NCBI GenBank assembly: GCA_039588295.1
Contig: JBDHAB010000002.1
Location: forward strand, 14,766 to 78,765
Source: Gemmatimonadota bacterium
Lineage (GTDB): Bacteria > Gemmatimonadota > Gemmatimonadetes > Gemmatimonadales > GWC2-71-9
Direction of reading: 5' to 3'
Length of the DNA stretch: 64,000 nt
How positions within the stretch are numbered: position 1 is the first letter of the stretch; every line of letters begins with the position of its first letter. The position numbers and the translations under genes were made by a program. Positions 1-64,000 of this stretch are shown here, in pieces. Below the pieces are notes generated by a model. It had not been told where the DNA came from, ran no database searches, and worked only from the letters and a program-made list of their open reading frames with translations.

Positions 1-1
1 C

Positions 2-724
2 GTCTGGGTCATGGTGGACTGCGGGTACCACCGAACCGGTGTGGACCCCGCCTCCGACCACGCGGTCGAGATCACACGCAGCGTGGCCGTTTCGTCGGCG
101 CTCCACTTCGACGGGATTCTCACTCATGGTGGCCACACCTACACGGGACGGACCCAGACGGAGGTGAACGCTGCGGCGATCGAGGAGCGTGAGGTGACGG
201 TGGCGTTTGCCGACCGACTCCGCGCGCTGGGCATCGAGGTACCCGCGGTCAGTGTCGGCTCAACGCCGGGCATGGCCGCGATCGACCACCTCAACGGCGT
301 GGATGAAGCCCGACCCGGCAACTACGCGTTCCACGACCACACGCAGGTGCTGCTTGGCACGTGCGGGGTGCGAGACTGTGCCCTCACCGTTTTGGCGAGC
401 GTGGTCTCGTCACAGCCGGGGGCCGAGCACTGTGTCACTGATGCAGGCGCCCTCGCCCTGTCGAAGGACACGGGACGCGGGCCCATCGCCGAACCCACCA
501 TGGGCGAGATCTTTGACGACTATGCCGCCGGAACCCTCTCACGAGCCGCACGACTCGTGTCGCTCAGCCAGGAACATGGTGTGGTCAGTGCGCCACTTGC
601 AGTTGGCGAACGTGTGCGAATCCTCCCCAACCACTCATGCCTCACCGTCGCCTGCTTCGATCGGTATCACGTCGTCCGCGGCGAGGAGGTCGTGGACGCC
701 TGGCGGATCTGGCGCGGGAGATGA
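2..724 (+). CDS. PLP-dependent D-threonine aldolase/D-serine dehydratase-like enzyme (alanine racemase fold), 5'-truncated by the window edge
   Basis: Motifs VDCGYHRTGV, GILTHGGH, SVGSTP, RPGNY, SQEHG, PNHSC; frame is open to the window start. Confidence 0.85.
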   Translation, partial: VWVMVDCGYHRTGVDPASDHAVEITRSVAVSSALHFDGILTHGGHTYTGRTQTEVNAAAIEEREVTVAFADRLRALGIEVPAVSVGSTPGMAAIDHLNGVDEARPGNYAFHDHTQVLLGTCGVRDCALTVLASVVSSQPGAEHCVTDAGALALSKDTGRGPIAEPTMGEIFDDYAAGTLSRAARLVSLSQEHGVVSAPLAVGERVRILPNHSCLTVACFDRYHVVRGEEVVDAWRIWRGR

Positions 725-755
725 CGGTTTGCACGTGAACATCCGAGGAACTCCC

Positions 756-781
756 GCAACTCTTCTCCCTTTTAACTCGTT
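756..781 (+). promoter_or_regulatory. Putative ECF-sigma promoter upstream of serpin
   Basis: GCAAC(756-760)-N18-GTT(779-781), the same spacing as motifs upstream of both ECF sigma genes. Confidence 0.3.
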
Positions 782-860
782 TCCCGCATCCAGTGACGCC
801 ACTGACCCCAGCCGAGGTATCTTCGGTTGACAGCACACGCAGTTCTGAGTGGAGGACCCC

Positions 861-2096
861 ATGCGGCAGCATATTGCACTGGTATTGGCGGGCTCGGTCG
901 CCACGGTGTTGGTGGGCTGTGGAGAAGCGTTCGGCCCCATCGAACGTCTCCCCCGCGAGCTGAGCGTTGCGGAAGGCAAGCTCATCGAAGCGGACAACCG
1001 GTTCGCGTTCAAGCTGTTCAGAGAGATCAACAACCGGGAACCCGCGGGCAGCAACGTCTTCATCTCCCCGCTCAGCGTGGGCATGGCCTTGGGGATGACG
1101 TACAACGGTGCCGCCGGCACCACGCGTGATGCCATGCAGCAGGCCCTCGAGCTCGAGGGCATGACGCTCCAGGAGGTCAACGAAGCTTATCAGAGCCTCA
1201 TCACCCTGCTCCGGGACCTCGACCCGTATGTCGAGTTCGTCCTCGCCAACTCCATCTGGTACCGCGAGGGCATCAGCATCGTCCCGGAGTTCCTCGACGT
1301 CAACCGGCAGTACTTCGATGCCGAGGTGTCGGCGTTGGATTTCTCCGACCCGTCCACGGTTGACGTGATCAACGCCTGGGTCGACGCGAAGACACAGGGC
1401 CGGATCGACGAGATCGTCACACCGCCGATTGACCCGTTAACGATCATGTTCCTGATCAACGCGATCTACTTCAAAGGGGACTGGACACACCAGTTCGACA
1501 AGGATCTGACCAGAGACGCACCGTTTAGACTCCCGGATGGTTCCGAAACGACCGTCAAGCTGATGTCCCACGAGGCGGAGATTCCGCTGCGGCACTTCGA
1601 CTCCGGGGAACTCGTCATTGCGGATCTGGCATACGGGGGTCAGGCGTACAGCATGACCGTCGTCATGCCCACCGATCCCACGGGCATCGATGCGCTGGCG
1701 GAGAGCGTAACTGAGGAGCAGTGGAAGGCCTGGGTCTCGGCGCTCATCGCGGACTCGCTCCACATCGACCTACCGAAGTTTCGATTGGAGTACGAGATCG
1801 GCTTGAAAGACGTGCTGACGGCACTCGGGATGGGCATCGCCTTCTCACCATTCGACGCGGACTTCACCAATCTCTATTCGGGTCCCGAACGGGCGTACAT
1901 CAGCAAGGTGAAGCACAAGACGTTCGTCGACGTGAACGAGGAGGGCACCGAGGCCGCAGCGGTGACGTCCGTGGAGATCGGCTTGACCAGCGTGCCCCTG
2001 AGGATTGTGATCGACCGCCCCTTCTTGTTCGCCATCCGGGAGAACTACTCGGGGACGATTCTGTTTCTCGGGAAGGTGGTGAACCCAGGCAGTTGA
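861..2096 (+). CDS. Serpin (serine protease inhibitor), lipoprotein
   Basis: GGAGGA RBS at 851-856; lipobox LVGC; NVFISPLS, NAIYFKGDW, hinge EEGTEAAAVT, DRPFLFAIRE signature. Confidence 0.95.
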   Translation: MRQHIALVLAGSVATVLVGCGEAFGPIERLPRELSVAEGKLIEADNRFAFKLFREINNREPAGSNVFISPLSVGMALGMTYNGAAGTTRDAMQQALELEGMTLQEVNEAYQSLITLLRDLDPYVEFVLANSIWYREGISIVPEFLDVNRQYFDAEVSALDFSDPSTVDVINAWVDAKTQGRIDEIVTPPIDPLTIMFLINAIYFKGDWTHQFDKDLTRDAPFRLPDGSETTVKLMSHEAEIPLRHFDSGELVIADLAYGGQAYSMTVVMPTDPTGIDALAESVTEEQWKAWVSALIADSLHIDLPKFRLEYEIGLKDVLTALGMGIAFSPFDADFTNLYSGPERAYISKVKHKTFVDVNEEGTEAAAVTSVEIGLTSVPLRIVIDRPFLFAIRENYSGTILFLGKVVNPGS

Positions 2097-2182
2097 TCCA
2101 GTAGCGAGGTCGAAACGGGGAAAGGGGAGACTCGTGGCCGCATAGCTACCCCTCCCCTCTCCCTCCCCTGTCCCTCGTCCCC

Positions 2183-3841
2183 TTATTGCTCCCGTCGAAA
2201 GACCACCTTCCCCGCCACGAGGGTTAGGTCCACCGTCGTATCCTCGATGTCCGCCGGATCAATCGTGAAGATGTCGTCGGCCAAGACCGCGAGATCGGCA
2301 TACCGTCCGCGCTCCAGCGTCCCCAGCTCGTCCTCCAAAAAGGCCGCATAAGCATTGGCCGAGGTGTAGGCCGCCACAGCTTCTTCAACGGTGATCTTCT
2401 GCGCCGGTACCCAGCCGTCTGGATTCGCCCCGTCAATGGTGCGGCGGGTCACCGCAGCGTAGATCCCAAGCAGTGGGTCGATCGGCGCCACCGTCCAGTC
2501 GCTGCCAAACGCCAGTCGAGCCCCGGCGTCCGCCAGGTCGCGAAACGCATAGGTGGTCTTGATCCGCTCCGTGCCGATCCGCTTCGCCGCCCAGCGTCCG
2601 TCGTCGATCGCGTGGTACGGCTGCATGGACGGAATCACTCCGTCCTCAGCCGTGCGCCGAACCGCATCGGACGTAAGATGCTGGGCGTGCTCGATGCGAG
2701 CACGGCGATCGCGCGTTCCGTGGCGCTGCCGCGCCTCTGCAAACAGCTCGAGCAACCAGTCGTTGGCCCGATCTCCAATTGCGTGCACGATGAGTTGGAG
2801 CCCCGCCTCATCGGCTGCGAGAACGCTCGCCCGCAGCTCGGCGGTGTCGGTGACCATCAATCCCGCGGTGGTGGGATCGTCCTCATAGGGCTCGTAGAAC
2901 CACGCCGTGGTGGAGCCAAGCGACCCGTCGACGAATCCTTTGACGCCGCCCCAGAACAAGTGGTGGTCGCCGCGACCCTCACGCTCGATGTAGTGCGCCA
3001 GCCGTTCCCAGGTCGCGATCGGCACCACGGAGTACACGCGAAGGGGTAGTGCACCCTGTGATCGTGCGCGACGGTACGTCTCGTGACCCGCCCACGTCCC
3101 CATATCTGTGATCATCGTGACCCCGCGCTCGACGGCGTGAGCCACGGCGGCGCGCAGCGCGCGGTCGAGTTCCGCCTCCGACGGATCGGGAATCACGCGG
3201 CTCATGACGGACATCGCCGCGTCTTTGAGGACGCCTGTGGGCCGGCCATCCAGGTCCCGCACAATGGTGCCGCCCGGTGGGTCCGGCGTGTCCGGCGTCA
3301 CGCCGGCCAGCTCCAACGCCCTCGTGTTGGCCAGTCCCATGTGACCGTCGAGCCGGCTCACGAACACTGGGTGATCCGGGGTCAGCGAGTCGATCCAGTC
3401 TCGGTGGGGCAACTCTCCGCCCCACAGCTCATGGTCCCAAGTCCCGCCCGTGACCCACTCGTTAGGGTGGGCGGCCGCAAATGCGCCGATCCGCCGGGCA
3501 AACTCCTCCGGGGTCGCTGCGTCACGCAGCTGCACCGCAGCGAGCTCGAAGCCGCCGGCGATGAAGTGCGTGTGGGCGTCGATGAACCCCGGCACCACTC
3601 GTCGACCCCGCAGATCGATCCGGTCCGTCCTCGGGCCGACGAATCCGAGCACCTCCGCATCGGACCCAATGGCGAGGACGCGTTCCCCACGGACCGCGAG
3701 CGCGGTTGGCTCGGAGGGTCCGGGACCGCCTGTCCAGATCCGACCGCCCACGAGCACCAAATCCGCCACCTGTCCCGAGGCACTCATCGGCATCCCGACA
3801 CACAACACCGCACATAGTCCCCCAACCCGTCGCCACCACAT
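2183..3841 (-). CDS. Amidohydrolase 3 / YtcJ-like metal-dependent hydrolase, probably secreted
   Basis: PGFIDAHTH, KGFVDGSLG, HAIGDRA, RIEHAQ, GSDW; signal-peptide-like N-terminus from ATG 3841. Confidence 0.9.
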   Translation of the reverse strand: MWWRRVGGLCAVLCVGMPMSASGQVADLVLVGGRIWTGGPGPSEPTALAVRGERVLAIGSDAEVLGFVGPRTDRIDLRGRRVVPGFIDAHTHFIAGGFELAAVQLRDAATPEEFARRIGAFAAAHPNEWVTGGTWDHELWGGELPHRDWIDSLTPDHPVFVSRLDGHMGLANTRALELAGVTPDTPDPPGGTIVRDLDGRPTGVLKDAAMSVMSRVIPDPSEAELDRALRAAVAHAVERGVTMITDMGTWAGHETYRRARSQGALPLRVYSVVPIATWERLAHYIEREGRGDHHLFWGGVKGFVDGSLGSTTAWFYEPYEDDPTTAGLMVTDTAELRASVLAADEAGLQLIVHAIGDRANDWLLELFAEARQRHGTRDRRARIEHAQHLTSDAVRRTAEDGVIPSMQPYHAIDDGRWAAKRIGTERIKTTYAFRDLADAGARLAFGSDWTVAPIDPLLGIYAAVTRRTIDGANPDGWVPAQKITVEEAVAAYTSANAYAAFLEDELGTLERGRYADLAVLADDIFTIDPADIEDTTVDLTLVAGKVVFRREQ

Positions 3842-3990
3842 AGGCTCTCTCCAGGTAAGCCGTCGCCACTCATGCGTCCGCCGCTCATTGGACCCGATCT
3901 GAACTTCGCGCCGGTCTGACGGCGGGGCAAGCAAGTGGTGCCGCACCATCGCCGCAGCCTGAGGCCCGTCCGCCACGGCGAAATAAGAGA

Positions 3991-4038
3991 TGTGAGCAAG
4001 CACTCACAAAACCCTGCAACAGAAGTGAGCGCTCACTT
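3991..4038. promoter_or_regulatory. Two palindromic operator-like sites in the divergent intergenic region
   Basis: TGTGAG-N6-CTCACA (3991-4008) and perfect AAGTGAGCGCTCACTT (4023-4038). Confidence 0.5.
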
Positions 4039-4159
4039 AATTATCGCCGGGTTGCGAGGGCGCATCACCACCAGTAGTACAAGCGTAACTAATACGACCA
4101 CATCAGGTTAGGCGCTCATCCGCTACCGCGTTGGCTCCCCACAGGCTACATTGATACCG

Positions 4160-5218
4160 ATGAGTTTACGACCGCTTTATGGTCACCGAGCATTGCTGGA
4201 CCGGCTGGCTGGCGCTCTCGCCTCCAGCCGGTTCCCACAAGCGGCGCTGATGGCCGGTCCGCCCGGCGTCGGCAAACAGCGCTTGGCCCTATGGGTGGCC
4301 CAGGGATTGCTCTGTGGCGAGGGATCAGGCGCACCGTGTGGCTCCTGTGGCCCCTGCGGGCAGGTGGATCGGCTCGGGCATCCAGACCTGCATTGGTTTG
4401 TGCCGATTCCGAGACCGAAGGGATCGGACTCGGACAAACAGGTCGAGGAGGTGCACGAGAGCCTCGGCGAGGTGATGGAGGAGCGGCGGCGGGACGGGCT
4501 GTGGACCAGACCCGAGGGAATGGTCAGCCATTCGCTCGCCTCCGTCCGGCTGCTCCAGCGGATGGTGTGGATCACACCATTCTCGGGCGCTCGCAAGGTG
4601 TTCGTGCTCGGCAATGCGGAGCGGCTCGTGGTGCAGGAGGCCAGCCAGGAGGCAGCCAACGCGCTGCTCAAGGTCCTGGAGGAGCCTCCGGCGGATACGA
4701 CGCTGATCCTGACCGCGGCGGATCCGCACGCCCTGCTGCCGACGATTCGGTCGCGGCTCGTGACGATCCGCGTGGGAAGAGTGGCTGACGAGGATGTGCG
4801 TACCTTCCTCAGCCGTGAGGTCGACCCGCCGCTCGAGGGCGCGGTGCTCGAACGCCGGACCCTCCTGGCGGAAGGGTCGATTGGCCAGGCACTGGCGGCC
4901 GAGGATGGCTCGAACGCGCCCGACCGGGCAGCAGCCGAGCTGCTGTCGGCCGTGAAGCGGAAGGATGGGACATGGCTCCCACTGGCCCTCGCGCAGCCAC
5001 CGTGGGCGGCTCGTGGCGACTTCACGGGCATGCTGGACGCACTGGCGTTCAGGCTGCGCGCAGAGCTAGCCGAGGAGTCTCAGCGACGACCGGACGCCGC
5101 CCGGCCCTTCGTCGAGGCACTGCGACGTGTCGAGGAGACGCGGGCAGCGGCGCAGGGGAATGTGAATCCCCAGTTGGCCCTCGCGACGCTCGCGGGTGAG
5201 TTGGAGCGCGTGCTGTGA
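4160..5218 (+). CDS. holB: DNA polymerase III subunit delta'
   Basis: GPPGVGK, C..PCGSCGPC zinc module, HPDL, AANALLKVLEEPP, LLPTIRSR. Confidence 0.9.
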   Translation: MSLRPLYGHRALLDRLAGALASSRFPQAALMAGPPGVGKQRLALWVAQGLLCGEGSGAPCGSCGPCGQVDRLGHPDLHWFVPIPRPKGSDSDKQVEEVHESLGEVMEERRRDGLWTRPEGMVSHSLASVRLLQRMVWITPFSGARKVFVLGNAERLVVQEASQEAANALLKVLEEPPADTTLILTAADPHALLPTIRSRLVTIRVGRVADEDVRTFLSREVDPPLEGAVLERRTLLAEGSIGQALAAEDGSNAPDRAAAELLSAVKRKDGTWLPLALAQPPWAARGDFTGMLDALAFRLRAELAEESQRRPDAARPFVEALRRVEETRAAAQGNVNPQLALATLAGELERVL

Positions 5219-5706
5219 AGTTGTCGCACGTCGACGGGAGCGGCCGGGCCAGAATGGTTGACGTGGCGGGGAAGCCCGAGACGAAGCGGATGGCCAGGGC
5301 GGAGGGAAGGATCCGCCTGTCGGCCGCAGGGTATCGGCTGGTCGAGCGGAACTCGGGACCGAAGGGGGACGTTGTATCAACTGCGGAGCTGGCCGGGGTC
5401 ATGGCGGCAAAGCACGTCGCCGCGTTGATTCCCCTGTGTCACCCGGTGCCGCTCGACCATGTCGGCGTCCATGCCCGTCTCGATCCGGAACTCCCCGGAG
5501 TGGCGGTCGAGGCGACGGCGACGGCGGTGGGACGCACGGGCGTTGAGATGGAGGCACTGACAGCTGTAACCGTGGCGCTCCTCACGGTGTACGACATGGT
5601 CAAGGCAACCGGCCACGCCATGGAGATCGGTGAGATCCGGTTGCTGGAAAAAACCGGCGGCACGACCGGTGATTGGAATCGACATAACGATGAGGATACA
5701 ACATGA
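5215..5706 (+). CDS. moaC: Cyclic pyranopterin monophosphate synthase
   Basis: LSH...ARMVDV..K, KGDV, LIPLCH, TGVEMEALT, YDMVKA, KTGG. Confidence 0.97.
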   Translation: MKLSHVDGSGRARMVDVAGKPETKRMARAEGRIRLSAAGYRLVERNSGPKGDVVSTAELAGVMAAKHVAALIPLCHPVPLDHVGVHARLDPELPGVAVEATATAVGRTGVEMEALTAVTVALLTVYDMVKATGHAMEIGEIRLLEKTGGTTGDWNRHNDEDTT

Positions 5707-6410
5707 TGGACATACAGAGCGTCGCCCAAGGGATCGCTGAGCGGTTGGCCGGCGCGTGGAAGCGCCTGTCGGGGACGCAGCAGCTCACCCTGCGTGGTCT
5801 GGGCATCGTCGCCGCGGTAGTGGCCGCGGGCGCCCTCGTGGGCGCTCGCGCACCGCACGCGGCGACAGCCGACGGTGGGCCGTCGTACACGGGCACGGCC
5901 GTCCGCTCCGAGTTTCGGCTCCTGGGTGAACGGCTGGACACCCCCGGTGAGCTGGAGCTGGCGCGACTGGAGCTCGAGCGCCTCGAGGCCATTCTCCGGT
6001 ATTCGACGCGCTATCAGATCCCGGCGGATCTCTCGGAGCTGATCTTCGACATCGCGCTGCGCGAGGGGATCGACCCGGAACTTGCTTTCCGGTTGGTCGA
6101 TCTCGAGAGCGAGTTCCACGTTCGAGCCCGCAGCGGAGCCGCTGCCGTGGGATTAGCGCAGGTTCAGCTTGCGACGGCTCGGTTCTATGAGCCCGAGGCT
6201 ACGTTTGAGGACTTGTACGATCCGGCAACCAATCTGCGGATCGGACTGCGGTTCCTGCGCGATCTGATCGACGCCTATGGGGATGTCGAGCTCGCGCTGC
6301 TCGCCTACAATTGGGGCCCTTCTCGCTTACGGGAGCTGTTGGCCGAAGGCCGCGATCCCCGGAACGGGTACGCGTCGTCCATTATGGAGGGCTATCGCGG
6401 AACCTGGTAG
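5703..6410 (+). CDS. Membrane-anchored SLT-family lytic transglycosylase
   Basis: N-terminal TM; ES motif (DLESEF), AVGLAQV, LALLAYNWGP. Confidence 0.88.
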   Translation: MMDIQSVAQGIAERLAGAWKRLSGTQQLTLRGLGIVAAVVAAGALVGARAPHAATADGGPSYTGTAVRSEFRLLGERLDTPGELELARLELERLEAILRYSTRYQIPADLSELIFDIALREGIDPELAFRLVDLESEFHVRARSGAAAVGLAQVQLATARFYEPEATFEDLYDPATNLRIGLRFLRDLIDAYGDVELALLAYNWGPSRLRELLAEGRDPRNGYASSIMEGYRGTW

Positions 6411-6420
6411 CGCGAGAGGC

Positions 6421-7944
6421 TCAGTCGTCCCTGCGGCTTGGCGGCGTGAGCGCCAACCGCTTCCCGACCCGGAGGACACCCTCCGGGTCGATTCCGTTCC
6501 ACCTGGCCACGTCTCCAACGCCCACGCCGTACCGCCGGGCAATCGTCCACAACGACTCGCCGCGGCGCACGGTGTGATACCGAACCCCGCTCACGACGGG
6601 ACGTGGTCTTGGCGCGCGACCCGTGGCGGCGCGCGATCGGGCCGCGGCGCTCACGGGAACCACGAGGCGCCGTCCAATCCTCACTCTCCGCGGATGCACG
6701 TTACCGTTTGCCGCCCGCAGAACCTTGACGCTCACACCATAGCGCTCGCCGATTTCCGAGAGGGTCTCGCCCGCCCGCACGACGTGCTCCACCCAATTGA
6801 CCCGCTCGCTGGCAGGGAGCGTGGCCAGGCGCTGCACCACGACACTCCCCGTCCCACGAGGCACGCGTACCACTGACGTGAGGTCGGGAGACGTTACGCC
6901 GCGCACGAATTGCGGGTTGAGCTCCAGCAAGGCGCGGCTGGAGGTGTCGGCGAGCTCGGCCAACACGTCCAGCCCCGTGGCATCATCAACGGTGATCTCA
7001 TCAAAGGCGAGGGGGGGCACCGTCGGTATGCTATCGAACCCGAACCCAGCCGGATTCTTCGCGATCAGCACCGCGGCAATCAGCTTCGGCACGTAGTCCC
7101 GGGTTTCGCGCCGCAGATAACGGCCGGCGGACAAGTCAAAGAATGTCTCGTCGGTCAGTGAATCCGGAGTGGAGGTGAGTCGACGAAGCCCGCGGCTGAC
7201 CCTCCCCGCTCCGCCGTTGTACGCAGCCGCGGCCAGATACCACGAGCCGAACTGGGCGTAGAGATCTGCCAGATGGCGACCGGCCGCCTCGGTCGCTTTG
7301 AAAGGATCCCGGCGCTCATCCAACCAGGTATTCACTGCCAGCCCGTACCCTTTGGCCGTGGAGGCGATGAACTGCCACATGCCGACGGCATTGGCCCGCG
7401 ATACAGCCGTGTTGGACAACCCGCTCTCGATGAGGGTCAGGTAGACGAGGTCTTCGGGAATGCTCAGCTTGCGGAAGCGAGCGCGGATCATTCCCTCATA
7501 CCGCGGCAAACGCCCGAGCCAGATAGCGAATCGATTCCTGGCGGGCCCCTGGAAGAAGTCCAGGTAGTACCGAACGCGGTCTCGATCTGCGAACGAGGCC
7601 ACGTCGATATCGGAGACCGGCCCCTCCACGGACGAGGGTCCGCCGCGCGGACCGGCATCGGTACCGCCCCTTGGGAGCCTTGGCGCCGACAGTACGCCCT
7701 GCACGTGATCGGCGCCTTTGGCCAAGCTCTTGAATTCGAGTTCGTGGAGCGCCTCAAGCGCGTCCTGGTCCGCGAGTGAATCTTCTGCGGTGGCGGCCGG
7801 GGCGGGTATCGCGATCGGAAGCGCAGCCGGCTCGTCAGACGGAGGCTCGAGTGGCGCGGTCTCCGTGGAGCCACCCCCGGAGAGGGTGGCACAGCCCGTG
7901 GCGCCCATCAGCGCCAGAATACCAGCAGCGCGTTGGATGTTCAC
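6421..7944 (-). CDS. MltD-like lytic transglycosylase with two LysM domains, lipoprotein
   Basis: IESGL, AVGMWQFI, DERRDP, AAYNGG, ETRDYVPK; LysM HVVRAGETLSEI and HTVRRGESLWTI; lipobox ATGC. Confidence 0.92.
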   Translation of the reverse strand: MNIQRAAGILALMGATGCATLSGGGSTETAPLEPPSDEPAALPIAIPAPAATAEDSLADQDALEALHELEFKSLAKGADHVQGVLSAPRLPRGGTDAGPRGGPSSVEGPVSDIDVASFADRDRVRYYLDFFQGPARNRFAIWLGRLPRYEGMIRARFRKLSIPEDLVYLTLIESGLSNTAVSRANAVGMWQFIASTAKGYGLAVNTWLDERRDPFKATEAAGRHLADLYAQFGSWYLAAAAYNGGAGRVSRGLRRLTSTPDSLTDETFFDLSAGRYLRRETRDYVPKLIAAVLIAKNPAGFGFDSIPTVPPLAFDEITVDDATGLDVLAELADTSSRALLELNPQFVRGVTSPDLTSVVRVPRGTGSVVVQRLATLPASERVNWVEHVVRAGETLSEIGERYGVSVKVLRAANGNVHPRRVRIGRRLVVPVSAAARSRAATGRAPRPRPVVSGVRYHTVRRGESLWTIARRYGVGVGDVARWNGIDPEGVLRVGKRLALTPPSRRDD

Positions 7945-7951
7945 GAGGGTG

Positions 7952-8368
7952 TCAGCGCATGAAGACCATGTTGCCCATCAGCCGGTTCGTCGCGTTTAGC
8001 ACTGCCAGCGCAGCGCTCCGCTGAAGCTCCGTTTCAGACAGGCACGATCCAACCAGTCGCGTGGCCGGCACGCCGTTGTGGCAGGACAAGGACACAATCA
8101 CGACCGTGGCATCGAACGCCCGTACCGCCTTTACTCCTAGCAATTCGAATGCCAGCTTTTCGGCCACCGCCCCCTGCAATGCCTCGGTGGCTGCCTGGGC
8201 GGCACAACGCAGCTCGCCTGCTGGCGACCCGAGTCCCTCAGCAGCTCCTACGAACTGCTCCCCCGCGGTCCGCTCCAACACGACCCGGGAGCGGCACCGA
8301 CCGTTAGGCAGCTTCTCGAACTCGAAGGTCAGGAACTTGAGGCGTTCGCGCGCCCGAGGTGCAGTCAT
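7952..8368 (-). CDS. Hypothetical protein, possibly a stand-alone LeuA-allosteric-like domain
   Basis: 138 aa; GGAGGT RBS; duplicated beta-strand/helix pattern ending AALAVLNATNR. Confidence 0.7.
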   Translation of the reverse strand: MTAPRARERLKFLTFEFEKLPNGRCRSRVVLERTAGEQFVGAAEGLGSPAGELRCAAQAATEALQGAVAEKLAFELLGVKAVRAFDATVVIVSLSCHNGVPATRLVGSCLSETELQRSAALAVLNATNRLMGNMVFMR

Positions 8369-8389
8369 TTCGATACCTCCCAGCGACGC

Positions 8390-8644
8390 CTACTCGGCTT
8401 CCCCGAACCGGACTTCCAGCTGCCGATGATCAACTTCTTCGACGGCGCGGAGGAAGTCCACGTCGAGCCGTGGCTTCCCGGCCTCGTCGATCAGCACCGA
8501 CACCAAGAGCGTATGACCGTCGTCCAGCGCAATGCGTAGCACCCGGCAATCCGCTCGGATTTCGACATCCTGCACGGCGTGGCCACGGAGCTGGCCGACC
8601 GCATCGGCCATGCGACGGAGCTCCTGGACTGATGCGAGAGACAT
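8390..8644 (-). CDS. Small hypothetical protein
   Basis: 84 aa ORF packed between co-oriented neighbours; globular composition. Confidence 0.7.
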   Translation of the reverse strand: MSLASVQELRRMADAVGQLRGHAVQDVEIRADCRVLRIALDDGHTLLVSVLIDEAGKPRLDVDFLRAVEEVDHRQLEVRFGEAE

Positions 8645-8663
8645 GGGGGACGCCGAGGGCTCC

Positions 8664-8909
8664 TTACGCGAGATGCTGGACGAGCACTTCCCTCAGCGTG
8701 TCATTGGTCAGGCGATCTGCGGCCTGGAACAGTGAGGATTTCGAGGCAGACTCCAGGGGGAATGACGCCCAGAACGTCCGCGGCTCTCGATCGGTCCTGG
8801 CCGCGCGGAAGGATAGGGTCAACTGCCACATCCTGGCGTCGGGCCGCATTTCTGCAGCCGGCTGAACGTGCCACACCTCTTCCCCTGACTCGATTATTCT
8901 CCAAGCCAT
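8664..8909 (-). CDS. Small hypothetical protein
   Basis: MAWRIIES... 81 aa, co-oriented, protein-like composition. Confidence 0.7.
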   Translation of the reverse strand: MAWRIIESGEEVWHVQPAAEMRPDARMWQLTLSFRAARTDREPRTFWASFPLESASKSSLFQAADRLTNDTLREVLVQHLA

Positions 8910-8984
8910 CGACCGGTACCCTCTGAGACGCTGCTTGTGCTCTGCGGTAAGCCCGCGCAATATGCCGACCGCTGGACGAACCGG

Positions 8985-9578
8985 TCAAGGGCGCCCGAGC
9001 CCCAGTGCTCGTAGATCCTCGGCCGTGTCCAGGTCCCGCAGGGCACCGAGCTGTCTCACTCGAAGATCGTTGCTGCGGCACCGAGCCACCGTGACTTGCA
9101 GCACACGGTCCGAGCTCCACGGAATGTCGGTAAACAGCCCGGATTCGAAGCGATTGAGGCCGAGGAGGTAGTACCCGCCGTCGACGGCCGGACCGAGCAC
9201 CACGTCGACCTCTGCCAGCGCGGCCACCGCCTCACGAATCGTCGCCGTCGAAACACCGGGGGCGTCCGCTCCAATGGCGAGCACCGGCCCAGCACCACGT
9301 GAGAAATGGGAAGCAAACGCGTGTGAAAGACGCTCACCGAGGTCGCGACCGTGCTGCGCACGGAATTCGTGATCGCCCAGCCACTCGCGCATCTCGGTCC
9401 CCGCCTCAGGCGGATAGTACCACACGGTGACGGGGTAATCGGTCGCCACCCCGCACACCACCCGCCCACCGACTGCCCGATAGACTTCGAGCGCGTCGGC
9501 CTCACCGATGTCCCGCGCGAGCCGCGTCTTCACCTCACCGAGACGCGGCGCTTTCGCAAACACCAAGACGGCGGTCAT
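8985..9578 (-). CDS. TIGR04282/DUF2064 family transferase (rSAM/selenodomain- or arsenosugar-associated)
   Basis: VFAKAP..GEVKTRL, Q.G.DLGERL, IGAD.P, VLGPA.DGGYYL.G, IPWS, LRDLDT.EDL. Confidence 0.93.
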   Translation of the reverse strand: MTAVLVFAKAPRLGEVKTRLARDIGEADALEVYRAVGGRVVCGVATDYPVTVWYYPPEAGTEMREWLGDHEFRAQHGRDLGERLSHAFASHFSRGAGPVLAIGADAPGVSTATIREAVAALAEVDVVLGPAVDGGYYLLGLNRFESGLFTDIPWSSDRVLQVTVARCRSNDLRVRQLGALRDLDTAEDLRALGLGRP

Positions 9579-10279
9579 CGTACGTCGCTCCGATACCAAC
9601 GGGCGAGCCGTTCGGGACGGACGCCGAGGAGGAAGGCAGTGACCAGGAGACTGTTGCGTAGCCACGTGCAGAATGGCCCTTCGTGCACCCAGCGGCGCGG
9701 CGACACTCGGAGCGGCGCGCCGAGCCGCACCAGGCGACCTCGGCGTCTGAGTGCCCGTATCATCGCCACGTCCTCCATGAGCGGGATTTCCCGGTATCCC
9801 CCGACGGCTTCGAACACCGAGCGGCGCACCAGCAGGCCCTGGTCGCCGTACGGGAGTCCTCCCACTCGGTCACGGACTCGCGCGCCGACCTCCATGAAGC
9901 GCGGCCAGACACCCGCGGCGTCGATGGCGAGACGCCAGACCGCCGCTGGCACCGACTCGCCGACGGCGCGCTCGAGCGTCTCGCGGGCATCTCCCAACAT
10001 GCGAACGTCGGCGTGGAGGAAACACAGCCAATCCCCGGCGACCGCCGCTGCGCCGGCATTCATCTGCGAGGCCCGGCCACGACCGGCCGTGATCACGCGT
10101 GCCCCCGCAGCACGGGCGACCTCCGGCGTGTGGTCGGTCGAGCCACCGTCGACGACCACCAGCTCGACGGAGAGCGACAGCTTCTGGACATCACCTAACA
10201 GTGCGGGGAGGTGGGTCGCCTCGTTGAGGGTCGGGATGACAATGCCGACCGTGGCGCGCGCTTGACGATCGGGATCCAC
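9575..10279 (-). CDS. TIGR04283 family GT2 glycosyltransferase
   Basis: IVIPTLNE, VVDGGSTD, GRASQMNAGA, FLHAD, YGDQG, PLMED, S.RRW; start uncertain. Confidence 0.93.
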   Translation of the reverse strand: MDPDRQARATVGIVIPTLNEATHLPALLGDVQKLSLSVELVVVDGGSTDHTPEVARAAGARVITAGRGRASQMNAGAAAVAGDWLCFLHADVRMLGDARETLERAVGESVPAAVWRLAIDAAGVWPRFMEVGARVRDRVGGLPYGDQGLLVRRSVFEAVGGYREIPLMEDVAMIRALRRRGRLVRLGAPLRVSPRRWVHEGPFCTWLRNSLLVTAFLLGVRPERLARWYRSDVR

Positions 10280-10296
10280 CAATGCCGTGTCGGATC

Positions 10297-11121
10297 CTAT
10301 CCGGGCTGCGGTCCGAATATCGCCGTGTCGTTCAGCGTCCAATCGTAGTCAAGGTAATCCACCCGCACCTCCTCTTCCGCGCGCACGACCGCGGCGTCAT
10401 CCGAGGGCAGAAAGCGGAGCAGGAACTCCACGACGCCTGGCGTCCCACCGAAATCGTCTTTGTACCAATCCAGCACCTTGTTGAGGTACACAACGGGATC
10501 CGGCTTCCGTTCCAACCGGTAGTGCTGGGCACTGGCGACAAACCGCTGCACCGCGGCGTCCAGCTGCTCGTCGAGCTCCTCGGCACTATATGCCGTGGTC
10601 GCCAGGACCGGACACGACCGTGAGGCGCAGTTCACGGCGAAGTGGATCCGCGGCTCACCCATCGGCCGGATGATCTCGTGCTCTATCTCGTCGAGTGCCC
10701 GGGCTTTACCGGCCACGTCGCAGAACTCGCGAGTCCACGTATCCGAGATTTGGCGTATGGAGTTCGCCGGCACGCCTTGCAGGGACCTCACCAAGGACGC
10801 GGGAAACCCGGCCTTCTTGATCGGGTAATGATCGATCACGAGCCGCAACGCGCACGCGTTGTACGCGTTGATCCAGAATGCCAACTGCGCCTTCCTGGGC
10901 GCCCCGGCCAAACGCACCGTGTCGACCGCCTCGAGTGTCTCGAGATAACCGTCGAGGGCCGCCCGGTCTTCTTTGAGCCCGGCGTAGTCGACGAGCCCGT
11001 CCCGCACATGTGCCTGAAGCACGGCGGTAAACGTCGCGTGCTCGGGGGGACCCTGCGCGCGAACGGCCGCGACTGTGATCGTCGTGAGCGCAGCCAGTAT
11101 GTAGACCAGTCGTCGAGTCAT
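10297..11121 (-). CDS. DUF547 domain protein, secreted
   Basis: VDY..LK, LAFWINAYNA, IEH..IR, EPRIHFAVNCASRSCP, YDWTLN; signal peptide. Confidence 0.93.
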   Translation of the reverse strand: MTRRLVYILAALTTITVAAVRAQGPPEHATFTAVLQAHVRDGLVDYAGLKEDRAALDGYLETLEAVDTVRLAGAPRKAQLAFWINAYNACALRLVIDHYPIKKAGFPASLVRSLQGVPANSIRQISDTWTREFCDVAGKARALDEIEHEIIRPMGEPRIHFAVNCASRSCPVLATTAYSAEELDEQLDAAVQRFVASAQHYRLERKPDPVVYLNKVLDWYKDDFGGTPGVVEFLLRFLPSDDAAVVRAEEEVRVDYLDYDWTLNDTAIFGPQPG

Positions 11122-11828
11122 AGCACCTCTTTGGATGTCCCCGACGGCAATTTGAACCCGAGCCGACGGGCGATCAGCGGGATCAGAGTCAGTACGAGAA
11201 ACAGGCCCGCCGCAATGAACAGCCGATTGCGGGCTTCGGCACTGGCCGTCGTCGAGCCCTGCACCAAGGCATCCGCGAAGAACACATACACCAGCGTTCC
11301 CGGCAGGATTCCCACGACCGTGGCCAAGGCGTAGTCACGCCAGCGCATGGCCGTGAGCCCCGCGCCGAAGTTGAGCGCGTTGAACGGCACCAGCGGAATG
11401 AGTCGCAGAATCAAGAGCCCGACAAATCCGTGCTGTGCCGTGGCTCTGTCCAATCCTGCCAGCCGACCCCCCAGGAGACGCTCGATGCCGTCGCGACCCA
11501 AACCACGGGCCAAACGAAACGCGGCACTCGCTCCCACGTTGGCGCCGATGGTCACGAGCAACGCGCCCCAACCGAACCCGAACACAGCGCCGCCCACGAT
11601 GGTGAGCACCGAGCCCGGCAGGGCGAGCGCAGTCGCGAGCGCGTACACGAACACATAGACCATCGGAGCCCATACGCTGCCGCGGGTCGTCTCCAACGTG
11701 CCGAGCAGCCCGTCACGCGACAGGTATTGTGCGAGCGGCGTGGCCCGGACCACGAGCGCTGCTCCTCCCACGATGGCAACCAAGAGCGCGAACTTGAGGA
11801 ACGGGCGCCAGCGGGTCAGGTCAGCCAC
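11118..11828 (-). CDS. TVP38/TMEM64 (VTT, DedA-related) membrane protein
   Basis: LPG..LT..GGA.FG, GA..GA..AF..AR, LRLIPLVPF...N, T..GILPGT; probable GTG start at 11828. Confidence 0.92.
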   Translation of the reverse strand: MADLTRWRPFLKFALLVAIVGGAALVVRATPLAQYLSRDGLLGTLETTRGSVWAPMVYVFVYALATALALPGSVLTIVGGAVFGFGWGALLVTIGANVGASAAFRLARGLGRDGIERLLGGRLAGLDRATAQHGFVGLLILRLIPLVPFNALNFGAGLTAMRWRDYALATVVGILPGTLVYVFFADALVQGSTTASAEARNRLFIAAGLFLVLTLIPLIARRLGFKLPSGTSKEVL

Positions 11829-13240
11829 CGCACCACCCGACGCAACCACACACCCGATCGGCCCGACAGCTTCTCCCGGTAATAGCTGTCCGCCGCTCGC
11901 TTGATGCCCTCCGACATCGTCGGATACGGGTACACGAGCTGCGACAGCCTGGGCAACGTGATGCCGCGCTTGATGGCGAGCACGAGTGGCACCAGTAAAT
12001 CTCCCGCGCCGGAACCGACGACCGTGGCTCCCACGATCTTCCCGTTGGGCTTGGTGACGATCTTGACGAAGCCGTCGTCGTGGCCGTCGACGATGGCGCG
12101 ATCGAGGTCGTTGAACTCGTAGCGGTACACCTCCACTCTGTTCCAACGCGCGCGCGCTTCTTCTTCGGTGAATCCGACGCGGCCCACTTCGGGATCCGTG
12201 TACGTCACCATGGGCACGGCCGCGTAATCCACCTTGGATGTGAACGGGAACACGGCGTTGCGGAGCACGAGCTTCGCGTGATACTCGGCTACGTGGGTGA
12301 ACTGTGGTCCGCCCGCCACGTCACCGGCGGCCCAGACCCCTCGCACCGTCGAGCGGAGCGCTCTGTCGACCGCGATCGCGCCGCGGTCGAGTTCCACCCC
12401 GATGGCCTCGAGTCCCGCGTCACGCGTATTCGGGCGTCGCCCGGCCGCCACGAAGATGCGATCCGTCGGAATCCGCACTTCCTCGCCGGAGTCCCGTCGC
12501 GCGCACACCACTAGCCGGCCGCCATGCTCCCGCTCAACGCGCTCCACCCTGGCACCGACGTGCATCACCACGCCTTCCCGTTCGAGTATGTCGGCCAGCA
12601 CCGTCGCGGCCGACGGCTCTTCCCGCGGCAGCAGCTGCGGGAGCATCTCGACGACCGTGACCTCCGCGCCCAGTCGCCGATACACCTGTGCGAACTCGAG
12701 GCCAATGGGTCCGCCACCCAGCATGGTGATGTGTGCCGGCAGCGTGTTCTGGTCGAAGGCCGTGGCGTGTGTGAGGTAGTCCGTGTCCGCGAGACCGGGA
12801 ATCGGCGGGATACTGGCACTGGCACCGGTCGCGACCACAATGCGCTTGGCCTCGATCGTCCGGCCGTCCACCGCAACGGAACGGGGGGACCGGAGTTCCG
12901 CCTGCCCGAAGATCACCTCGACCCCCATGGCTTTGAATCGCTCGGGGTCGTCGTGATGCGCGACGCGAGCCCTACTGGCACGCATCCGTTCCATGACATC
13001 CTGGAACACGTGGCCGGGTGACGCCCCAACCAGTCCCCAGTGCTCCGCGTTCCGCATGCGATGCGCGACCTTGGCGGACGCGATGAGCGCCTTACTCGGC
13101 ACGCATCCCGTCCACAGGCAGTCCCCGCCCAAGGCCTCGCGCTCCACGATTGCCGTCTTGAGCCCCAAGGCGGCTCCGCCCGCGGCGGTCACGAGGCCGG
13201 CGGTTCCGCCTCCGATGGCGATCAGATCGAACTGCTTCAT
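11816..13240 (-). CDS. Pyridine nucleotide-disulfide oxidoreductase (mercuric reductase/lipoamide dehydrogenase-like)
   Basis: IGGGTAG, GGDCLWTGCVPSK redox pair, GGGPIGLE, AAGDV, YPYPTMSE; no C-terminal CC. Confidence 0.92.
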   Translation of the reverse strand: MKQFDLIAIGGGTAGLVTAAGGAALGLKTAIVEREALGGDCLWTGCVPSKALIASAKVAHRMRNAEHWGLVGASPGHVFQDVMERMRASRARVAHHDDPERFKAMGVEVIFGQAELRSPRSVAVDGRTIEAKRIVVATGASASIPPIPGLADTDYLTHATAFDQNTLPAHITMLGGGPIGLEFAQVYRRLGAEVTVVEMLPQLLPREEPSAATVLADILEREGVVMHVGARVERVEREHGGRLVVCARRDSGEEVRIPTDRIFVAAGRRPNTRDAGLEAIGVELDRGAIAVDRALRSTVRGVWAAGDVAGGPQFTHVAEYHAKLVLRNAVFPFTSKVDYAAVPMVTYTDPEVGRVGFTEEEARARWNRVEVYRYEFNDLDRAIVDGHDDGFVKIVTKPNGKIVGATVVGSGAGDLLVPLVLAIKRGITLPRLSQLVYPYPTMSEGIKRAADSYYREKLSGRSGVWLRRVVRWLT

Positions 13241-13306
13241 AGCCCGCTGCGGACAACGCGCGAAGGGAACTCGCGGTTCCCGGATCCACGCGGTGGCCAC
13301 CTCATG

Positions 13307-14992
13307 TCAGGCCTCTTGGTCCGCCAGTCGCAAGAGCGCGCGACGGAGCCTGGCGTGCGCGTCGAGGAGCCGGACATAGTCCGATTCGCGCCGCCCGCCC
13401 TTGGCCCGGATCACCTCGCGGACGGCTTTCTTCTGCGCCGTGTTCCACCCTCGGATACCGGGGAGCGCCAACACGAGCGGCGCCCATCGCTGCCACGCCA
13501 GCCGCTCGCCGGCAGGCAACCGGTCGAGTGACCGCAGACTGAGTAGGCGCGCAGCTTCTTGCGCACACACGACGATGCCCCGCTCCCGATCCGCACCGAA
13601 CCGCTGCGCGAGATAGCGGCTGACACCGAGACCGATGTTGCCCAAACCGATGCGACCCAGTACGTCGCGGCGGCTCCGCCCGAGCTGGAGGAACATGTAC
13701 TCAGCCGCCAGCTGATTCAGGCGTCGACTTCCGGTCCGGTAGCGCGGGTTTGCCTTGAGCTTGCGCAACTCCTCCCGTACGAGAGCCCGGACCGGCGGAT
13801 CGTGCGGACGGAACCCCAGTTTGTAGTAGAACCACCACGCCCCCGACTCCCGTCCCTCCGCGTTGTCGTGCCCGAGTTGGTATGGGTCGATCGCGAAGCT
13901 CTCGGCACCGAACAGCTGGTGGACCATCGCAAGCACGCGCGCGTACACATGGGCCGCCCCCGCGCCGCGATAGGTCTCGAACACGTTGTACGCGACCTCC
14001 GAGGAGTTGAACAGCGCGCTGCACAGGACATACCCGATCGGCACCCCATTCATCAGGGTGAGAAAGCCGTAGACTGCCTCCAGCATGAGCCGACGCTGCG
14101 GCACCGCGCCCATGCAGGCGAACTGCAGCCCGTCGCCGTAGTCGATTAGCCGGACGTCGCGTTCGTCGGCGTGAAGGAAGACGAGGAGGTCGCGGTGCCG
14201 GGTCACCATGCAGGCGTTGGCGAGTTCGATGAGCCGACGGGCCTCTCGGCGTTCGACCGAGCGCACCCGGAACGTCGCTGCACGGATCGCCTGGCGCAGG
14301 TTGGGTCGGGAGCGCTGTGGCGGCCGCCGCTGGAAGACAATGGGTGCTCCATCCCATTTCTCCCGGCCCCTGGCTGGGGTCGAGGCGCCGGGCGTGAGCA
14401 CGACGGGAACATCGAGATCCTCGTAGAGGTGTTCCCTCAGCGGCGTCTCCACGCCCAGAGCCTGGAAGCGACGGATCAAGAACGCGGCGTCTGTCTCTGC
14501 CGGGCCCTTGAGTGCGGCGAGCCACTCGCGGGCACTGAAACCGAACTCGTCGAGCGCCGGCGTCTCGCTGTACGAGACCAGGAGGTGGAAGAGGCTCTCC
14601 AGTCTCGAGCGACGGTCGAACTCCGACCAGTCGATGACGAGGTGCTCTGGGTAGCGTCGCGCCAACCAGATCGCGGTCAGCCAGAAGAACCGGAAGTGGA
14701 TAGCCGTTCCGGCAATTCCCGTATCGCTGAGCTCGGCTCGAAACCGCTGCAGATCTCCGCGCTGGTCAAACTGCTGAAGCAGACGCTCCGCGGTGCCGAG
14801 GATCGCTTCGTTCTCGGGATACGCACGCGAGAAATTGAGGAACTCGTGCAGGGCGTGGAGCTGCTTCGCCCTCGGAAGTCGCCGCCGCTCGAGTTGGCGC
14901 AGCAGCTCGATCTTGCGCGCCGCGGAGGTCCTCGAGAAGTCGTATTTGAGGCGTTCCAGCTCTCGCAAGATCGCAGGTGCGTTGGCTCGCAC
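13307..14992 (-). CDS. Hypothetical protein with GNAT-like motifs in the C-terminal half
   Basis: 561 aa ORF co-oriented with the cluster; NVFETYRGAG and GAWWFYYKLGFR resemble GNAT motifs A and B. Confidence 0.75.
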   Translation of the reverse strand: MRANAPAILRELERLKYDFSRTSAARKIELLRQLERRRLPRAKQLHALHEFLNFSRAYPENEAILGTAERLLQQFDQRGDLQRFRAELSDTGIAGTAIHFRFFWLTAIWLARRYPEHLVIDWSEFDRRSRLESLFHLLVSYSETPALDEFGFSAREWLAALKGPAETDAAFLIRRFQALGVETPLREHLYEDLDVPVVLTPGASTPARGREKWDGAPIVFQRRPPQRSRPNLRQAIRAATFRVRSVERREARRLIELANACMVTRHRDLLVFLHADERDVRLIDYGDGLQFACMGAVPQRRLMLEAVYGFLTLMNGVPIGYVLCSALFNSSEVAYNVFETYRGAGAAHVYARVLAMVHQLFGAESFAIDPYQLGHDNAEGRESGAWWFYYKLGFRPHDPPVRALVREELRKLKANPRYRTGSRRLNQLAAEYMFLQLGRSRRDVLGRIGLGNIGLGVSRYLAQRFGADRERGIVVCAQEAARLLSLRSLDRLPAGERLAWQRWAPLVLALPGIRGWNTAQKKAVREVIRAKGGRRESDYVRLLDAHARLRRALLRLADQEA

Positions 14993-15182
14993 TGCCTAGC
15001 CCCCCAGTGGATGTCGGTTCTGCCGTCAGTCCTGAGAAGACGGCGCCGAGCCACGGGTGTCAAGCGTGAGTCCCGTCGTACCCCTCACCCGCGCCGCAAC
15101 CCGATGACCATCTCGCAAGATCGTCTCCAAACACGGAGCCCCACCAAACTCGACGGGGCTCCTCGCTGCTCACAACACTCGA

Positions 15183-15225
15183 TGACCGGGCTGGGGCTCG
15201 ACCCAGGACCTACGGAGTAAAGGTC
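15183..15225 (-). repeat. Degenerate direct repeat of the tRNA-Lys 3' half (att-like site)
   Basis: TGACCGGGCTGGGGCTCG-ACCCAGGACCTACGGAGTAAAGGTC matches 20076-20119 with 1 gap and 2 mismatches. Confidence 0.9.
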
Positions 15226-15384
15226 AGACCGCATATAGTGTCAATGTGAGCTGCTGAGAACCGCTCAGCACTGAGGAGCGGCCGAGATTCTGACTGGCAT
15301 CTCGGCGGCTTGATCCCTACCTTTGACGCCTCCAACCAGAGGTCCGGCCGCCTTGTCCAATCAGCTTGACCGCCTGTCAGCCTC

Positions 15385-17277
15385 ATGACTTCCGTGCAAC
15401 ATCCGTTCGATCCGCAGTTCTTCGCGCTCCAGGAGGCGCTCGCCGGGAAGTATTCCCTGGAGGCTGAGCTTGGCCGGGGCGGCATGGGGGTCGTATACCT
15501 CGCCCAGGAGGTGCAGCTGGACCGACCGGTGGCGCTGAAGGTGCTACCGGAAGAATTCTCGAACAAACCCGAACTTCGCGAGCGTTTCCTCCGCGAGGCC
15601 CGCACTGCCGCCAGGCTGTCTCACCCGAACATCATTCCCATCTTTGCCGTCGACGAGGTCGGAGAGTTCGTCTATTTCGCGATGGCGTACGTCGCTGGAG
15701 AAACCCTCGGCCAGAGAGTGCACAATCGCGGCCCGTTACCGCCGTCTGAAGGTGCCCGTGTTCTCAAGGAAGTCGGGTGGGCGTTGGAGTACGCGCATTC
15801 TCAGGGCGTTGTACATCGCGATGTGAAGCCCGACAACATTCTGCTGGAGGAGGGGACGGGGCGCGCGCTGGTAGCTGATTTCGGGATCGCCGGTTTACTG
15901 GAGGGAGCGGCAGCGACCGGCGTCGGCGAGATCATCGGCACGGCTGAGTTCATGAGCCCCGAACAAGCCCGGGGCGAAGGCGTGGATGCACGAAGTGACA
16001 CCTACTCGATGGGCGTGGTGGGATTCTACGCGCTCTCTGGGAAACTTCCCTTCCACGATGAACGCGTTGTCGAGGTGCTGAGACAGCATCGGGAAGATCC
16101 GGCACCGCCGTTGAAGACCGTCGCTCCCCACGTGCCGAGTCGCTTGGCGCGGTGCGTCGACCGATGCCTTGCGAAGGAACCAGGCGCGCGATTCGAGACG
16201 GCCGCGGCCTTCTCCGATGCGGTGGACGCGGCGATGCGTGAGCGGCGCGACGTGCCGGTACCGGTGCGGAACTTCATCAATGATCCGATCGACCTGCCCG
16301 GTGACGGCGTTGCCTACTTCGTGTTTTCGATCGCGATGGCCACGCCAGCAGTGTTTCTTGCCCTGGAAGAAGGAGCCTTGAACTTCCTCGCAGCCTTCGT
16401 CGCAGGGTACGGCGCGTTTATCCTCGCACCACCGCTTGCGCTTTCGATACATCGCATCCGTCGGCTATTGGCTTCCGGTCATACTCTAGCAGATCTCAAG
16501 GCCGCTGTGCGGATCGAAGTGGAACGCCGGCGTGAGGAACTGGCATACAGCCACGGCGCGGAGGCCTCCTCTGCGGAGAAGACGGCTTTCCGAGTGGCGA
16601 CGGTCGCTGGAGGCGGCCTGTTGGCGAGTTTTGCGGCCTTCTTTGGATTGCTTCCCAATGTGGACGCGTGGATGTTCGTCTATCCGGGTTCCGTGTTGGC
16701 CGGGACGATCTCGCTGGCTGTCGGCACTACGCTCAGGGCGCGACGGATCGACCAGAAGGCTGAGCGTCGCTTCAAGTTCTGGAAAGGCACACTGGCCAAG
16801 TGGCTCTTCAAGGTGGCCGGCATCGGACTCAAGCAGAAGGCGCTGCCGATGCGGCCGACGCATCGCCCCACCGAACTGCAAATCGGTTTTGCCATCGACG
16901 CCTTGTACGAGCAACTCCCGAAGGAGATCCGCTCCGGATTGGGTGACGTGTCATCGGTCGTGCGGCAACTGGAAGCCGACGCGCAGACTCTCCGACAGAC
17001 ACTCGAGATGTTGAACGACGCGCACGCGGCAGCACGAGCGGCCGGGAGCGAGATTCCCACCGATTTGAAAGACGCACGGGAAACTACAGAGAAACATTTG
17101 GCGGAGGCGGTCGCCTCGCTGGAAACCGTTCGTCTCGGATTGTTGCGCTTGACGGCCGGTACGGGAACCGTGGAGAGTCTTACGACCGATCTCGCGGCGG
17201 CCGCTGACGTGGGAGATGCAATCGACCACCTGATGGCAGGTATGACGGACGTGGAGCTGCTACTGCGGCCGACGTGA
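15385..17277 (+). CDS. Hanks-type Ser/Thr protein kinase with a multi-TM region and helical C-terminus
   Basis: LGRGGMGVVY, VALKV, HRDVKPDN, DFG, GTAEFMSPEQ; about 4 hydrophobic segments downstream. Confidence 0.95.
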   Translation: MTSVQHPFDPQFFALQEALAGKYSLEAELGRGGMGVVYLAQEVQLDRPVALKVLPEEFSNKPELRERFLREARTAARLSHPNIIPIFAVDEVGEFVYFAMAYVAGETLGQRVHNRGPLPPSEGARVLKEVGWALEYAHSQGVVHRDVKPDNILLEEGTGRALVADFGIAGLLEGAAATGVGEIIGTAEFMSPEQARGEGVDARSDTYSMGVVGFYALSGKLPFHDERVVEVLRQHREDPAPPLKTVAPHVPSRLARCVDRCLAKEPGARFETAAAFSDAVDAAMRERRDVPVPVRNFINDPIDLPGDGVAYFVFSIAMATPAVFLALEEGALNFLAAFVAGYGAFILAPPLALSIHRIRRLLASGHTLADLKAAVRIEVERRREELAYSHGAEASSAEKTAFRVATVAGGGLLASFAAFFGLLPNVDAWMFVYPGSVLAGTISLAVGTTLRARRIDQKAERRFKFWKGTLAKWLFKVAGIGLKQKALPMRPTHRPTELQIGFAIDALYEQLPKEIRSGLGDVSSVVRQLEADAQTLRQTLEMLNDAHAAARAAGSEIPTDLKDARETTEKHLAEAVASLETVRLGLLRLTAGTGTVESLTTDLAAAADVGDAIDHLMAGMTDVELLLRPT

Positions 17278-17300
17278 GCGCTGCACAGCCCCAGGGCCAG

Positions 17301-19931
17301 TCAGTTGCCGTACTCCTCTAGCAACCGCTGAAACCGCGGGTGGCCGCGCAGCAGATTCCACGTGGGGTCGACTCTGAGCATTGCAACGGACGTGGGTGAG
17401 GGAACAGCCAGCAGGATCTCCAGTTGGTCAATAGCGGCGTCGTACTCGCCCACCGTGGTGTAGATACGCGCCAGGTCTTCAGCCCTGTAGGCGCCCATAT
17501 AGGCTTCCTTGCTCATGGGAAGTAGCTCAACAGCTGACTCACCTTCGCGGATCGCATCCTCCCTGCGACCGAGACCAGCATAGGCGATGCCCAGAGCACT
17601 CCGGTACCGAGAATCATCGGGGCGCTGCTCCACCCTGGCCTCGAGAACGGAGCGCGCCGAGTCATAGTAGGCTTGTTCGAGCTGCCGGCTCCCCATGAGA
17701 CCGTAAATCTCGGCATGAAGCTGGGCCTTCGGCACAAAGCGGTCTTGAAAGTCGACCACGAATTCGGACGAGATCGAGGCAAGCCTGTCGAGCGCTTCCT
17801 CATAGTCCCCATCCCATATCTTGAGCAGAATCCACGAATACACGATGCCGACGTCCTCTCCAATGCCGGCCCGTTCAGCCTCCTCCAGCACTAGTGCTGC
17901 CCTTTCCGCGCTGCCTTCCAAGCGGAGGTGCAGAAACGCTGCCTTGTTTCCATAGGGGGCGGCCCAATCAGGCGTCAGGGAAATGGCGCGGTCATAGAAG
18001 CGTCCTGCCTCCGTAGGGTTGCGCAAGAGGAAGTAGGTTTCCGCAACCTCGTTGACCCTAACCGCAGAACGCGGGTCAAGCTCTGTAGCCTTCTTGAAGT
18101 TGGCCGCTGCCTCTTCGAACTTCCCCTGCCGCCGCTGCACGGCAGCGATGCCGAAGAAGAGCTCGCTGTTGTTGGGCTGGCCTTTCCGCGCAATCGCAAA
18201 CTCGGCAAGGGCAGATTCATAGTCGAGCTGACCCTGGTAATAGTAGAACGCCAGAGCCCAATGTGCTTCCGGTAGGTCGGGAGCGAGCCGCAAGGCCTGG
18301 TCCACCGCTTCCTTTGCAGCTGTCACACGCTGTTCGGTCCGGTCGTAGACCAACCACCACATCCTCATATGGGCCCGGCAGAGCCGAGCATATGCCAACG
18401 CGAAATCCGGGTCCAATCGGACCGCATTCTCGTACATTAGGACGGAGGCCCGAGTCGTCTGCTCATCGGCGTTACGATGGAAGTAATCATGGCCCCGCAG
18501 GTAGTAGTCATACGCCTCCAGGTTGTCCGTCGGCCTTGCAGCCAGGCGTTGACGCTCAGGCTCGAGCAGGGTCACATCCAATGCCCCAGCCACCCGCTCA
18601 GCGATTTCCGCTTGGACGCGGAAGATATCGCCCGCCGCGAGTTCCACAGTACCTGGCTCCGACCACAAGGGCGCATCGTCTGAGACACGGATGAGCTGCG
18701 GGATGATACGGACTTGATCGACACCATCGGGCACACGATCCACTCGCACCGTACCCTCGAGCACATAGTCCACGCTCAGCTCAGCCCCGATCTCAGGGAG
18801 CGTCATCTCGTGGTCCTTATACTGCATCGCACTCGTGCGGGAGATGACAAAGAGCCCACTAAGGTTGGACAGCCGACTTATGATCTCGTCCGTCAATCCG
18901 TCGGCAAACTGTTCGTCGTCCGGTGAGCCAAGGTTCTCGAACGGGAGCACGACGAGCCTTGGCGGACCCTCGGGCTCTGCGCTGAATGGCCACGCGACCA
19001 GCATCAAGATTGCCACCAGAGCGACAACCCCAATCGAGACGAGAACCGGCACGGTCAGTTTGCGTCTCGCCGGGGTGCGGTGTGTGGCAACACTCAGCCG
19101 TTCTACGCTCAGCACCTCACCGAACTGCGCCGCCGTGCCGAAGCGATCGGCTGGCACCTTGGCCAAGGCCTGTTCGACAGCAACCTCGACGCTCGTTGGC
19201 ACACGCCCCCGCACCACCGAAATGCGCGGCGTCGCTTCACTCAGCTTCTTCGCGACAATCGCTTGCGCGCTCGGGCCGGTGTACGGCGGCTCACCCGCGA
19301 GCATTTCATACAACACACAGCCCAGTGAGTAGACATCACTCCTTCCGTCGAGCTTGTCCGCTCCGCTTGCTTGCTCGGGACTCATGTACGCGGGGGTACC
19401 GATGCTGATGCCCGTTTCGGTCAGATGCTCACCACCTGCCTCGGTAATGGCCCTGGCAATGCCGAAGTCGGCAACTACTGCTTCACCCGCCGAGAGCAAT
19501 ACGTTCTCCGGCTTGATGTCGCGATGGATCACATCGTGGCTGTGGGCATAGCTCAGGGCCGCTGCTACTTCACGAGTAATCTGCAAGGCGTCGTCGAGTG
19601 GCAGTTGCCCTTCCCGATTCATCCGGCCCCGCAACGTCTCGCCCTCGATGTAGGGCATGACGTAGTACAGGAAGCCGTCGGCTTCACCCGAATCGTGGAG
19701 CGGCAGGATGTGAGGGTGCGTGAGGTTTGCGGTCACTTCGACTTCGCGGAGGAACCGCTCGGCGCCGATGGCTGCGGCTAACTCAGGGCGCAGGACCTTG
19801 ATCGCTACCTGGCGATGATGCTTCAGGTCCTCGGCGAGGTAGACCGTTGCCATCCCACCACGGCCCAACTCCCGCTCAAGAGTGTAGCGGTCGGCAAGGG
19901 CGATTTTGAAGCGGTTGAGATCGTCGGCCAT
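17301..19931 (-). CDS. Hanks-type Ser/Thr protein kinase with TM, TolB-N-like and TPR domains
   Basis: LGRGGMATVY, HRDIKPEN, DFG, GTPAYMSPEQ; VVLPFENL...ADGLTDEI; TPR helices. Confidence 0.95.
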   Translation of the reverse strand: MADDLNRFKIALADRYTLERELGRGGMATVYLAEDLKHHRQVAIKVLRPELAAAIGAERFLREVEVTANLTHPHILPLHDSGEADGFLYYVMPYIEGETLRGRMNREGQLPLDDALQITREVAAALSYAHSHDVIHRDIKPENVLLSAGEAVVADFGIARAITEAGGEHLTETGISIGTPAYMSPEQASGADKLDGRSDVYSLGCVLYEMLAGEPPYTGPSAQAIVAKKLSEATPRISVVRGRVPTSVEVAVEQALAKVPADRFGTAAQFGEVLSVERLSVATHRTPARRKLTVPVLVSIGVVALVAILMLVAWPFSAEPEGPPRLVVLPFENLGSPDDEQFADGLTDEIISRLSNLSGLFVISRTSAMQYKDHEMTLPEIGAELSVDYVLEGTVRVDRVPDGVDQVRIIPQLIRVSDDAPLWSEPGTVELAAGDIFRVQAEIAERVAGALDVTLLEPERQRLAARPTDNLEAYDYYLRGHDYFHRNADEQTTRASVLMYENAVRLDPDFALAYARLCRAHMRMWWLVYDRTEQRVTAAKEAVDQALRLAPDLPEAHWALAFYYYQGQLDYESALAEFAIARKGQPNNSELFFGIAAVQRRQGKFEEAAANFKKATELDPRSAVRVNEVAETYFLLRNPTEAGRFYDRAISLTPDWAAPYGNKAAFLHLRLEGSAERAALVLEEAERAGIGEDVGIVYSWILLKIWDGDYEEALDRLASISSEFVVDFQDRFVPKAQLHAEIYGLMGSRQLEQAYYDSARSVLEARVEQRPDDSRYRSALGIAYAGLGRREDAIREGESAVELLPMSKEAYMGAYRAEDLARIYTTVGEYDAAIDQLEILLAVPSPTSVAMLRVDPTWNLLRGHPRFQRLLEEYGN

Positions 19932-20010
19932 GAGACAACTAAGATGTGACTTCCACTACAGCTGCGCGAGGTTCCCTTGAGCTTGGGGCCCTACTGGGCC
20001 CCACCGCCAC

Positions 20011-20036
20011 ACGGGCCGCCCTGAAGAGCGGCCCGT
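20011..20036 (-). terminator. Hairpin downstream of tRNA-Lys
   Basis: ACGGGCCGC/GCGGCCCGT inverted repeat; no clear U-tract. Confidence 0.4.
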
Positions 20037-20075
20037 TGAGAGTAGGAACTCGTTGAGGGCACGTACTAATCCAAG

Positions 20076-20148
20076 TGACCGGGCTGGGGCTCGAACCCAG
20101 GACCTACGGATTAAAAGTCCGTTGCTCTGCCAACTGAGCTACCCGGTC
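20076..20148 (-). tRNA. tRNA-Lys(UUU)
   Basis: 73-nt cloverleaf: acceptor GACCGGG/CCCGGTC, D-arm GCTC/GAGC, anticodon stem ACGGA-CTTTTAA-TCCGT, TTCGA T-loop; CCA not encoded. Confidence 0.97.
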
Positions 20149-20511
20149 ACGCTTCGGGAAAGGTCGCTAGCCCGAGTGGGAAGGACAAGATGAGACGGGG
20201 CAAGTTACGCGCTGGCGCCACGGGTACACTCAGTTTCCGCGGGGTTTTCCCTCGAAAAATGCGACCGTAGTCACTCTCGAGTGGGCCTCCACCGACGTGT
20301 GCTTCCCTCGTAAAACACGGGTCTTCTCCAGGAGGCTCCTGATCTCATCGTGCGATTTCCCCTCGACGGACAGCCGTGTTTCCGAGGGGTGCCGGGTTGG
20401 GAGATTGCGATTTCCCCTCGGAAAAAGGCTTGTTTCCCTGGGAGAAAGTCTTACTTTGGGGGGCGTACAGGGGCTGGTCATCCTCCATTCACGACCTTCT
20501 CTGAGGTTCAC

Positions 20512-20772
20512 ATGGCGAAGAAGAGACGCAAGACGAAGAAGAAAGCCACGAGAAAGAAGAAGGCCACGAGGAAGAAGAAGGCCACCAGGAAGAAGAAGGC
20601 TACCAGGAGAAAGAAGGCCACGAGAAGGAAGAAGACCGCAAAGAGGAGAGTGAAGAAGAAAGCGGCGAAGAGGAGAAAGAAGGCTACGAGAAGGAAGAAG
20701 GCTACGAGAAGGAAGAAGGCAGAAGAAGGCTACGAGAAAGAAGAAGGCCACCAGAAAGAAGAAGCCCGCTAA
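20512..20772 (+). CDS. Histone H1-like Lys/Arg-rich repeat region; likely the frameshifted N-terminus of the SWIB protein
   Basis: GAGGT RBS, ATG 20512; repeated (K/R)KKATR units; frame breaks at about 20720. Confidence 0.7.
   Translation: MAKKRRKTKKKATRKKKATRKKKATRKKKATRRKKATRRKKTAKRRVKKKAAKRRKKATRRKKATRRKKAEEGYEKEEGHQKEEAR
20536..20765 (+). repeat. Degenerate 18-nt coding tandem repeat (AAGAAGAAGGCYACSAGR)
   Basis: Directly visible purine-rich repeat units. Confidence 0.9.
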
Positions 20773-20809
20773 GAAGAAGCGGGCGAAGCGGAAACCCAGC
20801 GCGGCTTTC

Positions 20810-21046
20810 ATGAAGCCGGTGACGCCCGATGCCAAGCTCGCCGCTGTCGTCGGGTCGACTCCACTGCCGCGGACACAGCTCACCAAGAAGCTGTGGGCCT
20901 ACATCAAGCGGCACCGGCTGCAGGACGCCAGGAACCGCCGCATGATCAACGCGGACGCGGCGCTGAAGGCGGTCTTCAACGGCAAGTCCCAGGTGAACAT
21001 GTTCGAGATGACCAAGTTGGTGAACAGGCACCTGATGAAGAAGTAG
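20810..21046 (+). CDS. SWIB/MDM2 domain protein
   Basis: (SAAF)MKP..P...LAAVVG..PLPRT...KKLW.YIK...LQD..NRR.INAD..LK.VF.GK..V.MFEMTKLV. Confidence 0.95.
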   Translation: MKPVTPDAKLAAVVGSTPLPRTQLTKKLWAYIKRHRLQDARNRRMINADAALKAVFNGKSQVNMFEMTKLVNRHLMKK

Positions 21047-21318
21047 CAACGGCCGCGACGCAGTCGGCTGTAGCCGTTGAGGCAGGTTGTAGTGGTAGTT
21101 GGTGTTTCCTAGCAGGCCCAGTATTCCAGCCCCGCTTTGGGGGGTCGGCGCGCCCGCCGGCCCCCAAGAGGCCCCCCCCAAACAAGACGCTTCGCCTGCC
21201 TCGTTTCGTATCACAGCGACTCGTTTTGGTGCGGTCTTACGCAGCGTGACCGGCATCACCCGCTGCATCAAGTCGCTGTCAGGATTGTCGTTAGCTCCGT
21301 GGGGTGCCGATGGACCGA

Positions 21319-21335
21319 ACGGCACCCGCCTTGCG
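21319..21335 (+). promoter_or_regulatory. sigma54 -24/-12 promoter
   Basis: CGGCAC-CCGCC-TTGCG, GG(21321)-N10-GC(21333), about 80 nt upstream of ATG 21412; a sigma54 activator lies in the same gene run. Confidence 0.75.
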
Positions 21336-21411
21336 AATTGATGGCCCCGGAACGCTCGCCCGCTCTGGGCAGCAAGGACTGGAACCGAACGACAACGTGG
21401 AGGATGGATTC

Positions 21412-22185
21412 ATGAAACGCATCGCACTGACCCTGACAGCCGCTCTCGCTCTTGCGGCGTGCTCCGACGGCGCGGGCCCGGGTGGGCAACCCGGCGTGTC
21501 GCTCTCATTCTCGACACGCGCCCCCGGCGCCCAACCGACCGCTGGCTTCTTCGCAAGCGTGATGGCGGACACACTGATGGACGGGCAGAACGAGCTCATC
21601 ATTACGCAGGTCGAGATCGTGCTGCGCGAGATCGAGCTGAAGCGGCAGGAGGCATTTGCTTGTGACTCGAGCTCCAGCTCCGGCGTCGACAACGACGATT
21701 GTGAGGAGTTCGAGGTCGGTCCAACGCTCGTAGATCTTCCGCTGAACGGCACCACGGAGACCATGGTTACGATCGACATTCCGGTGGGAGCCTACGACGA
21801 ACTCGAATTCGACTTCCACAAGGTCAGCAACGACGACCCTGAGGACGCCGCTTTCCGGGCGCAGCATCCCGATATGGTCGGCAAGAGCATCCGGGTCCGT
21901 GGTACGTTCAACGGCGACGACTTCACCTTTGAAACGGACCTGAACGTCGAGCAAGAGTTCGACCTCGTCCCGCCACTCGTAATCGACGATGCAACGGTCT
22001 CGACCAACGTGACCGTGCTGGTCAATCTGGCTCGGTGGTACCAGGACGGGTCGGGCACGCTCCTCAACCCTGCCAGTGGCAACAAGGGTGGCGTCAACGA
22101 GAGCATCATCACAGAGAACATCAAGCAGTCTATCGAGGCCTTCGAGGACGAAGACCGCGACGGTGACGATTCGGATGAGAGCTGA
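21412..22185 (+). CDS. Acidic lipoprotein of unknown function (DUF4382-like), paralog 1
   Basis: GGAGGA RBS; lipobox LAAC; VLREIELKR; Cys pair; C-terminal DEDRDGD. Confidence 0.85.
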   Translation: MKRIALTLTAALALAACSDGAGPGGQPGVSLSFSTRAPGAQPTAGFFASVMADTLMDGQNELIITQVEIVLREIELKRQEAFACDSSSSSGVDNDDCEEFEVGPTLVDLPLNGTTETMVTIDIPVGAYDELEFDFHKVSNDDPEDAAFRAQHPDMVGKSIRVRGTFNGDDFTFETDLNVEQEFDLVPPLVIDDATVSTNVTVLVNLARWYQDGSGTLLNPASGNKGGVNESIITENIKQSIEAFEDEDRDGDDSDES

Positions 22186-22263
22186 GCCTCAGCCACGCTC
22201 GATGGAAGACCGCTGCGCGTGCTACATTGCACGCGTAGCGGCTTCCACGAGTTGGAGATTCTG

Positions 22264-23013
22264 ATGAAGCAGATAGGAGTTGTGCTGGCACTGGCCGGCA
22301 GCGTGGTCCTCTCGGCATGCAGCGATCCCACCAACCTCGAGCTCAAGGGCGGTGTGGCGGTGTCGTTTGCGACCCGAAGCCCTGCCCCGAGCGCACCGGC
22401 GCTCACTCCAGCCGTCGCACTCGATGACACCATCATCGGTGGCACCGACACCTTGATCGTTACCCGCGCTCAAGTCGTGCTACGCGAGATCGAGCTCAAG
22501 CGGCTCGAGACGGCGGACTGCGACGTGGAGCCCGAGCCGGCCGGCTGCGAGGAGGTCGAGGTGGGACCGGTGCTCGTTGACCTACCGCTCGTGCCAGGGG
22601 CCGAGCAACAGTTTTCAGTCGAGATTCCGACCGGAACCTATACCCGGATCGATTTCGAGGTGCACAAAGTCGGTAATGATCCCGAGGATCTCGCGTTTCT
22701 CGCCCAGCACCCTGAGTTTGCCGAGAAGAGCATCCGTGTGGAGGGAACGTTCAACAGCCAGGCATTCCTCTTCGAGAGTGACTTGGATGTCGAGCAAGAG
22801 ATCGATCTGCAGCCGCCGATGCTGCTCGCCGAGAACACGAACACCAACGTGACGATCTTTGTGGAAATCGATACCTGGTTCCGCGATCAGGACGGGACGC
22901 TGGTCGATCCCGCGACCGCCAACAAGGGCGGTCCCAACGAGAGTGACGTCAAGAACAACATCCAAAACTCGCTGAAGGCGTTTGAGGACCCGGATGGCGA
23001 CGGCTTGGACTGA
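22264..23013 (+). CDS. Acidic lipoprotein of unknown function, paralog 2
   Basis: Lipobox LSAC; shares VLREIELKR, CEE.EVGP.LVDLPL, KSIRV.GTFN, NKGG.NES, AFED.D.DG with paralog 1. Confidence 0.85.
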   Translation: MKQIGVVLALAGSVVLSACSDPTNLELKGGVAVSFATRSPAPSAPALTPAVALDDTIIGGTDTLIVTRAQVVLREIELKRLETADCDVEPEPAGCEEVEVGPVLVDLPLVPGAEQQFSVEIPTGTYTRIDFEVHKVGNDPEDLAFLAQHPEFAEKSIRVEGTFNSQAFLFESDLDVEQEIDLQPPMLLAENTNTNVTIFVEIDTWFRDQDGTLVDPATANKGGPNESDVKNNIQNSLKAFEDPDGDGLD

Positions 23014-23036
23014 ATGTCACCGGGCGGGCTCACGCG

Positions 23037-24362
23037 ATGAGTGACCGCCCCGCAATCGCGATCGTCCCGCTCTCGGAATCCTTCCGCCGAGCGTGGGATG
23101 ACATCGCTGCCGAGGTGGGCGCCGATGCCGTCGAACTCCAAGAGGCGGCGGCTCCTCCGGCCAATACCGTCGTCGTGATCGTGGCTGCCGGCGGGGAGGA
23201 AGACCGTGCGCTCGACATGGTGTCCGGCATCCAGCGCCCTGCGGGGGTTCCCCTCTATCTGGTCGGCGCCAAGGCCTCTCATCGGTTTGCCGTCGAGGCC
23301 CTGCGCCGTGGCGCCACCGACTACTTCGCGTTCCCCCAAGACCTCGACATCCTGCGGCGGAGCGTCGGCTCACGAGTGGATGCCGCGAGGGAGCGGTTCC
23401 GTCCAGCCGACGGTGAGGCAACCCGTGACACCTTTGAAGCACTCCAGGGGCAGAGTGACGCGCTCAACAGCGTGCTCGAGGCGGCCCGCCGCGTGGTGCG
23501 CCATGCGAGTGTGACGGTGCTGATTCAGGGGGAGACCGGCACCGGCAAAGAACTCTTGGCTCGGGCGCTGCACGAAGGAAGCCCGCGGAGTCAGGGGCCC
23601 TTCGTGGCGGTCAACTGCGCCGCGATTCCGCGAGAGCTCATGGAGAGCGAGCTCTTCGGACACGAGCGCGGGGCGTTTACCGACGCGCACGCCGCCAAGC
23701 CGGGACTGTTCGAGGAGGCGCACCGAGGCACGCTCTTCCTCGACGAGATCGGGCACCTGCCGTTGTCGCTCCAGGGGAAGCTCCTTCGTGCGCTCGACGA
23801 CCGTCGGATTCGTCGGGTTGGCAGCACCCAGAGCCGGGAGATCGACGTCCGGATCATTACGGCAACCCATGTCCAACTCGACGAAGCCGTGCGGGAAGGT
23901 GGATTCCGCGAGGATCTCTACTATCGCATCAACGTCGTGACGTTGACGCTGCCCCCACTCCGCGAGCGGGCTGCCGACATCGATCTCCTCGCAGGCCACT
24001 TCGCCGAGCGACTCGCCGCTCGGTACGGCCTGCCGGCACCACGCATCACTCCCGAGGTTAGCACCGCGCTGCGGGGTTATCGGTGGCCCGGCAACGTACG
24101 GGAGCTCCAACATTCGGTCGAGCGCGCGTTATTGCTTTCCGACCCCGGGACGCTCAACCCCGCGCACCTGACGCCACAGGCACCACCCGCCCGCGCCTCC
24201 TCTGGGGGAGCCATTCCGTTTCCGGCCACGGTCGACGAGATCCTCGCGGCTGCGGCGCGCGCCGCGATTACGCAGTACGGGGGTAACAAGACGGCTGCGG
24301 CACGGCAACTCGGGATCTCACGTGCCAGACTCCAACGCCTGCTCGAGCGCGGTGAGGCATGA
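23037..24362 (+). CDS. sigma54-dependent transcriptional activator with a degenerate receiver domain
   Basis: GETGTGKE, ESELFGHERGAFTDA, LFLDEIG, FREDLYYR, WPGNVREL, Fis-type HTH GNKTAAARQLGISR. Confidence 0.95.
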   Translation: MSDRPAIAIVPLSESFRRAWDDIAAEVGADAVELQEAAAPPANTVVVIVAAGGEEDRALDMVSGIQRPAGVPLYLVGAKASHRFAVEALRRGATDYFAFPQDLDILRRSVGSRVDAARERFRPADGEATRDTFEALQGQSDALNSVLEAARRVVRHASVTVLIQGETGTGKELLARALHEGSPRSQGPFVAVNCAAIPRELMESELFGHERGAFTDAHAAKPGLFEEAHRGTLFLDEIGHLPLSLQGKLLRALDDRRIRRVGSTQSREIDVRIITATHVQLDEAVREGGFREDLYYRINVVTLTLPPLRERAADIDLLAGHFAERLAARYGLPAPRITPEVSTALRGYRWPGNVRELQHSVERALLLSDPGTLNPAHLTPQAPPARASSGGAIPFPATVDEILAAAARAAITQYGGNKTAAARQLGISRARLQRLLERGEA

Positions 24363-25375
24363 TGATGACCGGACCGCCGCATTCCGCCGACTTCGACGAT
24401 CCCCTCGTGAACGCTCGACGAGCGGTCAACGTGAGTCGGTTCCAGGATGCCTGGACGGAACTGAATCGCCTCCCCGAGCCCGTGCGGACGTCACCCGAAG
24501 GTCTGCTGCTCGGTGCGATGGCGAGCTGGCGGCTCGGCGAGTTCGTGCGCAGCCGCACGGCCGCACTGCAGGCGCGCGATGGGTTTCGGGCGCGCGGCGA
24601 CACCGACGGCGAGATGCGCGCCGAGAACGTCGCCGCAGCCGGCGCGTTCGCGCTGGGCAACATGGACGAGGCCGAACGCGGTTTCACCCGGGCGCTCTCC
24701 CTGGCCGATGAGCTGGGGGACGATCTCATGATGGCGCGCTGCGCGAACAACCTTGGCAACGTCGCCTACTACCGGTCCCGCTACGAGAGCGCACTGAGCT
24801 TCTATCGTCTGGCGACCGCCAATTTCGAGAAGCTCACGTTTTGGAAGGGATTCGCCGAGAGTTGGCTCAACTCGGCAATCGTGCTGCACGACGCTGGATC
24901 GTTCGAGGCCTCACGGGAAGCGGGTGCACGCGCCGTCGAGGCAGCCGAGCGTTCCCGCGATGAGCGGGTACTGGGACAGGCGCTGGCAGCGCGCTCGGAG
25001 GCCGAAGTCGCGCTTGGAGATCTCGCACTGGCACTGGCACAGGCCACACGGGCCCTGGCGCTCGCCCAGTTGCACGAGCATGTGGTTGGTGAGGCGGACG
25101 CACTCCGGATCCTGTCGGTGATCGCGCGACTCAGGGGCCAGGCCGATCATGGAGAGGCGTTTGGGCGACGGGCGCTCGAGATCGCCCAGCGGGTAGGTGA
25201 TCCGTGGCGACGTGCTGAGATCCAACGCGACCTGGGAACGCTCTACGCGGCCGTTGGCCGCGCGCGGGATGCCGCCGCGGCGTTCAGCGACGCCGCGAGG
25301 GCGTTTGACGCCCTGGGTGCGGAGTCGCGCGCCGCCGCAATGCGCGAGCAGGCGGCGGCAGCGAACCAGAGCTAG
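24359..25375 (+). CDS. Tetratricopeptide-repeat protein
   Basis: ATGA overlap with the activator; repeats such as ARCANNLGNVAYY and AEIQRDLGTLY. Confidence 0.85.
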   Translation: MMMTGPPHSADFDDPLVNARRAVNVSRFQDAWTELNRLPEPVRTSPEGLLLGAMASWRLGEFVRSRTAALQARDGFRARGDTDGEMRAENVAAAGAFALGNMDEAERGFTRALSLADELGDDLMMARCANNLGNVAYYRSRYESALSFYRLATANFEKLTFWKGFAESWLNSAIVLHDAGSFEASREAGARAVEAAERSRDERVLGQALAARSEAEVALGDLALALAQATRALALAQLHEHVVGEADALRILSVIARLRGQADHGEAFGRRALEIAQRVGDPWRRAEIQRDLGTLYAAVGRARDAAAAFSDAARAFDALGAESRAAAMREQAAAANQS

Positions 25376-25989
25376 AAGAGACTCGGCTGCGCCAGCGGCG
25401 CGAACGAGATCCGGTGGTGTGGGGTCGGCCCGGTCCGGGCCAAGGTGGTGAGATGGTGATGCGTCGCGTAGCCCTTGTTCTCCTCCCAGCCGAAGCTCGG
25501 GTACCGCGGCGCGAGTCTCGCCATGAGGCGATCCCGGGCACACTTCGCCAGCACCGACGCCGCCGACACCGACTGACACAGGCCGTCTCCCCCAACCACG
25601 GGCTCGTGCTCCCGGCCCAACTCCGGCAGCGCGTTCCCGTCGAGCAGCACATAGTCCGGCGCGACCCGTAGACGACGCATGGCACGGCGCATCGCGAGAG
25701 CCGTCGCGCGCCGGATGTTCATCCGGTCGATCTCCCGCACGGAGGCCCCGCCCAGCGCCCACGCAACAGCGGCTCGCCTGACTTCTTCGGCGAGCCGTTC
25801 TCGTTCGGCTGCAGTCATGAGTTTGGAATCGCGCAGGCCCTCGAGTGCGGCCTGCCCCGGTGGAAACACCACCGCGGCGGCAATCACCGGACCGGCGATA
25901 GGACCCCGCCCCACCTCGTCCAGCCCGGCAACGGTCCGGAAACCCTTCGCCCAGAGCGCCCGCTCGCGCTCAAGCGTCGGGTCCGCCAC
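25372..25989 (-). CDS. rnhB: Ribonuclease HII
   Basis: AGLDEVGRGPIAGPV, LRDSK, LLDG, SAASVLAK, NKGY.T, HR.SF. Confidence 0.97.
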   Translation of the reverse strand: MADPTLERERALWAKGFRTVAGLDEVGRGPIAGPVIAAAVVFPPGQAALEGLRDSKLMTAAERERLAEEVRRAAVAWALGGASVREIDRMNIRRATALAMRRAMRRLRVAPDYVLLDGNALPELGREHEPVVGGDGLCQSVSAASVLAKCARDRLMARLAPRYPSFGWEENKGYATHHHLTTLARTGPTPHHRISFAPLAQPSLF

Positions 25990-26337
25990 CTAATACTCTT
26001 TCCGCTCCGGAATGCGGGCGGCTCTGCCGGCGAGTTGCTTCAGGTAGTACAGCTTCGCGCGCCGCACCCGGCCCCGTCGCACCACATCGATGCGCGCGAC
26101 GGTCGGTGAGTGAAGCGGGAATACGCGCTCGACCCCGACGCCACCGGAGACTTTCCGCACGGTGAACGTCTCGCTGATTCCACCGCCCCTGCGGGCGATA
26201 CACACCCCCTCGAACACCTGCAGACGCTGCTTGTCGCCTTCACGCACGCGGACCGAGATCCGGAGCGTGTCGCCCGGCCGGAAATCGGGGAGGTCGTCCC
26301 GCAATCCCTCGCGCTGGATCGCGTCCATCGGATTCAT
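25990..26337 (-). CDS. rplS: 50S ribosomal protein L19
   Basis: [36 protein letters not shown]. Confidence 0.99.
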
Positions 26338-26347
26338 CGTACACCTC

Positions 26348-27055
26348 TCACGTCTCGGTCTCGTCGGACCGCTGTTCAGCCTCGTGGCGGGCCCACAGGT
26401 CAGGCCGCCGCATTCGCGTCAGTTCCTCCGCCTGGGCCTGTCGCCAGGCTGCCACGGCGGCGTGATCACCGCTCACCAGCACGTCGGGCACCGCATGGCC
26501 GCGATATGTGCGCGGGCGCGTGTAGCTCGGAGGACTCAAGAGTCCCTCGTAGAACGAATCACCGGCCGCGGACTCATGGTCACCCAGCGCTCCCGGGAGC
26601 AGCCGGACGACTGCATCGATCACGCACAGCGCGGCAAACTCACCACCGGAGAACACCACATCTCCGAGCGTGATCTCCTCGGTGTCCCCCCACAACGCCA
26701 CCCGGGCATCGAGGTCCTTGTAGTGCCCGCAGAGGAGCGTGAGCTCCCGGCCGACACTGTACCGCACCGCATCCTCGTGCGCGAACGGCCTCCCTCGCGC
26801 AGACAGCAACACGATCGGTGGCGACGGCGCCAAGTCATCGAGTGCCTCGTAGAACGGCTCGGGCTTGAGCACCATCCCCGCCCCACCACCGTACGGATAA
26901 TCGTCGACAGTTTGGTGCCGGTCGTGGGTGTACGTCCGCAAGTCGACGACCCGATACGTCACCAGGCCCTTGTCTGCCGCCCGTCCCAAGATGCTCGTAC
27001 GGATCGGGGCGTCAAACAGCTCCGGGAACAGCGTTACGACGTTGACCCGGAGCAT
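26348..27055 (-). CDS. trmD: tRNA (guanine-N1)-methyltransferase
   Basis: [48 protein letters not shown]. Confidence 0.97.
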
Positions 27056-27059
27056 CCTG

Positions 27060-27584
27060 CTACAGCTCCAACAATCCTTCGGGCGGATCGACCTCAATTG
27101 TCCGCGTCGCTCGATCGATCCGCCGGACCAGTGGTTTGCGGAACGGAACGAACACCTCCCGACCCGCAACGTCCACGACCAGCAACCGGTTTCCACCCGG
27201 TATCTCCATCAGTTCCGTCGCGACACCGATCTCGCGATCGCCAACCACGACGCGGGACCCCGGAATTTCGTGGATGTACAGCTCATCCTCGGACGGCGGC
27301 CGCAGTTCACTCTGCGGCACCCCAAACACCCGCTGGTGCCAACCCTCCAATGTCGGCCGATCCCCGACTCCTTCGAATTTCAGCAACCACTGGCGCTGAT
27401 ACGGCCGGCTTCGCTCCACCACGACCGGGGCACCGATGGGGCTGCCGGCTTCATCGATGGGCGTCAGCAAGCGACCGGCGGCCAAGACCGTATCGGGCTC
27501 ATCGGTCAGCGGCCAAGCAACGACCTCGCCTTTGAGCCCGTGCGGCTTGCGGAGGCGTGCCACCGCCAGGTAGCCGCCCTCCAT
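27060..27584 (-). CDS. rimM: Ribosome maturation factor RimM
   Basis: KPHGLKGE, PRC-barrel C-terminus PPEGLLEL; synteny. Confidence 0.95.
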   Translation of the reverse strand: MEGGYLAVARLRKPHGLKGEVVAWPLTDEPDTVLAAGRLLTPIDEAGSPIGAPVVVERSRPYQRQWLLKFEGVGDRPTLEGWHQRVFGVPQSELRPPSEDELYIHEIPGSRVVVGDREIGVATELMEIPGGNRLLVVDVAGREVFVPFRKPLVRRIDRATRTIEVDPPEGLLEL

Positions 27585-27590
27585 GGCGCG

Positions 27591-27851
27591 CTAGCTCTCG
27601 GCGGTTGCGCCGAAAACGCCGGCTTGCTTGAACAGCGAACGGACGGTGTCCGACGGGGTCGCCCCCTTCGCCAGCCACGCCCTCGCACGGTCCGCATCCA
27701 CCGTGATCGTCACCGGGTTCGTTCGTGGGTTGTAATGTCCAATGGACTCCACGAACCGACCGCCTCGTGCCGTCGTGCGCTCCGCTACGACAATACGATA
27801 CTCCGGTTGCTTCTTTCGGCCGATGCGACGCAAACGGATTCGAGTCGCCAT
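27591..27851 (-). CDS. rpsP: 30S ribosomal protein S16
   Basis: IRLRRIGRKKQP.YRIVV, G.YNP, WL.KGA.PSDTV. Confidence 0.99.
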   Translation of the reverse strand: MATRIRLRRIGRKKQPEYRIVVAERTTARGGRFVESIGHYNPRTNPVTITVDADRARAWLAKGATPSDTVRSLFKQAGVFGATAES

Positions 27852-27856
27852 ACCCT

Positions 27857-29239
27857 CTACCTTGAGAACTCCTGTAACATGCCGGGCGGAACCGAGCGTC
27901 CCGCCCGCTTCATCATCTTCTGCATCTGCTCGTACTGCTTGAGCAGAGTGTTCACTTCTTGCACTGGCCGCCCGGCCCCGCGTGCAATTCGGGCGCGCCG
28001 CGACCCGTTCAACACCTTCGGCCGCCGCCGCTCTTGAGGCGTCATCGACAGGATGATCGCCTCGACGTGGGCGAGCTTCTTCGGGTCCGCGTTCGCCTGC
28101 TTGAGCAGCTTGGGATTCATGCCCGGCAGCAGCCCCAGCAACCCGTCCAGCGGGCCCATCCGGCGAACCTGGCGCATCGCGGTCAGGTAATCCTCGAGGT
28201 CCATGCCCTTCTTCGAGGTCGCCTTCCGTGCAATTCGCTCCGCTTCTTCGGTCTTGACCGCCCGCTGTGCGCGCTCAACGAGTCCCACCACATCGCCGCG
28301 CTCCAAGATCCGACCCGCCATCCGCACTGGGTCAAACAGATCGAGCGCGTCGAGCTGCTCACCGATGCCGACGAACTTGATCGGCGCACCGGTAACTCCG
28401 TAAATCGAAAGCGCCGCACCACCGCGAGCGTCACCGTCCAACTTCGTGAGGATCACGCCCGTGATTCCAACCGTATCGTGAAACCCCTTGGCGATCCGCA
28501 CGGCGTCCTGGCCAGTCATCGCGTCGGCGACCAGCAGAATCTCGTGCGGTCGGACGGCATCCTTCAGCGCCGTCAGTTCCGCCATCATCTCGTCGTCGAT
28601 CTGCAGCCGTCCGGATGTGTCGACCAGCACCGTGCGGGCACGCGCGGCCGATGCCGCCGCGATACCCTCCCGCACCAGCCCCACGACATCGGCGGCGGCA
28701 GGTCGCGACCGGTCCCCTGACGCCGGAACCGCCAATCCGTCGGTCTGCCGATCCGTCGATCCGAACACCCCCACCCCGACCCGGTCGGCCAGCTGCCGGA
28801 GCTGGTCCTCGGCCGCCGGCCGATACACGTCCGCCGCTACGAGAAACGGCGCCTTCTGCTCCCGCTTGAGGCGAACGGCCAGCTTCCCCGCGGTCGTCGT
28901 CTTGCCCGAGCCCTGCAGCCCCGCGAGCAACATGACCGTGGGCGGCACCGACGCGAACGCCAACGGCACCTGTTTCTCGCCCAGCATCCCGACGAGCTCG
29001 TCGTGGACGATCTTCACGAGCTGCTGCCCTGGGCTCACCGACTTGATCGTGTCGAGCCCCACCGCCTGCTGTCGGATGCGCTCCACGAACGATCGCGTGA
29101 GCTCATAGCTCACGTCCGCCTCGAGCAGCACCCGGCGGATCTCCCGGAGCCCGTCCTTGACGTCAGCTTCCGAGAGCACGCCGCGGCCCGTGAGCTTCTT
29201 CAGGGCCGCGCTGAGGTTCTCCGACAGACTGCCAAACAT
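27857..29239 (-). CDS. ffh: Signal recognition particle protein
   Basis: LLEADV, GLQGSGKTTT, DTSGR, TKLDGDARGGAALS, M domain IILSMT..ER, SRRARIARG. Confidence 0.98.
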   Translation of the reverse strand: MFGSLSENLSAALKKLTGRGVLSEADVKDGLREIRRVLLEADVSYELTRSFVERIRQQAVGLDTIKSVSPGQQLVKIVHDELVGMLGEKQVPLAFASVPPTVMLLAGLQGSGKTTTAGKLAVRLKREQKAPFLVAADVYRPAAEDQLRQLADRVGVGVFGSTDRQTDGLAVPASGDRSRPAAADVVGLVREGIAAASAARARTVLVDTSGRLQIDDEMMAELTALKDAVRPHEILLVADAMTGQDAVRIAKGFHDTVGITGVILTKLDGDARGGAALSIYGVTGAPIKFVGIGEQLDALDLFDPVRMAGRILERGDVVGLVERAQRAVKTEEAERIARKATSKKGMDLEDYLTAMRQVRRMGPLDGLLGLLPGMNPKLLKQANADPKKLAHVEAIILSMTPQERRRPKVLNGSRRARIARGAGRPVQEVNTLLKQYEQMQKMMKRAGRSVPPGMLQEFSR

Positions 29240-29363
29240 AAGAGCCTTACAATATAGTCAGCCGCTATGAGGGATGCTACGGGATTGGGTGCGTTCCCGC
29301 GGGACCACCCGCCGATGCATTGGGGCTCCCCGGCAAACCGGCGGAGGCGGCACCTGCCGCTCG

Positions 29364-30911
29364 CTACAGCGCGATCGCTGCCAGCAGGGTGTAGAGCACC
29401 GCGCCGAGTCCCGCGGCCGTCAAGGCCAGCGGAATCTGCGTATACACGTGGTCCATCAGATCGGACCCCGTGGCCAGCGACGACAGGATAGTCGTGTCCG
29501 AGATCGGCGAGCACTGATCGCCGAACACGCTGCCTCCCGTCACAGCGCCGAAACAGAGGAGCAGGAAGAGCGGGTCCTGACTCACCGAGTACGCCAGCGG
29601 CATGGCGACGGGAAACACCACCGCGTAGGTGCCCCACGAGGTCCCGGTCGAGAACGCGATCACCATACACAGCACCAGGAACAGCGCCGGCACGACGACG
29701 GGGGTGAGGAAGCCCGAGGTGAGCTCGATGATGTAGGGAGCCGTCCCCACCGAATCGGCGACGCTCTTGAGGGTCACCGCCAACGCGAGCACGATTGCGC
29801 CGATCGTCACACCCTTGCACCCATCGACGATCGCCTCGATCGCGATCCGCAACCGCATCCCCTTGATCAGCGCGATGGCCAAGCCCGCCAACACGGCCAG
29901 CAAAAACGCCTCCGCAATGAGCAGCGTCGGCTCTTCCCAGCCCAACACGAAGAACGTGTAGAGATAGGGGAGGATCGCCACGCCAAGGAGGGTGCCCATC
30001 GGCCCGAAGAAATCGATCAGGCCGCTCCGATACCCTTCCGCCACCCGGACCACCGTGAGTTCTTCGGAGGTCAAGGGCTGTGCCCCCGGCCGGTTGAGTT
30101 GCCCGGTGTCACGCGCCCGCAGGATCGCCCTGGACAATTTGCGTCCCACGACGAGTGGTACGTTTCCCCAGAGCCTTCCCGGCAGGAACGGCATCTTCTC
30201 GATCGAGAGCAACAGGGTGAACAACACCGCAAACCATGCGTAGAAGTTGAACGGCAGCGCTCTGAAGAAGTAGCCAATGCTCTCCGACATCGTCTCCAGA
30301 AACGGAACGGTGCCGACGACCAGTCCGCCCACGTAAATGGGCCAGACGTTGAACGGAATGAGGGTTGCGGCAGGTGAGGCCGTCGAGTCGACGATGTACG
30401 AGAGCTCCTCGTGCGAGACCCGGTGCTTGTCACACACGGGGCGCACCGTGGTGCCCGTCAGCACCGTGCTGATCGTGCCACCCTGATGGAACACGATGCC
30501 CATGAACCACGCGAACAACTTGGCGGTCCGCGGTCCCACCACGAGCTTGCTGCCTGCCCACTCCGCGAACGTCTGCGCGCCACCCGTGCGGGTCCAGAGC
30601 CCGATCATGCCACCCAATGCCCAGAGGTAGACGAGCAGGATCAACGCGTACGCCTCACTCCCGATCGACGGAATGAGGTACTCCTGGATGATGTTCAGCT
30701 TACCGCTGATGACACCGCCCAGCGCAATGCCAATGAACAGCGAGCTGATGACTTCACGGGTGAGGAATGCCAAGATGATCGCCACCGCGGGCGGCAGGAC
30801 CGACCAGAACCCATAGTGGTCGCCGTGTTGGGGGAATCGCCCGCTGAGGAGGGCGACGGCCGCCACGACCGCCAACCCGCCGATGAGCAACATGACACCG
30901 CGCTTGTTCAA
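29364..30911 (-). CDS. NhaC-family Na+/H+ antiporter or amino-acid transporter
   Basis: Multi-TM; WSVLPP, LSYIVDSTASP, FSTGTSWGT, FGDQCSPISDTTILSS, HV.TQ.P. Confidence 0.92.
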   Translation of the reverse strand: MNKRGVMLLIGGLAVVAAVALLSGRFPQHGDHYGFWSVLPPAVAIILAFLTREVISSLFIGIALGGVISGKLNIIQEYLIPSIGSEAYALILLVYLWALGGMIGLWTRTGGAQTFAEWAGSKLVVGPRTAKLFAWFMGIVFHQGGTISTVLTGTTVRPVCDKHRVSHEELSYIVDSTASPAATLIPFNVWPIYVGGLVVGTVPFLETMSESIGYFFRALPFNFYAWFAVLFTLLLSIEKMPFLPGRLWGNVPLVVGRKLSRAILRARDTGQLNRPGAQPLTSEELTVVRVAEGYRSGLIDFFGPMGTLLGVAILPYLYTFFVLGWEEPTLLIAEAFLLAVLAGLAIALIKGMRLRIAIEAIVDGCKGVTIGAIVLALAVTLKSVADSVGTAPYIIELTSGFLTPVVVPALFLVLCMVIAFSTGTSWGTYAVVFPVAMPLAYSVSQDPLFLLLCFGAVTGGSVFGDQCSPISDTTILSSLATGSDLMDHVYTQIPLALTAAGLGAVLYTLLAAIAL

Positions 30912-31045
30912 CTTGGCCCTCCGAATCCGGTGAGTCGTCTCGCGGCCGCGAAGCCCGATCCCCAGCCGTCCGTGCGAACCCCGCGCAACCGTGCACCGCG
31001 CGCTCGGTCACTCCCAGGGCGTCGCCGATTCTAACGCAATCTCCC

Positions 31046-31218
31046 ACGGCGGGCAAAGCGCTCTGCCTCCGTCAGTTTCCCACAAAACGGAAACCGAATG
31101 GCGGCGTTCCACGTACCGGTGACGGGAACCGCCGACGCCGGACCCATCCGCTTTTGCCGACGCCGCCTTAGATTCGTCGGCAGCATGCCAGCCCACGTTA
31201 CCCGCCGTCTCGACGGAG
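31046..31218. ncRNA. Candidate structured RNA (unassigned) in the nhaC/DUF445 divergent intergenic region
   Basis: Three hairpins enclosed by two crossing long-range stems; no family recognised. Confidence 0.3.
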
Positions 31219-31266
31219 CATCCGCCTTCGGGGACCTCACATGACCGCTGCCTGCGACCGTCACTC

Positions 31267-32832
31267 ATGATCGCCGAGTTCTCGCTCCTGCGCGCAGCGG
31301 TGACCGTCCTGTTCGGAGCTCTCGCCGGGGGGCTCACGAATGCCGTGGCAATCTCCATGCTGTTCCACCCCTACGAGCCACGTGGACCGTGGCGCTTCAA
31401 GCTCCAGGGCGCGATCCCCAAGAACAGGCCCCGGCTCGCGAAGACGATCGGCCGGACGGTTGGACAGCGTTTGCTCACCACGGACGATCTCGCCCGCCAA
31501 CTCAGTGCGCCCGGGATGCAGGAGGCGTTTGACGGAGCGGTCCGGCAGTTCGTGTCGGCCATGCTCGAGACGGAACGCGGCAGCCTGCGACAGGAACTGC
31601 CCCCTGGGGTCCTCACCGAACTCGAGCACGCCACCGACGGCATCGCATCGTCGGTGGCGGAGTCCGTGACCGATTACGTGGCCACGGACGCCTTCCGTGA
31701 GGCCGTGGAACGGTTCCTGACCCGTGCGCGAACCGAGTTCTCCGATCGGCCGATCGGTGACGTGTTAACTGCCGCGCGCCAGACGGCCATTCGCGAGCGC
31801 GTCGAGCAGTGGGTGTCCGACGCCGTGGAGAGCGAGGAGCTGGACCGCACCATCCGTAGCTGGCTCGACCGGCAGGCGAGTCGGTTCGCGACCGACCGCA
31901 CCCCGCTCCTGGAGCGCCTGCCTCCCGACTTGGTCGCGGTCGTGGAGCGGGAGATGGCGGGCTATCTGCCGATGGCGCTCGACCGGCTCGCAGCGACGCT
32001 TGCCGATCCGCAGGCCCGGGGGCGGATCCAGCGAACCCTCCACGAGCTGTTCCAGCGGTTCATTCGCGAGTTGTTGATCCACCAACGTATCGTGGCACGG
32101 CTCGTCGTGACCGAGAAGATGGTCGCTCGGCTGCTGGACAACTTCGAGCGCGAGGGGGTCGACCATGTGTCGGCGCTGCTGGATGAGCCGGAAATGCGGA
32201 CGCAGATCGCGCGAAGCATCAACGACGCAGTCGTAGGATTTCTCCGTCGCCCGCTCGCGGAGCACCTCGAACGCCTCGGACCGGAGCGCATCGCCGGCAT
32301 CACCGAGACGGCGGCTCAACACATCACCTTGGCCCTCCGCGACCCGCTCACGCGCACCCATGCCATTGAGCGGCTCGACCGCGCGCTGCAATCGGCCGAG
32401 GACCGTACGTGGGGCGAACTGCTGCGGCATCTGCAGCCCGAACGCGCGGCAGGCTGGGTAGCCGAAACCGCGCGCACCCCGCGTCTGAAGGATTGGGTCG
32501 CCGACGGAACGGCCACTGCGCTGCGGGCCGCTTTGGACCGCCCCATTGGACGCCCGGCCGACTGGCTGCCGGAAGGCCAAGCGGATCGCCTCACGGCCGC
32601 GCTGTCGCCCACCCTATGGAAGTGGATTCAGCAGCAGGTGCCCGAGGTGGTGGCGCGGGTCGACGTTCAGTCGATAGTGGAGGAGAAGGTGCTCAGCTTC
32701 TCGCTTGAGCGGATCGAACAGATCGTGCGCGCCACGACACAACGTGAGCTCGACATCATTATCCGGCTGGGCTACGCCCTCGGTGCCATGGTCGGCGCCA
32801 TGGCGTACTTCGTGTCTCTGGTGTTGCCGTAG
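31267..32832 (+). CDS. DUF445 family membrane-anchored helical protein
   Basis: GALAGGLTNAVAI.MLFHP, G.IPK...LA..IG; C-terminal EL..I..LG..LG..VG. Confidence 0.9.
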   Translation: MIAEFSLLRAAVTVLFGALAGGLTNAVAISMLFHPYEPRGPWRFKLQGAIPKNRPRLAKTIGRTVGQRLLTTDDLARQLSAPGMQEAFDGAVRQFVSAMLETERGSLRQELPPGVLTELEHATDGIASSVAESVTDYVATDAFREAVERFLTRARTEFSDRPIGDVLTAARQTAIRERVEQWVSDAVESEELDRTIRSWLDRQASRFATDRTPLLERLPPDLVAVVEREMAGYLPMALDRLAATLADPQARGRIQRTLHELFQRFIRELLIHQRIVARLVVTEKMVARLLDNFEREGVDHVSALLDEPEMRTQIARSINDAVVGFLRRPLAEHLERLGPERIAGITETAAQHITLALRDPLTRTHAIERLDRALQSAEDRTWGELLRHLQPERAAGWVAETARTPRLKDWVADGTATALRAALDRPIGRPADWLPEGQADRLTAALSPTLWKWIQQQVPEVVARVDVQSIVEEKVLSFSLERIEQIVRATTQRELDIIIRLGYALGAMVGAMAYFVSLVLP

Positions 32833-32845
32833 TCTCCGAGGCTCG

Positions 32846-34036
32846 TCACCGCACGGCCCGAGGAGGGCTCTCCCACCCTCCCCACGACGCCGGAGCATCG
32901 ATCAAGCGCACGCCGGGTCTCCCACCGACCGGCGTGCGCTCGACCATGAATCGTCGAACCCCGCGGGCATTCCTTTGCCATCCACGCTCCAGCAGGGTCG
33001 CAAACCGATCGGCAGCCTTCTCGTCGTCCCACGCGGTCCACCACACGAGCGCGTACTCGCTCCCCTGTGCGCGGTAGACGCCGTAACGGTCGCCACCCCA
33101 CGAACGCGCTCCTGCACGAGCGGTGGCCTCGCTCCCCATCAGCACAGTCAGCAGTACCCGCGTCTCAAATTCTCCCAGCCCGTCGGAATAGACTAACCCG
33201 GCTTCGTCGATGATTCGGAAATCGACCGGTTCGTCCCGGCGCAGATATCGGTCCGGATGCAGGATGTGCTCGGTCGAGAGCGGCATTCTCGGCCCGAACG
33301 GGACCGTGTCACGAAACGAGCGCTTGAACCACCTGACGAAGTTCGCCCCCTCGAGATAGGGAAACACGATCGTCTCCTGCACGATGAGCGGTGCAGCGCT
33401 GAATACCGGCATCTGCGCATGCTGCCGTTTCAGCTGCTGGCGATAGGTATCCCAGAAGTTCGGAATGGCGTCGAAATCTCGCTTTGGCATCAGGACTTCG
33501 ATCGAGGCCAGTGTCGCCTGCCCCTCCAAGACCGCCTGCGTGGCCATCCGCCGATCGTTGGCGCCGGGGATCGCCAGCAGCGAGTCGAGCGTCAGGTATT
33601 GCCCCTGCAGTGCGTGCACCAGCTCGTGCGCCAGGGTGAGTCGCACGAGCATCGGATCGACACCCTCCACGACGTACAGGGTCGCCGAGTCCGGATCGTA
33701 GTAGCCAACGACCTGTTCCGTGTACAGCGACAGCAGCAGCTGCCTGAGGTCCAGCGTATCAGGAAGAAGACCGAAAAGACGGTAGGCAGCCCCCATCCCC
33801 TCGAGTTTCTCTGGCGGTAACTCATCGTCCAATTTACGAGCCATGTACGCAGCGACCTGTTCGCGGGACCGCAATTCCACACGGGGCGGTTCCTTGAACG
33901 GCAGGCCCACTGCGCGTTCCACCTCGGGAGTGAGCTCTTCCGTGTACCGCCGGATCTTCTCGCCGATCTGGGCCTCCCCCCGCTCGCCGCACGCGACGAG
34001 CGCGAGTCCGAGGAGACAACCGATCAGCGAACGCAC
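32846..34036 (-). CDS. Lipoprotein with HExxH zincin-like motif
   Basis: Lipobox LVAC after GTG 34036; VVGYYDP, LAHELVHALQ, EGQAT, FPYLEG, STE.ILHP. Confidence 0.8.
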   Translation of the reverse strand: MRSLIGCLLGLALVACGERGEAQIGEKIRRYTEELTPEVERAVGLPFKEPPRVELRSREQVAAYMARKLDDELPPEKLEGMGAAYRLFGLLPDTLDLRQLLLSLYTEQVVGYYDPDSATLYVVEGVDPMLVRLTLAHELVHALQGQYLTLDSLLAIPGANDRRMATQAVLEGQATLASIEVLMPKRDFDAIPNFWDTYRQQLKRQHAQMPVFSAAPLIVQETIVFPYLEGANFVRWFKRSFRDTVPFGPRMPLSTEHILHPDRYLRRDEPVDFRIIDEAGLVYSDGLGEFETRVLLTVLMGSEATARAGARSWGGDRYGVYRAQGSEYALVWWTAWDDEKAADRFATLLERGWQRNARGVRRFMVERTPVGGRPGVRLIDAPASWGGWESPPRAVR

Positions 34037-34227
34037 GAGTGACCCGCCGGCGCGGCGACACGCCGAGCCAGCGCACGGCACATGAAGGACTTGCATGGTA
34101 GAAACGTCATCCCTGGACTCCATCGATGCACTCCTCCGCGGGACGCCACCGAGTTTCCGCCCCTCTATGGCGGCGCAGAACAATAACCCCGAACCGTCCA
34201 GAAGGTTCGCGCCCGGCAACCGGACGC

Positions 34228-34260
34228 AAAACCGCCGGGCAGCAGCGCTGCCCGGCGGTT
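34228..34260 (-). terminator. Rho-independent terminator of ECF operon 1
   Basis: 14-bp stem AACCGCCGGGCAGC/GCTGCCCGGCGGTT ending in TTTT on the minus strand. Confidence 0.75.
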
Positions 34261-34285
34261 GACCTCCTCACCCCGGAGATACGCC

Positions 34286-35113
34286 TCAGCGGCCTCTGCG
34301 GAGCCGAATTCCCCCAGTTACCGTGCTCAGGCGCAGTGTGCGGCCGCCGTCTCCGATGGTGCCAGAGACCTGTTTGGGACCCCACTTACCCTGCACGGTG
34401 AGCGGAAAGTCGGAATCGAACCCACCGGTCACCATGCTCGCCTTGACTTCGGCGCTCACATCCGCCGGCATGACGATGGTTATGCCGCCGTTCACCGTGG
34501 CAATCTCCAGGTCGCCACGCCAATCGGCACTGCCCATCCGCACGTCGACAGACCCGTTGACGGTGCGCGCCTCAACAACGCCGGCGGTCTCCACTTCGAC
34601 CCGGCCGTTCACGGTATAGGCATTGACCTTGGCGCCCAGCCCCGTGGCCTCGATCGCTCCGTTGATGGTGCTGGCCACCAGGTTCACACCTGCGGGCACT
34701 CGAACCGTGAAGTCGACCCGAGTGTCGTTCTCGTGCACGCTCATATGCCCGTGACCGCCGGGACGGCACTCATTGGGATCCTCGTCCGGATCGCTTGGGT
34801 ACATGGCGCAGATCGTCACACCGCCGTCGTGCTCGACGACCTCGAACGTGACGTCTTCGGCAGCCCCTCTGCGGCCAGCTTTCTTGGTAGCAGTCACCGC
34901 AACCTCAGAACCGCCGGCGGTGGCGCGAATCGGTCCGTTGATCCCCCTGATCTCGATCGCCCGTCCGGCCGAGATGCTGCCGCTCCATTCGAACGTCTCC
35001 TGCTGCACTGCAGAGAGACTGATCGCCGTCGGGGGAACTGGATCAGTGGCCGAAGACACCATCATGCCGTGCCCCATCAAGGCGGCCACAATCAGTATTG
35101 GGAACACTCTCAT
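34286..35113 (-). CDS. DUF4097 family beta-strand repeat protein, secreted
   Basis: Signal peptide; repeats TINGAI, TVNGRV, TVNGSV, TVNGGI; SDFP..., G.IG.GG. Confidence 0.9.
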   Translation of the reverse strand: MRVFPILIVAALMGHGMMVSSATDPVPPTAISLSAVQQETFEWSGSISAGRAIEIRGINGPIRATAGGSEVAVTATKKAGRRGAAEDVTFEVVEHDGGVTICAMYPSDPDEDPNECRPGGHGHMSVHENDTRVDFTVRVPAGVNLVASTINGAIEATGLGAKVNAYTVNGRVEVETAGVVEARTVNGSVDVRMGSADWRGDLEIATVNGGITIVMPADVSAEVKASMVTGGFDSDFPLTVQGKWGPKQVSGTIGDGGRTLRLSTVTGGIRLRRGR

Positions 35114-35152
35114 TGGGAAATCTCCTCAACGTCGTGGTCAGTAAGCCGGACC

Positions 35153-36001
35153 CTACGGCCGGCGCAGTCGAATGGACCCACCAAAGGACTCCAGCTCGAT
35201 CCGCGCCCCGCCGGTGCCAATCGTGAAGTGGAACTGCTTCCCACCAGCCTTCGTCTGACTCAGGGTCAGCGGGAAATCGCTCTCGAACCCGCCGCTGAAC
35301 GTCGAAACGGATACCGTGGCGTTCACTCCCGCCGGCACCGCCACGCTCAGGTCACCATTGTGCGTATTGAACGAATAGCGTCCGTCATCACGGAGGGTCC
35401 CGTCATAGCTGACCCCGCCGTTCATGGTGTTGGCCTCCACCAGCCGTGACTCGATGCCACGCATCGTGATGGAGCCGTTGACGGTCGACACCGTGATCTC
35501 TCCTCGGGCATCGAACACCTCGACCCCCGCGTTCACCGCCTCGAGCTCGATGCGTCCTTCTGCCCCGCGGCACTCCACAGGGCCATGGACCGAGACGATC
35601 TTGACGAAGCCACGGCCACCGACCAGCCGGACCGGCCCCTGGACCGTCTCGACACTGACCTCACCCGACACACCCTCGAGATCCACCGCCATCCAGGCTC
35701 CTTCGATGTTCATGTCCAGCGACGCCGGAACGGTGAGGTCGAACTCCACGGATCCAGGCGCACCCCACTCCGTCCCCACGTCCAGACGCACGGTCCCGTC
35801 ATCGCGCTCGATCTCGACATACTCGGAAGGGGAATGGTCTGCCACGATCCGCAGCTCGTTGCGCTCCCAGGTCCGCACGGTGACCTGCCCTCTGAGCATC
35901 TCGACGTTCAAACGTGTCGCCGACCCGAGCGGAATGATCGTATCGGTCTGGGGAACGAGCCCCGCGCTCAGCGCCACAGCAGCCACCAAAGTTCCTAACA
36001 T
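35153..36001 (-). CDS. DUF4097 family beta-strand repeat protein, secreted
   Basis: Signal peptide; TVQGPV, TVNGSI, TMNGGV, THNGDL, ESDFP, SFGGSI. Confidence 0.9.
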   Translation of the reverse strand: MLGTLVAAVALSAGLVPQTDTIIPLGSATRLNVEMLRGQVTVRTWERNELRIVADHSPSEYVEIERDDGTVRLDVGTEWGAPGSVEFDLTVPASLDMNIEGAWMAVDLEGVSGEVSVETVQGPVRLVGGRGFVKIVSVHGPVECRGAEGRIELEAVNAGVEVFDARGEITVSTVNGSITMRGIESRLVEANTMNGGVSYDGTLRDDGRYSFNTHNGDLSVAVPAGVNATVSVSTFSGGFESDFPLTLSQTKAGGKQFHFTIGTGGARIELESFGGSIRLRRP

Positions 36002-36045
36002 GGTTCAGATCCTCATTCAGCAAGAATGTTCGTTACGAGTGAGCA

Positions 36046-36723
36046 TCACATCGCCGCGCCAACAATCGTCGTGGCACGTCTCAAGAAATCCACCTTGCGC
36101 CGCATCGTCGCGGCGAGATGTGCGCTCACGTAGGTATTGGCCGGATCCTGGGCCAGCGCGGCCCGCGCGTCGGCAAGTGCCCGATCGATTACGGCCAGGT
36201 TCTCCTCCAACACACGCACCGTTTCCGGGTCGAGCTGGGCTCGCTGTGCCGCAAGCACCTGCTCGAGCGCCGTGACCGCCGCGTCGTAATCGGGGGTCAC
36301 CACGGCTGCGGCGATCGCCGGAACATCAGTGCCCGGGCCGGCCGCAGCCCGCGGCCCGGTCGCCGCCGGCCCGGGGGCCAACAACAGCCAGACGGCGCCA
36401 GCCGACACCGCCACGAGTGCGAGACCGGCCGCAGCCAATTGCGGCACGGACAACGTGATCTTGCGTCCCGTGCGCGCTCGCCAGTCCCGCACATCCACCA
36501 CCCCGGACTGCGGACGGATCCGCTCGGCGACACCGGGCCAGAGATCGCGGGTCGGCGAACGGTCGCGGAGCGCCTCTGCCCGAGCGACGACTCGGCGGAG
36601 ATCCTCGAGCGCCTCGGCACACGCCGGACATTCCCGGAGATGGGACTCCAGCGCGCCCCGCTCGCCGGATTCGAGCTCCCCGTCCACGTACTCGGATAAT
36701 CGATCACGCCACGAGTCGTTCAT
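36046..36723 (-). CDS. zf-HC2 (ZAS) anti-sigma factor with TM
   Basis: LSEYVDGEL, HLRECPAC, DLWP, one TM, helical periplasmic domain. Confidence 0.92.
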   Translation of the reverse strand: MNDSWRDRLSEYVDGELESGERGALESHLRECPACAEALEDLRRVVARAEALRDRSPTRDLWPGVAERIRPQSGVVDVRDWRARTGRKITLSVPQLAAAGLALVAVSAGAVWLLLAPGPAATGPRAAAGPGTDVPAIAAAVVTPDYDAAVTALEQVLAAQRAQLDPETVRVLEENLAVIDRALADARAALAQDPANTYVSAHLAATMRRKVDFLRRATTIVGAAM

Positions 36724-36734
36724 GGTCGTATTCC

Positions 36735-37232
36735 CTACCGGTCCAGGTGCTGTCGCAGCATCATGCGGGCGCGGTGGAGCTGCGCTTTGGAGGTGCCGGC
36801 CGTGACCCCCAGCATGTCGGCGATCTCCCGATGCTTGAACCCTTCGACGTCGTGCAACACGAACACTTCCCTCGCTCCTCCGGGTAGCCGGCTTATCGCC
36901 GCTTCGAAATCCAGGCTGAGGTCCGGCTCCACCCGCGGTCCCGATGCGATCTCAAGCACGCCATCCGCCGAGCGGAATCGGTCCCGGTCTCTTCCCGTTG
37001 CGGTCCGTCGAGCGAGCAACGCGTTGATGGCCAGGCGGTGGAGCCACGTGCCGAACGCGGCCTCGCCTCGGAACGAGCCCAACTTCTCCCATGCTCGTAT
37101 GAACGCTTCCTGCGTCGCATCATCCGCTTCCTCGGGCCCAACCATGCGTCTCGCCAGGCTGTGGACCCGCGCCACGTGACGGTGGTACAGCCGCTCGAAC
37201 GCCTCAGCGTCTCCACCTGCAGCCAGCCGCAC
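36735..37232 (-). CDS. ECF sigma-70 factor
   Basis: GD..AF..LY, DATQEAFIRAW, FGTWLHR, region 4 VFVLHDVEG..H.EIA..LG...GTSKAQLHRAR; start uncertain. Confidence 0.95.
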   Translation of the reverse strand: MRLAAGGDAEAFERLYHRHVARVHSLARRMVGPEEADDATQEAFIRAWEKLGSFRGEAAFGTWLHRLAINALLARRTATGRDRDRFRSADGVLEIASGPRVEPDLSLDFEAAISRLPGGAREVFVLHDVEGFKHREIADMLGVTAGTSKAQLHRARMMLRQHLDR

Positions 37233-37344
37233 ATCGCCCGTGTCAGATCTCTCGGTCAGGTTGCCACCTCGGCCGGCCGTGTGGTCCGGAACTCATCTGG
37301 TTGGATAGCAGTGGAGGGGAAATGGTTGACACGACCCACTGCGC

Positions 37345-38115
37345 TCAGGGCGTGCCCCACACCTGCCGGAGGTACCAGGCCACGATCTCGTCACCCACCA
37401 CGAACGTGACGGCCGCCGCAGCCGCGAGGAAGACGCCAAACGGGACCAAACGTTTCCGCCTTATCGAAAGGGGAACGAAGACGAGCGTCCCCAGCAGCGC
37501 ACCACCGAAGATGGTGAGGAGCACGCCCTTCCATCCCACGAACGCACCCACCATCGCCATCATCTTGATATCGCCGCCGCCCATCGCCTCCTGGCCGAAG
37601 GCCTTCTCGCCCGCCCAGGCCACAAACACCAACAGCGCAAATCCAACGGCGGCGCCCACCGCTGCCCACCCCAGACCCGTCAGACCGCCTCGCAGCGACA
37701 GCAGCAGCCCGAGGGCGAGCCCCCCGATCGTGTACTCGTCGGGAATCAGGTAGTGCCGCGCATCGGTGACCCCGATGCCGAGGAGGATCGTGCCGAGGGT
37801 CACGGCCGCCAGCGCGTCCCAGCCGAGCCCGTAGTGCCACACCGCTGCCACCCATACCGCCGCAACCAGCGCCTCGACAATCGGGTATAGCACGGATATC
37901 GGCTGCGCGCAGTGCCGACAGCGTCCCCGGAGTCCCAGCCATGATACGATTGGGATGTTGTCGAACCACGCGATTGGGGTGCCGCACTTGGGACATTTCG
38001 ACCGTGGCCGCGCAATCGACTCGCCGACCGGGAGCCGCGCGAGACACACGTTGAGGAAGCTCCCGAAGATGGCCCCAAAGAGCCCCGCCGCGACGAGCCA
38101 GAACGCATCAGGCAT
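37345..38115 (-). CDS. pilD: Prepilin peptidase (A24)
   Basis: GSFLNV, CPKC...DNIP..SW..LRGRCRHC, D.....IPD, MGGGDIK, VPFG. Confidence 0.93.
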   Translation of the reverse strand: MPDAFWLVAAGLFGAIFGSFLNVCLARLPVGESIARPRSKCPKCGTPIAWFDNIPIVSWLGLRGRCRHCAQPISVLYPIVEALVAAVWVAAVWHYGLGWDALAAVTLGTILLGIGVTDARHYLIPDEYTIGGLALGLLLSLRGGLTGLGWAAVGAAVGFALLVFVAWAGEKAFGQEAMGGGDIKMMAMVGAFVGWKGVLLTIFGGALLGTLVFVPLSIRRKRLVPFGVFLAAAAAVTFVVGDEIVAWYLRQVWGTP

Positions 38116-38878
38116 TCCGCCCTACCTCGTAGAGCAGGATGCCCGCCGCTACCGCCACGTTCAGCGACTCCGCACCCCGAGCCAGCGGAATGGCCACCCG
38201 GTGCGTGGCCAGCGATCGCACGAACGGGCGCACTCCGGCGCCCTCGTTGCCGACCACCACGGCGAGCTGCTCACCGTGCGAGAGCCGTGGGAGCGGCGTG
38301 CCCTCCGTCGTCGCCGCCCACACCGTCACGCCGTATTGTTTCACCCACGCGGTGAATTCACCGTCCTGCACCGCCGCCACCGGCAGACGGAACGTCGCGC
38401 CCGTCGCCGCTCTCAGGACCTTGGGATTCGTGAGTGCCGCCGTTCCCGGCAGGACGATGGCGCCGGGCGAGCCCAACGCGAAGGCGGTTCGGAGGAGGGT
38501 GCCGACATTGCCGGGGTCCTGGACGCCGTCCAGCACCAGCACGGGATGCCGTGCGCTGGGGCGGATCTCCTCCAGATGGTGGACCGGCGGATCCAGGACG
38601 GCGAGGATGCCCTGCGGGGTGTCCGTATCCGCCAACTGCACGAGTTCCCGCGGGGAAAGCTCCTCCACCGGAACCGCGCGCAATGCCAGCGACTCGAGTA
38701 ACGCCGCGCCGCGCGGCTGCCCCGCCAACTCCGAATCGACCACCACACCTCGCACAGGCACGCCCGCGTCCAGCGCTTCCTCAACGAGACGCACGCCCTC
38801 CGCAACCGCAAGCCGGCTCCGCTTGCGCGCTTTGCGGCGTTGTAGATTGCGTATCTGCGTAACGAGATTGGGGGCCAT
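38108..38878 (-). CDS. TrmH/SpoU family RNA 2'-O-methyltransferase
   Basis: EG.RLV.EAL, TPQGI, VQDPGNVGT..RTA, VVGNEGAG, ESLNVAVAAGI. Confidence 0.95.
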   Translation of the reverse strand: MAPNLVTQIRNLQRRKARKRSRLAVAEGVRLVEEALDAGVPVRGVVVDSELAGQPRGAALLESLALRAVPVEELSPRELVQLADTDTPQGILAVLDPPVHHLEEIRPSARHPVLVLDGVQDPGNVGTLLRTAFALGSPGAIVLPGTAALTNPKVLRAATGATFRLPVAAVQDGEFTAWVKQYGVTVWAATTEGTPLPRLSHGEQLAVVVGNEGAGVRPFVRSLATHRVAIPLARGAESLNVAVAAGILLYEVGRNA

Positions 38879-38962
38879 GGTTCAAATGCTTCCCGGAAGC
38901 AATGTGGTCGAGCGGCGCGCGTTCGCCAAGCGATGGCCTAGCCGGCGGATCGGAGTAACCGC

Positions 38963-39766
38963 GTGAAGATCGCACTCACCATCGCTGGATCGGACTCGGG
39001 CGGTGGGGCCGGCATCCAGGCCGATCTCAAGACGTTTCACCAGTTCGGCGTGTTCGGTACGAGTGTCCTCGTCGCCATCACCGCGCAGAATACACGCGGC
39101 GTGACCGGTGTCCACCCGATCCCCATGGACATGGTCCGGCAGCAGCTCGAGGCCGTCGCCGACGACCTGTTCCCCGCGGCAGTGAAGACCGGTATGCTGG
39201 CAACGGCAGCGCTCGTGCATGCCGTGGCAGAGGGAATCCGGTCCTCCGGATTCCCCAACTACGTACTCGACCCGGTGATGGTGGCGACCTCCGGCGACCG
39301 CCTCCTCGCTGCCGATGCCGAACGGTCGGTCGCCGAGACCCTGGTCCCACTAGCGACCCTCGTGACGCCCAACCTCGACGAGGCGAGGATTCTGGTGCAG
39401 GAGAAGATCGAGACTGTTGCCGAGATGCACCTGGCCGGGCGAGCGCTGCTGCGCCGTGGAGCGCACGGGGTCTTGATCAAGGGCGGTCACCTGCCCGGTG
39501 ACCAGGTCGTCGACGTGCTGGTCACCGCCGATACGACCAGAGAATTCCGTCGCCCGCGGATCGAGACGGCCTCCACGCACGGAACGGGCTGCACGCTCTC
39601 GTCGGCGATCACCGCCGGGCTCGCATTGGGCCGAAGCTTGGAGCGGGCCGTCACCGACGGCCTTGAGTTCGTGCATCGCGCCATCGCTGCCGCTCCGGGG
39701 CTGGGGTCCGGCCACGGCCCGCTCAACCACTTTGTGGCGGCTCCTGAACTGGAGGTCGACGCGTGA
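38963..39766 (+). CDS. thiD: Hydroxymethylpyrimidine/phosphomethylpyrimidine kinase
   Basis: [48 protein letters not shown]. Confidence 0.97.
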
Positions 39767-41253
39767 CCGCCGATTCGCATCCGGAAGCTGAGCGTTCCCT
39801 CACTCGGCGACCGCCCCGGGGGCGTAGCATCTTCTGCAACCGCACGCTCAACCTGCGGTCGATTCGGGCCATCGGCTATGACATGGACTACACGCTGATC
39901 CAGTACCAAAGCGAAGAGTGGGAGCGGCGCGCGTACGAGCATCTCCGCCAGAAGCTCGACGCACGCAACTGGCCGGTCGCCGATCTCGAGTTCGATCCCC
40001 AGCTCGCCATCCGCGGACTCATCCTCGACCTCGAATACGGCAACCTCGTAAAGGCCAACCGCTTCGGATACGTCATGCGTGCCTGTCATGGCACGCGCAT
40101 CATCGCGTTCGAGGATCAACGCGCCCTCTATGGTCGTGAGCTGATCGAACTGGGGGAGGAACGATACGTATTCCTCAACACGCTGTTCTCGCTGTCGGAA
40201 GCATGCATGTACTCCCAGCTCGTGGACCGACTGGACGCGGGGCAGGTGCCGGAAGTTCTGGGCTACGCCGATCTCTACCGGCGGGTGCGCCAATCCATCG
40301 ACGAGGCACACATGGAAGGCGAGCTCAAATCGGAGATCATGGCCGACCCCGACCGGTTCGTGGAACGCGACCCTGAGCTCGCGCTCACGTTGCTCGACCA
40401 ACGGCACGCCGGGAAGAAGATCCTGCTCATCACGAACTCGGAGTGGGGATATACCCAGGCGATGATGGCCTACGCGTTCGACCCGTTCCTGGCGAATGGG
40501 CAACATTGGCGCGACCTCTTTGATCTCGTGATCGTATCGGCGCGGAAGCCGGTGTTCTTTTCCGAGCAGAATCCGGTCTTCGAGGTGGTGAACGACGAGG
40601 GACTCCTGCGACCAGCCGCAATGGGGATTCAGGAACCCGGTGTATACCTGGGTGGCAACGCCGCGATGGTCGAGGACCACCTCGGTGTCTCGGGTGATGA
40701 GATTCTCTATGTCGGTGACCACATCTACACCGACGTCCACGTGTCGAAGAGCGTGCTTCGCTGGCGCACGGCACTGGTCGTGCGCGAACTCGAGGGTGAC
40801 CTCACGGCAGAGGAGCAGTTTGCGAGCACGCAGGACCGGCTGAGCGCGCTCATGCAGCGCAAAGAGGATCTCGAGTTCGAGTACTCACAGACCCGGCTTG
40901 CGCTCCAGCGGCGGCGTGCCCGCTATGGTCCAAAGCCCGGTCGGCCGACTCGGACCCTCGAGCGCCGGCTCACCAGCATACGGGACGAGCTGCGGGCGTT
41001 CGATGAGGAGATCGCTCCGCTCGCGGCGGCAGCCGCGGGGCTCGGGAATCAGCGTTGGGGACCGTTGATGCGGGCGGGGAACGACAAGAGCCACCTGGCA
41101 CGTCAGGTCGAACGCTCCGCGGACATCTACATGTCACGCGTGTCGAACTTCTTGTACGAATCCCCGTTTCAGTATCTCAGGGCGCCCCGCGGGCCACTGC
41201 CGCACGATGCGGTTGGCCCCGCACCCCCCAGTCGTAAGGGTGCCCCGGACTAG
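39763..41253 (+). CDS. HAD-IG family 5'-nucleotidase (cN-II-like)
   Basis: IFCNRTLNL, GYDMDYTL, LITNS, ARKP.FF, YVGDHIYTDV, WRT. Confidence 0.93.
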   Translation: MTADSHPEAERSLTRRPPRGRSIFCNRTLNLRSIRAIGYDMDYTLIQYQSEEWERRAYEHLRQKLDARNWPVADLEFDPQLAIRGLILDLEYGNLVKANRFGYVMRACHGTRIIAFEDQRALYGRELIELGEERYVFLNTLFSLSEACMYSQLVDRLDAGQVPEVLGYADLYRRVRQSIDEAHMEGELKSEIMADPDRFVERDPELALTLLDQRHAGKKILLITNSEWGYTQAMMAYAFDPFLANGQHWRDLFDLVIVSARKPVFFSEQNPVFEVVNDEGLLRPAAMGIQEPGVYLGGNAAMVEDHLGVSGDEILYVGDHIYTDVHVSKSVLRWRTALVVRELEGDLTAEEQFASTQDRLSALMQRKEDLEFEYSQTRLALQRRRARYGPKPGRPTRTLERRLTSIRDELRAFDEEIAPLAAAAAGLGNQRWGPLMRAGNDKSHLARQVERSADIYMSRVSNFLYESPFQYLRAPRGPLPHDAVGPAPPSRKGAPD

Positions 41254-41681
41254 GCCTGGAGCAAGCGAGCGGGACGGAAGGCGACCAGCAGCGCGAGGCT
41301 CACACCGGCCACTCCGGCGAGGATGAGCCGGTCTCCCGAGATGAACCAGAGAACCGCGCCAAACAGGGTCGAGCCCTCAGCCAGCGCCCAAATGATGATG
41401 CCGCGGGCGCCGTGGTGCCTCCACCACGCATGCTCGTCGGTTGCCCCATCGTAGGGCTGGATGCGCATCCGAACGATCCGCGCAATGACGACGACCGCGG
41501 CCAACTCGGCAAACGCGACGAGGCGCACCGCCAGCAACGGAAGATCGGGCGGCTCCTGAGATACCACTTCCCGCACCAGCCCGAACCCAACCAGCGTCAG
41601 CACCGCGCCCACGACCAGAGCGCCATAGATGATGGACACGCTGCGGCGGTCCAGGGCTGCGGTCTGATTCGAGGTCTGCAT
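41250..41681 (-). CDS. Hypothetical 4-TM membrane protein
   Basis: Four hydrophobic segments; II.WALAEG. Confidence 0.75.
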   Translation of the reverse strand: MQTSNQTAALDRRSVSIIYGALVVGAVLTLVGFGLVREVVSQEPPDLPLLAVRLVAFAELAAVVVIARIVRMRIQPYDGATDEHAWWRHHGARGIIIWALAEGSTLFGAVLWFISGDRLILAGVAGVSLALLVAFRPARLLQA

Positions 41682-41699
41682 CGCGCCTGGTCGGAGCGC

Positions 41700-43148
41700 C
41701 TAGGGGAGCGGCCCGCCGACCACACGCTTGACCGGTGTGCCCCGTGGGAAGGTGCTCGCGAGCTCGACCCCGTTGATCAATGCGACGGTCTCGATCGGCA
41801 CCCGGGAGGGGTACCGCTGATTGAACTGCCCGAGCGTCAAGGTGCGGTCGAGGGTCACCACATCCAGGCGCAATGGTTGCACGCCGAGCGCCGACCGGTC
41901 GGTCAGCACACGGAAGCTCTCGAACGAGCGGTCGACGGTACTCTCGTAAGAACCCCAGGTCGACGCCACCCCGTAGCCGAGGAGCTGGTACACGGCACCG
42001 CCGTGCTCGACGAAGGTGGCCAGCCCTCGGAGGGTTCCCTCCTGCGTCGTGGCGCTGAATGAGGCAGAGGCCGCCGACAACCCGTTGATCGAACTGGACC
42101 GCACTGGGCCGCCCTGCACGCCTTCCTGCGCGAGAAACGCGCTCGCCGCGTCCACTGCCGAACGCTCACTGGCGAGTGTGAGCTGCATCAGGGCGTCCTT
42201 GTTGGGGCTCTGCGCCAGCACCGCCTGTTTCTGGTTCGCTGTGGCCCACCCGGCCGGGAAGTCGAGCCGGAATCGGAGATCGGGGTGGAAGAACTCCTGC
42301 TCACGGAAGAAGCCCTCCCGTGGATTGGGCCCGTAGACGAGGCCGTCCAGGCGGCGCAGGTATTGCGCCTGATTGACGGTCCCGTTCGTCTGCCGGATGG
42401 AATCGAGCTTCACCTCGATGCGTTGCTGGCGATCGACGGGATTGGGGTGGGTTGAGAGCCATCCAGGCAGCCCGTCACCGCCACTCGCGGCGCTCATCCG
42501 ATCGAGCATCACGTACACATCCGGCATCTCGCTCGCGTCGTACCCGCCCCGCACCATGTAGCGCAACCCCAAATCGTCCGCCTCGCGCTCGTCGTCGCGG
42601 CTGAACTTGAGAAACAGCAACTGGAGCCCCACACCGGCCACCCCCAGCACGTTCTGTAGCTTCGGCGCCAGCACGGCCCCGGCCACCAGCCCAACCTGAG
42701 CGAGTTGCTGCGTGCTCATCTGCTGTGCCGAATGACGCGCGGTCACGTGACCGATTTCGTGACCCAGTACCGAGGCGAGCTCCGCCTCCGAGTTCATGTG
42801 CGCCATGATCCCACGGGTGATGTAGATGAACCCCCCGGGGACCGCGAAGGCGTTCACCGCGGGATCGTCCACCACCCGGAACGTCCACGGCAGGGTCGGT
42901 CGCTCCGTTTGGCTCGCCAGGCGCTGACCGAGACCCGCCACGTACCGCTGAAGGCCCGAGTCTGGGTACACGCCGAATGAGGCCACAATCGAGGGATCGG
43001 CCTCCAAACCCATCTGGATTTCCTGTTGTTCGCTGACGAACATCAGCTGCCGCCGCCCCGTGGCCGGATTAACCGCGCATCCAACGAGGATCAGCGCGAC
43101 AGTTGCGAGAAGTACTCTCGTCCAACGGCGTGGGTTGGGTCGCATCAT
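41700..43148 (-). CDS. M48 family metalloprotease, lipoprotein
   Basis: Lipobox LVGC; NPATG; NAFAVPGG, HEIGH, FSRDDEREAD, STHP. Confidence 0.95.
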   Translation of the reverse strand: MMRPNPRRWTRVLLATVALILVGCAVNPATGRRQLMFVSEQQEIQMGLEADPSIVASFGVYPDSGLQRYVAGLGQRLASQTERPTLPWTFRVVDDPAVNAFAVPGGFIYITRGIMAHMNSEAELASVLGHEIGHVTARHSAQQMSTQQLAQVGLVAGAVLAPKLQNVLGVAGVGLQLLFLKFSRDDEREADDLGLRYMVRGGYDASEMPDVYVMLDRMSAASGGDGLPGWLSTHPNPVDRQQRIEVKLDSIRQTNGTVNQAQYLRRLDGLVYGPNPREGFFREQEFFHPDLRFRLDFPAGWATANQKQAVLAQSPNKDALMQLTLASERSAVDAASAFLAQEGVQGGPVRSSSINGLSAASASFSATTQEGTLRGLATFVEHGGAVYQLLGYGVASTWGSYESTVDRSFESFRVLTDRSALGVQPLRLDVVTLDRTLTLGQFNQRYPSRVPIETVALINGVELASTFPRGTPVKRVVGGPLP

Positions 43149-43242
43149 GGGATGGAATGACTCCTGGCCGGGTGCAAGAACGGCTGCGAATCTCGTAATG
43201 GGTTGAAAGATGAGTGAGAGGACCGGGGAGTGGTAGCGCCGC

Positions 43243-43280
43243 AGAGAAAGGGGCGATGAGTCGTCGACTCATCGCCCCTC
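43243..43280 (-). terminator. Rho-independent terminator of ECF operon 2
   Basis: AGGGGCGATGAGTC/GACTCATCGCCCCT stem followed by TTCTCT on the minus strand. Confidence 0.7.
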
Positions 43281-43331
43281 ACGCCTCAGGCCGGCAGCAT
43301 GCCGACCACGACGATCAACGAGGTGGGCCGG

Positions 43332-44744
43332 TCACTGCTTCACGATCTCCATCAGAAACTCGGCAACACGGGGGTCCTTCGACTGGCCCAACCACATGAT
43401 CGCCTGCTGCCGACGCTCAGGATCCGGGTCATTGCGGGCGATTTCCATGAGCTTGGTGACCGCCGCGGGGCCCTTCCGCATCGAGAGGATGTACATCAGC
43501 TGTCCACGCATCTCCGGGTCGTCGCTGCCGTCGTACATCGCGATCAGGTCAGCGACCGGAACATCCTCGCCCCGCGCGACCATGAACAATGCCTGCCTCC
43601 GGATGTCCGGTGGCTCATTCGGATCGAGCGCGCGCTGGAGCACCCAGTCGCGAATGTCCGAGCGCTTGCTCATCGCGAGCACATAGATGAGTCGTTCCCG
43701 CAGCATGACCGACTCCAGCGTCGGATACAGCTCCCGCAGGAAATCCAGATTCTCAAGCGAGGGATGCTGGCCCAACGTCATGATCGCCATCTCTCGCATT
43801 TCGTCGTCCGAGCCGGGACGGCTTACGATTTCTCGCAGGAGCGCGGCGGAACGCTCGTCGCGGCGCTGGGCCAGCGCTATGAGCGCATGTCTCGCCAGCT
43901 CGGTATCCTCGGAGTTCTGGATCACCTCCTGGAGCGCCTGGAACGACCGATCGCTCTTCGACTGCGCCAGCCAGATCAGCGCCATCCCTTTCACTTCGGC
44001 ATCAGGATCGTTGCGCACGACCTCGAGCAAGGTCTCTTCCATCTCCGGCGTACGCCTCCGACCCAGCATCATGACGGCCTGACGTCGAAGATCCACCGAC
44101 GTCTCGTCCCGCTTCAGGAGCACTTCTCGCAGTAACGGGAGTGCCTTCTCATTGTCCATCATCATGAGCGCGTTCAGCGCTGCCAGCCGGACTTCGTCTT
44201 CCTCACTCACTTGCGCGCGCGTACCTGCGACGATGCCGCCTTCCCGTGCGAGGCGCTTGGCGGCCTCAACATCACCACGCCGCGCGAGCTGCCCGCGGAT
44301 GCGGGTCGCGAGCATCCTCGCTTCACGGAGGGTCCCCGCCGACGGATGCCGCTCTCGCTGCACCTCGAGTCGCTGCAACGCTTCCTTCAGGTGCTCGGTC
44401 GAGCTCAGGCGATACAGCGCGAACGCCTCCCAGTAATAGGAGTCGGCCGCGTACCCCGAACGCGGATAGCGATCTCGGAGACTGCGAAAGAGATCCACCG
44501 CCTTGCGGTAGGCCCGTCGGCTCAGCGCCTGGCGTCCGGCCTTATAGAGAGAATCGGCCGGATCCTGTTGCGGCCAGGCCACCGGCGGTGCTGGTTCTGG
44601 TGACACCGATCCGGTCCCCAGAGTCCGTGAAGAACTCCCAGCAGCCGCTTGCTGTGCTGCGAGTGGGCCGGTCGATAGCGCGACCACCACGCCCACACCT
44701 ACCAGTCCGCGAGCCACGCACCGAAACGCTCTGTGATATCGCAT
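43332..44744 (-). CDS. Secreted HEAT-repeat protein with an N-terminal TPR-like domain
   Basis: Signal peptide from ATG 44744; DPADSLY...YP.S.Y...YW; HEAT units such as RRQA..., KL.EIAR.D.D.E.R..A..WLGQS.DPR. Confidence 0.88.
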   Translation of the reverse strand: MRYHRAFRCVARGLVGVGVVVALSTGPLAAQQAAAGSSSRTLGTGSVSPEPAPPVAWPQQDPADSLYKAGRQALSRRAYRKAVDLFRSLRDRYPRSGYAADSYYWEAFALYRLSSTEHLKEALQRLEVQRERHPSAGTLREARMLATRIRGQLARRGDVEAAKRLAREGGIVAGTRAQVSEEDEVRLAALNALMMMDNEKALPLLREVLLKRDETSVDLRRQAVMMLGRRRTPEMEETLLEVVRNDPDAEVKGMALIWLAQSKSDRSFQALQEVIQNSEDTELARHALIALAQRRDERSAALLREIVSRPGSDDEMREMAIMTLGQHPSLENLDFLRELYPTLESVMLRERLIYVLAMSKRSDIRDWVLQRALDPNEPPDIRRQALFMVARGEDVPVADLIAMYDGSDDPEMRGQLMYILSMRKGPAAVTKLMEIARNDPDPERRQQAIMWLGQSKDPRVAEFLMEIVKQ

Positions 44745-45373
44745 TACAACGCTCCTTGTAGATCCGTTCCCGCGGACTCGACGGCCGTCGCCGAGTGAAG
44801 TCGGAACAGCACACTTCGTTGTTCGAGACTCTGGTCGATCAAGTCCAGCTCTTCTTTTGGCGCCGCTCCCGATACCTGCGCGATCTGCATCAGCACGAGC
44901 TCGATGTCTTCCAGGAGGGTGCGGCGTTGCCCGTCGCCGGCGATCGGGGAGTCGAGCAGAATTCGTGTCGTGGCAAGCAGGCCGTGGGCCGGCTCGGACA
45001 CTTCGTCCATCGAACGTCCCGCCTGCGTGCTGGAGCGGAAGTCGGCCAAAAACAGCTCCACCTGACCGAGGTGCTGAGTCGTCGCCAACTCGAACGCCAC
45101 GCCGGTCCCCTCGGAGACGGGCGCTGCACCCGACGCCACGGCCGGCTCGCCGTCGCTGCCCGTCACGCGTCCGATGCCGATTCCCAACACGAGTGCCGCG
45201 GCCACACCTGCGGCCCAGTAGATCCAGGCCGGTCGGAAGGCTCGCCGATCCGCACGTGTCTTCGTTCGAGCACCTCGGATCGCATGCCACATCTCCTCGC
45301 GTGGCACCTCGGGCGGACGATGATACTCGCGTGCCGCATCGTGCACGAACCGCTCGAACTTCTCGTCAGTCAT
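44744..45373 (-). CDS. Putative TM anti-sigma factor
   Basis: ATGA overlap with the sigma gene; PP..P.EEMW, single TM, helical C-domain LL.TTR.LLDSP. Confidence 0.8.
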   Translation of the reverse strand: MTDEKFERFVHDAAREYHRPPEVPREEMWHAIRGARTKTRADRRAFRPAWIYWAAGVAAALVLGIGIGRVTGSDGEPAVASGAAPVSEGTGVAFELATTQHLGQVELFLADFRSSTQAGRSMDEVSEPAHGLLATTRILLDSPIAGDGQRRTLLEDIELVLMQIAQVSGAAPKEELDLIDQSLEQRSVLFRLHSATAVESAGTDLQGAL

Positions 45374-45912
45374 GACGCCCACTCCCCTGCAAACTCCGCG
45401 AGCGAGTCCCGCAGTCGTGCCCGGGCCCGCGATAACTGCGCTTTCGACGTGCCGGATGGCATCCCCAGCGATGCTCCGATCTCGTCATGGGTGTATCCCT
45501 CAACGTCATGCATTAGGAACACGATCCTGTACTTGGCCGGAAGGGCATCAATCGCCCATTTGAGCCGGTCCTTCAGGTCCGGTTCGGCCCTCCGTCCCTG
45601 ACTTCCCACCGTTGCCGCCTCCTCGAGCTCCACCTCACGACGCCGGAACCGTTTGATCTTGCGCAACCCGTTCAGCACGACCGTATTGGCGATCGAGAGG
45701 ATCCAGGTGCCCAAGGCCGCCTCGCCACGGAACTGCTCAACCCGATCAAACGCTCGGATGAACGTGTCCTGCGTGAACTCGCGCGCGAGCTCATCTTCTC
45801 CCGTCATCCGATAGGCCAGCCGGTAGACCCGGTCTACGTGTCGGTCATAGAGCGCTCGCTCGGCTGTCGCCTCTCCTGCCCGAACGCGCTCGATCAGTTC
45901 GCGATCGTCCAC
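45370..45912 (-). CDS. ECF sigma-70 factor
   Basis: VYRLAYRM, QDTFIRAF, LGTWI, region 4 VFLMHDVEGYTH.EI..LG...GTSKAQLSRAR. Confidence 0.95.
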   Translation of the reverse strand: MDDRELIERVRAGEATAERALYDRHVDRVYRLAYRMTGEDELAREFTQDTFIRAFDRVEQFRGEAALGTWILSIANTVVLNGLRKIKRFRRREVELEEAATVGSQGRRAEPDLKDRLKWAIDALPAKYRIVFLMHDVEGYTHDEIGASLGMPSGTSKAQLSRARARLRDSLAEFAGEWAS

Positions 45913-46088
45913 CCAACCCCCGGGGCTCGTGCATCGTGGTCTGCCATAACTGACACTCCGTCGTCAAAAACGGTTGCGCTCGCGGGACAGGTGCGGCGAC
46001 AGAAAACGAATTTGGAAGGCACATGGGGGGCAACCACCGCGTCCGACCCGTGCCGCGACTGTGTCCTAATTTCTTGTAAGAATTGAAC

Positions 46089-46910
46089 TTACGTGCCCGT
46101 CATACGGGCCAGCACACCGCGAACCACCGTCTCGAGATTGGCCGCCAGCGCTCGCCCGGCTGCCAGCACTTCCTCGTGGGACAGCGGGGACTGCGACAGA
46201 CCCGCCCCGGGATTGGTGATGCTGGAAATTCCGAGCACACGCAGGCCCCTGGCCCGCGCGGCGAGCACCTCGGGAACGGTCGACATGCCGACGGCATCCG
46301 CACCGAGGCGCTGCAGCATGCGGATCTCGGACGGTGTCTCGTAGTTGGGCCCCAACAATCCGGCGTACACTCCCTCCTCGAGGTGAATGCTGCGGGCCGT
46401 CGCCACCTGCCGGGTCACCTGCCGTAGCGCGCGGTCGTAGGGCTCCGACATGTCAGGGAAGCGCTGCTCTCCGTGCGCGACCGGACCCAGCAGCGGGGTC
46501 CGCCCCATGAGATTGAGGTGGTCAGCGATGAGCATGAGAAGCGGTGGACGAAAGGTCGGTCGCAGTCCACCAGCCGCGTTGGTGACGATCAGGACCTCGA
46601 CGCCAAGCTGGGCGAACACTCGAACCGGCAGTGCCACGGTCTCGCTGGAGTGTCCCTCGTAGAGGTGGAATCGACCGCTTTGGAGGATGAGCGCGGCACC
46701 CTCCAACTCCCCCGCCACCAGCTCGCCCGCGTGGCCGTGCACCGACGGCAACGGAAATCCGGGAATCTCGTTGTAAGGGATGCGGACCGCCGCATCCACC
46801 GCGCTAGCCAACGCGCCCAACCCCGACCCCAACACGACCGCCACCCGCGGCTCGAGTCCCGCCAGCCGATCGGATACCGACGCAGCCGCTCGTGCGACCT
46901 CACTCCCCAC
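46089..46910 (-). CDS. punA: Purine nucleoside phosphorylase (trimeric family)
   Basis: VVLGSGLG, V.GHAG, GR.H.YEG, TNAAGG, GP.YET..E, GADAVGMST.PE, H.EV. Confidence 0.95.
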   Translation of the reverse strand: MGSEVARAAASVSDRLAGLEPRVAVVLGSGLGALASAVDAAVRIPYNEIPGFPLPSVHGHAGELVAGELEGAALILQSGRFHLYEGHSSETVALPVRVFAQLGVEVLIVTNAAGGLRPTFRPPLLMLIADHLNLMGRTPLLGPVAHGEQRFPDMSEPYDRALRQVTRQVATARSIHLEEGVYAGLLGPNYETPSEIRMLQRLGADAVGMSTVPEVLAARARGLRVLGISSITNPGAGLSQSPLSHEEVLAAGRALAANLETVVRGVLARMTGT

Positions 46911-46923
46911 GTTGCACTCTCTC

Positions 46924-46960
46924 TTATCCCTTCTCCCTTATCCCTTCATCCCTTCATCCC
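46924..46960. repeat. Degenerate 7/8-mer tandem repeat
   Basis: TTATCCC TTCTCCC TTATCCC TTCATCCC TTCATCCC between nupC and punA. Confidence 0.85.
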
Positions 46961-48343
46961 TCACACCAACATTCCGGCCAGACTCGCCGACATGAACGCC
47001 GCAAGGTTACCACCGATCATGGCGCGGAGACCCAGTCTGGAGAGGTCGCCACGGCGGACCGGGGCGATCCCACCGATGCCCCCGATCTGAATCGCAATCG
47101 ACGAGAAATTCGCGAAGCCGAGCAAGGCATACGTTGCGATAATCGCTCCGCGAGGAGTCAAGCCGACTCCGCCCTCGAGTGTGCCGGCGAGTTGCAGATA
47201 CGCCACGAATTCGTTGACGGCGGCTTTGACACCGATCAGCGACCCCACGGTGCCCGCATCCGCCCATGGCACGCCCATGAGCCACGCCAGCGGCGCGAGC
47301 ACCCACCCGAAGATTCGCTCGAGCGAAAGTTCCGCGACGCCCGCCAACCCGCCGGCCGCGCCGATGCCGTAGTCGATCAAGTGGATCAGCGCGATGAAGG
47401 CGAGCAGCATCGCCCCGACGTTGAGCGCGAGCTGGAGCCCTTGGGCGGCGCCGCCGGCCGCGGCATCGATGACGTTGGCCTCCGTCTTCTCGATCTGGAG
47501 CTTGACCCCGCCCTTGGTCACCGGCTCGCCGAGTTCCGGAACGAGGATCTTGGAGATGAGCAGCGCGGCCGGAGCGTTCATCACACTCGCGGTGAGGAGG
47601 TGTCCCGCGATGTCCGGGAAGTACGGCGAGAGCATGCCCACGTAGGCGGCCATGACGCCACCCGCGATGGTCGCGAACCCGCCGACCATCACCGTGTTCA
47701 GCTCCGAGCCGGTCATGCGCTCGACGAACGGCTTGATGAGGAGCGGCGATTCCGTCTGCCCCACGAAGATGTTACCCGCGACGGAGAGTGTTTCGGCGCC
47801 AGACGTCCCCATAGTCCGCTGCATCACCCACGCGATCCCACGCACGATCCACTGCATGATGCCCAGGTAGTACAGCACCGACATGAGCGACGAGAAGAAG
47901 ATGATGGTCGGAAGCACCAGGAACGCGAACGACGCTCCGGTATTCGCCCACAGCTCCACGGCCTCGAGCGGGGCGCTCTCCGGTGGCACCCGTGTCGCCA
48001 TACCCACCGGCACGTTGTTGTAGACGAGGTTCCCGAAGATGAACGCGGCCCCGTCACGGGTGAAGCCGAGGAGCGTGATGAACACCCGGTTCGCACCCGT
48101 GAACAGCGCCTGCCCGACTCCGGTCTTCAACACCAGGAATCCGAAGGTCGCCTGGAGCGCGATCCCCATCCCAACCAACCGCCAGTTGACCTTCCTCCGG
48201 TTCGTCGAAATGAGCCACGCGATCAGGATCATCGTTCCCATGCCGACGATGCCCATCAGGCGTGCGAGGAACGGCGTATCGAGTCCCTCGCGAGCCTGCG
48301 CCAGTTGGTCGGCGGCGGTCTGCAAGACCCACAACGCGCTCAT
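46961..48343 (-). CDS. nupC: CNT/NupC family Na+-nucleoside transporter
   Basis: FAF.VLPTIIFFS, SGAE, IFVGQTESPL, GFATIAG, NEFVAY, YAL.GFANFSSIAIQIGG. Confidence 0.95.
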   Translation of the reverse strand: MSALWVLQTAADQLAQAREGLDTPFLARLMGIVGMGTMILIAWLISTNRRKVNWRLVGMGIALQATFGFLVLKTGVGQALFTGANRVFITLLGFTRDGAAFIFGNLVYNNVPVGMATRVPPESAPLEAVELWANTGASFAFLVLPTIIFFSSLMSVLYYLGIMQWIVRGIAWVMQRTMGTSGAETLSVAGNIFVGQTESPLLIKPFVERMTGSELNTVMVGGFATIAGGVMAAYVGMLSPYFPDIAGHLLTASVMNAPAALLISKILVPELGEPVTKGGVKLQIEKTEANVIDAAAGGAAQGLQLALNVGAMLLAFIALIHLIDYGIGAAGGLAGVAELSLERIFGWVLAPLAWLMGVPWADAGTVGSLIGVKAAVNEFVAYLQLAGTLEGGVGLTPRGAIIATYALLGFANFSSIAIQIGGIGGIAPVRRGDLSRLGLRAMIGGNLAAFMSASLAGMLV

Positions 48344-49365
48344 GCGGCCTCCTTCAACTCACGCTCGATCCGCGCGACGAGTGCAGCCTTCTCGTTCTCA
48401 GGCAGGAACGCGCTCCGGAACGCGTTGAGGATTACGCGTTCGAGCTCCGAGCGGCTGAGTCCGAGCTTACGGTGGGCCACCCAGTATTCCTCGCTCAGCG
48501 TCGTCCGATCCATCAGTCGGCTGTCCGTATTGAGTGTCACGATCCCACCCCGATCCAGATACCGCCGCGCGGGATGCTCGCCGACGTTCACCACGGTGTG
48601 GGTATGCACGTTGGACGTGAGACAGATCTCGAGCGGGATACCGGTCTCGATCACCTCTGCTTCGAGCTCGGGGTCCTCGAACAGCCTCGTCCCATGGCCG
48701 ATCCGTTGCGCGCCGCAGATGTGCAATGCCTGGCGGATCGACTCCGGCCCATCGCCTTCTCCCGCGTGGCACGTACACGAGAGCCCGTGACCGCGCGCGT
48801 GCTCGAACGCCTTGGCGTGATCCACGGCGGGATGCCCACGCTCGGCCCCCGCCAGGTCGAACGCCACCACCCCGTCCTCCGCATAGTCGAGCGCCAACCG
48901 TGCCAGGTCGTGCGACACCGACGGCGGCAATGTCCGCAGCGCCGCGATGATTACCCGGACCATCGTCCCCGTTTCCGCCTCGGCGCGTCGAAATCCGGCG
49001 AGTGGCGCTTCCACCGCCTGGGCCAACGACAGCGCCGGCGTGTGCAGTGCCGGGCAGTAGCGGACCTCGACGTAGCGAATGTTGTCGGCGGCGGCGTCCA
49101 CCACGAACTCGTACGCGATCCGTTCCATTGCCTGCGGGGTTTGCATCACCGAAATCGTGAACTTGTAGCGCTCGAGGTACTCCTCCAGGCTCTGTGCATT
49201 GCGCACGAACACCGCTTCCGCCAGACGCTCCGGCTCGTCGGCTGGAAGCTCGATTCCCTGCTCCCGGGCGATGTCGAGCATGGTCTGCGGGCGCAGGCAG
49301 CCGTCCATGTGCACATGGAGCTCCGCCTTGGGAAGACGACGGATCAGGGCGCGCGTGAGCGTCAT
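48340..49365 (-). CDS. add: Adenosine deaminase
   Basis: LPKAELHVHMDG, FDLAGAE, HAGE, RIGHG, EIC.TSN, LNTD. Confidence 0.95.
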   Translation of the reverse strand: MTLTRALIRRLPKAELHVHMDGCLRPQTMLDIAREQGIELPADEPERLAEAVFVRNAQSLEEYLERYKFTISVMQTPQAMERIAYEFVVDAAADNIRYVEVRYCPALHTPALSLAQAVEAPLAGFRRAEAETGTMVRVIIAALRTLPPSVSHDLARLALDYAEDGVVAFDLAGAERGHPAVDHAKAFEHARGHGLSCTCHAGEGDGPESIRQALHICGAQRIGHGTRLFEDPELEAEVIETGIPLEICLTSNVHTHTVVNVGEHPARRYLDRGGIVTLNTDSRLMDRTTLSEEYWVAHRKLGLSRSELERVILNAFRSAFLPENEKAALVARIERELKEAA

Positions 49366-49711
49366 AGGAGCGCTGCGGAATCGGCGGTCGCCAGCGGCGA
49401 CGCCAGCACGAGGCGGTCGGAAGCGGCGTACGGGCGGTTCATGGAGTCCCGCAATCTGACGGGGTCTTCGGGGTTCCGCAATTGGCGAGGCCCGGTTCCG
49501 GCGTCCCACGCTCTCCCTGCTAGGTCCAGCGTGGGTCGGTTCGGGGTGACGACGATCGAGAGGGGCCACAAAGGAACATGAATCCTTTGATGCCCTCCTC
49601 ATGCCATCGTCTGCGTCGTCGCTCAAGCGACGTGCTTGCCGCCGCTACTGGCCAGCCAACTGATGCGTCCATGCGCTCCCGGCGGAATCCGTCGTTGGGC
49701 GCTACCTGCTG

Positions 49712-50791
49712 CTAGAAGTGCAGATACGATTGCACTTTTAGTGAAATCTCCGTGTCGCCGGTCGCCGGTGTCCAAATGTCGACGTTGACCGCGAGCTTAT
49801 TGCGACCTGTGAAATACACGACCACGCCGGGCGTGAAGAGCCATCCGTCGTCATCACTCAGGTCGGTGTCGGGATCACCCCAGCTCACCCGGCCCACCGG
49901 CTCGACGTACGAGGCAAACGGATTCTCCGCGACGGACACCTTGTACGTGACGATCCCCTGCGCCGTGAAGAAGTTGCTGGGCCCACTCGCCAACAAGTTT
50001 TGCCAGTTGTCCCCCGCAACAACACCCGCCTTTGCGTGCAGACCTTCGGAGTAGTTGCCGATCTCTACGTCGCCACCGAACGCGACGGCGTACTCGTCAC
50101 CCTGCGCAGGATCGAAGTAGTCATGTACGCCCACGTTCGCCGCGACCTTCACATCGCTCGCGGCCGTAACCTGCACTCGGCCCGTGTAGGACTTCGTGCC
50201 GTTCTCGTCGGCCGTGTTCGCGCCGGTTCCGTTGGTCGCTGAGGCAGCATACGAGAACCGCCCCGATGGGTCCCGGCCGTCGACCTTGATCCCGATGTCG
50301 CGGTCGGCGAACTGCAGCTTCTCGGTGAACCGGCTGAACGAGCACACGCCGCCGGGCCCTGCACATGCGCTCACACCGCGGACGCCCCCGGCACGCTCGA
50401 TCACGAGGATCTGAGTCGAGCTCGTGAGCTCGAAGACGTCGAACGGACGCTTGAACTGACCGATCGTGGCCCGAAAGGTCGGACTGAAGTTGAGCCGTAC
50501 GTATGCATCCTTGAGCGAAATCTCTCCTTCGCCGAAGTCCGGCTGGATCTTGCCGCTCACGAAGTCGTTGACCTTGATCTCCGCCGTGAGACGGGCGCGG
50601 CGAACGAGGTATTCGGACGACGGTTCGCCGGCCACCGACGTGCTGTTGAACTGTGCATGGAGGCGGCCGGTCAAGGTGATCTCCATCGCTTTCGAGTGGA
50701 TCTCCACCTGACCCGTCGCCGGACGGGCACTTGCCATTACCATCAACACGCTCCCCCCCACAAGGACAGAGCGGCACACCACGCTTCGCAT
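49712..50791 (-). CDS. Outer-membrane porin (OprO/OprP-like)
   Basis: Signal peptide; RRARL, LKDAY, IGQFKRPF, RDIG, NGTG; terminal Phe. Confidence 0.85.
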   Translation of the reverse strand: MRSVVCRSVLVGGSVLMVMASARPATGQVEIHSKAMEITLTGRLHAQFNSTSVAGEPSSEYLVRRARLTAEIKVNDFVSGKIQPDFGEGEISLKDAYVRLNFSPTFRATIGQFKRPFDVFELTSSTQILVIERAGGVRGVSACAGPGGVCSFSRFTEKLQFADRDIGIKVDGRDPSGRFSYAASATNGTGANTADENGTKSYTGRVQVTAASDVKVAANVGVHDYFDPAQGDEYAVAFGGDVEIGNYSEGLHAKAGVVAGDNWQNLLASGPSNFFTAQGIVTYKVSVAENPFASYVEPVGRVSWGDPDTDLSDDDGWLFTPGVVVYFTGRNKLAVNVDIWTPATGDTEISLKVQSYLHF

Positions 50792-50996
50792 TCGTCATCC
50801 CCCTAGGTGTTTTCGGTTGCCGTACGCCGTTGTCGCCTGAGCGAGGATCTTGGGACAGGTCATGACGGCTGAGTCGGCACCTTCGAGCTCGGCGGTGATC
50901 TGTAAACGTATCCGACGCTCGTGAAGCTACTAGGCCACGCGCTTCGGCTCGCTGGTCGAGACGGACGGACCGTTCGCGGTCGCGAGCACTACGCTG

Positions 50997-51782
50997 CTAC
51001 TGCCAGCGATCGCCGCTGAAATCCCGGAATACGACCCGTGGGCGGCGCAGGATTCGCCGGTGCGCCTCCACCAGCTCCTCCTGCGCAAACACCTTGATGA
51101 GCGCCGCGCCGGCGACAAACCCACCGAGATGGGCCATGAACGCCACCCCGCCACCCGAGCCCCCACCGCCCACCATCGGCACACTCCCCAAGAGCTGCAG
51201 CAACCCCCAGTAGGCAAGCATGAAGTACGCGGGCACCGCCACCGTCGTGACGAAGAAGCCCAAGAACACCAGGAGATGCACCCGGACCTTGGGATAGAGA
51301 ATCAGATAGGCCCCCATGACGCCGCTGATGGCCCCGGACGCCCCGACCATGGGCACGGCGGAGCTGGGGCTCACCATCACCTGTGCCGCGGCTGCCAGGA
51401 CGCCACAGACGACGTAGAAGAGGAGGAAGCGACCCCGTCCCATCGAGTCTTCCACGTTGTTTCCGAAGATCCACAGGAACCACATGTTGCCGATGAGATG
51501 GAGCCAGCCTCCGTGGAGAAACATCGAGCTCAGGACCGTATGCCAGTTTCCCCCGGCGTCCAGCCGACAGCCCACCCCGGCACCGACAGGAATCGTCGTC
51601 CCCGAGGACACCCGACCCATGACCTCCCCGGGGATGAGGCCCAGCTCGCACACCGACCGCGCCAACGATGCGGGCGCGCCGGCACCTTGCACGGCCACCC
51701 ACACCAAACTCGTCACGACGATCAGCACGATCGTGATGACCGGCGTGCGCAGGGTTGGATTGTCATCCTTATAGGGAAACAT
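50997..51782 (-). CDS. Rhomboid family intramembrane serine protease
   Basis: SMFLHGG..HL.GNM, FG.NVED, VGASGAISG, VA..AHLGGF. Confidence 0.95.
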   Translation of the reverse strand: MFPYKDDNPTLRTPVITIVLIVVTSLVWVAVQGAGAPASLARSVCELGLIPGEVMGRVSSGTTIPVGAGVGCRLDAGGNWHTVLSSMFLHGGWLHLIGNMWFLWIFGNNVEDSMGRGRFLLFYVVCGVLAAAAQVMVSPSSAVPMVGASGAISGVMGAYLILYPKVRVHLLVFLGFFVTTVAVPAYFMLAYWGLLQLLGSVPMVGGGGSGGGVAFMAHLGGFVAGAALIKVFAQEELVEAHRRILRRPRVVFRDFSGDRWQ

Positions 51783-51875
51783 CGCAATCCGTCACAGACT
51801 CTGTAACCTCAAACCCCACAACGACATACAAGATGACACCGGCCGCCTATGCGTCTGCCGTTTTGGCGCATATCG

Positions 51876-51892
51876 CTGGTATGGGCCTTGCG
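51876..51892 (+). promoter_or_regulatory. Putative sigma54 promoter of dnaK
   Basis: CTGGTAT-GGGCC-TTGCG, GG(51878)-N10-GC(51890). Confidence 0.55.
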
Positions 51893-51948
51893 CAAGCGAC
51901 CATCGGCACGGCGTACGTATCTAAACTCCTACGACGAGGAAAGGTCCG

Positions 51949-53868
51949 ATGGCTGAAAAGGTAATCGGGATCGACTTGGGCACCACAAATTCGGTGGTCG
52001 CGGTCATGGAGGGTGGTGACCCGGTCGTGATCCCCAACTCAGAAGGCGGTCGCACGACCCCGTCCGTCGTGGCGTTCACGAAGGACGGTGAGCGCCTCGT
52101 CGGGCAGGTCGCAAAGCGACAGGCCATCACCAACCCGAAGAACACGGTCTTTTCGATCAAGCGGTTCATGGGCCGGCGGATCGGCGAAGTCTCCAGCGAG
52201 ATGAGAGAGGTCCCGTACAAGGTCGTCGCGGCCCAGAACGATCTCGCCGCTGTGGAGGTCCAGGACAAGCGCTACACGCCGCCTGAGATCTCCGCGATGA
52301 TCCTGCAGAAGATGCGCCAGACCGCGGAGGACTACCTCGGGCATTCGGTCCAGAAGGCCGTCGTGACGGTCCCGGCGTACTTCAACGACTCTCAACGCCA
52401 GGCCACCAAGGACGCCGGTAAGATCGCGGGTCTCGACGTCTTGCGGATCATCAACGAGCCGACCGCCGCCGCACTGGCGTACGGCCTGGACAAGAAGCAG
52501 GAAGAGAAGATCGCGGTCTTCGACCTCGGTGGTGGAACGTACGACATCTCCGTTCTCGAGCTGGCCGAAGGCGTCTTCGAGGTGAAGGCCACCAATGGTG
52601 ACACGCACCTTGGCGGGGACGACTTCGATCAGCGGGTGATCGAGTGGCTGGTCGAAGAGTTCAAGAAGGACCAAGGCATCGATCTCTCCAAAGACGCCAT
52701 GGCGTTGCAGCGGCTCAAGGAGGCCGCGGAGAAAGCCAAGATGGAGCTGTCCAGCCGGGCGCAGACCGACATCAACCTGCCGTTCATCACGGCGGACCAG
52801 TCCGGTCCGAAGCATTTCAACCTGACACTGACCCGGGCCAAGTTCGAGCAGTTGGTGGACGATCTCTTCCAGCGGACCATCGCACCGATGCAGAAGGCGC
52901 TGGCGGATGCCAATCTGAAGCCCGGTGACATCGACGAGGTCATCCTGGTTGGTGGCTCGACCCGAATTCCCAAGGTGCAGGACATCGTCAAGGACTTCTT
53001 TGGCAAGGACCCGCACAAGGGTGTGAACCCCGACGAGGTTGTCGGTATCGGCGCGGCCATTCAGGGTGGTGTGTTGGCGGGGGAGGTGAAGGACGTCCTC
53101 CTGCTCGACGTCACCCCGTTGTCGTTGGGGATCGAGACGCTGGGCGGCGTCACGACCGTTCTCATTCAGCGGAACACGACGATCCCGACGAAGAAGTCCG
53201 AGATCTTCTCGACGGCCGAGGACAACCAGACCACGGTCGAGATCCACGTGCTCCAGGGCGAGCGGCAGATGGCGATCGACAACCGCACGATCGGCCGCTT
53301 CCAGTTGACGGGCATCCCACCCGCGCCGCGTGGCATTCCGCAGGTCGAGGTCACGTTCGACATCGACGCGAACGGCATCCTTCACGTGTCGGCCAAGGAC
53401 AAGGCCACCGGGAAGGAGCAGAAGATCCGCATCGAAGCCTCGAGCGGACTGTCCGACTCCGAGATCGATCGGATGGTCGGAGACGCGGAGCAACATGCGT
53501 CCGACGACAAGGCACGCCGCGAGGAGATCGACAACCGCAACCGGCTCGACTCGATGGTCTACCAGATCGAGAAGGAGTCGAAGGACTGGGTCGATCGGCT
53601 CGATCAGTCCAACAAAGACCGGCTCGACAGCGCGATTGAGAAGGCAAAGCAGGCGCTGCGCTCCGGTGCCGCGGACGACATCAAGACGGCTCTCGAGGAA
53701 CTGAATCAGGCGTACTCGGCCGCCGGTGCCTCGTTGTACCAGGCCGCACAGGCCCAGGAGCAGTCGGAGCCCACGGCCGAGGCGGCGGAAGGCGAAGCGG
53801 CATCCGCCGAGGGTCAGGAAGAGGTCGTTGAGGCCGACTACGAGATCGTCGACGACTCGAAATCGTAG
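51949..53868 (+). CDS. dnaK: Chaperone DnaK
   Basis: [50 protein letters not shown]. Confidence 0.99.
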
Positions 53869-53892
53869 CGGCGCGCATCAACGAGGCAGGCG

Positions 53893-53924
53893 AACGGGGG
53901 GCGTGGAAACACGTGCCCCCGTCC
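53893..53924 (+). terminator. Hairpin after dnaK
   Basis: ACGGGGG.CGTG/CACG.CCCCCGT stem; no U-tract. Confidence 0.4.
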
Positions 53925-53992
53925 GGGGTTACAGGTAAGGCAGCGGTTCAGTTCTCTGTGCAACAGATCGAAGACGAGGTAAAGAAAGCGAC

Positions 53993-55567
53993 ATGTCCCG
54001 TACCCGAGAGTGGGTCAAGTTCGGAACGCTGGTCGGCGTCACGCTCGCGCTCGCCGTCGCGTTCATTGTTGTCATCGATGTGCCCGAACGGTCGCTGGCC
54101 CAGCAGCCGGCGGCCCAGGTGTTGCGAACTCGGCCTGCACCCGTGCAGCCCGCACAGCCGGTCGTGGACCTGGGTGGCGCCTTTGTAGCGGTCGCCGAAG
54201 CCGTCAGGCCAGCGGTCGTGTACATCAGAGCCGAGCGTCGCGTCGAGGAACGTTCGTCGCGGCAGCGCCAGGAGGTGCCTTCGCCGTTCGACCGGTTCTT
54301 CGACTTTCCGAATCGCGAAGACATTCAGCCGCAACCGCCGCGCGGGCAGGGCAGCGGTTTCATCATTTCGCCCGACGGCTACGTCATGACCAACAACCAC
54401 GTCGTGGAGGGCTTCGACCGTTTGACGGTGCGGCTCTTCGATCGACGCGAGTTCACGGCCCGGGTGGTGGGCCGCGATCCGCTCACGGACATCGCCGTCA
54501 TCAAGATCGACGCGGAAGATCTGCCTGCGATGGCGTTGGGTAACTCCGACGCGGTCCAGGTGGGTGAGTGGGTGCTCGCAATCGGCAGTCCGCTTGGCGA
54601 GGACTTCCCGTTCACCGTGACCGCCGGCATCGTGAGCGGGCGGGGTCGACGGCTGCAGCTCAACAGCTCCCCCTTGGCGATCTCGGACTTCATTCAGACC
54701 GACGCGGCCATCAACCCGGGCAACTCGGGCGGCCCGCTCGTCAACGCGAGCGGTCAGGTGATCGGCGTCAACTCGGCCATCGCGAGCCGCACCGGCGTGT
54801 ACGCCGGATACAGCTTTGCGATTCCGATCAATCTCGCGCGGACCGTCGGTGAGCAGATCATCGAGGACGGGACGGTAACGCGTGCCGCGCTCGGTGTGGA
54901 GGTAAGAGACGCCGGGCCGGAGGACGCAGAGTACGTGGGACTGGATGAAGTGCGCGGCGTGGTGGTGAGCGGCATTCCAAACGACGACAGTCCGGCGAAG
55001 CGCGCCGGCATTGAGCCTGGTGACGTCATCATCGAAGTCGATGGAGAACGCGCGGACTACACCGCGCAATTACAGCAGATTGTGGGCTTCAAGCGGCCGG
55101 GCGATCAGGCCCGCGTCACGGTCATGCGGCGGGGTGCCGAGCGGCGCACGTTCACCGTGCGGCTCATGGCCGCCGGGAATGCCGAACAGCCACGTGTTGC
55201 ACGAGCCGATCGCGACGACGCGCCCGAAGACGTCTCCTACGACGACAAACTCGGTCTCCGGCTGGAAGCGATGAGCGCACGTATGGTGCGTGACGCCCGC
55301 ATCGATTCCGAGAGCCGCGGGCTCATCGTGACGGCCGTCGATCCGAACGGTCCGGCGCGGAACAGGATCTTCCCACCGGTCACCCAACGCGGCTGGCTCG
55401 ATATCATCACGCATGTCAACGGGGAACGTGTGCAAACGGAGGCCGAATTCGACGAGGCCGTGCGAACGGTGCAGCCGAATGAGGTCGTCTCCCTGCGGGT
55501 GTACTCCCTGCGCGGAGAGACCGGACAGTCGAGAATCGTCCGACTCCGTGCAGGAGGCGAGCGCTAA
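53993..55567 (+). CDS. HtrA/DegP (Do) family serine protease with two PDZ domains
   Basis: GSGFII, TNNHVV, DIAV, QTDAAINPGNSGGPL, PDZ regions. Confidence 0.96.
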   Translation: MSRTREWVKFGTLVGVTLALAVAFIVVIDVPERSLAQQPAAQVLRTRPAPVQPAQPVVDLGGAFVAVAEAVRPAVVYIRAERRVEERSSRQRQEVPSPFDRFFDFPNREDIQPQPPRGQGSGFIISPDGYVMTNNHVVEGFDRLTVRLFDRREFTARVVGRDPLTDIAVIKIDAEDLPAMALGNSDAVQVGEWVLAIGSPLGEDFPFTVTAGIVSGRGRRLQLNSSPLAISDFIQTDAAINPGNSGGPLVNASGQVIGVNSAIASRTGVYAGYSFAIPINLARTVGEQIIEDGTVTRAALGVEVRDAGPEDAEYVGLDEVRGVVVSGIPNDDSPAKRAGIEPGDVIIEVDGERADYTAQLQQIVGFKRPGDQARVTVMRRGAERRTFTVRLMAAGNAEQPRVARADRDDAPEDVSYDDKLGLRLEAMSARMVRDARIDSESRGLIVTAVDPNGPARNRIFPPVTQRGWLDIITHVNGERVQTEAEFDEAVRTVQPNEVVSLRVYSLRGETGQSRIVRLRAGGER

Positions 55568-55620
55568 GCGCGTCGCCTCACCATAGCGACCGGAGCGCGA
55601 GCTCCGGCGTGTACATAGAT

Positions 55621-55703
55621 GGAACGGGTGTGCTGGCCGACCGGCCGACGCACCCGTTCCCTTATCCCTTATCCCTTATCCCTTATCCCTTATCCCTTAT
55701 CCC
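55621..55703. repeat. Hairpin plus perfect heptamer tandem repeat (CCCTTAT)6
   Basis: GGAACGGGTG/CACCCGTTCC inverted repeat at 55621-55660; six CCCTTAT units at 55659-55700 plus CCC. Confidence 0.95.
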
Positions 55704-55764
55704 AGTCTATCGCACAACGAGGTCCCACGCGATCTTTGGGGCGGGTACAGACGACACAACTCCG

Positions 55765-56277
55765 ATGAGACAAGCCCGCAGCCTCCTGTATGTCCTCGTT
55801 GTGGTCACCTGGGTGCTCGCACCAACGAACGCGCACGCACAGCAACCGCTGGTGAGCAGCACGCTGTCACGTGGTACCATCGTCAGAATCCACCTCAGAG
55901 ACGGAGAACTGCACCGCGGCCGCCTCGTAGCACCGTTCGCGCCGGACTCCACAGCGCTCCGCTACTGCCCGTACCCTGCCGCACCATGCACGCTGGGCGA
56001 CCCGCGACGCACGACCGTGCCGGCTTTCAACATCATCGGTATCGATCGTCACGCGGGGAGTAATGGAAGCCGCGGAGCGCTGGTGGGGTTCCTCGCAGGA
56101 TTGGGAACGAGCCTCGCCGTTCATCTGGCCGACGGAGAGCTTCCCAATTTCAGCGACCCGATAAGCACCGGACTCACGGTGTCGAGCTCAGGGATAGGAG
56201 CGCTGATCGGACTCATGATCGGAGGAGGTCAACACCGCTGGGTACCGCTCACCCCGAGGGCACCGTCAGACCCGTGA
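55765..56277 (+). CDS. Hypothetical secreted/membrane protein with glycine-zipper-like helices
   Basis: Signal peptide ending AHA-QQ; GALVGFLAG, GALIGLMIG. Confidence 0.7.
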   Translation: MRQARSLLYVLVVVTWVLAPTNAHAQQPLVSSTLSRGTIVRIHLRDGELHRGRLVAPFAPDSTALRYCPYPAAPCTLGDPRRTTVPAFNIIGIDRHAGSNGSRGALVGFLAGLGTSLAVHLADGELPNFSDPISTGLTVSSSGIGALIGLMIGGGQHRWVPLTPRAPSDP

Positions 56278-56307
56278 ACTCGGTCGGCCACAGCGCGCTC
56301 GCCCCTC

Positions 56308-58014
56308 TCACTTCATCTCGTCCCTCATTGCCCTCCGTAGCAACGCGAGCGGGAGGCTTCCCTGCTCCAGCAGTGTCTCATGAAACCGTTTGTCGTCGAA
56401 TCGCTCTCCGAGTTCGGCCTGCAGCTCCGCCTTGCGTCGTTCGATCTCGAGCCACCCGATGATGTAGCTGGGCGCCTGCGTCGGCCACGTGGTGTAACGG
56501 TTCACCTCTGCTTCCGCTGCCGACCGCGTGAGCCCCACTTCGTCGACAAAGAACCGCACCGCTTCCTCGTAGCTCATTCGACCGGTGTGCAGTGATGGAT
56601 CGATGATCACCCGCGCGGTGCGCCAGAGCCGCATCTGCAGTTGCGCGAGCTTCTGGTCATCGGTCGTGAACAACCCGGCACGACGCATCCAGTGCTCGGC
56701 GTAGAGCGCCCACCCCTCTCCATAGTAGGTGCTCGAGAAACGGCGTCGCAGCAGGCGCGGATTGCGGCGTGCATACACGGTCTGCAAGTGGTGACCGGGA
56801 TACCCCTCATGCAGCGCGATCACGCTGATCCACCCGTAGCTCTGAGCCCGCAGCTTGTCGTCCACCTCTTGCGGTGTCATTCCCGGTGTGACGTCGGTGG
56901 CGAAGAAGCGGCCGTACATCACGCTATCGCGCTCACGGATCCCGCCGTAGCCACCCCACGCGTACGTCTCCCGCAGCGCCGGTGGGGTCGGCACGTACAG
57001 CAATTCCTGACACGGTGGGATGCGGATCAGGTCGTGCTGGATCAGGAACCCGAGCACATGCAATGAGGCTCGGCGGTAGGCCGCGATGATCTCTCCCGGC
57101 TCGGGGTGGCGGCCCTGCATCTCGTCCACCAATTGCCGCCAGCTCTTGGCGGAGTCGATCGTCGCTGCCAGTGAATCGAGTGCACGCTTGGTCTGCTCGT
57201 GGATTCGGTATCCCTCGGCGATCATCGTCTCCGCGGTGTACGGGAGAAAGTGCACCTCGCGAAGCAGCCAATCGTAGTAGCTCGCACCGACGGCCCAGGA
57301 GGTCTCGCCGCCCGACGACACGGTGTCACGCAGGAATGCCGCATAGGCGGCGAGTGCCTCACGAGCAACAGCACCGGCCTCCAATAATCGCTCCCGCACT
57401 CCATCCGGCGCCCGTGCGGCGCGCTCGACGAATTCGCCGGCGAGGAACCCCACCGATCCATCGATGGTGGATTCGGCGAGCGCGATCCAGAGGGGGGGAG
57501 GATCCACCAGACGATCGCGTCCGAGCGCCAAAGCACGTGGAGCACGCTCCAGTGTCTCCACCGCCCATTCCCAGTCCTCCTCGCTCGGCTCCTCGTCTCC
57601 ACCCACCCGCCAGTAGAGATCGCCAAGGGTCACGTACCGTCTCGGTACCCGCTCGGGGGTCCGTAAGACGCTGTCGGCCAACGTGCGCTTGGCACGTGAC
57701 TCGACTAACAGCCAATCCACGCGCTGCGTATTCGTGAGCCCGACGGTGTCGATGAGCCGCAACTCGCGGAGCACATCGCGCGCCGCTTGCAACGCCCTCC
57801 GCTCGGCGTCGGGACGCAGCCGGGTGAGCGGGTCGTCTGATTCGTCGTCCGGGCGGAAATCTCCCTCCAGGTAACGCAACGTGAACCGTTCGAAACGGGC
57901 CGAATCGCCTGTCTCCGGCGCAAGAGCGGCCGGGCTTCCGGGTGCACATGCGGCAACCAGCAACACGACCGCGAGAGCTGGCGCCGTGGACCTCACGCGT
58001 GACCCAGCGTTCAT
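56308..58014 (-). CDS. DUF885 family lipoprotein
   Basis: Lipobox VAAC; HEGYPGHHLQ, EGWALYAE, EV.RY..WP.QA.SY..G, FH..LL..G..P. Confidence 0.93.
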   Translation of the reverse strand: MNAGSRVRSTAPALAVVLLVAACAPGSPAALAPETGDSARFERFTLRYLEGDFRPDDESDDPLTRLRPDAERRALQAARDVLRELRLIDTVGLTNTQRVDWLLVESRAKRTLADSVLRTPERVPRRYVTLGDLYWRVGGDEEPSEEDWEWAVETLERAPRALALGRDRLVDPPPLWIALAESTIDGSVGFLAGEFVERAARAPDGVRERLLEAGAVAREALAAYAAFLRDTVSSGGETSWAVGASYYDWLLREVHFLPYTAETMIAEGYRIHEQTKRALDSLAATIDSAKSWRQLVDEMQGRHPEPGEIIAAYRRASLHVLGFLIQHDLIRIPPCQELLYVPTPPALRETYAWGGYGGIRERDSVMYGRFFATDVTPGMTPQEVDDKLRAQSYGWISVIALHEGYPGHHLQTVYARRNPRLLRRRFSSTYYGEGWALYAEHWMRRAGLFTTDDQKLAQLQMRLWRTARVIIDPSLHTGRMSYEEAVRFFVDEVGLTRSAAEAEVNRYTTWPTQAPSYIIGWLEIERRKAELQAELGERFDDKRFHETLLEQGSLPLALLRRAMRDEMK

Positions 58015-58913
58015 CCGACCTTGTCCGCCATCATCAGTGCGAGTAACAAAGGGAGATACACCACGGTGACGAGAAACAACCGGCGCGCCTTCCGCGGCGA
58101 GTGGTCAAAGCTCACCGCCATGGTTGCCGCAATGAGCCAGAGGGACAAGCCGGCCGCACCCGCGAAGTAGACCACCCCGGTGGTGCCCAGCACCGTAGGT
58201 GCGAGACTCACGGGCAGGAGCGCCACCGCGTAGAGCAGCGCTTGCCGAAACGTCGCCTCGGCACCGGCGGTGACGCTGAGCATCCGCAGTCCGGCGCGGG
58301 CGTAGTCCTCGCGATAGAGCCACGCGAGGGCCAGGAAATGCGGCAGCTGCCACAGGAAGAGAATGAAGAAGAGCACCCAGGCCCGGAGGCTCACCGTACC
58401 TTGAGCTGCAGCCCATCCGCCCACGATCGGTAGCGCACCGGGAACGGCGCCCACCAGCGTGCACAGCGATGAACGGCGCTTGAGTGGCGTGTAGAGAAAG
58501 ACGTACGAACCCAGGGTCGCCGCGGCGAGCACGGCAACGATGGGGTTGGTGAACACAGCGAGGTAGGCGACGCCGGCCAATCCCATGGTCCATGCGACGA
58601 CCGTCGACTCGGCCGCACGGAGCCGTCCCGACGGCAACGGTCTGCTCCTCGTTCGCCGCATGCGCGCATCAATCTGCCGCTCGAGGATCTGGTTCAGCGC
58701 GTTGCTGCCACCGGCAACCAATGCCGAACCGAGGAGCGTGTGGAGGAGTCCGGGGAGGTCCACCATGCCCGGCGCCCCAAGGTAGAACCCGGCAGCAACC
58801 GTGAACAGGATGAGACCGACGATGTTGGGCTTCGTCAGCTCAAGATAGTCGGCAGCTCTGCCATGGCGAAGCACGCCGGTTGACACGGTCCCCTCGGTTC
58901 TCGCGGCAGGCAT
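58011..58913 (-). CDS. ctaB: Protoheme IX farnesyltransferase (heme o synthase)
   Basis: LTKP, N...E..ID..M.RT..RPLPSG, YT.LKR, GA.PGA.P, WQLPHF, EDY. Confidence 0.95.
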   Translation of the reverse strand: MPAARTEGTVSTGVLRHGRAADYLELTKPNIVGLILFTVAAGFYLGAPGMVDLPGLLHTLLGSALVAGGSNALNQILERQIDARMRRTRSRPLPSGRLRAAESTVVAWTMGLAGVAYLAVFTNPIVAVLAAATLGSYVFLYTPLKRRSSLCTLVGAVPGALPIVGGWAAAQGTVSLRAWVLFFILFLWQLPHFLALAWLYREDYARAGLRMLSVTAGAEATFRQALLYAVALLPVSLAPTVLGTTGVVYFAGAAGLSLWLIAATMAVSFDHSPRKARRLFLVTVVYLPLLLALMMADKVG

Positions 58914-59067
58914 AGGGCGACGAATGATGTCTCGGGCAACACGTCCGCCGCAACCACCATGGAAACCCACCTACCCCCTGCGAGGACAGGAACCGAGCCC
59001 GTGAAAACAGAAGACCCCGAGCGACTAGCCGTCGTCCGGGGCCTCAACCACCGTCCATGGGGCGTCG

Positions 59068-59379
59068 CTAGGACCCTACTGCAAATACCCCGAAGAGAAA
59101 CAGCAGTGCGACAGCTACCGCCATCGCGATCAGGAGCGGAACGGTGAAGATGGCAGTGAACAACCGGTGGTCCGTCTTGAGGTGCATGTAGAACATCACC
59201 ACGAGCGCGAACTTCGTCCCCGAGAGGATCAGGAGAATCGGTGCGAGGAACGGCCGGAACGCCGGGACGTAGAAGACTCCGACCTCCACGAGCGTGATGA
59301 CCGTCAGCACACCCGCCACGGTCAGATAGGTTCCGACCCCGGGATGCGCGCGCTCCGAGTGCGCGGGCTGTTCACTCAT
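59068..59379 (-). CDS. Cytochrome c oxidase subunit IV family protein
   Basis: Y..V...L..IT..EV, KF.LV..FYMHLK.D; real start ATG 59379. Confidence 0.9.
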   Translation of the reverse strand: MSEQPAHSERAHPGVGTYLTVAGVLTVITLVEVGVFYVPAFRPFLAPILLILSGTKFALVVMFYMHLKTDHRLFTAIFTVPLLIAMAVAVALLFLFGVFAVGS

Positions 59380-59978
59380 CAAGCCCCTCCATTGGTGCGC
59401 AGCAGATACACAACCGTGAAGATCACGATCCACACCACGTCCACAAAGTGCCAGTAGAGTCCAGCCAGTTCCACGTTCAGCGCTTTGTCGGGCCCCAGCT
59501 TGCCCTGGAACGACCGAACCAGGAGCGTGAGCAACCAGATCACGCCGACCGCGACGTGGCCTCCGTGGAATCCCGTCAACGTGAAGAACGTCGAGCCGAA
59601 CAGATTGACTTGCAGTGTGAGTCCTTCGTGCACGAAGGACCAGAACTCGAACACCTGAAACCCGAGGAAGATCGCGCCGAGCAGCGCGGTGGTACCGAGC
59701 CATACTCGCGCCCACACCTTGTCGCCTCGCTGCACCGCCGCCAGCGCCAGCACCATGGCCAGGCTGGACATGAGCAGGTCGAAGGTGCTGACGGACGTGA
59801 GCGGGATGTTGAGAATCTCGGCCGGTGTCGGACCCGACACGCTCTTTCCCTGATAGACCAAGTAGGTCGAGATCAACGACCCGAAGAGCAGGCACTCCGA
59901 CCCGATGAAGGTCCAGAACGCGATCTTTCGGCTGTCGAGTCCGGTACTCGTGTGATGAGCTGTGGCAGCGTGCGTCAT
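59379..59978 (-). CDS. ctaE: Cytochrome c oxidase subunit III
   Basis: W.FIGSE, FF.LTGFHG.HV, GLYWHFVDVVW. Confidence 0.95.
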   Translation of the reverse strand: MTHAATAHHTSTGLDSRKIAFWTFIGSECLLFGSLISTYLVYQGKSVSGPTPAEILNIPLTSVSTFDLLMSSLAMVLALAAVQRGDKVWARVWLGTTALLGAIFLGFQVFEFWSFVHEGLTLQVNLFGSTFFTLTGFHGGHVAVGVIWLLTLLVRSFQGKLGPDKALNVELAGLYWHFVDVVWIVIFTVVYLLRTNGGA

Positions 59979-59979
59979 G

Positions 59980-61791
59980 CTACATCTCGAAGGGCTCGAA
60001 CGCCCAGGCATAGATGCTGACAACGAGGACGGCCGCGCCTCCGAGCGCCACCCACAGGTTGCCGAGGACGGCGCCGGTGGCGATCACGACGATTCCGATC
60101 GCCGCAACCGCAGGCCAGAACGACCCACCGGGAAGATGGATCGGTTCGAGTGGCGTCTTGGGAAGCGGGGTCATGCCGTCCGTGGACCACCGGGGGAGCC
60201 GGCTCCGTACCTCAGGAATCGCCGTGAAGTTGTACGCCGGCGGCGGCGAGGGGATCGACCATTCCAGTGTGGCACCGCCCCAGGGATCATCACCCGCCGG
60301 TGCGCCCTTGCTGAGCGTCCACACCACGTTCACGAGGAACAGCAGAACACCCACCCCCATGACGAACGCACCAACGGTCGCTACCAGGTTCATCGAGTCG
60401 AGCCCCAGCGCCGCATCGTAGGTGTAGATCCGTCGAGGCATGCCCAGGAGTCCGATGAAGTGCATCGGGAAGAATGCGAGGTTCGCTCCAATCAACGTCA
60501 GCCAGAAGTTCAGCTTCCCGATCGTCTCGTTGAGGAGCTTGCCCGTCACCTTGGGCCACCAGTAGTAAATACCGGCGAAGATGCCCATCATCGCCCCACC
60601 GAACAGCACGTAGTGGAAATGGGCCACGACGAAGTACGTATCGGTTTGCTGCAGATCGGCCGGTGGTGAGGAGTGCATGACGCCCGAGAGCCCACCGACG
60701 ATAAACATCGCAATGAAGCCGACGGCGAACAGCATGGACGTGGTGAACCGGATCTTCCCGCCCCACATCGTCGCGATCCAGTTGAAGATCTTCACCCCGG
60801 TCGGGATGGCGATCAGCATGGTGGTCGCCGAAAACACGGAGTCGGCCACCGGTCCCAGTCCGACCTGGAACATGTGGTGCGCCCACACACCCCACCCAAG
60901 GACGCCGATCAACAGCCCCGAGTACACCACGATGGCGTACCCGAACAGCGGCTTCCGCGAAAACGTCGGGATCACGTCCGAGACCATCCCCATGGCAGGC
61001 AGGATCAGGATGTAGACCTCGGGATGACCGAAGAGCCAGAAGAGGTGCTGCCAAAGGAGCACGTCGCCGCCGGCGGCCACCGAATAGAAATTGGTGCCGA
61101 ACTTCCGGTCGAACATCAGGAACACGAGCGCGACCGTGATCACCGGGAATGCCGTCACGATGATGAACTGTGTGACCAGGCTCATCCACGTGAACACCGG
61201 CATGCGCATCAGGCGCATCCCCGGAGCACGCAGGTTCACGATGGTGACGATGAAATTGATCCCGGCCGCAATCGACGCGACCCCCAGCACCTGCAGCCCC
61301 AGAACCCAGAAATCAACGTGCAGTCCCGGAGAGTACTGCGATGACGTGAGGTTCGCGTACCCGAACCAGCCTGCGTTCGGCGCGGAACCGACCAAGAAGC
61401 TCGCGTTGAGAAACAGTCCGCCGAGCAGGAACACCCAGTAACTGAACGCGTTCAGGCGGGGAAACGCGACATCCCGCGCGCCGATCTGCAGCGGAATCAC
61501 GAAATTGAAGAACGCGGCCGACAGGGGCATGATGGCCAGAAAGACCATCGTGGTGCCGTGCATCGTGAACAGCTCGTTGTACGTCGCTGCGCTCACGAGG
61601 TCGTTCCCTGACGACGCCAGCTGCAGCCGGATGATCAGCGCCTCGAGGCCGCCCAGGAGGAAGAAGGCGAACGCACTGACCCCATACAGGATTCCGATCC
61701 GTTTGTGATCGGTGGTGGTCACCCAGCTCCAGATGCGGGACCCCAACGACGCTGAGTCGGCCGGGACGTGTGGCGCAACCGAAGTAGCCAT
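59980..61791 (-). CDS. ctaD: Cytochrome c oxidase subunit I (type A1)
   Basis: DHKRIG, MHGT.M, FGHPEVYI, VWAHHMF, AHFHYV, GMPRR. Confidence 0.98.
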   Translation of the reverse strand: MATSVAPHVPADSASLGSRIWSWVTTTDHKRIGILYGVSAFAFFLLGGLEALIIRLQLASSGNDLVSAATYNELFTMHGTTMVFLAIMPLSAAFFNFVIPLQIGARDVAFPRLNAFSYWVFLLGGLFLNASFLVGSAPNAGWFGYANLTSSQYSPGLHVDFWVLGLQVLGVASIAAGINFIVTIVNLRAPGMRLMRMPVFTWMSLVTQFIIVTAFPVITVALVFLMFDRKFGTNFYSVAAGGDVLLWQHLFWLFGHPEVYILILPAMGMVSDVIPTFSRKPLFGYAIVVYSGLLIGVLGWGVWAHHMFQVGLGPVADSVFSATTMLIAIPTGVKIFNWIATMWGGKIRFTTSMLFAVGFIAMFIVGGLSGVMHSSPPADLQQTDTYFVVAHFHYVLFGGAMMGIFAGIYYWWPKVTGKLLNETIGKLNFWLTLIGANLAFFPMHFIGLLGMPRRIYTYDAALGLDSMNLVATVGAFVMGVGVLLFLVNVVWTLSKGAPAGDDPWGGATLEWSIPSPPPAYNFTAIPEVRSRLPRWSTDGMTPLPKTPLEPIHLPGGSFWPAVAAIGIVVIATGAVLGNLWVALGGAAVLVVSIYAWAFEPFEM

Positions 61792-61805
61792 AGGCGACGT
61801 CCCCC

Positions 61806-62801
61806 CTACCTCAGGCTCTGGAGATACGCGACCAGCGCCGCAACCTCATCTTCCGTCAAATCGACTTTCGGCATCAGACTACCGGGTTTCTCCGCCACCG
61901 GATCGCGCAACCACCGAGCCAAACCCTCGGGCGAGTTTGGCAAGATCCCCGAAGCGATCGTCGTCCGGCTGCCCACATGGGTGAGGTTGGGTCCCAAGAC
62001 TCCTTGGGCCACGCCTTCCACCACGTGGCACCCGATGCACAGCTTGACCGGTTGCCGAAATGTCTCCACCCCTCGACGCGCGAGCTCCGAGAGGGAATCG
62101 ACCGGCGCGGGCGGGTTGGTCTGTTGCTCCACCCAGGCGTCGAAGCCATCCGGGGCATCCACCATGACACGGAACCGCATGTTCGCGTGGGAAGTGCCGC
62201 AAAACTCAGCACACTGACCAAAGACCTCACCCACCGAATCCGCCTGGAACGCGATTCGGGTAGTGCGACCCGGCATTACGTCCCGCTTGCCACCCAGTTT
62301 GGGAGCCCAGAAGCTGTGGATGACGTCAACCGAAGTCATCGACAGCGCAACTGGACGTCCCTGCGGAACGTGCATCTCGTTCGCCGTCGTGATGCCGTAT
62401 TCGGGATACCGGAACTCCCACCACCATTGGTGGCCGATCACCTCGACCTGCAGCGCTCCCTCCGCGGGGCTGCCGTCGGTGCGGAAGATCGTCTGGATGG
62501 TGGGAACGGCGATGAAGATGAGCACCACGGCCGGTGCCAGGGTCCACGCGATCTCCAGCAGCGTGTTGCCATGGACATGCTTCGGGTCTGTCGAGGCCCT
62601 GCGCTCGCGGTATCGGAGGATAACGTAGAGCAGAGCGGTTTCCACCACCACAAACACCCCGAGCGCCCACCAGAAGATGGTCCGATAGAGGCTGTCGATA
62701 TCCTCACCGAAATCCGCCGTAGGATGCAGCGTGGACTGCGGATACTCACCGGAACAGGCCGAGATCAGTAGCGCGAGGGCGACCGCCGCAAGTGGCGCCA
62801 C
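61806..62801 (-). CDS. ctaC: Cytochrome c oxidase subunit II with C-terminal cytochrome c (caa3-type)
   Basis: Lipobox ISAC; QWWW; DVIHSF, CAEFCGTSHANM CuA site; CIGCH heme c; start uncertain (62801-62888). Confidence 0.95.
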   Translation of the reverse strand: MAPLAAVALALLISACSGEYPQSTLHPTADFGEDIDSLYRTIFWWALGVFVVVETALLYVILRYRERRASTDPKHVHGNTLLEIAWTLAPAVVLIFIAVPTIQTIFRTDGSPAEGALQVEVIGHQWWWEFRYPEYGITTANEMHVPQGRPVALSMTSVDVIHSFWAPKLGGKRDVMPGRTTRIAFQADSVGEVFGQCAEFCGTSHANMRFRVMVDAPDGFDAWVEQQTNPPAPVDSLSELARRGVETFRQPVKLCIGCHVVEGVAQGVLGPNLTHVGSRTTIASGILPNSPEGLARWLRDPVAEKPGSLMPKVDLTEDEVAALVAYLQSLR

Positions 62802-63067
62802 TGACCGCCCCTGGCCAGTCAAGTGCTTGATGGCTGGATCCTTTGCACAATGAGAATGTTGTGTGCCAATGCTACCTGCCATTGTCAATTGGCTCCGCCC
62901 GGCGGCGGAGCCGGCGAATTCTAGCGTTCTCCTCCCCTTTGGTCAACGTGCGGCGCGACCCCGTCCAACCGCAGCGACGGGTATCTTTCAGCATCGTGAC
63001 GAACCCAGACCGAGTGGGCTTCCCGAGTGCCACGCTCGGACGAACAAGAAGAGGAGGAACAGAAGTC

Positions 63068-63478
63068 ATGGTGCAAGATTCGATCGGCTACGGACTGCAC
63101 GTCGAGGTACCACTCGGATACGAAACCGCGGTCGAGCGTGCTCGTGAGGAGCTTGGCAAGGAGGGATTCGGGGTGCTGACCGAGATCGACGTCAAGGCAA
63201 CGCTGAAGAACAAGCTCGATGTCGAATTTCGGCCGTACGTCATTCTCGGCGCCTGCAACCCTCCAATCGCCCATCAGGCCCTTTCGCGGGAACGGAACAT
63301 CGGCATGCTCCTACCGTGCAACGTGATCGTGTACGCGTCGGACGACCCGGGCAAGAGCGTGGTCGCGGCACTCGACCCGGTGAAGCAGTTGGGAATTGCC
63401 GGACGTTCGGACATGGAACCGATGGCGCTCGAGGTGCGCGAGCGCATGAGGCGCGTGCTCGAACGGGTGGCGGGATAG
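63068..63478 (+). CDS. DUF302 domain protein
   Basis: GAGGAGG RBS; GFGVLTEIDV, YVILGACNP, LLPCNV.V. Confidence 0.93.
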   Translation: MVQDSIGYGLHVEVPLGYETAVERAREELGKEGFGVLTEIDVKATLKNKLDVEFRPYVILGACNPPIAHQALSRERNIGMLLPCNVIVYASDDPGKSVVAALDPVKQLGIAGRSDMEPMALEVRERMRRVLERVAG

Positions 63479-63623
63479 CCTAGAGCATCACACCGCTGCC
63501 GAGCGGTCGGTAGGCGGCGCGCCACCCTGGCCACCGCCGCCCACCGTCGTATGTTTCACTGTCCATTCGGACACGCTGCACGCGGCGCGTGCCTACCTCC
63601 TTCACCCCTTCCCGAACAACGTC

Positions 63624-64000
63624 ATGCGACAGACCAATCCGATCGGCAGCGGCGACCGACCCGAGCAAGACCTCGATCGCCGGCGCTTCATGGCCTACTT
63701 CGCAGCAGCGGGACTCGGGGGGACCGCCCTTCCGGCCGCGCTGTGGGGGCTGGCGCAGGAAGCCGGCACGATCACCAAGGAGATGCTCGCCGACGCGGAG
63801 GCGGTCGCCGGGCTCGAGTTCACCGACGGCGAGCGCGATCTGATGCTGGCGGGGCTGAACGAGAACCTCGAGGCGTACGAGGAAATGCGCGCGGTGTCGA
63901 TCCCGAACGACGTGCACCCGGCGCTCCTCTTCGACCCGGTGATACCATCGCACACGCCAGCCGTAGAGCGCCGCGCGCACCGCAGGACGCGACGGCCTTC
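63624..64000 (+). CDS. Tat-exported protein, probably the N-terminus of an amidase; 3'-truncated and absent from the ORF track
   Basis: MRQTNP...DRRRFMAYFAAAGLGGTALP twin-arginine signal; AGLEFT..ER.LM, IPN.V.PAL.FDP; open to the window end. Confidence 0.7.
   Translation, partial: MRQTNPIGSGDRPEQDLDRRRFMAYFAAAGLGGTALPAALWGLAQEAGTITKEMLADAEAVAGLEFTDGERDLMLAGLNENLEAYEEMRAVSIPNDVHPALLFDPVIPSHTPAVERRAHRRTRRP

Follow-up and report, generated by a model that had tools for sequence, protein, structure and literature searches.

Layout of the lipA-lipB-ebp-tpr locus

We analyzed a stretch of 64,000 nucleotides of Gemmatimonadota DNA (the window), in which four genes follow one another on the plus strand in the order lipA-lipB-ebp-tpr. 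The first two, lipA (21412-22185) and lipB (22264-23013), encode paralogous lipoproteins of 257 and 249 amino acids, LipA being acidic and predicted to adopt an MbnP-like fold. They are followed by ebp (23037-24362), which encodes a sigma-54 activator (bEBP) of 441 amino acids recognized by its Pfam domains, and by tpr (24359-25375), which encodes a cytoplasmic TPR protein of 338 amino acids (Pfam TPR_12, E 4.8e-21). The start of tpr overlaps the stop codon of the activator gene as ATGA (24359-24362), in agreement with the translational coupling described in an earlier note on this DNA.

Upstream of lipA, we located a sigma-54 (-24/-12) promoter on the plus strand (21320-21335), whose GG (21321-21322) and GC (21333-21334) are set at the sigma-54 spacing. 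This promoter is the sole exact match to GGCAC-N5-TTGC in the window, a single match that is not rare by itself since 43 of 100 shuffles contained at least one. Of 32 non-redundant regions upstream of homologous lipoprotein genes, 26 contain an equivalent element, called at a score of at least 19 of 22, which lies 61 to 166 nt from the start codon; among shuffles, the share is 5%. The consensus site that the earlier note had placed before the twin lipoproteins has the sigma-54 spacing and is conserved in relatives. The rpoN gene is present in the genome. Scanning 20700-25700 for sigma-70 promoters gave no candidate. Two sites resembling terminators lie on the minus strand of this interval, fewer than shuffles predict. 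An Rfam search of 20600-21450 returned one miRNA match at chance level (E 0.17).

An EM motif search of the related upstream regions identified a 17-bp imperfect dyad, starting with TG and ending with CA, whose best site in 29 of 31 regions lies 91 to 127 nt before the promoter element. The motif, of 18.2 bits, reached an LL of 245, compared to 49-59 in five shuffles; likewise, the best sites of 29 of the 31 regions fell inside one 43-nt window, compared to 10-12 in shuffles. At the locus, putative activator site 1 (21197-21213, plus strand, 21.8 bits) is followed exactly 20 bp downstream by a weaker copy, putative site 2 (21217-21233, plus strand, 12.2 bits), so that the dyads begin some 120 and 100 nt ahead of the -24 element. 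Loci L008, L016, L020 and L027 likewise carry two copies paired at 20 bp, each scoring at least 12 bits. Furthermore, site 1 is the only site of at least 17 bits in the 4.5-Mb genome that has a sigma-54 promoter at the right distance. We propose, on sequence grounds, that the enhancer is this conserved tandem dyad at 21197-21233.

The earlier note had instead taken nested inverted repeats as candidate enhancers. A pair of 9-nt arms (21213-21221 and 21271-21279) does exist within 21213-21279, outside the conserved system, and no second, nested pair of at least 8 nt was reported at those coordinates. When the 381-nt region was simulated 1000 times with a Markov model, 18.5% of the runs gave at least one such 9-nt pair, and an inverted repeat of at least 8 nt was seen at the equivalent place in none of nine related upstream regions. 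We thus rejected the repeat as an enhancer, since it is at chance level and missing from relatives. Its left arm sits between both conserved dyads.

A pseudo-receiver activator and its genomic setting

The activator consists of a pseudo-receiver domain (residues ~1-122), an AAA+ domain (137-303) with the GAFTDA loop at 212-217, a lid (309-384) and an HTH (409-434). Pfam identified the AAA+ domain as Sigma54_activat (PF00158, E 1.3e-69), together with the AAA lid and HTH_8 (E 1.8e-5), while the protein stayed under every equivalog cut-off of NCBIfam. The Walker A and B residues are invariant across 18 aligned family members, 15 of which carry the GAFTDA variant of the loop. AAA+ domain, Walker motifs, GAFTGA-type loop, HTH, rpoN and a -24/-12 target promoter, by which a sigma-54 activator is recognized, were all found, as expected from the earlier note, which had regarded the AAA+ domain and HTH as intact.

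The N-terminal 135 residues scored 12.3 bits against Response_reg, for which the cut-off is 30.2, and nevertheless fold as a CheY-like receiver (model pLDDT 91; 98 matches to solved structures at E of 0.001 or less). In place of the acidic pair, the phospho-Asp, the Thr/Ser and the Lys, the protein has S-E, V/A, G and F. The loss of these residues, which had been noticed before in this one protein, is shared by every one of the 19 family members aligned, which have V, L, I or A in the acceptor column and S-(D/E), G and F/L at the other positions. The former active-site loops (SDSF, AGGEE, SHR and DYFxLP) are the most conserved part of the pseudo-receiver.

In addition, no histidine kinase domain (HATPase_c) was detected on the 207-kb contig of the activator or, more widely, on any of the contigs (C2, C32 and C84) of the genome's three pseudo-receiver activators. 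By comparison, 10 of the 16 activators in the genome have an HATPase_c domain no more than 2.5 kb away. Gene content, promoter and kinase survey agree with the view of a self-contained sigma-54 unit that lacks a kinase.

The gene set is co-conserved, as a search of neighborhoods from both sides revealed. Starting from the lipoproteins, the activator was present in 17 of 20 loci, and in 16 the TPR gene was found too. Starting from the TPR protein, the activator was next to the TPR gene in 62 of 80 loci. Among the close TPR loci, it lay -4 to 103 nt upstream in 41 of 47, the other six offering less than 1.3 kb of upstream sequence. Among the distant ones, the activator was upstream in 21 of 33, with a lipoprotein gene in between in 20 of these 21, and 12 had no activator within the available stretch. 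One locus (L102), in a MAG labelled Gemmatimonas, shows the arrangement activator-lipoprotein-TPR. The four-gene unit is conserved across many Gemmatimonadota, and this genome also has two paralogous activator-TPR pairs that flank a second lipoprotein family. When the two lipoprotein families were compared by profile, nothing beyond the signal peptide and the first mature residues could be aligned, which does not show them to be related. We set aside the idea that their shared mature N terminus C-SD-x-TGP serves as a recognition tag, C-SD being the start seen most often in a crude set of 197 lipoprotein candidates.

The lipoproteins LipA and LipB

LipA and LipB carry the lipoboxes LAAC and LSAC and are 48-49% identical, consistent with the twin lipoproteins noted earlier. 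The LipA model (pLDDT 82) best matched the methanobactin-operon copper-binding protein MbnP (PDB 7l6g, chain A) with Z 10.9 and an rmsd of 3.7 over 181 residues, the next solved structure reaching Z 6.1; in Foldseek, the match to MbnP was weak (E 0.0097). Neither LipA nor LipB matched the Pfam MbnP model at E of 1 or less, and weak matches were obtained for 9 of 43 family members (best E 0.001). In the family alignment, C84 is nearly invariant, C97 is invariant, and W209, the only invariant Trp, is followed by F/Y.

The WxW motif is described as a hallmark of MbnP in the available text of PMC11951088. In contrast to MbnP, the LipA family displayed no conserved WxW when the alignment was read by eye, and no MbnH-type peroxidase gene is located nearby, the only CCP_MauG match of the genome being on contig C99. 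The models thus point to an MbnP-like fold without the MbnP hallmarks, and LipA and LipB are possibly cation- or metal-binding. Searching solved-structure profiles with the lipoprotein alignment gave one chance match (E 1.5), neither LipA and LipB nor the second lipoprotein family is covered by an NCBIfam model, and DUF4382 turned up in the literature in one unrelated paper.

Proposed control of the activator and comparison with known systems

The earlier note had suspected an interaction between the TPR protein and the activator, and a complex of the two is indeed predicted, with a score of 0.69 compared to 0.29 for the best control, the score being a model confidence and no measurement of binding. 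The runs agreed in at least 81% of contacts, with a partner pLDDT of at least 88. In the calibration of the tool, 116 of 157 solved complexes attained this mark, as did 2 of 215 mismatched pairs, counts that apply only roughly here because our own alignments were fed into the prediction. The predicted contact on the activator comprises the AAA+ domain and the lid (residues 187-228, 329-331 and 362-367), including D216 and residues 218-224 that adjoin GAFTDA, and the confident interface contains no pseudo-receiver residue. On the activator side, the interface residues are mostly conserved in all bEBPs and, on the TPR side, they are mostly not invariant, so that the specificity of the pair is not accounted for. 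Nor is a second input through the conserved pseudo-receiver pocket, which lies outside the interface. The prediction supports binding of the TPR protein to the AAA+ domain, and the TPR protein probably holds the activator in check. It might also bind a peptide or ligand, to judge only from its resemblance to peptide-binding TPR superhelices.

We lean, somewhat beyond even chances, toward the reading that the four genes form an autoregulated sigma-54 operon under restraint by a TPR anti-activator. A dimer of the activator would bind the two 17-bp dyads through its Fis-type HTH and would then assemble into an AAA+ ring driving open complex formation at the sigma-54 promoter. Its N-terminal domain has kept the receiver fold but could not accept a phosphoryl group, so that no histidine kinase would be involved. 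Control would instead come from the co-transcribed TPR protein, which, bound to the lid as well as over the base and flank of the GAFTDA loop, would block sigma-54 contact or ring assembly. Since tpr lies within the operon that it would control, this would constitute negative feedback. We infer that the TPR protein acts as a restraint, that some signal removes it or acts on the remodelled pseudo-receiver pocket, and that the output consists of two acidic envelope lipoproteins of MbnP-like fold.

The co-conservation and the predicted binding would fit equally well with a TPR protein that is a positive co-factor, assisting activator assembly or sigma-54 engagement in a positive feedback loop. 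The location of both genes inside the operon that they control would suit such a loop too, and TPR chaperones serve as co-activators in type III secretion regulation. We nevertheless regard a positive role as doubtful, given that the predicted contact extends over the flank of the very loop that must touch sigma-54. Moreover, the available accounts of NifL (PMC12998190) and of the NorR GAF domain acting in cis (PMC2941729) describe inhibition. The TPR protein could also be cargo rather than a regulator, perhaps acting in the cytoplasm as a chaperone or scaffold of the lipoproteins, with the activator run by a ligand or protein at its pseudo-receiver alone, or constitutive. Such an arrangement would account for the strong conservation of the former active-site loops, a region through which pseudo-receivers are described as often binding ligands (PMC12632262, available text), and for the paralogous activator-TPR pairs, which always accompany lipoprotein genes, of two families. 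It is unlikely, however, because the complex prediction passes its controls and the TPR gene stays with the activator also at loci with a different lipoprotein family. The version given in the earlier note, with the long inverted repeat as enhancer and the TPR protein gating the activator, read here as acting through the pseudo-receiver, is in our view very improbable. The repeat does exist, with its left arm between the dyads, but it is at chance level and missing from nine relatives, it is the dyads that are conserved, and the confident interface contains no residue of the pseudo-receiver.

A further reading, which we think quite unlikely, is that the activator-TPR pair is a phylum-specific reporter of lipoprotein or envelope status that works by partner switching. 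The groove of the TPR protein would hold either the GAFTDA-loop region or a peptide of a co-encoded lipoprotein precursor, and the cargo, through its export or its accumulation, would in turn determine the transcription of its genes. By analogy, sigma-54 control would here follow the logic of regulators that are coupled to secretion. If true, partner switching would give a reason for paralogous activator-TPR pairs always being found next to lipoprotein genes, which belong to two apparently unrelated families.

Sigma-54 activators are usually switched by kinases, by ligands that bind domains of the activator itself or, in a few known cases, by anti-activators. In open-access full text, we found no TPR protein described as a partner of a bEBP, and our literature search on sigma-54 in Gemmatimonadetes gave nothing relevant. 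The unit, widespread and multiplied in the Gemmatimonadota, a common and little-studied phylum of soil and sediment, would offer a first handle on the control of pseudo-receiver activators and on a lipoprotein family without annotated function. Having a defined promoter, an enhancer and a predicted interface, it is directly testable.

Among solved structures, the TPR protein is closest in sequence to Pins (5.8e-27), LGN/GPSM2 (1.1e-24), RapJ (3.4e-10) and AfsR (2.2e-9). TPR_12 superhelices of the LGN/Pins, kinesin light chain, Rap and AfsR types are protein- or peptide-binding scaffolds, some of which regulate response regulators. The likeness is one of generic repeats, and the TPR protein here has no added enzymatic or DNA-binding domain. 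PspA and HrpV are trans-acting, often co-transcribed proteins that restrain the bEBPs PspF and HrpS through their AAA+ domains. NifL is likewise described as restraining NifA in trans through the AAA+ domain (PMC12998190, available text). None of these three partners is a TPR protein, however, and the binding proposed here is predicted only.

FleQ-FleN of Pseudomonas, as presented in the available text of PMC12632262, is similar in that a kinase-free sigma-54 activator with a receiver-like domain lacking the phospho-acceptor is modulated by a separate partner protein. The AAA+ domain of our activator has FleQ chains among its best sequence matches. In the same protein, Pfam reported no N-domain family of the FleQ type. 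However, the partner here is a TPR superhelix encoded next door rather than FleN, and the targets are lipoprotein genes rather than flagellar or biofilm genes. Finally, NorR with the G266D exchange, which turns GAFTGA into GAFTDA, is described as remaining active, and its GAF domain as repressing by targeting the sigma-54-contacting GAFTGA surface (PMC2941729, available text). The natural GAFTDA of our family equals this active variant, and the predicted TPR contact falls on the same surface, but the repressor of NorR is its own GAF domain acting in cis, whereas here it would be a separate protein.

Gene order of the unit and its lipoproteins

The unit consists of four + strand genes, with a SWIB-domain gene (20810-21046) on one side and a convergent RNase HII gene (25372-25989) on the other. 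The first two, lipA (21412-22185) and lipB (22264-23013), both encode proteins with a lipoprotein signal and a lipobox, LipA and LipB being 48-49% identical. They are followed by the gene of a sigma-54 activator (23037-24362; Sigma54_activat, E 1.3e-69; AAA lid and Fis-type HTH) and by that of a TPR_12 protein (24359-25375), whose start ATG is shared with the activator stop codon as ATGA. This confirms the earlier note, which had described two paralogous lipoproteins, then an activator with AAA+ and HTH, and a TPR gene coupled to it. By eye, no signal peptide was seen in the TPR protein. The genome, which the names of close homologues place in Gemmatimonadota, harbors rpoN and 16 strong matches to activators.

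At a distance of 1.5 kb upstream of the unit, the - strand encodes an 876-aa Ser/Thr protein kinase whose C-terminal part is a long TPR region (17301-19931; Pfam Pkinase, 1.9e-49). Another ORF, which precedes the SWIB gene (20350-20772), specifies a run of KKKATR-like repeats rich in Lys and Arg, reminiscent of histone-like basic proteins. Directly after the SWIB gene, we found a G+C-rich hairpin (21134-21172; MFE -30.4 kcal/mol, z only -1.55). Across 7 loci from several genera, the hairpin is near-invariant in sequence, with variable flanks; it is single copy in the genome and has no Rfam match. It may represent a structured RNA or a terminator that lacks the T-run.

The LipA model (pLDDT 82) matched the copper-binding protein MbnP with a Z of 10.9 (rmsd 3.7 over 181 residues; next entry, 6.1), and the match by Foldseek alone was weak (E 0.0097). 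Among the 43 family members, 9 gave weak Pfam MbnP matches and 4 gave DUF4382 matches; a language-model atlas returned the same two families, only as leads at 0.89. Although the modelled LipA fold resembles that of MbnP, WxW, the MbnP motif according to PMC11951088, is absent from the family alignment read by eye, and no MbnH-type peroxidase is encoded near the unit. The family conserves a cysteine pair flanking an acidic loop (C97 is invariant, and 90% or more of the members have C84) as well as H136-K137, W209 and an acidic FEDxDxDG tail. Our guess is that these proteins bind a cation or metal in the envelope.

Sigma-54 promoter and upstream dyads

The element at 21320-21335 harbors a GG and a GC spaced as in a sigma-54 promoter, in agreement with the -24/-12 site reported previously. 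The exact sequence GGCAC-N5-TTGC occurs once in the window, but at least one copy was also present in 43/100 shuffles, so uniqueness alone is not significant. The promoter is convincing because it is conserved: in a phylum-wide set of upstream regions of homologous lipoprotein genes (32 left after removing duplicate loci and L019, a locus with an unplaceable start), an equivalent element scoring at least 19 of 22 was found in 26, located 61-166 nt before the start codon, compared to 5% of shuffled regions.

The 9-nt inverted repeat that had been proposed as an enhancer (21213-21221/21271-21279) is indeed present. As an enhancer, it was rejected: such a pair arose in 18.5% of 1000 simulated regions, which is chance level, and none of 9 related regions harbored one at that place. 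An unsupervised motif search without positional prior, applied to the 31 regions whose promoter score was at least 17 (L030 was dropped), identified a 17-bp imperfect dyad starting with TG and ending with CA (18.2 bits, log-likelihood 245, versus about 10 bits and 49-59 for five shuffled sets). In 29/31 regions, its best site preceded the promoter element by 91-127 nt, versus at most 10-12 best sites per equal-sized window in the shuffles. Upstream of lipA, the dyad occurs at 21197-21213 (21.8 bits) and, exactly 20 bp further, at 21217-21233 (12.2 bits); the same arrangement, each copy reaching at least 12 bits, recurs in four related loci (L008, L016, L020, L027). We take the 17-bp TG...CA frame and the promoter distance to resemble those of NtrC-type enhancers. 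The whole 4.5-Mb genome contains 4 dyad sites of at least 17 bits by this matrix, which was derived from orthologous promoters and which divergent sites could escape. Because only the one at lipA is followed, 85-135 nt downstream, by a sigma-54-like promoter, the unit looks self-contained.

The pseudo-receiver and the predicted TPR contact

The N-terminal domain of the activator matched Pfam Response_reg with only 12.3 bits. Its model, built from 19 family members (pLDDT 91), showed the receiver beta-alpha order and matched 98 solved chains at E<=0.001, with the CpaE/TadZ atypical receivers, FleR, MicA and LuxO on top. When aligned with the genome's canonical receiver-type activators, the family departs at every key position, as predicted from the single sequence: the acidic pair is replaced by S-(D/E), the phospho-acceptor Asp by V, L, I or A within a conserved AGGEE stretch, the Thr/Ser by G, and the Lys by F or L, the next Pro being retained. 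Since conservation within the domain is highest in what used to be the active-site loops, this loss is, judging from the alignment, a stable feature of the family rather than a recent decay. The long helix 5 (residues 103-121) may recall activators whose receiver holds the AAA+ domain via a coiled-coil linker. HATPase_c was found within 2.5 kb of 10/16 activators of the genome and nowhere on C2, C32 and C84, the contigs of its three pseudo-receiver activators, in line with the proposed lack of a histidine kinase.

GAFTDA is present in 15/18 family members and, in this genome, in the three pseudo-receiver activators and one other. In NorR, according to PMC2941729, replacing the second glycine of GAFTGA by Asp retained open-complex formation, and the protein's own GAF domain represses by targeting the GAFTGA surface. 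The natural GAFTDA of the family, informative in itself, corresponds to this active NorR variant.

One complex prediction was performed, with activator residues 1-385 and the full TPR protein, each with its own family alignment, and three controls. Three runs gave a median score of 0.69, versus 0.29 for the best control, with a contact agreement of at least 81% and a partner pLDDT of at least 88. The mark of the tool is reached by 116/157 solved complexes and 2/215 mismatched pairs, a calibration that is only rough here, the alignments being custom-made. The prediction thus supports the binding of the TPR protein to the activator suggested in the earlier note. A score owed to a memorised structure is unlikely, since we know of no solved bEBP-TPR complex and found none among the solved relatives. 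The confident part of the predicted interface comprises the AAA+ domain and lid only (residues 187-205, D216 of GAFTDA, 218-228, 329-331 and 362-367), facing TPR repeats between residues 106 and 231; the pseudo-receiver contributes no residue.

Conservation, paralogous units and a proposed loop

The LipA/LipB family was found in 123/301 sampled genomes of the phylum (62/127 genera). Of 20 lipoprotein loci fetched, 17 harbored an activator and 16 of them also a TPR gene, with the order lip-ebp-tpr on one strand in 15; the other 3 had neither gene within the sequence stretch at hand. Scanning one genome per species yielded 240 TPR relatives, of which the best 80 were analyzed: 78 are labelled as Gemmatimonadota or a lineage within (including "Bacterium HR33"), one as Candidatus Eisenbacteria and one only as "bacterium." In 41 of the 47 closer loci, the distance from the end of the activator to the TPR gene is -4 to 103 nt; the remaining 6 have less than 1.3 kb of sequence upstream of the TPR gene. 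The neighborhood is conserved. In L043 (complete genome; 4382-6489), the unit is apparently decayed: the lipoprotein copy upstream is incomplete, and the activator match extends no further than residue 271, where it adjoins the TPR gene.

In the 33 more distant loci, an activator was located upstream in 21, with a lipoprotein gene in between in 20 of those. This gene encodes a second family, alignable with LipA only across the signal peptide and first mature residues. The other 12 had no activator within the sequence stretch at hand, and several of them carry tandem copies of the second-family gene, up to four or five. L104, L107, L112 and L126, also distant loci, have 3-5 second-family matches, of which 3-4 are arranged in tandem ahead of the TPR gene. 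The genome under study has two such paralogous units, L052 on C32 (1291-4658) and L053 on C84 (2707-6113), each with a pseudo-receiver activator, then a second-family lipoprotein, then a TPR protein; the C84 activator is broken over two frames (2707-3330, 3167-4099), owing either to a frameshift or to faulty assembly. In 11/16 paralogous-type units examined, the interval separating the activator gene from the lipoprotein gene contains a sigma-54-like element, and there the TPR gene is again within the putative regulated transcript. Additionally, TGGTACG-N4-GTGC recurs directly upstream of the activator genes in L103, L105, L115 and L129 (near 2500-2700), L052 (1282) and L053 (2656), which suggests that these activators are also behind sigma-54-like promoters.

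We propose, from the conserved sequences, that the activator would bind the tandem dyads and drive the sigma-54 promoter of its own operon. Synteny and the complex prediction suggest that the TPR protein, a product of the same transcript, would lie over the AAA+ face that contacts sigma-54 and damp the loop. The TPR protein might also be a co-activator, or a chaperone of the cargo, the activator then being controlled through its pseudo-receiver; both readings are possible but less likely. If the TPR protein damps the loop, some cue could, by analogy with NifL-NifA and NorR, release it or act on the pseudo-receiver pocket.

Anti-activators of AAA+ domains are already known, and so are pseudo-receiver activators with a partner protein, as PMC12632262 describes for FleQ-FleN; here, the predicted partner is a TPR protein. 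Our searches of open-access full text did not turn up such a partner, the link to lipoprotein genes or the expansion in the phylum.
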